64,000 bases of DNA. Source: Octopus bimaculoides. Taxonomy: Eukaryota. Positions 1-64,000 of this stretch are shown piece by piece. A program made the translations under genes and the position numbers. Position 1 is the first letter of the stretch. Every line of letters starts with the position of its first letter. The notes below the pieces were generated by a model that did not search any database, had not been told where the DNA came from, and worked only from the letters and a program-made list of their open reading frames with translations. The DNA is taken from the NCBI RefSeq assembly GCF_001194135.2, contig NC_068984.1, positions 23,831,778 through 23,895,777 of the forward strand. Direction: 5' to 3'.

Positions 1-381
1 AAGGTGCAGGTTCTCTTGACAGCATGTTGACCAATCTTCAGAGAAGACATACTCAGTTTCCTTCCCCAATTATTAGCATAAATATTGCGTTGCTATGTAA
101 AGCAGTCATAACTTAAAGTTAGTACCGCAGTGGATAATCTTAGTTGCATATTTTGGATTTTGATGAGCTCATCATTAATTAAACAATTCTTATTTTATCC
201 AAAGCACAACCTTAATCAGAAGGACTGAAATTAATTTAAATATTACGAAGCACAGTTGTGAGCGAAATAAGAACGTAAGCACATTCATATTCCTTCTGTG
301 CTTCTGATGTGCGAGAATATCGAGGAACTCTTCTGATGGACCGGTTTACGATGTATCTACACACACACACAGAGTTGGATG

Positions 382-428
<47 letters not shown>

Positions 429-873
429 NNNNNNNNNNNNNNNNNNNNNNNNNNNNNNNNNNNNNNNNNNNNNNNNNNNNNNNNNNNNNNNNNNNNNNNN
501 NNNNNNNNNNNNNNNNNNNNNNNNNNNNNNNNNNNNNNNNNNNNNNNNNNNNNNNNNNNNNNNNNNNNNNNNNNNNNNNNNNNNNNNNNNNNNNNNNNNN
601 NNNNNNNNNNNNNNNNNNNNNNNNNNNNNNNNNNNNNNNNNNNNNNNNNNNNNNNNNNNNNNNNNNNNNNNNNNNNNNNNNNNNNNNNNNNNNNNNNNNN
701 NNNNNNNNNNNNNNNNNNNNNNNNNNNNNNNNNNNNNNNNNNNNNNNNNNNNNNNNNNNNNNNNNNNNNNNNNNNNNNNNNNNNNNNNNNNNNNNNNNNN
801 NNNNNNNNNNNNNNNNNNNNNNNNNNNNNNNNNNNNNNNNNNNNNNNNNNNNNNNNNNNNNNNNNNNNNNNNN

Positions 874-914
<41 letters not shown>

Positions 915-915
<1 letters not shown>

Positions 916-1098
916 CTTACACGTATGCCATTGGCAATTTTTGTCTCCATCTTCAGACTTTTCTCTTTCTCTTTTCCGACGAAGAGCTATGCTCGAAACG
1001 TCAAATTCTCTCCTTTCACTGAGCGATAAGCTAATACATTTCTTGTGCACATCCTCACCTTCGTCTTTATCGTTTTTTTATTTGAATTAACTACATAT
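915..1098 (+). mobile_element. Short hammerhead-motif element (Penelope pLTR/retrozyme-like), mutated core
   Basis: Homologous (reverse complement) to 45457-45667. Contains CCGACGA-A-GAGC-TAT-GCTC-GAAA-CGTC at 976-1002; preceded by a (TA)n/(CA)n tract. Confidence 0.7.
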
Positions 1099-1728
1099 CA
1101 ACTATATCAAATTACATTCTACCATCTTATGGAAGAGCATAATGTAGAATGTGGTTCTTGATTTACTGTACCCGAAACAAGTTGCTCATGGTTCTGATGT
1201 CTGATCATATATATCTACACAATGAGAGCTGAGGAGGGTCTAAAATAAGATAAAAAATCGGAAAAAACCCCCCAATTTTCGACTGTTTCAGGGGTTCCAT
1301 TCTTTTCTACGATTGTCATATTTTTGCTCACACCAGATAGTAATGACTGCTGCTGTTGCCATAATGTCCAAAAAGTCACTGGTCGCTATCGGGTATATAT
1401 GCAAGAGAAAATGTAACGTTATTTGGGTTAACGTGTTTATATAGGAATCTACGTTGTTTTAACATTATAGATCTTTTGTGTAAACTGAGTATGACTAAAT
1501 AGAGTGAGGTCGAATGATATTTAAATAAAGCTTTTCTTTCTAGCATTTTATAGAATGTAGAGACTGTGACTGTATAGGTCAGTATGATCTGTAAATGCTT
1601 AATGTTTAATGTTGACATGGGTTACTTAAATGGCAGATTCATCACAACAGAAGCATATGACATCCCCAAACTGTGGTGTGTGTGTGTGCGTGCGCGCGCC
1701 CATGTATTGTATGTACACACACACACAC

Positions 1729-1759
<31 letters not shown>

Positions 1760-2596
1760 TGTATGTATGTATGTATGTATGTATGTATGTGTGTATGCAT
1801 GTATGTATGTTTGCAAGCATGTATTAATGTATGTATGGATTATTGTATATAATCAAATACTTGGACAACAGCACTATGCGATGAGAAGGTAAAATACGAT
1901 TTTGAAGGATTCCAGAGAAATGATTTTCATCGTAAACTTCAAAGGGCAGGTGGAATAGCTTTTGCAGAAGTCGACGTCTAAACCTGGTAAGAAAACAGAA
2001 ACTGACTCAAGATACCAAGTGTTAGAAATCAAAAGAAGAAAAGATTTCTTGTTGGCGACTGCAGAGTAGAGAGGAGGATGACGAACGATCGTTTAAGAAA
2101 CTCAAACTCTCTGTTATACGACAAATCTTTTCATAATGTCATTTCATTTGTTGACTTGTCAACAGACACCGATATTCAGCACTATTATCAACTTCTTCCA
2201 GCTTTAAAGAAAATAATTATCCAGATGTAGTGTCAGTAGGTGAATAATTAAAACTTGACTCATTTTGTCAATTCAATTCGTGCCACCTTGATTGCATTAT
2301 TTAGCCTGCTGATGATACTTGTGACCGTAAACTGTTGACTTCACCCCCTTTAGTTAACTCAGACATCGTGTGGGAGGCAACCCGTGACGAAGTTATCACC
2401 TCTATTTTTACCTCATCCTCACTACATCGCACTCATCTTTACGCTGTCTCCCATAAATTTCATTTAATTTACGGTAGTAACTGTTTAATTTTTGCGTGAT
2501 GTAAGTTTAGATAATTTTATAATTTATGTTTTATATAGATATATGAGGCTTGCAGTTTTGTTATATATAGATATATAAGGCTTACTAGTTTTATTA

Positions 2597-2848
2597 TGGA
2601 TTTCATATTTTGGCCGAAAGTCAGCAAGTTCGGGGAGAGGGTGAGTCAATGACATTGATCATAGTGCTCAACTGGTATTTATTTCATCGACCTCGCAAGG
2701 GATGAAAGGCAAAGTCGACCTCGCAAGGGATGAAAGGCAAAGTCGACCTCGCAAGGGATGAAAGGCAAAGTCGACCTCGGCGGAATTCAAACCCACAACC
2801 TAAAGACAGACGGCTACTATTTATAATATTTTAAACGCTTAGCGGCAT
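2597..2848 (-). mobile_element. tRNA-derived SINE family A copy with internal tandem amplification
   Basis: Matches the family A core atcgacc..gaaaggatgaaaggcaaagtcgacctcggcggaatt seen in about 20 copies in this window. Confidence 0.85.
2687..2770. repeat. 3 x 28-bp identical tandem repeat inside a SINE
   Basis: tcgacctcgcaagggatgaaaggcaaag at 2687, 2715 and 2743, with no spacers. Confidence 0.95.
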
Positions 2849-2885
2849 NNNNNNNNNNNNNNNNNNNNNNNNNNNNNNNNNNNNN

Positions 2886-2950
2886 GGGGTCGATATGATC
2901 GATTAACCACTTTCCTCAAAATTACTGGCCTTCTACCAAAAGTTAGCAAG
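2886..2950 (+). mobile_element. SINE family A 3' tail fragment
   Basis: ggggtcgat..atcga....aaaattactggcctt tail motif after an N gap. Confidence 0.6.
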
Positions 2951-3805
2951 AATTACCCACCTTGGTTGATTCTCGTTTCATGTGTAGATTTTATTTGACA
3001 ATACATTTTACTAGCAACCAGTCTGTTGGAGATGCGCTTCAATTTCGGAGTTTTCTTTTTTCTAAACGTTCAGCACTCAGTCTATATTTCCAATATCATA
3101 AACGTATGATACTTTGTAGCCTTTGATTTTTTTTTTTTCCAAATGCATGCTGATAATGAAATTTTTCAGGAATATGCTTTTAAATGTGTAAATTACCATT
3201 ATGTTGAACAAATTTAAAGAACTTTTCTTTCATGTTTTTTTTTTTTTTGTAATTCAGAAAGAGAAGAATTCCATGCCCATGTGATCATTCAATAACTTGC
3301 TCATAATCGTTTCTCAGCATAAAAAAGTCTATGACATCATCCTGATTAGTGTTACTCATCATCTCTTTGGAATTGGAAGGTATGATGAAAAAATTTCGGA
3401 GTTTATGTTTAGCCTGCCACAATATGAATTGAAACCATTCAGTTATAAAAGCATTAACAGCCCAGTCTACGACAATACAGATCAAAAGTATCCTGGATGA
3501 AATTCTGCAACGTGCTCTGTTCCTCTTTGTTATTTCACATCATTATGTTGTACGATGATCAGGAACAAGATATCTAATGGTTAGAAAGATATGGACCTCT
3601 ATTCTTTCTGAATAAATAATAACAACAATAGTATATGAAGATTAGCCTAACTTTTCACGAAGGTGAGTATACAATTAAAGGAGCGCGATATGTTCAATTC
3701 AATAATGAAAGTCAATGTGTTTTATTACATATCGCATCGTACTCTAACAGCAGCAGCAGCAGCGACAGCAACAGCAACAACAACAGCAGCAACAACAACA
3801 ACAAC

Positions 3806-3942
3806 AATTCTTTCTACTATCGGTACGAGACATGGAATTTTATGGGAGAGAGCTAGTTGATTACATTACCCCAGTGCATGACTAATATTTATTTCATCGA
3901 CCCCGAAAGGAGGAAAGATAAAATCGGCCTTAACGGAATTTC
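3806..3942 (-). mobile_element. SINE family A 3' half
   Basis: ttctttctactat tail plus atttcatcgaccccgaaagga core. Confidence 0.75.
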
Positions 3943-3989
3943 TATTATAATAATAATAATAATAAATCACCAAAAACATGTAATGAAAA

Positions 3990-4442
3990 GAAATACAACT
4001 GCAGAATATGTGATGATGAAGAAGAAACAATAAATCATATTGTCTCTGGCTACTTAGTCCTAGCTAAGAAGGAATATATTCATAGACACAACTAGAGTTG
4101 GGACCTATATACGCTGAAAGCTATGCCAACACTATGGAATAACAATAGAAAAAAGATGGTACAGGCACACGCCAAAAAAAGTCACAGAAAAAGAGAAAGC
4201 AACCATACTCTGGGATATACCAATACATACAGATAGAGAAATTGAGTCCAATAGGGCGGATATAGCTGTCAGAGATCACCAAGGAAAAAATGCTTTCTAA
4301 TCGTGCCTGGTGCGTTGGGAACAATTAGTAAAGATATAGTCAAATGGCCGAAGAAGATTAAAATAGAATGCCCAGTAGCGCCCAACAGAAAGTTTGTCTC
4401 TTAAGGACAGCAAGGATTATCAGGTAGGTTCTAAGCACTTGA
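3990..4442 (+). mobile_element. Decayed non-LTR retrotransposon C-terminus, restriction-like endonuclease type (R4/Dong/NeSL-like)
   Basis: Translates with stops and frameshifts to CRICDDEEETINHIVSG (CCHC-type knuckle), YIHRHNRV, ILWDIPIHTDREIESNRADI (NRPD-like), and after an internal deletion GALGTISK...KVCLLRTARIIR. Confidence 0.9.
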
Positions 4443-4789
4443 AAGACTACTGAAATTTGAATTACAGTCTCTGGTTGTAATTCAAATATTAACTCTTACT
4501 AACTGGTGAGCTCGGACATCCGGTTAAAGCGGACAACCATTCTCCTATTGATATGGCTTAATGAGTGTTCACTTTATATTTCTCTATGTACTGAATCATA
4601 GCACTAAGACAAGATCGTAAATCACAGTGTAGTGCCTTGTATACAGTGTTTGCAGTTTCTTCAGCAAATATTTCAGTTAAGCAGACGTTAATTGTATTCC
4701 CCTCTTTACAAATACGGTTTAGTTTATGATCTTCTTACGGATTTAGTTGTTGATAAAAGGCGGTCTCTTGTTTAGGTATAGTATACCCA

Positions 4790-4897
4790 AGACTACCTTA
4801 TCCAATGTGCTATTCTTTTGTAGAATCGTGATTTGAGGATGATTTGACTGTTATTTGCAGTTGGTTGAGAGACCATACAGAAGTTTCCTTTATTAGC
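4790..4897 (+). repeat. Old interspersed repeat family E, 3' part
   Basis: gatttgagg..gatttgactgttatttgcag..gacca motif shared with the copies at 13914, 25490, 26203, 36376, 36686 and 37314. Confidence 0.55.
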
Positions 4898-5477
4898 TCA
4901 AAGGAGATTAAGTCGTGTAGTTTCGCACGCGACTCACACTAAGATTGCAGAACGACCCTTGCTTTTGCTCCGTGAGCGCTAACCTTGAGCAGCACAGCTT
5001 AATATTCTTTTGCTCGTATTGTTAATATTTATTTTTCTCTGAAAATTCTTATGAATTTCACAAAATACTCATTGCTAATAATTTATATATCTTATTAATT
5101 TCCTTATACAACCAAATCTTTTATAAAGTCTCCGTATGTGTGCATGTGCGCGTGCGTGTGTACGTGCGTGCGTCAGTGTCTACATGGGTAGTATAAGATA
5201 TGGGTTCAGAGAATAATGTAGCTACCACAATAAGCTCCTCGTACGGACTCGTCTATCAGCCTATGCAGTAATCTACAAACTAGTATAATGTAAAGTGTCC
5301 ATGCAAACGAAAATCCAACTCTAGTTGTGTGTGTGTATCTTCGAAGAGGAATTGAAATTGACATTGAAGAACATGTAAAAAAATTTCTCTCATTAAATTT
5401 ATGCTTGTAAAACTGCACCAATTAGCGTGTCAGTCATGCTATTTACTAGGAAGCACTTTACATTAAAATAATAATAA

Positions 5478-6078
5478 GACAGCGGCTCTGATGGCTTCTG
5501 ATCTTAACTGATTGGAAGTATTATCATGTACATGTTTTGTCTTGATGTAAAAGACGGGCTGCAGCAAATATTCTGCTCAATAACACAGATTTGCTTGTCA
5601 GTTGCTTGACCACAACTAGTTGAGTACATCCCTTAGTGGCTGATGATAAGTACATCTCTGATCACGGGCAGGAGTAGTGAGGGAGCATCATAGCCATGTG
5701 TTGAGAGGAATTCTCTGGGGTTTGCATAATTTACCGCTGGAAACAAGAGTGTTTCGTTCATCATCCTTAAACAACCTTTATTCAGGGACCTTTTGAGTGG
5801 GTTGGTCCACTCGAAGTGAAGAAAATTCTAACCAAATCACCAGTTCTGCTTACCAAAGGTGGCCCACTTGGCACCGTGCATTCGTCATGCAAGGTCATGC
5901 GCTGTTTATCTTGATATGAGATCACCATGCCGTGCAATATGGTTATGAATGCATGTACCTGGTGTACTCTTATCAGACGGGTGGTCATGATGGGGTATAT
6001 TAGGCTTCGTATATTTATACCTCAGTGGTGTCAATTTTGATGGCATGCGCTACTTTCTCACTCAATAATAATAATAAT
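5478..6078 (+). mobile_element. Probable retroposon 3' region inserted in (TAA)n
   Basis: GC-richer non-coding block with (TAA)n on both sides and a (TAA)n tail; no ORF evidence, family assignment uncertain. Confidence 0.45.
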
Positions 6079-6643
6079 GATGACGACGACGATGATGATG
6101 ATGATGATAATGATAATACCTAATTATAGAAAAACAAAATTTTAAAACAGTGACATGTTTAACATACATAGCAATGAAAACAACCTACCACAGTCAATGA
6201 ATTTTGTGGTACTTAATGATACAGTAATACTTCACGTACATTACCAGGGAGGCCAATATGGCTACCTACGCCATTGCTTATGGTATTGTTTGAATGAAAT
6301 TCTCTCGTAATTCTTAATAGCTCATCAGGCCCTCAATGAAAACCTCGTCATGATTACAAGTGCAAGTTTTGCTTCACACCATTCTAAGCTATTAAGTAAC
6401 AACAACCATATTAGCTGGTCAATCAGGGATCGAATTCTGTTGTAAACTCGGTTTATGTGGTTTACTGTTCAGTCAGTGAGACGTTTTGAGTTGTTTCTGA
6501 TACAATCAACTGAATCGGTTCCCTATGTTTCTGGCTCTTAATTTGCCCCTCATCGAAATCGATGAAGAGCAAGGTGTACTTTGGTTGATATTATACTGGT
6601 ATTGACTCTTTGAAATTTGGCTGTTTGTCAACTGGAAAGAAAC

Positions 6644-6675
<32 letters not shown>

Positions 6676-6686
6676 TGTATGTATGA

Positions 6687-7040
6687 GGAGGCGCAACGGC
6701 CCAGTGGTTAGGACAGCGGACTCACGGTCATAGGATCGCGGTTTATTGAGGGTTTATTGAGCGAAAACACCTAAAGCTCCACGAGGTTCCGGCAGGGGAT
6801 GGTGGCGAACCCTGCTGTACTCTTTCACCACAACTTTCTCTCACTCTTACTTCCTGTTTCTGTTGTACCTGTATTTCAAAGGGCCAGCCTTGTCACACTG
6901 TGTCACGCTGAATATCCCCGAGAACTACGTTAAGGGTACACGTGTCTGTGGAGTTCTCAGCCACTTGCACGTTAATTTCACGAGTTGATCGGATCAACTG
7001 GAACCCTCCTCGTCGTAAGCGACGGAGTGCCAACAACAAC
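6687..7040 (+). mobile_element. tRNA-derived SINE family C, B box apparently deleted, inserted in (TATG)n
   Basis: Head ggaggcgcaacggcccagtggttagg (A box) resembles the head at 35610; ends in (CAA)n; (GTAT)n on both flanks. Confidence 0.8.
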
Positions 7041-7545
7041 GTATGTATGTATGTATCTATGTATGTATGTATTATGTATGTATGTATGTATGTATGTATG
7101 CATGCATGTATGTATGTATGTATGTATGTATGTATGTATGAATGAGTGTGTGTGTGTATGCATATGCCTTAATACATATGAATTAGCAGCAGCATCATCT
7201 TTATCATCTTTTTTTAATGTCCACTTTTCCATGCTTGCATCATAATCATTACACAACATTTCACCAATGTACAACAGGTGTAAAAATATGATTTTAAAGC
7301 AAGACTATCGTTCATTCCACTTTCTATCATTTATCTATTTATATAACCTCTATGGATTCTATGGAATTCCTGATATATATCCAGTAGCAGGAGCATTTCG
7401 ACTGTATGTTGACATTAGGTAGCCGATAACTGTGGATGAGCTTTGCATAGCATTCTACAAGGTTTTTACCCGAGTCTTATTTAACTATGCACGTACATAT
7501 ATTTTTTTTATAATCATATTTATGCATGCTACATACATTATTTTG

Positions 7546-7876
7546 CGATGGGGTGCTGAAAAGTTCCTGGCTTTGCGTAAAAGAAAATACAGGAGGCTCA
7601 GTTAATTATGATTTTATCCAACGTGTTCCCCTCTCAGATTCACACACTTATTGTAGCGGTCCTTCAGTTTTCTATCGGTGTCTATTTTGCTTACCATCAC
7701 TTTGGAGATCGATAAAATAAGTTCCAGTAATATACTGAGGTCGATTTCTTAAACCCAATTCCTTTCATATACCCAGTGGAAAAAAAAACACGCAAACAAA
7801 AAAATTCGGAAAGTCGGATCTCCAACTAGGCCTTTCGCGAGACCCTTAAAGGCAGGAACTTTTCAGCATCTCATCG
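7546..7876. mobile_element. Tc1/mariner-type MITE carrying an insertion
   Basis: 29-bp terminal inverted repeats, 26/29 identical (cgatggggtgctgaaaagttcctggcttt / aaaggcaggaacttttcagcatctcatcg). Confidence 0.85.
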
Positions 7877-8390
7877 TTCATGACACATTGTCGTAATAAT
7901 ATTTGAAGGACAAAAATATTAACAAGCCATTTTCTGGACACTTCTTTGAACTCTTAAAAATATTTAGAAAAGGCAAGAAAAAAAAACAATGATCAACAAA
8001 AAAGACGAAACAAAAAAAAATTCAATTATGAATACATAGAAATTTCACGTCGAATAAAAATTTCATCAACTCCAATAAAACAAGAATTTCCAATGAGGAC
8101 AATTATCGTTTTATTTCTACGATAAAGGTCATGTGACCTCATAACAAAAAAAGTCAAAGGCAAATCTGTATAATGTACAACGTGGCAACAAGTGATGTTT
8201 TATGAGTTTAGGTTTTTCCTGGTGTAGGAATCGTTTTTTTACTTTACATGGTTGTAAAGTTTTCATTTAGTTTATAATGTACAATTACATGAAATGTAAT
8301 ATATATATATCTATATCTATCTATATATATATATATATATACACATACACACACACATATATACATATGTGAATCTCATTGTTTTTTCTG

Positions 8391-8600
8391 AAGTCGGAAG
8401 AAATGACCGTAACAGTAAAAACAATCGTTGTAAATGCCTTTGTGGCATTTAGTTCGGCACCTCGAAATTCTGTGTTCAAATTATCCCACCGGAGTCTTTT
8501 TTTTTTTTTGCATATCATCACTTTGGAGATCGATAAAATAAGTACCAGTAATATACTGGAGTTGATTTCTTATACCCAATTCCTTTCAAAATTGGTCATA
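8391..8600 (+). mobile_element. Diverged SINE family A-related copy
   Basis: ttctgtgttcaaatt B-box region and tcgataaaataagtaccagt core. Confidence 0.55.
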
Positions 8601-9962
8601 TATCCAGTGGAAAAAAACAAACAAACCGTTGTCTGGTATAGCATATCTCAGTGCATTGTTAAATTTTGCAACAAAGGGGCGAATCTTATTAAAATAACAA
8701 GGGTTTTTTATTGGAGTTAGACCTCGCTGAGTGTATATTTTTACACGCGGGGATGTAAGGATGTATGTATGTATGCGTATGTGTGTAGTCTGCGTTTGTA
8801 TGTATGTATGCATGATGTATGTATGTATCCATGTATACATATATATGTACATGTTTNNNNNNNNNNATCTCAGTGCATTGTTAAATTTTGCAACAAAGGG
8901 GCGAATCTTATTAAAACAACAAGGGTTTTTTTATTGGAGTTAGACCTCGCTGAGTGTATATTTTTACACGCGGGGATGTAAGGATGTATGTATGTATGCG
9001 TATGTGTGTAGTCTGCGTTTGTATGTATGTATGCATGATGTATGTATGTATCCATGTANNNNNNNNNNNNNNNNNNNNNNNNNNNNNNNNNNNNNNNNNN
9101 NNNNNNNNNNNNNNNNNNNNNNNNNNNNNNNNNNNNNNNNNNNNNNNNNNNNNNNNNNNNNNNNNNNNNNNNNNNNNNNNNNNNNNNNNNNNNNNNNNNN
9201 NNNNNNNNNNNNNNNNNNNNNNNNNNNNNNNNNNNNNNNNNNNNNNNNNNNNNNNNNNNNNNNNNNNNNNNNNNNNNNNNNNNNNNNNNNNNNNNNNNNN
9301 NNNNNNNNNNNNNNNNNNNNNNNNNNNNNNNNNNNNNNNNNNNNNNNNNNNNNNNNNNNNNNNNNNNNNNNNNNNNNNNNNNNNNNNNNNNNNNNNNNNN
9401 NNNNNNNNNNNNNNNNNNNNNNNNNNNNNNNNNNNNNNNNNNNNNNNNNNNNNNNNNNNNNNNNNNNNNNNNNNNNNNNNNNNNNNNNNNNNNNNNNNNN
9501 NNNNNNNNNNNNNNNNNNNNNNNNNNNNNNNNNNNNNNNNNNNNNNNNNNNNNNNNNNNNNNNNNNNNNNNNNNNNNNNNNNNNNNNNNNNNNNNNNNNN
9601 NNNNNNNNNNNNNNNNNNNNNNNNNNNNNNNNNNNNNNNNNNNNNNNNNNNNNNNNNNNNNNNNNNNNNNNNNNNNNNNNNNNNNNNNNNNNNNNNNNNN
9701 NNNNNNNNNNNNNNNNNNNNNNNNNNNNNNNNNNNNNNNNNNNNNNNNNNNNNNNNNNNNNNNNNNNNNNNNNNNNNNNNNNNNNNNNNNNNNNNNNNNN
9801 NNNNNNNNNNNNNNNNNNNNNNNNNNNNNNNNNNNNNNNNNNNNNNNNNNNNNNNNNNNNNNNNNNNNNNNNNNNNNNNNNNNNNNNNNNNNNNNNNNNN
9901 NNNNNNNNNNTATATATATATATATACATACATATATATATATATACATACACATACACACA

Positions 9963-10014
<52 letters not shown>

Positions 10015-10581
10015 CACACGCTTACATACACATGCTTGCAGGTACGCATGCACACGTAGATAAGATATTCATGAATTCTTGCTTGAGTACGAATGTTCCT
10101 GAGAGAAAGTGTGTGCGTTTTGTGTGCATGTGCGTGTACATGCACGTGTGCATGTTTATTTGTGTTTGTGTTTGTGTATGTGTAAGGATGAAATATTTAT
10201 ATTATACTGAAAATGGCTACTAGCGACTGCCAGTTACACCGCTATAATTTCGGACATTGTTAATGATAAACCATGCAATATTTTGTGTAATGTAATGGCA
10301 GTTCTTGTCAGCGACACATGGAACATTCTTCTTCTCTTCCCACTATTCTCTTTTTTTGTTTCCTAAACAGGTCGAGGATTAAGATTTTGGCGAGAACCAT
10401 CATCGCTCTGTTGGGATCAAAGATTACAAGGCACCATGCATCAAATCGATATTAAGATGACATCATGCAACTGCAACTATTCACATTCGAAATAATTTCA
10501 TAATTCATCTTTTCGCGAACATCTCTGCCTCTTCACCGCCTCCACCATTATCTATTTTATCTCACTCATTCATTTCCTCTC

Positions 10582-10587
10582 TTTATT
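10582..10587 (-). promoter_or_regulatory. Candidate polyadenylation signal for the GPCR
   Basis: AATAAA on the minus strand about 290 nt past the stop; motif only, and common by chance in AT-rich DNA. Confidence 0.3.
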
Positions 10588-10879
10588 ATTTCTCTCCTCC
10601 CTTTCTCTCACACATCTTTCTTGTTCATCTCTCTTGCTAATTTCTCTGCTGATCTAAATACATTCCCCGTTCACAGAACGCTCACATCATCTCATTCCTT
10701 ATCAATCTCTCCTTTCCTTTCGTAGTCTGTCCGTCTCTCTACAATTATTTTCCATACTAAATACACGCACAAGCGCGCGCATACGTACGTACACACACAC
10801 ACACACACACACACACGCACTTTCCCTGTTGTAGATCTCATCGTCCATTCTCTCGCTAATGAAAGTCCCGTTGTTTAAA

Positions 10880-12028
10880 TCAGTTGGTCATTTCATATGT
10901 CTCTGCTCTAAGATGTCCGACCCCTCCGTTAATAGTCGGACTAGCTTCTATATCTTGCGGCAACGACTTACTATATCGATAACCAACGGCATTCGAATGC
11001 TCATTTTTGCAATTTCTGGCTTGACGCATAGAACGCCTCGTTTCAGATGGCGTTTGAAAACATGCTTTGCATAAAAAGAGATTGCCATAGGCATTACGTA
11101 TATCTCTATCAACAGTCCAGGCCAAAGGGTTAATGGCAAAACCACAGTGTGATATCCACATAAGGAGAGCATGTGCAACATCTAATTTATGCTTGTCACA
11201 CTCAATGTTTTCACAAACTACTTGGATTATATGTGGGCTGTAGATCCAGGGAAAGCGTAATATAAAAAAAAAGACATTCACTGAACACAAAGCCATTATT
11301 TTGTTTCGTATGGAATTACCATCAATGTCCTTCACTAATCCATACGATCGAATTCCTTGTGAGCGAGAAACTAGACAGAAAATGACTAAGAATATGACTA
11401 GGATTGCGGTGCCAATTATTGAGCACAAAGTGAAAATCGTTCGGATGACTTCTTGTTTGGGGATTAGAATACAAAGCGGTGCTTTTGGTGGTTTCAGAAA
11501 GCTAGTATCCTCTCCCAGTATGTAAAGGGGTGGAATGACAGAGCATCCCAGAATCCAAGGAGCTGCAGTTAAAATCACTGCCATGTTGACATTCAAATGT
11601 TTAGTATATTTCTCTGGGTTTGATACATACATTAGACGATCGATATTGACACATAAGAGGCACAGTGCAGAAACAACGAAGACTGTTGGTTCCAGTGTAG
11701 ACCAGATCTCGCACCATATTCGTGAGAGCTTCCATTCAGAAAATGCTTGGTATCCGTGAAATGGATTAATTAGAACACCTTGCAGGAGATCAATTGTGGC
11801 ATTGTTGGCAATTAGAATTTGTATTGTTGTTAATTTAGTTTTGGTGCATTGCAAGAGAATTGCTAGTAACAGCAAACCATTGAAAAGAACTACGCATCCA
11901 GCCAAGATGAATGACCCAACGGCTTCGGCTAAATTGACTGTAACTTCGGTTTCCTCTACTTGGTAATCGAGAGTCCAGTTGAAATCGATTGGTACATCCC
12001 AGTCAATCTCGAAGTAGTCTGGTCTCAT
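10880..12028 (-). CDS. Orphan rhodopsin-like (class A) GPCR, aminergic-like scaffold, single coding exon
   Basis: Intact 382-aa ORF with 7 hydrophobic segments. Landmarks: N-glycosylation site N17-W-T, N50 (1.50), D80 (2.50), WxLxxxWC ECL1 motif with C106 (3.25), D130-R131-L132, W158 (4.50) followed by PP, C186 in ECL2, P260 (6.50), ECL3 Cys pair, W291 (7.40), N300-P301, helix 8 (DIRNAY) followed by Cys residues. Confidence 0.95.
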   Translation of the reverse strand: MRPDYFEIDWDVPIDFNWTLDYQVEETEVTVNLAEAVGSFILAGCVVLFNGLLLLAILLQCTKTKLTTIQILIANNATIDLLQGVLINPFHGYQAFSEWKLSRIWCEIWSTLEPTVFVVSALCLLCVNIDRLMYVSNPEKYTKHLNVNMAVILTAAPWILGCSVIPPLYILGEDTSFLKPPKAPLCILIPKQEVIRTIFTLCSIIGTAILVIFLVIFCLVSRSQGIRSYGLVKDIDGNSIRNKIMALCSVNVFFFILRFPWIYSPHIIQVVCENIECDKHKLDVAHALLMWISHCGFAINPLAWTVDRDIRNAYGNLFLCKACFQTPSETRRSMRQARNCKNEHSNAVGYRYSKSLPQDIEASPTINGGVGHLRAETYEMTN

Positions 12029-12060
12029 CTGAAGAGAAAAAAAAGGATGTGTTACTTAAA
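12029..12060 (-). promoter_or_regulatory. 3' splice acceptor directly abutting the GPCR ATG
   Basis: Minus strand reads aagtaacacatccttttttttctcttcag|ATG: branch-like TAAC, polypyrimidine tract, then CAG immediately before the first codon. Confidence 0.75.
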
Positions 12061-12141
12061 CTTGTAAACCATGTTACATACATACATACAAACGTACATA
12101 CATATAAACATACATAAATACATATTTTTGTCAAAAATATT

Positions 12142-12352
12142 GTTTTCTACTCCAAGTACAAGGCCCGAAATTTTTGGGGAGAGGGCCAGTCGATTAGATC
12201 GACCCAGTACGCAACTGGTACTTAATTTATCGACCCCGAAAGGATGAAAAGCAAAGTCGACCTCGGCGGAAACTGGACTCAGAACATAAAAACAGACGAA
12301 ATACCGCTAAGCATTTCGTCCGGCGTGCTAAAGTGTCTGCCAGCTCACCGCC
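12142..12352 (-). mobile_element. Full-length SINE family A with about 17-bp TSD, in the intron just upstream of the GPCR exon
   Basis: Complete head (ggcggtgagctggcag on minus) to tail; TSD tttttgtcaaaaa(a)tatt at 12125-12141 and 12354-12371. Confidence 0.95.
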
Positions 12353-13913
12353 TTTTTTGTCAAAAAATATTAAACAATGTAAGAAACTCTGTGTTTGTGT
12401 GTGTGTGTGTCTGTCTGTCTGTCTGTTGGCGTATGTATGCATGTATGTATATGTTCATATACTTTGGAAATTAACACTGGCTTTAATTCTAATTAAAAAA
12501 AAAAGATAGCGGATGTTTATAACGATTGAAAATGCATTCATTAATTTAATCTTCCCAATCGCAAACACATTCTTTGTTGGTAGATGTGTACAGCAGATCT
12601 GTTGAATGTAACCAACTAAATAACTGTTACTTATTTTATGAATCTCTGGAAAAATGAGAACAATGTTGACTGCGTCGGAGTTTGAACTCAAAAGCTGGTG
12701 GGGCCTAGCTACATATTATCAGACTCCAAATCAGGTGTTCTATCTTTCCTACCAATCTCACTGCCCTTTACTAAAGCTGTCACTCGCAAGCAAGTATGAC
12801 CTGACAACATATACCATGCTTTCACTAATTGTTTTAGGGGCCTATGTTGTCGCGAGCAGACATAAACACCTTCTCAGCTCTCCAATTGGCCGCAGAGCAA
12901 CGCACACCAACAAGAAAACATAAGTATAGGCGCATTCGTTGTTAGTATAAAACACAAACAAACAAAACCATATTACAAACAAATAAATAATAAATGATTT
13001 ATTATAATTAAAGGAGAAGGTATTCCCCGAAGTCGCAATACAAAAAATTAGTGCAATTGATGCGGGGGTAGCTCTAACTGAAGAGATGCAACCAGATCGA
13101 AACACCGGTCTCCTAAAGTTCCCCAACATCAATGAATCGAGTGCATTGCCAACACGCATCGTCTGAAAGATGAAGGTGTTCTATGAAGACAAAATACAAA
13201 TGGTGTTAAATTATTCACGTCCAAATCTACTGGAACGAAATAAGAATGATTCTGTGCGTCATTGTTTCGATTCTCACAATTCCAGAGAGTAAAAAAGAGG
13301 GTGGAGACTTCAGATCTTTAGAAATGGTGATGTTTATGCCATTAGCGACGTTATGAAAATGGATTTGTCATAAGTGAGAACCGAAACAGTATCGTAAGCT
13401 CGGTCTCGGTTCAATACAACGAATCTAGAAAAACAACAAATGATTTTCTTCGGCAGCAAATAGAATTAGTTTAATGAGGGAAGTGTTAAAATCGATAATG
13501 TAGTAAATATTTTAAAAATCTCAAAAAGACAATATTAGTCAATGCACGGGGAATAACTCCGAGCATGTTTCGGTCTTATAAGACCTACTCAGGAAGTCAT
13601 AAGAATGAAGTGATAAGAAAAATATTAAGTAAATGCTGTACATGAGTAGTTGTAAAAAGTAGTTTATTTTAGAGAATGAATTATTAGAGAAATTACCCAG
13701 GGACGTCATCTGCATAAAAAAGCCACAACTTTTGTCTATATAGATTCAATCGCAATATCATACGAAAAACTGTTTTATCCTAACTGGAAAATTGAATAAT
13801 CGTTAAAGAGAGTATTTGAAACTTAGCATAGTATCAAAGTTTTTTTACAGACTGGGCCAAAAATACAGCCCCACGATGAACTGAGCTACACTCACTATAC
13901 AATTAAATATTGT

Positions 13914-14133
13914 GGCTACTGTTGTTTAGCATTAGATCGGCTCTGGACGAGCAGAGCTCTGATCAAGGACAGTCCAACCCTGACCGTTTCGTTCTTTAAG
14001 GGATAAATAGAACCACTTTATGTAATATTTAATATGTCCTGTTTTTATACATAACAGTCGGATGTGATTTGAGAGAATTAGCTGCTGTTTCTAGCAGGTG
14101 TAGCGATCACTTAGATGTTTTCATTCATTGGCT
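13914..14133 (+). repeat. Old interspersed repeat family E
   Basis: ctgttgtttag..ctgatcaag 5' motif and gatttgagag..gctgctgtttctagcaggt 3' motif. Confidence 0.7.
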
Positions 14134-15008
14134 AGTACCATGTCATATGATGTCTATGTAGGATAACGTAACTAGTGCAGTCTAATTGTTCTTATTTTCT
14201 TACTTCAGTCTCTGAGAGATACACGTGTTAAACCTTTTAATATCATGTTTGACTATTCTTCTCAAGTTTCCTCCGAAGTTCCCACCTCACCACCTCTTTC
14301 AAAGCAACCGCTACTACAACACCTCAGCAGTAGTAGCAACAAGAATAACAACAACAACAACAAGAAATATAAAGGAAAAAGAAAAAAAACAACAAAGAGC
14401 ATTACTACAGCTGTCTCCACCACCACCGCCACCACCACTACCACAATGGTACCCAGCAGGCGTTTAGATCTAGGTCAGGATGGGAAGGTTCATCGACTGC
14501 TCTACCGAGTCCTAGTGACCCAGTGACCCAACTGTAGCCGGCGAATCAGCATCATCATCGCCAACCTCATCATCAGCATCATCATCGTCGTCGTCGTCAT
14601 CGTTTCGTCGTCAATATCGTAGTCACCATTGTAGTCGTCGTCGTTGTCATCATCATCATCGTCATCGTCATCATCATCACTCTCATCATCATTATCATTA
14701 TCATTAACATCTGAGTTTCTTTTGGGGTTTCTATGGTAACGGTAGTTTAATGAACTCTGTATGACCGCCGCCAACACTAATAATATTCCAGACTTCAATA
14801 ATAATAATTGTTTTTTCTTTCTTTCATTATTATTACTATTATTATTATTATCATGACGTTTGGTGTTTGTGCGGGAGAAGGAATAAGGAGGTTGTGGCGT
14901 TCTTGTCATTCCAAGAAGTACCAGTAGCCAAATTGAAGCAATGTGACATTTATCCTGATTTAATACCAGAGATCAAGAACTCTGTTTGTAAGAAGCTTAC
15001 TCTTTGGC

Positions 15009-15020
15009 GCTTACCTTCAG
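15009..15020 (-). promoter_or_regulatory. Candidate 5' splice donor of an upstream GPCR 5'UTR exon
   Basis: Minus strand CTGAAG|GTAAGC (exon would end at 15015); a second GTAAGC donor lies about 15 nt downstream of it. Confidence 0.4.
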
Positions 15021-15316
15021 AAATTATTAAACTGATTTCCAGCTTTCGCTGACTATAAGGTGTTTAGATGATAGAAACGATCGAGGTCCAATAGTTTAAC
15101 TAATTATATTGGTGAGGAAAGGTTAAGGTTAACATGACAGAGATTGGCTCGGAAAGTAGAGTGACAATTCTCTACATAAAATATATTGATATCAACTTAA
15201 CTATTGCTTTTCATGTCGATGTGATTCCTAAGTTATTTAATCTTTAAGCAGTTTGTATTTCACAACGCTAACAAGTGTATATTTTTTGTATATAATTAAC
15301 CTTTCATCATTACGTC

Positions 15317-15662
15317 GGCGTAGGAGTGGCTGTGTGGTAAGTAGCTTGCTTACGAACCACATGGTTCCGGGTTCAGTCCTACTGCGTGGCACCTTGGCCA
15401 AGTGTCTTCTACTATAGCCTCGGGCCGACCAAAGCCTTGTGAGTGGATTTGGTAGACGGAAACTGAAAGAAGCCCGTCGTATATATGTATGTATATATAT
15501 GTGTGTGTGTGTGTATGTTGTGTGTTTATGTTTGTCCCCCCAACATCACTTGACAACCGATGCTGGTGTGTTTACGTCCCCATACACTAGCGGTTCGGCA
15601 AAATAGACCGATAGAATAAGTATTGGGCTTATAAAAAATAAGTCCTGGAGTCGATTTGCTCG
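15317..15662 (+). mobile_element. tRNA-derived SINE family B with internal microsatellite
   Basis: ggcgtaggagtggctgtgtggtaag head, gggttcagtcc B box, ccttggccaagtgtcttct core; homologous to 58491-58900; runs into a gap. Confidence 0.85.
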
Positions 15663-16160
15663 NNNNNNNNNNNNNNNNNNNNNNNNNNNNNNNNNNNNNN
15701 NNNNNNNNNNNNNNNNNNNNNNNNNNNNNNNNNNNNNNNNNNNNNNNNNNNNNNNNNNNNNNNNNNNNNNNNNNNNNNNNNNNNNNNNNNNNNNNNNNNN
15801 NNNNNNNNNNNNNNNNNCCGCATAATTATTTCTAATTATTCACCCGGTTTAACTCAACAAACAGACACCTTTTATATCTTTAATGAAGCCCACTCAGTCG
15901 AAAACATTCGGAACAGGTCTCTGGGTTTAAGATACCCCCACCTCTCTAGTCTCGATGGCTCTGTAAAGGGTCATCGGCTGCCTTTCTTTTTGACAAAGAT
16001 AAAATCTTATCTAAATACGGAAAACTTTTTAGTTGGTGATCTACTGTTTCTGCCACTTTATCGCTCTACCAACTCTGTCACCAAACGCAGTCATACGATG
16101 ACGATGATAATGATGACGACGACGACGACGACGATGACGACGACGACGACAATGATGATG

Positions 16161-16320
16161 ATTGTTTCAAATTTTAACACAAGGATAGCAATTTTAAGGG
16201 GAGGTGGTTAGTTGATCGCACTAACCTCAGTTCTTGTCTGGTACTTTATTTCATTGACTCTGAAAGGATGGAAAACAATGTTGACTTCGATGGGATCTGA
16301 ACTCAGAATGTAAAGAACCG
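16161..16320 (-). mobile_element. SINE family A, 5' truncated
   Basis: tttcaaatttt..cacaagg tail and ctggtact..tgaaaggatg core. Confidence 0.75.
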
Positions 16321-16944
16321 TGACTAAAGACTATAAGAAATATTAATCATTATAATTTCTTTTATTTGTCACAATTTGGGAAGACGAGAGAAACTACGGA
16401 GACAAATTATAAAGCAATGATGATTTTCACGGACAATAGGGGGAAATGGGCACGACACACAACAGTATTATTATTGTTAATAATAACGACACTCTTTCGT
16501 ACCTTGTACATATAAAATAGTGCACAAAGTGGAACAAATTGTGCTGAAGGAAAGTGGAAAGCGAACAAATTGTCGTTAATTTTCGGATATAATCGGCATT
16601 GTGTAAAATACGTTTGATCTATTTTACTTTATTTCTAAATTTTGTTTTAGTAAACTGAAATATAGCATTACACTCACAAATATGTGTGCGAGTGTGAATG
16701 TGAGTGTATATGTATACGTGGATCAGTGGGTGTGTCTAATGCATGGGGTATTACAATGTTGTTTACTTATTATATTTCCGTTTATTCATTTAAAAAAAAT
16801 AAATTGAAACACAATTTACACAATACTGATTCTCGCCAAAAATCAACGATTGTTTGCTTATCGTTCATTTTTCTTCAGTGCAGTTTGTTCAACTTTGTCC
16901 ATTACCTTAAATGTACGAAGTTTGAAAGATCGCCTTAAAAATAG

Positions 16945-17142
16945 CTTCAAAGAAGGTCAGCAAATTTAAAGGATAAGATAAGCAATTTTATTGATCCCAG
17001 TGCTCAACTGGTATTTATTTTGTCGACGACCACGAAGATGTGAAAGGCAAAGTGGACCTCAGCGGAACGGAAGAACTCAGAGCTGGAGGAAATACCGCTT
17101 ACCATTGTCCGACGCGCTAACAGTTCTGCCAGCTTGTCACCT
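16945..17142 (-). mobile_element. SINE family A
   Basis: cagtgctcaactggtatttatttt..gaaaggcaaagt..ctgccagct. Confidence 0.8.
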
Positions 17143-17571
17143 TAATCATTATAAAACATTGCAGATATTCTTACATAATCGATACCTGACACGGTAACAC
17201 TAATAATGTGTATTCTATATAATTACCATCCGTCCAGTTAATGTAACGATCCAGACGGCTCATAAGCAACACATTCACCACTCGACACAAAAGCACATGA
17301 CAAACCTTTTCAAAATAAATACGAAACAATTCTCTCAACAAAATAATACAAATGACTCCAGAACCAAAAGGAAACACCATTTACTCTAAGAGATATTGAG
17401 CGGTATATTGATATAGTCCAACATTCCCAAAGAGACAATATTGCACATCGCCTCGGCAACACGGAGATTGATCTGGTAGTAAAGTGGAAACTCGCGTAAA
17501 AGTTTTGAAAACATGATGATCATGATGATGATTATTATTACTATTACTATTATTATTATTATTATTATTAT

Positions 17572-17607
<36 letters not shown>

Positions 17608-17608
17608 C

Positions 17609-17644
<36 letters not shown>

Positions 17645-17656
17645 TGTTGTTGTAGT

Positions 17657-17870
17657 TATCCTTTCTACTGTAGGTACAAAGCCTGAAAGATTTTTTTAGG
17701 GAAAGGGACGAGACGATTACACAGATCCCAGTGCTGAATTGGTACTTATTTCATCGACTCCAACAGAATGAATGACAAAGTCGACTCCAGCGGAATTTGA
17801 ACTTAGAACATAGTGACGGACGAAATGCTGCGAAGCATTTTGTCCGGTGAACTAACGATCCTGTCGGCTC
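17657..17870 (-). mobile_element. SINE family A next to (ATT/AGT)n
   Basis: atcctttctactgtagg tail through gcggaatttgaac to ctaacgatcctg. Confidence 0.85.
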
Positions 17871-18246
17871 AATCAGTAACATAGGTACAAGGTCGCATAT
17901 TTGGAATAAAAGGTTAATGATAGTACTTGACCGGAACTTAATCGGTTTTGGAAGGATAAAATGTAAAATCTGACATTGGAAGCTGAAATCATAACCTAAA
18001 AAGGAATTTTAAAAAAATAACTAATTAAATATATAAAAAAATAGCAAATGGAAATTACTCAAATGTGGTAAAAGCATGAGTTTAGATTAATAAGTTAAGG
18101 GATGTGTGCACAATGGCGCTCACTCCGTAATGATTATTTATTTGAATTGTTTTAGTTGGAGGAAAAAGCTTGACCTTATGAATGAATTTAGTAGACGGAA
18201 AACTGTCGATACACACACATACACGCGCGCACGTATATTAGTTATT

Positions 18247-18395
18247 TATGTCCCCCGTCATCTAGTGGTTAAGGCACCGACAGAATAAGCCCCAGATTTG
18301 CAAAATAATTATTAGGGTCCATTTGATCGACACAAAACTCTTCAAAGCGGTGCCCCAGTATGACTGCAGTCCAATGATAGAAACAAATAAAGAAC
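18247..18395 (+). mobile_element. SINE family B 3' fragment
   Basis: cgacagaataag..aaagcggtgccccagtatgactgcagtc..gaaacaaataaag matches the tail at 58770-58900. Confidence 0.65.
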
Positions 18396-19239
18396 TATGA
18401 CAGTGCTGGTTTCTTGTTAACATGACTCTTAAAGTAAAAAAGGTATTAACATCTATGTTCAACTGATATAAAGTGGATAGAGTTAATATTCCGAGGTAAA
18501 ATACTTCTTTCCAGTCCCATTTTATACTGGGCTATAATGTTTGTATATCTTTTTGGCAATAATAATAAAACACACATACACCAATTGACTGTCTCTCATT
18601 CTACATGGGGGGTTTTCTAGCTTTAAGATTGCTCTCGACAGAAAAGACAAATTTTAGTCCTGAAACAAGCTCTGAGATGTTAACACTTATATGATCCCAA
18701 AGTTTGATAACTGTGGGGAACCAATGCATGAAAACACGAAACACAGTTTCGTGCACTCCAATGCATCTTTGCAGCCCTAGTTGGTCGACTTTCAAGAGAT
18801 ACTTAAGAATGTATTTGCTTTTCTTTGTGTAGATTTAAACACAGAAACAGTAGGGATACAACACAGTTTGAACTAAAAATACCCCAAAGCAATAACGTTA
18901 CATCCCTTCTTACTGCGTCACTCTGGCTGTCCTAATCTCACTTAAACAGAAGGCCAAAAAATTTAGTAGGAAAGTGGGGATAGTATTCGGTAATGTTGTC
19001 AAGAGCATTAGGATAGTGGAGTCAAACGGTCAGAATTAATTCTCGCACTTAGCTTTTTGAATCATATGTTATTCTACAACAATGTTTTATTTTCCCAAAG
19101 CTCGGAATGTTTTTTTTTAACATTACCAGTGCATAACTGTTTAATTCCAGGGGGGCGGGGGAAGAATGATAAACAATAGTTTGTTTTCCTTATGTTTCTG
19201 TACACTGTTGCATACTTTTAATATTACTGGTATATAACT

Positions 19240-19375
19240 CTTCTGTCTTTACGTTCTGAGTTCAAATATCGCCGCGGTCGATAAAATAAGTTCGAGTTGA
19301 GCACTGAGCTTGATTTAATCGACTTACTCAATTCCCCGAAATTGCTAACCTTGTGTCAAAATATGAAATCAATAT
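19240..19375 (+). mobile_element. SINE family A, truncated and internally deleted
   Basis: gtctttacgttctgagttcaaat..gtcgataaaataag..ccttgtgtcaaaatatgaaa. Confidence 0.8.
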
Positions 19376-19389
19376 CACAGGTATATAAA

Positions 19390-19607
19390 AGCGGTGAGCT
19401 GGCAGAAACGTTAGCACGCCGGGCGAAATGCTTAGCGCTATTTCGTCTGTCTTTACGTTCTGAATTCAAATTCCGCCGCGATCGACTTTGCCATTCATGC
19501 TTTCGGGATCGATAAATTAAGTACCAGTTGCGTACTGGGGTCGATCTAATCGACTACTCTCTTCCCCCAAAATTCCGGGCCTTGTGCCTAGAGCAGAAAA
19601 GAATATT
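19390..19607 (+). mobile_element. Full-length SINE family A with about 19-bp TSD
   Basis: Complete A box/B box head and tail; aatat(c/t)acaggtatataaa at 19371-19389 and 19602-19620. Confidence 0.95.
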
Positions 19608-19620
19608 ACAGGTATATAAA

Positions 19621-19680
19621 GGCAGCGAGTTGGCAGAATCATTAGTATGCTGGGCAAAATGCTTAGTAGCATTTCGTGAT
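19621..19680 (+). mobile_element. Older SINE family A head fragment
   Basis: ggcagcgagttggcagaatcattagtatgctgggcaaaatgcttag. Confidence 0.8.
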
Positions 19681-19689
19681 CACTACTTA

Positions 19690-19935
19690 GAGTCTAACAT
19701 CTATGTGAAAAATACAAGATTAGGAATGATAGATACATCTTCAAACTTGGTAAGTGCCCTACTGAGAATGGAAAAAGCAAGTACGGCATCTGACAAAGTC
19801 TACGATTATGCAAAAATCAGCATTTTACAAGACGCGCATGCTGACGAAAATCTTGTATGATTCTGAAACATGGACTATTCATTGTAGGCATGTAAAAATA
19901 CTTGAGAAATTCCATAAAAATACCTCAGAAGAATA
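19690..19935 (+). mobile_element. RTE-clade LINE fragment (post-RT region)
   Basis: ILYDSETWTIHCRHVKILEKFH..YLRR matches the LLYGxETW motif region of RTE ORFs. Confidence 0.7.
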
Positions 19936-21318
19936 CACACGCACACACACACATACATGGCAAGATTGAAAGACTGAAATAGAGCTGGCACAATTCGCAG
20001 AAAATTTCCAACATTATTTGCTATGACACAAGACAAAACAATAGTTATTATAAAAGAATTTTGATCCTTTATATTTTCAAGGTTACAAAGCTTCAGATTC
20101 TAAAACCAAAACAATATCACCACACACACACATATATCGGGGTTGTGTCGTTTGTATAATTCTCATTGGCAAGTGGGAATCGAAACTGGACTCACCAAGA
20201 GCTTGCCAGTATTTCAAGGCGAGAAGTAAGCGCAGAAATTCTATTCCTTATACCCCAGAGGCCTGTTCATAGAAAAGTTCAACTCAACGTTTTTTTATTT
20301 TTAATATATTAGAGCACGTTCCTGGTTTTGTTTTTGTATGAAATTTTATCTGACACACTCCTTTTCTGTTTATTTCTCAACCGCTCTATCATTTACTATA
20401 TTATACCATGTCATACGTACAATCAGTTAATCTCATCCATCGGTCTCGTTTTCACATTTGTTTTTTTTTGTTTCCTTTTTCTTTACTTCCCTACCCACCG
20501 TCGTCTCTCTTTTAGACCTATTTTCTTATATAAACATACAGACACTTGTGTGAGCAANNNNNNNNNNNNNNNNNNNNNNNNNNNNNNNNNNNNNNNNNNN
20601 NNNNNNNNNNNNNNNNNNNNNNNNNNNNNNNNNNNNNNNNNNNNNNNNNNNNNNNNNNNNNNNNNNNNNNNNNNNNNNNNNNNNNNNNNNNNNNNNNNNN
20701 NNNNNNNNNNNNNNNNNNNNNNNNNNNNNNNNNNNNNNNNNNNNNNNNNNNNNNNNNNNNNNNNNNNNNNNNNNNNNNNNNNNNNNNNNNNNNNNNNNNN
20801 NNNNNNNNNNNNNNNNNNNNNNNNNNNNNNNNNNNNNNNNNNNNNNNNNNNNNNNNNNNNNNNNNNNNNNNNNNNNNNNNNNNNNNNNNNNNNNNNNNNN
20901 NNNNNNNNNNNNNNNNNNNNNNNNNNNNNNNNNNNNNNNNNNNNNNNNNNNNNNNNNNNNNNNNNNNNNNNNNNNNNNNNNNNNNNNNNNNTATATATAT
21001 ATATATATATATATATTGTATATGTGTGCTTGAGTATGTGCGTGCGCGTGTGTAAGTGTAAGCGCGTGTTTCTCAATGTGTACGTGTCATGTATGTTATG
21101 GATATCAGCATGTATACGTTTGTGTACGTAATGCTATGTGCGCACAGTTGTAAACTATTCACAAGGCCGTGTGCGTATGTTTGGCTTTGTAATTTTACAC
21201 ACAGATACATATATCTCTGCATAATAGTCACCCACTTACTGTTGGTCTCATTAAAATTTATCGCTGAGTGGTAAATTCTTTCATTTCTTTCTTTTTCTGT
21301 TTTAATGCGTGCTCGTAT

Positions 21319-21362
<44 letters not shown>

Positions 21363-22172
21363 CGTTATATTAGTTCTAACCGATTCTACAGACCATTGCC
21401 CTTGGATACTCATATTTCAACGCTTTCACCATCTCTCCTTCCACTCATATTAACGTTGGGAAAAGAAACTCTTTAAGTATTATAGCAGGTATCTCTTCTG
21501 GCTTATACATTGCTATCGACTGAAGTTCTGTTGATTGAAGTGCCAATGGCTAAGACACTTAAATTTTGTAGACTCAGTCTGTCAAGCTGCTAATAGATCC
21601 CACAGGTTGACCAATTTTACAACTCTGGATATGGAGCTGAAGTTTCCAAATTTTGTGACACTGCAATTATGAGTGTCGCCTACGATAATCTTGCAAAAGG
21701 AAGTCAAACTCTTATATATATTTTTACGAATATTTTGCTCATGAAATAAATTTGAGATCTGACAACTCATACATACATACATATGCATACATTATATATA
21801 NNNNNNNNNNNNNNNNNNNNNNNNNNNNNNNNNNNNNNNNNNNNNNNNNNNNNNNNNNNNNNNNNNNNNNNNNNNNNNNNNNNNNNNNNNNNNNNNNNNN
21901 NNNNNNNNNNNNNNNNNNNNNNNNNNNNNNNNNNNNNNNNNNNNNNNNNNNNNNNNNNNNNNNNNNNNNNNNNNNNNNNNNNNNNNNNNNNNNNNNNNNN
22001 NNNNNNNNNNNNNNNNNNNNNNNNNNNNNNNNNNNNNNNNNNNNNNNNNNNNNNNNNNNNNNNNNNNNNNNNNNNNNNNNNNNNNNNNNNNNNNNNNNNN
22101 NNNNNNNNNNNNNNNNNNNNNNNNNNNNNNNNNNNNNNNNNNNNNNNNNNNNNNNNNNNNNNNNNNNNNNNN

Positions 22173-22240
<68 letters not shown>

Positions 22241-23730
22241 TTAGAAGAAAAGTGAGCAGAAAATGGAAATGCAATTTGTAAGAGAAATGTGGAAATACCT
22301 AACGTTGGTTTTTAAAATGTCCGTTTTATCCCTTTTATTCAAATCTAGAGCTACCCTCTAATAAAATCTAGACAAAATTAATGGTATATACATCCACGAA
22401 TACACATATACACGTATACACTAAAATCTTTCATCAATTGCAGTCCATCTTCTGTTCAGTAAAAGAATGAAGGAAGCAGTATTTTGTATCGTCCATGCCT
22501 TTCCCAAAAATGTTTCTTCAGAGAAATATACTGATAATGAATATCCGTATCCTCTACACACACCTACACAGAATATAATGCAAATGCTGCTGACCGACGG
22601 TTATCAATTATAACCGATAACAAAAGTAAACAACAGAGTAATATTGTCTTAAATGCACTGGAATTTCTATAGATACTTCATTCGTTTTTTGGATGATTTT
22701 GTTTTTGCCTGACCCTGAAAGAATAATTCAATATTATATTCAGTCATAAATCTACCAGTCAGTTTCAGTTCTCCTAAAAATATCTACAAATAATTTGAAG
22801 CCCCGCTGTAACAGCGGCTGTGTTCACTTCTGTGAAGTATCACAAGTTGCACGATGGCTATATGTTGAATTGATATGTTAAATTGATCATCTGTCAATAG
22901 AAGATGACATCAAGAAATGAGCAGCACATATGTAAAACCTTGAAATGCAGAAACGAAAATGTGAGGGGCAAAGAAATGAAGTGAAAATAACTGGAAAACA
23001 GTAAAAAAAAAAGAACAGCAACGACTACTGAACAACAGCAAAAATAAGACAATAACAACAGTAACTGCAGCTAAGTTAACAAAGTACAAGTCAAAATTGT
23101 AAGAAAAAAACAAGCGAGAGAGAGAGAGAATGGGAGAGAGAGAAGGGGAGAGAGAGAAGGGGAGAGAGAGACAGGGAGAGGGAGAAATCTTATAATTTAT
23201 GGGAAATTCATTTCTCGACATTTAGGTTTAAGCAGACGACAACCGAACATTGTGAATAGTATAATCGATGTGAACCGACAAACACTGGCATTTCGTATCG
23301 GTATAATGAAGTTTTATAGAGCCTGTATCGTATACAAGGGTCGTTTGGTCAACATTCGAAAAGCAGCGAGAGTTTCTGCCAATAATACAAAAGAACTGAT
23401 AGATTGAAGAATTTTATTTGTTTTTGTTTTATTTCCACGTTTTCAGCATATTATTTGCAAATAGAAAAAATCTAAAAGAACATAAATTACGCAGTGACAG
23501 AAGGAATGCAAATAAAATATAAAAAGAGAAACTCCTGAATAATTCGAAAAAATAAAAAAATAGTGAAGCCAAAGTGGAAATATAATTCAACCAGAAGTAG
23601 GTTTGTATCTTTGTCCTCAGAACAAGGTGTGTGTTCCTAAAATGCAAATTTGGGAATAATTCTCTACACGACTCGTCAGCTATATATAAAACGGGGGTAA
23701 ATATATGGCGCTAACATAATATATGTCTAA

Positions 23731-23947
23731 TATTGATTTCAAATTTTGGCACAAGGCCGGTTGTTTCGAAGGAGGGAGGCAAGTCGATTACATCGACCCC
23801 ATTACTCGACCGGTACTTATTTTATCGATCCCAAAAGGATGAAAAGCAAAGTCAACCTCGGTGGTATTGGAACTCAGAGCGTAAGAACGGACGAAATACT
23901 GCTAAGTATTTTGTCCGGCGTGCTAACGATTCTGCCAGCTCGCCGTC
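23731..23947 (-). mobile_element. Full-length SINE family A
   Basis: tttcaaattttggcacaaggcc tail to ctgccagctcgcc head. Confidence 0.92.
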
Positions 23948-24028
23948 TTACGTTTAATATCAATCATTGATATATATTTTATTAGATCAATAACTAAATA
24001 TAGGTATAATAATATATATTTAAAAATT

Positions 24029-24202
24029 CTTAGCGGTATTTCGTCTGTCTTTACGTTCTGAGTTCAAATTCCGCCGAGGTCGATTTTGCCACTCATCCTT
24101 TCGGGGTCGATAAAATTAGTAACCAGTTACGCACTGGGGTCGATCTAATCGACCGTCCCCCCTCCCCCAAAATATCGGGCCTTGTGCATAGAGCAGAAAA
24201 CA
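24029..24202 (+). mobile_element. 5'-truncated SINE family A with 15-bp TSD
   Basis: aatatatatttaaaa at 24011-24025 and 24203-24217. Confidence 0.92.
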
Positions 24203-24679
24203 AATATATATTTAAAATTAATTATTGATATATTGTATATTATATCATAGCAATGGATAAGTATAGGTAAGTATAACACAATATACTGCAGTGATTCCAG
24301 TACAGTATCTATATTATAAGATGACAAGTAAAATTTATGATAAAGGTAGAAGACAAAGGCGGCACTATTAAAAGAAATATATAAAACGATAAAATAAAAT
24401 CATTCACAAAATAATATGGTACATAGACAGAGAGAGGTGCTTATGCAAGGTTTGGAAAACAGCAGTACTTTTATCAGCGTGAAGAGTTCCTTGAGATAAA
24501 GACCTACAATATATATATAGCTTTTTTGTCTCACATCCGCTTAATACTACAGAAAACAGACAGACATTGGCTGCCATGAATTCTTGAACTTCAAAAATGG
24601 AATTCGTACCTTATTTATTTTAATATAAATTTTGTATCATGCATTTTGGGAATTGAAACGTTTTTAGTTGTAGACTTAC

Positions 24680-24733
24680 ATGAACCAGTCACTGGGCCAC
24701 TGTATTTCTGATGGCATGAGAGAGTAGAAGTGT
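24680..24733 (-). other. Candidate 54-nt internal exon (possibly GPCR 5'UTR)
   Basis: Unique sequence bounded on the minus strand by ttatttcaacag| and |gtaagt. Confidence 0.35.
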
Positions 24734-24829
24734 CTGTTGAAATAACTGCACAAGGCATTTTTGTTTGACGCATCGATTTATCGGTTTTCTCACCATTGTG
24801 TATATTTCGTACACACACACGCACGTGCA

Positions 24830-24850
<21 letters not shown>

Positions 24851-24922
<72 letters not shown>
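24851..24922. repeat. Perfect 72-bp microsatellite palindrome (ATCT)9(AGAT)9
   Basis: Strand switch at a central CT|AG (24886/24887), no spacer. Confidence 0.95.
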
Positions 24923-25489
24923 CTCATAGTAAAGAAACTACTGAGTTCGAGTTTAATCTTTTTTATCAATGATTTTTCTCAATGATTTTTCCATATTTGG
25001 TTTGAAACAATAAATTTGAAACCTGCTCATTACGATAGTGACATATTGTTGCAGCCTATGGTTGAAGGGATCATGGGAATAAAGTTATAACTGATAAACT
25101 CTTCATTACATTTAGAGAACGTCAAACACAATTAGATTGAAAAATCAGTAGTTTATAAAACTAACATTCTCTGTAGAATTCCACAGAAACTAGAGCTTCA
25201 TTAGGCTATAAGAACTTCATTAGTAACAAAATACAACCAAAGAAATTGTCAGAGATATACACGTGAAATACACTATGAAGATAACTGAGTTAAACGTTAG
25301 AACAAACTGAGATTAAAATTTTATCTGTTACATCATCATTTTCGTGATCCTTTGTTGCCTACTATACAACGCTGTAACAATGTGCTACAATTGTCACTTC
25401 AGAACGTCTTGAAATGCAGTCCAGAAGGTATTGAAATGTTGCACATAGATGCAACTTGTCATTCTCTCCATTACAAACAACAGGTATTA

Positions 25490-25710
25490 GTTGCTGTAAT
25501 TAGTAACCTCAGTTCAATCCTGATCGATTAGACCTATGATTAAATGCATTTCTATTGTGATCACTTCAAGATTTTCCTGACACTAAAGCTTGGAATACAT
25601 TATCTAACATACACTATCCTTTATTCTAAAGACAGTTGAGAGTTTTACGAAGGAGATTTGGCTGCTACTTTTAGCTGGTCATCAACTACATAGAGATTCA
25701 CACATTGGTG
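25490..25710 (+). repeat. Old interspersed repeat family E
   Basis: ctgatcga..agacctatga and ggagatttggctgctact motifs. Confidence 0.7.
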
Positions 25711-26202
25711 TCAGAAGATTGAATAAGAAAGCCTCCTATCACTAGACCAATGTCGCCTAATAAAAATCATATAATCTTATGATAAAATCTAGCCGTCAAC
25801 AAACGAATAAACCATCCAATTGCACTCGATATGATTAAGTATCCTTTCTTACTAAGCTCCCATGTCTTTTAATTGTATGTGTGGATAAATCTTCATTGAA
25901 GATATTAACTGGAAAACCCAGGAAAATGAATGGAAGATATATGAATAAGAAATAACATCCTGGTAGCATTAGACCAACAGCTGTGTGGTTGTTGTCTTTG
26001 ATAATATAACACTATCTCAAATCTCTAAAAACGATTACGCACGTAAGCTTCACACACGTAAGCACACATAAACATACATTCATATTGCGCTATTCAAATA
26101 GAATGCACAAATTCGAGAGGAAAATACACATAGAAATATGTTTAGTATTAGTAATGTACGGTAAAAGAAATATGAGCAACAGATCGGCATTGTGATTATA
26201 TC

Positions 26203-26372
26203 TCTGCTGTTATTTTTGCCCCAGGCCAGCCCTGATTGTGCAGGCTTATGAACAAAGGCGTTCTAGTCGTGACTTTCATGTATCATTTAGATGACAGCGT
26301 GTGGCTAAAGGAAAGTTTGGATGTTGTTTTTAGTAAGTCGAGTGACCACACAAAGGGTCTCTCGCTGGTGTG
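26203..26372 (+). repeat. Old interspersed repeat family E
   Basis: gccccaggccagccctgat..tatgaacaaagg..tttagtaagtcgagtgaccac. Confidence 0.7.
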
Positions 26373-27129
26373 ATTATCTCCGTGTGTTACTACAGAGAGA
26401 TAAACATAGTTATCGTGGAATATTGAAATACGAGAATGCAGTCCCAGCTGTTGGGAGTTCCTAATTTAGAAGTACATTGTTTTCGAGATTTTGGGTTTTC
26501 GACTTTTTAATATAGTCGCAAACAACACGAGCGGAGAACTTGATTCAGTTTCAGTTTCTGACTGAACCCAGTTATACTTTCTTTAAGTGGTACGTATTCT
26601 TGGAAAAGGCTTGAAATTCATATCATCTCTTTCTCATTTGTTTGTAAAATGGCGAACTTATACCCATTTCACATGGCTCTTTTGTAATGCAGTTTGCAGT
26701 AATAAGATTCACAATTATAATGATGACAACTGTACACGTGTCAAAAGTTTACATCGATATATATATCTTGATACACACTAGGATACTATTTCCTATTAAA
26801 ACACAAAGAAAACAAATCGTTCACAGACTACCAATGAAAACATACCATCACTAATATAAATATTATGGCCATTCACGGTAGAACAAGCGTATAAATGTTA
26901 ATTACACTCGTTTATGAATGAAACGTTATGAATACTACTATATTTACAAAGAAGGCGAAGTGGTTGAGACAGCAAGGTGCCGGTCTAAATGCATTTACAA
27001 TACTCAGTTATGTCCGCATCTCAGTTCCGGTTAAGTTTAAATCCTGCTGAGACCAACTGTGCTTTTCACTCCTCTGAAGCTGATAACATAAATAATACCA
27101 TTCAGTTAATGAAATAAATACCATACCAG

Positions 27130-27685
27130 AATCAATATAAATGACTGCATAAGGGCTAACATGAAGTCACTTGGAATGGATCCAAAGGTCATAGAAACTC
27201 TTGCTTCGGGTCGAGCTGGATGGCGAATAAAAGTTTGGAGTGGAGTGAAAGCTTTTGAAGAAGCCTGGATGACACATGCAAGAAATTTAAAGAAGAATGT
27301 TGCGATTAACGAGAAGGTGAATCTCAGTGACTTTTCTGTGTGCAAAGTTTGTGACAGACCGTGCCATTCTTTTGCTGGGCTCAAATCTCATTTGCAAACC
27401 CATGAAAAACGAACCTCCACCGACTACTCGGCCTAGATATCAGTGCATACCTGTCAATGCCGTGTATGCCATAAGACCTGCAAATCTAACGGAGGTCTCA
27501 AAAGATCCACAAAGATCAGAATTTAACTGCGGCTCTCGGTGATCCAAATCAGATATACAATTTATGTGGGTGTCTTTTCAAAACATTGCTTGGTTCAAAA
27601 AGCTACATCAGACACCATGATAGATCTAAGGTGTAATTACAAGAGGTAGTCAGAGTCTGCATAAAGAGTGGACAACCACTATATA
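27130..27685 (+). mobile_element. RTE-clade LINE 3' end with three tandem C2H2-like zinc fingers (decayed)
   Basis: YKDCIRANMKSLGMDPKVIETLASGRAGWRIKVWSGVKAFEE (RTE C-terminal motif), then fingers at 27341-27403, 27458-27517 and 27556-27618; nonsense and frameshift lesions. Confidence 0.88.
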
Positions 27686-28813
27686 TACCTGCAAATATGT
27701 ATGTATTTATGTATGTATGATTGCATGTGTGTAAGTGAATGAGTGTATTTTTATCTATGCTTATGAGCGTAAGCCTCGATGAACAGAGATCAATTAAAAA
27801 GTACCAGAATTATGTAAGTACTGCGATGATATGCTCGACTAAAACTCATGAAGGTGCTACCCAAGCACAAACGCAGCTTCCAAAACTGATATTTATATGA
27901 ATAGGAAATTAGTATAGTGAGGTTACGGAAGATACCTACGAAAGCAGAGCTGCAAACAAATGTTATTAGTTCGGCAGATTATTTCTAACAATTAAAATAG
28001 AGTGGAAGTCGGTTTATTCTCTCTTTAGAATCGATCAAATATAAGCCGATAGTATATTACAGTCGATTCAAGCGAATAATATTGATTCTGTGCTCCATGA
28101 AACGAATTAATAAAAGCAAACCTGAATAAACTGTGAATAAAAATATAAAAAAGAAAAGCTTTTTTACTAATTCAATTCATTGGTATCTGACATCACTCTA
28201 TACCCATGGAAAGTTTCCAATTTCTAAAACAAAACAATACAACCGAAGGACAGTGGAAATTTCAATCTACGTTGCTTCTAGGTGGAAAACTTACATTTTC
28301 TAAGATGGAATAGGTCTAATATAGCATATTATGCTGAAAACATAGAAATCCATTGGATCTTTGAGTCATAAACCTATTCATAATATATTTAATTCATTTA
28401 TTACAAATGTTACAATCTTGATATGTTAAGCCTGACTACGGCTATTTAACGGTATTTCAATCTTATCTCTGAATGTCTGCTAAAGCTTTTAGTTATTATG
28501 AGACTACCGTAAGGAAAGTCAACCTTAGACTTTAATACTAAGCAATTATCTTGCCAACAAATGTATTAATAAATATGATCGTTAAATCACAATCTTATCT
28601 CCTAATCCTTTTAACACGACGATTATTGGCGAACATGTTAAAATTATAAGTAATTCTGCAAATTGAGTAAAATGTCGTGAACGAATGAATGATAACATCA
28701 GTGAGTGAGATTACTTGAGGATTAATTTAATTAATTGAAATAATCTGAACGATAATATTCATCTCCGTAATCTGAAAATGAAATAGAAATATTGACATCA
28801 TATTCTGAATGAT

Positions 28814-29046
28814 AATTCTTTCAATAATAGGCACAAGGCTTGAAATTTTGGCGGAAGGAATAGTCGATTGCATTGAACCCAGTACTCAACTGGTACTTAT
28901 TTTATTGACCTCAAAATGACAAAAAAAAAAAAGAAAAAAGAAAAAAGTCCAATTTCGCAGAATTTGAACTCGGAACATAAAGAGCTGCAAGAAAATTGGC
29001 TAAGCATTTTTATGTGGTGTGCTAACGATTTTGCCAGCTCGCTGTC
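28814..29046 (-). mobile_element. SINE family A
   Basis: ggcacaaggcttgaaatttt tail to ttgccagctcgc head. Confidence 0.85.
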
Positions 29047-29060
29047 TCGAATAGGCCGGA

Positions 29061-29250
29061 AAAATATTCCCTTCTATTTTAGGCATAATGTCTGAAATTT
29101 TGGGGGAAGAGGATAGTCGATTACATTGAGCTCAGTACTCAACTGGTACTTATTTTATCGACCCCGAAAGGATGAAAGTTAAAGTCGACCTCAGTGGAAC
29201 TTGAACTCAGAACGTAATGAGCCGAAAAAAATTCCGCGAAGTAATTTGTT
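29061..29250 (-). mobile_element. SINE family A, tandem with the previous copy
   Basis: atcgaccccgaaaggatgaaagttaaagtcgacctcagtggaac core. Confidence 0.85.
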
Positions 29251-30072
29251 CGGATTCTTCCAACTTTACAACTCACATATTCAGAAAAATAATAACAAAT
29301 ATTCTGACAGAGTCAAGCAAATTCAAAATCTCATCTACATAGTTGAAATACTATCTGAAGCATTACTGGGTCAGTCATAACATATGGTTCTGTAGTATTG
29401 GAGTGGAACGTAACAGATCTAGATTCTCCAGAATGTAACAGTAGAAATAGCCTAAAAAGAAGAACCACATAGTACACAATAAGTACAGTGACTTTATATT
29501 CCAAGAAGAGAAGGTGGCTGGGGAACTATTGAGTGTCAGGGAGCAATTTAAGAAAGCAGTTATCCATTATTCCCAATACGTTCTCCGATTCACAAGAGGG
29601 CTTGCTACGTACCCTTGAATGCGATCATATAAATTGCAGTAAATCAATTATAATGAGAGGAAAGAAGAAAAAGAAAAGGAAAACATTCTCTAAAGAAATT
29701 CGAGCATTTAAAATATGAATATATAAGACGAAAACAGTAATGATTTCCAGGACATCTACAATGAATAATCATAAATGTATGTCATTGTATAGTTAGTATA
29801 TCGCAAGTTAAATGTTTATACACACACACACACACACACGCACGCGCGCGAATATGTGTATGTGTATACATACTACCTCTGGACTTGGATAGGTAGAAGC
29901 TTACACGAAGCAGTAGAAGCAACATTCTAGAACAAACTCGTCACTACAAGACATGGTGAAAGGAATATGTATATGTAAAATTCCCTCAATTTTATGACAT
30001 AAATGTCACCTGCGTAGTGTATTTTCAGAAACAATACACCATATTGAATCAAAATGTCCTATATTAGCTTAC

Positions 30073-30107
<35 letters not shown>

Positions 30108-30558
30108 AAATTTTTAGTCGTTGTTTTAATACTGTGTAAAAGGAAACTAACATATAAAAAGAAAATTTATACATAAACTTGATCGGTTCGCGTTTTAGCC
30201 ACTGCCGGGTAGTGTGTTTAATTTGTTCACTGAACACCACTGCGAATTCCCCCTTCAAAAATCCCCACTAAATCGAATTTATTTATTTATATTTTGGTTG
30301 TGTATGCTTTAAGCAGCATAAATTACGAGCCTGTAAAAAATAAATTTTTGGTGCTGGTGAAAGTCCTCCTTCCATAATTTTACAACTTTGACGCTTTCAT
30401 CTTTGGTAGTATTCAATCAGAATGAAAAGCGAAGAGTGTAAATGAAGTTAGGTTCTTCGCCCGACGCTCTTCAGATTCGGTTAAAACTCAATACACTACA
30501 GTAAAGATAATAATGAAGAAAAAGAGGAAGAAGAAGAATGAATGAAAATTAACATATA

Positions 30559-30596
<38 letters not shown>

Positions 30597-30869
30597 TTTT
30601 TAGTTTCTCTTTTTGTTATTCTTTTTCATCATTTATGAAGTCAGAAAAACAAACACACATGCGCGCACGCACACGCACGTACGCACGCACACGCACGTAC
30701 GCACGCACACGCACGCACGCACGCACTCACACACTACACGCATCCACACACACTAACATGTTTTGGTTGATATATCTATTGTTAGATTCAAGTACAAGAA
30801 GCCTGAGATAAATGTTAATAATAATAATAAGACTACTGAAAAAAAAAATGGTAATTGAATCGGAGATTA

Positions 30870-31290
30870 ATGTTAATTCACAAAGACAAGGTAATTAGAA
30901 CAAATCGTCTTGACATTATCGTCAAAGACCAACTAAGTAACAATGTTTCATAATCTATGCTTTAATGTAATAAGGAGGGATGTCTTCTAACCGATGCACC
31001 ATCGAACAACAATACGCTTGGGAAAGAAATAGAAAAAAACTATCCAAATATAAGGACATAGAGACAAACCAGAAAGTGGGATTTGAAAACAGAGGCAATC
31101 CTCGTATTAGCAAGAGTACTGAGAATGGTAGAAAGAGATGCAGAAAAATACATAACCGAGATTCTAGAACTTATAAATATACACAAAATACATACAAAAA
31201 TAGCACTATATATACACAAAGCACACATTCGGAAAATAGTTTGCAACTGGTAAAGCACACTAAATGCTGCTCGGTTAAACATTGAAAGCA
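30870..31290 (+). mobile_element. Decayed RLE-type non-LTR retrotransposon C-terminus
   Basis: DKVIRTNRLDIIVKD (NRPD-like), KLSKYKDIE and KWDLKTEAI segments in shifted frames; same class as 3990-4442. Confidence 0.75.
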
Positions 31291-32359
31291 ACCAATAAAA
31301 AACAAAGCAAAAAAAAAACACAAAAAAAACAAAACAAGTGAAACAACAATGAAAACATCGTTATTATTGCCTTGCTCCATATCCCTTGAGGAAGTCATTT
31401 CTGAAAGCTTGAGACATGGTGGCGAATGCTTGCATCGCCTCTGTCATAATTTAGCACCTGATTGTCACACCTCACCTCGTTTACCGACTGATCAAATTGG
31501 AATGTCTGCTCTTCCGTTTCACATAGAAAGGATGCGTTCCACTGGCCAAACTAGGGCCCTCTGGAAGGCTGATTCGGAATGTTGTGGTGCCGATAAGCAG
31601 ATACGCGATAAGGATGCGGCGAATGCAGAGATTTCTCGACGGTAAGCATGTGTGGTCTCCGTTTGTAGAGCATGTTTATATGGGGGTGGAAAAATAGTTT
31701 GTCCAAGGAACATGCTTCTTCTGCTTGTGTATTTGTGATTAGTAAAAGACACAAACATGATAGAACTGATCACATACCCCAAAGGAAAAGATTGTGAAAG
31801 CAGTAATACAAACTTTAAAAAAGATAAACAGAAAGGGAAAATAATGACATTTAAATATGCACAGAAAAAATGCCAATTCCACAAACGACTGCTTTGTAAA
31901 CGTAGACGTTTGCACTATAACACATTCAAATGCCGATAGATAATTTTTTTAAAAAGCAACAAGTGCTTTATTAGTGTTACGAGCTTGAAGGATGGATTAT
32001 GGAAGCAGTGAGTAAAATAGACTCTACTTCGTTGCTTTCGGAATTATGTTACTGGGGACAATAACATAACTGTGTCTTGTGGAAAACGGAAGTCTTCCAT
32101 GTATCTGCACAGTAGCAGTTGGCAGAACACCCATTGTAAGCCGTTTTGTAACATGTTTTGTATGAATGAATGAGCTTTGTAGCAAATAATGAGAAAAGTT
32201 CTTTTTCCTCTGAGGATGGTTGTTATAGCCTGATCACTTTTCTGCTTCGATAGCGGACTACAATCATAGCCTTATATATCAAGCATGGCATTTCCTTGCC
32301 TTTTTCATTCCTTTAGGTCAATCTAATCATCGAGTGCTCTTCGCAATATATTTGTTGAC

Positions 32360-32552
32360 GAAGTGCTTAGCGGTATTTCGCCCGTCACTACGTTCTGAGT
32401 TCAAATTCCGCCGAGGTCGACTTTGCCTTTCATCCTTTCGGGGTCGATAAATCAAGTACCAGTCAAGTACTGGGGTCGATGTGATCGACTTTTCCCTCTT
32501 CCCCCAAAACTGATACCTTGTGTCTATAGTAGAAAGGATTATTATTATTATT
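32360..32552 (+). mobile_element. 5'-truncated SINE family A
   Basis: Near-consensus gttctgagttcaaattccgccgaggtcgactttgcctttcatcctttcggggtcgataaa with (ATT)n tail. Confidence 0.92.
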
Positions 32553-33318
32553 GTTGTTGTTGTTGTTGATGCATATTTCCATGAGTGAATATCTTCTCTT
32601 CGCTCCGAAAATTTCTAAATTTTACAAAGTTCAACTGAAGAAAACAATCTCTTTTTGGATAATTTTTCGCTAAGGTAAATACTTGGACGCGCTTCACGTC
32701 TAATATTTATTATTAGAGATATGAGGTCCGTCATTTTAGACAGAATCTATTTTATTTATTTATTTTTGTTTTTGCCTGCAGTTCAACAGAATAGAAACGT
32801 CTACAAAAAAAAAAAAATGAAAATGAAGGTAACTATACGAAGAATAAACAATAAAAAAGGAAAAGCAAGGCTAACACACTGTACATGAATAATGATAGTT
32901 TAAAAGTTGAAAACATTAATTTGAACAATTTGAACGATACCCCCAATAAATATAAAAATAAATCGCAGATACATTTTGCAAAACGAAGAAATCAACCTAA
33001 CTACATCGAATTTTGTTTAACTTTGAGTTACCGTATTTCTTTCGCTTGCGCTGCTAGTCATACAGAAAATAAAAATGAAAAGATTTGCGTGACAGAAATA
33101 TGTAATTAAGGAAACACCTCTTTACCAATGATATTTATCCCAGTATGAACAAGAAGAAAGGTCACATGTATTTTCATCTCTAAAAGCTCAGGGAATTTTC
33201 TTACGCAGTCAAAGCAACGGATGGAGGTATCCTTGTCTAATATGTGTAGCGATATCTTCTTCCTTGGATAGGGTAAGATTTACACGATCTGGTTTTCAAA
33301 ACTGAGAAAGGTAGTGAG

Positions 33319-33378
33319 TCATATATTGGTAGATTAGTCTATAGGTAGATACCTATAGACTAATCTACCAATACATGA
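33319..33378. repeat. 60-nt inverted repeat: 23-bp perfect stem, 4-nt loop, 4 more pairs after one mismatch
   Basis: tattggtagattagtctataggt-agat-acctatagactaatctaccaata. Confidence 0.95.
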
Positions 33379-33544
33379 GATGAAAAATTACGAGAGTTAC
33401 GGTAAAGAACATTGATAATGACGTTGATACTTAGTGCAGTACGAGCAAGTGGCGATCGCCCAAGTGACTAGAAACTAGCTGTGGTCAAGAAGAAACTGTT
33501 TATGTAACACGTTTCTTTTCTTTTTTTATGCATGAATATGCTCT

Positions 33545-33745
33545 TGGGGGAAGTAGACAGAGTCGTTAGTGCGTTGGGCCTTGCAGTATTTCTTCTGATT
33601 CATTACACTCTGAGTTAGAATCTCGCCATTTAGTTTTTATCCCTCCGTAGTCGATAAAACAAAGCATACTCAAGTATTGGTGTTGATAGTATCGACTAAT
33701 CCCCTCCTTTGAAAAGTTGATGACCTCGTACCTAAATCAGAAACC
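33545..33745 (+). mobile_element. Highly diverged SINE family A copy
   Basis: gtcgttagtgcg..ctgagttagaatctcgcc..gtcgataaaac..atcgact pattern. Confidence 0.55.
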
Positions 33746-35384
33746 ACCATCACTATCGTTATATTTTACAACAGTTTAATGCGACTTTTCACTGCACAAC
33801 CAGGTGCATCGCCGTTTCCTGAGGTGCGTATTGTATCGAATGTAGATTGAGCCGTGGTGGTGAATGCATTCATCGCTATTTTTGTTGCAGAGTTTTTTTC
33901 TTTGTTCTTAGCGTTATTTTAGTTTTTTCGTCTATTTGTTGTGTAGAATATTTCTATGATGGGGTATGTTATTTTGTTTGACTGTGATTATGTTTCATTT
34001 GCATGATATTCTCTGGTGGTAAATGTGCAGAATATGACCAGCGTGAGTTGTAGTGCATTATTGGATGGAATTGGTTCTGGGAAGCCAGTCATCCATACTT
34101 TCGTTGATAACAACATCCCGGAAGCTACGATCCAACCTAGAGCGCTGCGACAAGGACTGAGAATGGCAAAAGAAACAAATACGCCGGGACACTGGAAAGA
34201 ACTGGTGTTGCTGGTAAAGAAACGAAGGTTTTTATCAACGCCGTCGGATCAAATATAGTTGAAGCAACATGTGACCTTTACATCATGGCTGTGGTAACCA
34301 ATTGGTCTGGCAATTTAATTATTTGTAATAATATTTTGAGTATCAGTATGCTGCTGAAATCTTGAAGGTTGTTATGCTTATATGTAGAATTTTCAAAAAC
34401 AAAAGAAAAAGAACAAGAAACTTTCCAAACAAACATTCTAAACGACGACATAATCCTATCATGTAACATGTCTTGAACGAGTTTTCTCCCCTACTAGCGA
34501 CCCCGTAATATTTTCAAGTCCCTTGTTAGAATTAGAAAATAACTGTCAGGATCAGACGTTGTTTTGTGCTCTTAGATGCTTTTACTAATACTTATTTCCC
34601 AACCTGAAGAAGTGCGTTTTTCATTATAAAGACAGAAAAAAAAAAAAACTAGTGCAGAATATGAATTGTGTGAGTTGGTGGTGGTGTGTTGTATGCTTTA
34701 CAACACTGGATGTTGATTATGCAAGAGTATACATGTGTTATTTTTTGGGGCGGAGATTGTGTAGATTATGTGGTGTACGGANNNNNNNNNNNNNNNNNNN
34801 NNNNNNNNNNNNNNNNNNNNNNNNNNNNNNNNNNNNNNNNNNNNNNNNNNNNNNNNNNNNNNNNNNNNNNNNNNNNNNNNNNNNNNNNNNNNNNNNNNNN
34901 NNNNNNNNNNNNNNNNNNNNNNNNNNNNNNNNNNNNNNNNNNNNNNNNNNNNNNNNNNNNNNNNNNNNNNNNNNNNNNNNNNNNNNNNNNNNNNNNNNNN
35001 NNNNNNNNNNNNNNNNNNNNNNNNNNNNNNNNNNNNNNNNNNNNNNNNNNNNNNNNNNNNNNNNNNNNNNNNNNNNNNNNNNNNNNNNNNNNNNNNNNNN
35101 NNNNNNNNNNNNNNNNNNNNNNNNNNNNNNNNNNNNNNNNNNNNNNNNNNNNNNNNNNNNNNNNNNNNNNNNNNNNNNNNNNNNNNNNNNNNNNNNNNNN
35201 NNNNNNNNNNNNNNNGTCTCATAGAAAAAAAGTCCTTCTTCTGTCAAGACTAGTTTCAATTATATTCTCTTTGCTTTGTTTTATTTTTATAAATTGGCCA
35301 AATTGTTTCTGTTTTGTTTCGAATTGGCATGGTTTATATACAGTGATTGTCTTAAAAGAAATGTTTCCTTCTCGAGACATGCCA

Positions 35385-64000: not shown

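What the first reader, a model, noticed from the sequence alone, without database searches (positions are those of the whole stretch)
10880..12028. Aminergic-like GPCR with a rewired pocket (E3.32, R6.48, H7.43) and lost activation switches
Seen by counting from C106 (3.25), R131 (3.50), P260 (6.50) and P301 (7.50): E113 at 3.32 followed by P, DRL instead of DRY, no Pro or Tyr anywhere in TM5 (residues 194-221), LRFP instead of CWxP (R258 at 6.48), W291/H294 at 7.40/7.43, G/F at 7.45/7.46, and NPLAW instead of NPxxY. Established: aminergic receptors use D3.32-Y7.43-W7.40 for amine binding and W6.48, P5.50, Y5.58 and Y7.53 for activation. Inference: the ORF is intact and the changes cluster at functional positions, suggesting a different ligand (possibly an internal E3.32-R6.48 salt bridge, or a zwitterionic or acidic ligand) or non-canonical, G-protein-poor signalling rather than decay.
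Basis: partly seen in the sequence, partly recalled or inferred. Interest (0 to 1): 0.72.

Follow-up and report, generated by a model that had tools for sequence, protein, structure and literature searches.

The report
Conserved cephalopod orphan receptor, rewired pocket
This is an intact, expressed and strongly conserved octopus/cuttlefish receptor gene that looks like a monoamine receptor but has swapped the residues that normally bind the amine and trigger activation, so it most likely senses something other than a classical monoamine; its ligand is unknown.

Summary
An alignment with 135 nearest relatives confirms the numbering: E113=3.32, R258=6.48, P260=6.50, H294=7.43, W304=7.53.

It is not decaying. 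Intact single-ORF orthologues exist in three other octopods and several decapods. All odd residues are invariant except 3.50 in Argonauta. dN/dS is 0.04-0.16. Cuttlefish RNA-seq contigs show a spliced 5'UTR.

DRL, no Tyr5.58 and NPxxW are shared by a clade of short, uncharacterised lophotrochozoan aminergic-like receptors.

These changes are unique to the cephalopod gene:
- E3.32-P3.33
- loss of P5.50
- L-R at 6.47-6.48
- H7.43
- G/F at 7.45/7.46

No relative has E3.32 or a basic 6.48 (0/135).

The extracellular loops and pocket are the best-conserved parts, which suggests a specific conserved ligand.

The E3.32-R6.48 salt bridge, the ligand and the coupling remain untested. NCBI already annotates the gene automatically as "histamine H2 receptor-like". 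It is a new variant of a known kind, of moderate interest.

The parts
10880..12028 (-). Complete coding exon of the receptor: ATG at 12026-12028, stop TAA at 10880-10882, 382 aa.
   Evidence: Pfam 7tm_1 E 5e-19. The protein is identical to database protein P0001.
12029..12050 (-). Polypyrimidine tract plus AG splice acceptor directly in front of the ATG (ACATCCTTTTTTTTCTCTTCAG|ATG). The 5'UTR exon(s) lie further upstream and were not located.
   Evidence: The same ...Py-tract-AG|ATG is present in O. sinensis, Argonauta, S. pharaonis and a second decapod. Sepia RNA contigs L001-L010 and L020 carry a different 5'UTR joined exactly at this point. Octopus-Argonauta DNA similarity stops at 12044.
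11687..11692 (-). E113-P114 = positions 3.32-3.33. The amine-anchoring Asp is replaced by Glu and followed by Pro.
   Evidence: D in 128/135 relatives and E in 0/135. Invariant in 9 orthologues. Codons GAA/GAG.
11633..11641 (-). D130-R131-L132 (3.49-3.51), DRL instead of DRY.
   Evidence: L/F/V at 3.51 is common in the NPxxW clade. Argonauta has H at 3.50 (CAT vs CGT).
11456..11518 (-). Extracellular loop 2 (LGEDTSFLKPPKAPLCILIPK), including C186, the disulfide partner of C106.
   Evidence: 95-100% identical between octopus and decapods, the best-conserved region together with ECL1. C186 aligns with an invariant Cys in 135/135 relatives.
11366..11449 (-). TM5 (residues 194-221) without Pro or Tyr. 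I205 is at 5.50, F213 at 5.58 and R196 at about 5.39. The alignment places a 2-residue gap just before 5.49.
   Evidence: AF2 models it as one continuous helix, 192-222.
11249..11260 (-). L257-R258-F259-P260 = 6.47-6.50, LRFP in place of CWxP. Arg occupies the toggle-switch position.
   Evidence: W in 121/135 relatives and R/K in 0/135. Codons CGC/CGT/CGA across species.
11138..11158 (-). W291-I-S-H294-C-G296-F297 = 7.40-7.46. W7.40 is kept, Y7.43 is replaced by H, and N7.45/S7.46 (sodium-pocket residues) are replaced by G/F.
11117..11131 (-). N300-P-L-A-W304 = NPxxW in place of NPxxY.
   Evidence: W at 7.53 in 19/135 relatives, which define the clade the gene belongs to.
10883..10897 (-). C-terminal YEMTN, conserved in all orthologues although the rest of the tail is only about 35% identical between octopods and decapods.

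Best explanation
The ORF encodes a functional, single-copy orphan class A receptor, found here in octopods and in Sepia-like decapods. It is a highly derived member of a lophotrochozoan clade of short aminergic-like receptors that use DR[L/F], a non-Tyr 5.58 and NPxxW instead of DRY, Y5.58 and NPxxY.

Shown:
- The gene is intact, spliced and transcribed in cuttlefish larvae, and under strong purifying selection.
- Its fold and nearest relatives are aminergic.
- Its orthosteric-pocket and extracellular-loop residues are the most constrained parts.

Inferred:
- The pocket has been rebuilt for a conserved, probably endogenous, ligand that is not a classical monoamine. It is unusually ionisable: E3.26, E3.32, R~5.39, R6.48 and His at 2.61, 6.56, 7.35 and 7.43. 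This would suit a zwitterionic, acidic or otherwise polar ligand.
- In the unliganded state the Arg at 6.48 (one nucleotide step from the ancestral Trp, TGG to CGG) most likely pairs with E3.32, or with D2.50 just below it. N7.45/S7.46 to G/F has remodelled the sodium pocket there.
- Breaking or rearranging that ion pair on ligand binding would take over the role of the Trp toggle.
- Downstream coupling probably follows whatever the NPxxW clade as a whole uses, so it need not be G-protein-poor.
For: - Intact ORFs of 382-388 aa in O. bimaculoides (window), O. sinensis, a third Octopus, Argonauta, S. esculenta-type, S. pharaonis and a further decapod.
- dN/dS 0.11 (Octopus-Argonauta, dS 0.77), 0.04 (Sepia vs second decapod, dS 0.8) and 0.05-0.16 within genera.
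- Synonymous turnover with the amino acid kept at R6.48, R196, E3.32, P3.33, L6.47 and G7.45.
- Spliced 5'UTR in Sepia RNA contigs. One of these runs, SRR23936181, is listed as S. esculenta larval RNA-seq in PMC10571815.
- ECL1 is 100%, ECL2 95-100% and ECL3 83% identical between octopus and decapods, against about 35% for the C-tail. Nearly all pocket positions tested are invariant; 3.40, 7.36 and 7.39 vary.
- 0/135 relatives have E3.32 or a basic 6.48.
- NJ places the gene with NPxxW-type sequences in 33/40 bootstraps.
- The AF2 model has pLDDT 81 and pTM 0.81 with a 7TM core above 90. Nearest solved folds are beta1/beta2/D2/alpha1A receptors.
Against: - No ligand, coupling or localisation data exist.
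- The E3.32-R6.48 (or D2.50-R6.48) pairing is inferred from general knowledge of class A geometry. It was not measured, because the structure tool returns no coordinates.
- Glu keeps the negative charge of Asp, and W7.40, W3.28, F6.44 and an aromatic 6.51 are retained, so an amine ligand is not excluded.
- Argonauta has His at 3.50, which may mean canonical G-protein engagement is dispensable, at least in that lineage.
- The NJ placement rests on a long branch with moderate support.
- Expression evidence comes from cuttlefish. No octopus transcript was seen.
Confidence: 0.5

Rival explanations
1. It is still a monoamine (or trace-amine/polyamine) receptor. Glu3.32 serves as the counter-ion in a slightly deeper or shifted pocket, and the other changes tune selectivity.
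For: - E keeps the charge of D.
- W7.40, W3.28, C3.25-C45.50, an ECL3 Cys pair, F6.44, an aromatic 6.51, and S203/T200 at 5.46/5.43 in the alignment are retained.
- All best sequence and fold matches are aminergic.
Against: - A conserved Arg at 6.48 inside the pocket should repel or compete with a cationic amine for E3.32.
- Y7.43, which caps the D3.32-amine interaction, is His.
- P3.33 and the loss of P5.50 reshape TM3 and TM5.
- No relative among 135 combines these changes.
Confidence: 0.2
2. It is a ligand-independent receptor. The E3.32-R6.48 pair acts as a built-in pseudo-ligand that locks the receptor constitutively on or off, and the protein works as a constitutive signaller, decoy or partner of another receptor.
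For: - Toggle Trp, P5.50, Y5.58, Y7.53 and Y3.51 are all absent.
- Argonauta even lacks R3.50.
- Charge-compensating residues face the same pocket (inference).
Against: - Extracellular loops and the pocket entrance are the most conserved regions, with ECL2 95-100% identical. This is hard to explain without an extracellular partner or ligand.
- Three of the 'missing' switches are clade-wide traits in receptors with normal pockets.
Confidence: 0.13
3. It is a chemosensory receptor for external cues, analogous to vertebrate TAARs that evolved from amine receptors.
For: - Weak Pfam hit to nematode Srsx chemoreceptors, E 9e-7.
- Members of the NPxxW clade vary at 3.32, 6.48 and 7.43: K/Q/S, H/W/Q and D/Q/S.
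- TAARs show that the amine motif can be rewired (PMC8890504).
Against: - The gene is single copy with 1:1 orthologues, and no paralogue lies in 64 kb.
- The extracellular half is nearly invariant. Lophotrochozoan chemosensory expansions show the opposite pattern, with the highest entropy in the extracellular segments (PMC11886862).
- It was assembled from whole-larva RNA-seq, not shown in sensory tissue.
Confidence: 0.1
4. It is a proton or metal-ion sensor that uses the conserved cluster of His and Glu in the extracellular half.
For: H91 (2.61), H266 (6.56), H286 (7.35) and H294 (7.43), plus E107 and E113, are invariant in all nine orthologues; H280 (ECL3) is conserved in the aligned orthologues.
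Against: Purely compositional. Overall His content is ordinary, and no similarity to GPR4/65/68 or GPR39 was seen in any search.
Confidence: 0.05
5. It is a drifting or pseudogenised copy, or an assembly artefact.
For: Many canonical motifs are missing. The window is a gapped draft assembly with 19 N-runs.
Against: - dN/dS is 0.04-0.16.
- Identical unusual residues occur in independent assemblies of at least 7 taxa.
- Spliced transcripts exist.
Confidence: 0.02

Closest known systems
Biogenic-amine (aminergic) class A GPCRs, e.g. histamine H2, 5-HT2B/2C, dopamine D2, beta1/beta2 adrenergic receptors
   Same: - Best sequence matches (E 1e-14 to 1e-15) and best fold matches (target-normalised TM-score about 0.8).
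- Shares N1.50, D2.50, W3.28, the C3.25-ECL2 disulfide, an ECL3 Cys pair, D3.49-R3.50, W4.50, F6.44, P6.50, W7.40, N7.49-P7.50 and helix 8 with Cys.
   Different: - E instead of D at 3.32, P at 3.33 and F at 3.36.
- No P5.50 or Y5.58.
- L-R instead of C-W at 6.47-6.48, and H instead of Y at 7.43.
- G/F instead of N/S at 7.45/7.46.
- DRL and NPxxW.
- Only about 20-25% identity. No orthology to H2R despite the NCBI name.
Uncharacterised lophotrochozoan 'NPxxW' aminergic-like receptors (e.g. Owenia CAH1797106.1, Liolophura XP_064608801.1, Octopus XP_014785749.1, Batillaria KAG5705967.1, Nucella KAL8592031.1)
   Same: - Short (320-440 aa) with a short ICL3.
- DR[L/F/V], non-Tyr 5.58 and, in most members, NPxxW.
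- The nearest non-orthologous hits (E 2e-19 to 1e-12) and the NJ sister group in 33/40 bootstraps.
   Different: - Most members keep D3.32, M-W at 6.47-6.48, P5.50, Y7.43, N7.45 and S7.46; the cephalopod gene has changed all of these.
- It is at most 30% identical to any of them.
- None is functionally characterised, so the clade gives no ligand.
Trace amine-associated receptors (TAARs) and TAAR-like receptors
   Same: A precedent for amine-receptor descendants that rewire the recognition motif. Clade III TAARs lose D3.32 and use D5.42, and some detect non-amines such as indole (PMC8890504).
   Different: - TAARs are vertebrate, multi-copy and fast-evolving. This gene is single-copy and highly constrained.
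- No specific sequence relationship: one TAAR appears among the PDB hits at E 1e-11, no better than other amine receptors.

Membership tests
Class A (rhodopsin-like) GPCR, Pfam PF00001 | Significant match to the 7tm_1 profile over seven helices | tested here: met
   E 5.3e-19, 69 bits against a cut-off of 30.5, residues 50-302. AF2 models seven TM helices plus helix 8, pLDDT above 90 in the core.
Class A (rhodopsin-like) GPCR, Pfam PF00001 | Reference residues N1.50, D2.50, R3.50, W4.50, P5.50, P6.50, P7.50 | tested here: inconclusive
   N50, D80, R131, W158, P260 and P301 are present. P5.50 is absent (I205). Six of seven is enough for the superfamily, but TM5 is atypical.
Aminergic receptors | Asp at 3.32 as the amine counter-ion | tested here: not met
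   Glu113. D in 128/135 relatives and E in none.
Aminergic receptors | W7.40 and Y7.43 flanking D3.32 | tested here: not met
   W291 is present, but 7.43 is His294; Y in 110/135 relatives.
Aminergic receptors | Aromatic cluster CWxP-F6.51-F6.52 with W6.48 | tested here: not met
   L257-R258-F259-P260-W261-I262.
Aminergic receptors | Closest overall sequence and fold similarity is to amine receptors | tested here: met
   PDB sequence hits are H2, 5-HT2, D2, alpha2 and beta2. Foldseek hits are beta1/beta2/D2/alpha1A.
Aminergic receptors | Activated by a biogenic amine | not testable with these tools
   Needs a heterologous assay.
Histamine H2 receptor (the name NCBI gives the orthologues) | Orthology to H2R and its histamine-binding residues (D3.32, D5.42, T5.46; from general knowledge) | tested here: not met
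   E at 3.32, F199 at the aligned 5.42 and S203 at 5.46. The similarity to H2R is only a weak match (E about 1e-14 to 1e-15; per-residue identity to H2R was not computed, related PDB aminergic receptors are 17-23% identical), no better in kind than to 5-HT2 or D2. The name is a best-hit label.
Lophotrochozoan NPxxW aminergic-like clade (defined here, not a curated family) | DR[L/F/V] at 3.49-3.51, non-Tyr 5.58, W at 7.53, short ICL3, length 320-440 aa | tested here: met
   DRL, F213, W304, ICL3 of about 16-20 residues, 382 aa.
Lophotrochozoan NPxxW aminergic-like clade (defined here, not a curated family) | Phylogenetic grouping with the clade | tested here: inconclusive
   NJ with Kimura distances on 53 sequences. 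The sister group is at least 80% NPxxW sequences in 33/40 bootstraps. The branch is long (distance about 2) and no likelihood tree was made.

The most novel reading that the evidence does not exclude
A class A receptor in which the Trp6.48 toggle has been replaced by a buried Arg. The Arg forms a switchable ion pair with Glu3.32 (or with Asp2.50, standing in for the sodium ion). Together with the loss of P5.50, Y5.58 and Y7.53, this would be a distinct charge-based activation mechanism, kept since the octopod-decapod split and tuned to a non-amine (zwitterionic or acidic) transmitter specific to cephalopod nervous systems.
Probability: 0.2. Interest if true: 0.75.

Novelty: new variant of a known kind. 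Interest (0 to 1): 0.5.

Why it matters
If the Arg6.48/Glu3.32 pair is functional, this receptor would be a natural experiment. It would show how the most conserved activation switch of class A GPCRs can be replaced by a charge pair while the protein stays under strong constraint. The receptor would also mark an unidentified signalling molecule in coleoid cephalopods, whose neurochemistry is of wide interest.

More modestly, the work shows three things:
- The automated name "histamine H2 receptor-like" is misleading.
- DRL/NPxxW is a clade trait of a group of uncharacterised lophotrochozoan receptors rather than a sign of decay.
- Two deposited decapod gene models are wrong.

Tried and rejected
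- AF2 with only the three orthologues gave a useless model (pLDDT 33). The 106-sequence alignment fixed this. Neither run returns coordinates, so the E113-R258 distance could not be measured (one search confirmed that no model file is exposed).
- The first dN/dS script timed out on the ML method. NG86 was used instead. Octopod-decapod dS is saturated, so only within-order pairs are quoted.
- The first NJ tree was invalid because of NaN distances. The first bootstrap run timed out. The analysis was redone on 53 sequences.
- Literature searches for 'NPxxW' found 0 papers. 'R6.48' found only FlyBase release numbers. 'E3.32' returned noise. Searches for cephalopod aminergic/orphan receptors and for 'histamine H2 receptor' with cephalopods found nothing about this gene. 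The two GPCR-repertoire papers do not discuss it.
- NCBIfam gave no hit, as expected for a prokaryote-oriented library.
- The Sepia 5'UTR has no recognisable counterpart in the window, so the octopus 5' exon was not located.
- Other ORFs of at least 120 aa in the window are N-run artefacts or have no Pfam match above the curated cut-off; one has only weak sub-threshold hits. No tandem paralogue was found.
- The alternative numbering with P265 = 6.50 and Y263 = 6.48 (from the pairwise alignment) was considered and rejected.
- The exhaustive representative search had already shown nothing between 69% and 30% identity.
Full report
**Observation**

The interval 10880-12028 is full of stops on the + strand. 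On the minus strand it is a clean ORF, from ATG at 12026-12028 to TAA at 10880-10882, encoding 382 aa.
- C106, E113-P114 and D130-R131-L132
- a TM5 stretch (194-221) with no Pro or Tyr
- L257-R258-F259-P260
- W291, H294, G296, F297
- N300-P-L-A-W304

The protein matches Pfam 7tm_1 at E 5e-19. Its best solved relatives are histamine H2, 5-HT2B/2C, D2, alpha2 and beta2 receptors, at E 1e-14 to 1e-10.

**Numbering**

The claims depend on Ballesteros-Weinstein positions, so I aligned the protein and three orthologues with the 135 nearest full-length representatives from an exhaustive HMMER scan of 1.84 billion cluster representatives. The columns are unambiguous:

| Residue | Position | Most common residue among 135 relatives |
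|---|---|---|
| E113 | 3.32 | D in 128 |
| P114 | 3.33 | V in 107 |
| L132 | 3.51 | Y 89, F 26, L 14 |
| I205 | 5.50 | P in 129 |
| F213 | 5.58 | Y in 104 |
| L257 | 6.47 | C in 99 |
| R258 | 6.48 | W in 121 |
| P260 | 6.50 | P in 124 |
| W291 | 7.40 | W in 122 |
| H294 | 7.43 | Y in 110 |
| G296 | 7.45 | N in 114 |
| F297 | 7.46 | S in 116 |
| W304 | 7.53 | Y 103, W 19 |

One pairwise phmmer alignment to H2R had instead put P265 at 6.50. A profile of the orthologues aligns LRFPW to H2R's CWFPY and places a 5-residue insertion after 6.51. None of the 135 relatives has Glu at 3.32 or a basic residue at 6.48.

**Not decay**

A word-indexed search of 5.8 billion proteins found only four 90%-identity clusters:
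- the window's own protein, which shares its cluster with O. sinensis XP_029635318.1 ("histamine H2 receptor-like") and a third Octopus sequence
- Argonauta hians GAB1597736.1 (84% identical)
- a Sepia-type cluster (69% identical, seen on 64 contigs)
- S. pharaonis CAE1162057.1

I fetched the DNA of each. The S. pharaonis genome and an ENA decapod contig both carry intact single ORFs of 386 and 388 aa ending in YEMTN. The deposited models (P0004, P0011) are mis-spliced.

Pairwise Nei-Gojobori dN/dS values:
- 0.11 for Octopus vs Argonauta (dS 0.77)
- 0.04 for Sepia vs the second decapod (dS 0.8)
- 0.05-0.16 within genera
- octopod-decapod dS is saturated, while proteins remain about 70% identical

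All nine sequences are identical at E3.26, E3.32, P3.33, F3.36, R196, R6.48, W6.51, P6.55, H6.56, H7.35, W7.40, H7.43, G7.45 and F7.46; W7.53 is likewise conserved in all orthologues examined. Several of these codons differ synonymously between lineages: R6.48 is CGC/CGT/CGA, R196 is CGA/CGG/AGA and E3.32 is GAA/GAG. So selection acts on the amino acids themselves.

The only exception is Argonauta's His at 3.50, CAT against CGT.

**Gene structure and expression**

In every genome a polypyrimidine tract and AG lie directly before the ATG; in the window this is 12029-12050...CCTTTTTTTTCTCTTCAG|ATG.

Sepia contigs L001-L010 and L020 replace the intronic sequence with a different 5'UTR joined exactly at that AG. 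Contigs L017 and L019 are colinear with the genome. The former are therefore spliced mRNAs.

One of those runs, SRR23936181, is listed as Sepia esculenta larval RNA-seq (PRJNA947123) in PMC10571815.

Octopus-Argonauta nucleotide similarity ends at 12044, which fits an intron there. No octopus transcript was available. The 5' exon was not found in the window.

**What family it belongs to**

After the orthologues, similarity drops abruptly to no more than 30% identity (E 2e-19 and weaker).

The nearest hits are short (320-440 aa) receptors from molluscs and an annelid. Named examples are from Owenia, Liolophura, Batillaria, Nucella and an Octopus paralogue. They share DR[L/F/V] and a non-Tyr 5.58; most also share M6.47 and NPxxW. 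Most of them keep D3.32, W6.48, P5.50, Y7.43, N7.45 and S7.46.

In an NJ analysis the cephalopod gene is monophyletic. Its sister group is at least 80% NPxxW-type sequences in 33 of 40 bootstraps.

They are not evidence that this gene in particular has abandoned G-protein signalling.

The cephalopod lineage added E3.32-P3.33, the loss of P5.50 (with a 2-residue alignment gap in TM5), L-R at 6.47-6.48, H7.43 and G/F at 7.45/7.46. D to E, W(TGG) to R(CGG) and Y to H are each single-nucleotide steps (inference).

**Structure**

With a 106-sequence alignment AlphaFold2 gives pLDDT 81 and pTM 0.81, with the 7TM core above 90. TM5 (192-222) and TM6 (237-274) are modelled as continuous helices, and helix 8 is present.

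Foldseek against the PDB returns beta1/beta2 adrenergic, D2, D4 and alpha1A receptors, with target-normalised TM-score 0.76-0.84. RMSD is lower to antagonist-bound or inactive-type structures (3.3-3.8 A) than to Gs complexes (4.5-5 A).

The tools do not expose coordinates. The key distance, R258 to E113 or D80, could not be measured.

**Where constraint lies**

Between octopus and decapods, identity by region is as follows:

| Region | Identity |
|---|---|
| ECL1 | 100% |
| ECL2 | 95-100% |
| ECL3 | 83% |
| TM5 | 87% |
| TM6 | 75-81% |
| TM4 | about 50% |
| ICL2 | about 60% |
| C-tail (except the terminal YEMTN) | about 35% |

This is the opposite of the pattern reported for lophotrochozoan chemosensory expansions, where extracellular segments are the most variable (PMC11886862). 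It argues for a specific conserved ligand or extracellular partner. It argues against a ligand-independent scaffold or a fast-evolving chemoreceptor.

The gene is also isolated. No paralogue or other recognisable coding ORF lies in the 64-kb window.

**Mechanism (inferred)**

The pocket is unusually ionisable, with two Glu, two Arg and four His. In class A receptors 3.32 and 6.48 line the same cavity, about one helical turn apart on facing helices, and D2.50 lies just beneath 6.48 in the sodium pocket (general knowledge).

An Arg at 6.48 can plausibly reach either acid. The simultaneous N7.45G/S7.46F change remodels exactly that sodium pocket.

I therefore favour a receptor in which an internal Arg-carboxylate pair replaces the Trp toggle and is rearranged by a non-amine (zwitterionic or acidic) ligand. 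I give this modest confidence.

Rivals considered:
- an amine receptor using Glu3.32
- a self-locked ligand-independent receptor
- a TAAR-like chemoreceptor
- a proton or metal sensor
- decay, which is refuted

**Novelty**

The gene is already in databases under an automated, misleading name. No paper in the searchable library discusses it or a GPCR with Arg6.48.

It is a new variant of a known kind: a strongly conserved, aminergic-derived orphan with an unprecedented pocket, as far as these data show. Interest is moderate. It is a good deorphanisation and structure target, but it is one orphan among many divergent invertebrate GPCRs, and the mechanistic claim is untested.

Noticed in passing
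L021:4956-6116 (S. pharaonis genome) and L013:2283-3449 (ENA decapod contig): The deposited protein models for these loci are mis-spliced. CAE1162057.1 (P0004) is 375 aa spread over 7 kb. P0011 is 426 aa. In both cases the genome carries an intact single ORF of 386/388 aa ending in YEMTN.
   Followed up: yes
L011:10391-10393 (Argonauta hians, codon 132, aligned with window codon 131 at 11636-11638): Argonauta has CAT (His) where all other species have CGT/CGC (Arg3.50). Coleoids recode heavily by A-to-I editing, so CAU to CIU would read as Arg. The DRL motif might be restored at the RNA level. This is pure speculation; no Argonauta RNA was available.
   Followed up: no
window 8079-8329: A single-copy 251-nt non-coding block, 2.5 kb downstream of the stop codon. 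It is conserved in O. sinensis (95%, L012:13404-13655) and Argonauta (76%, L011:15126-15370) but absent from the decapod loci. It may be distal 3'UTR or a regulatory element of the receptor gene.
   Followed up: partly
window 10883-10897 (protein residues 378-382): The C-terminal pentapeptide YEMTN is invariant from octopus to cuttlefish although the rest of the tail is only about 35% identical. It may be a trafficking or scaffold-binding motif. It is not a classical PDZ class I ligand.
   Followed up: no
window 429-873, 9059-9910, 20558-20991, 39598-40547, 49659-50539, 55120-56068 and 13 further runs: The window contains 19 runs of N (10-950 nt). Most long 'ORFs' listed mechanically (e.g. 8870-10223, 39171-40799) are translations across these gaps and are not genes. 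The local GC dips in the composition profile are the same artefact.
   Followed up: yes
window 14502-14909 (-): A 135-aa ORF made of a degenerate TCA/CAT triplet repeat (TRF arrays at 14546-14711), with only sub-threshold Pfam hits (FAM176, Cwf15). Most likely low-complexity sequence, not a gene.
   Followed up: partly
window 10582-10587 and 10155-10160 (-): Two AATAAA hexamers lie about 295 and 720 nt downstream of the stop codon. They are candidate polyadenylation signals for the receptor mRNA. (AC)n at 10791-10820 and (TACA)n at 12075-12124 flank the exon.
   Followed up: no
proteins P0017, P0013, P0023/P0026/P0047 (relatives, not in the window): Other members of the NPxxW clade also vary the pocket triad: K3.32/Q6.48/S7.43, H3.32/W6.48/Q7.43 and D3.32/Q6.48/S-or-V7.43. 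The whole clade may be exploring non-amine ligands. None is characterised.
   Followed up: partly
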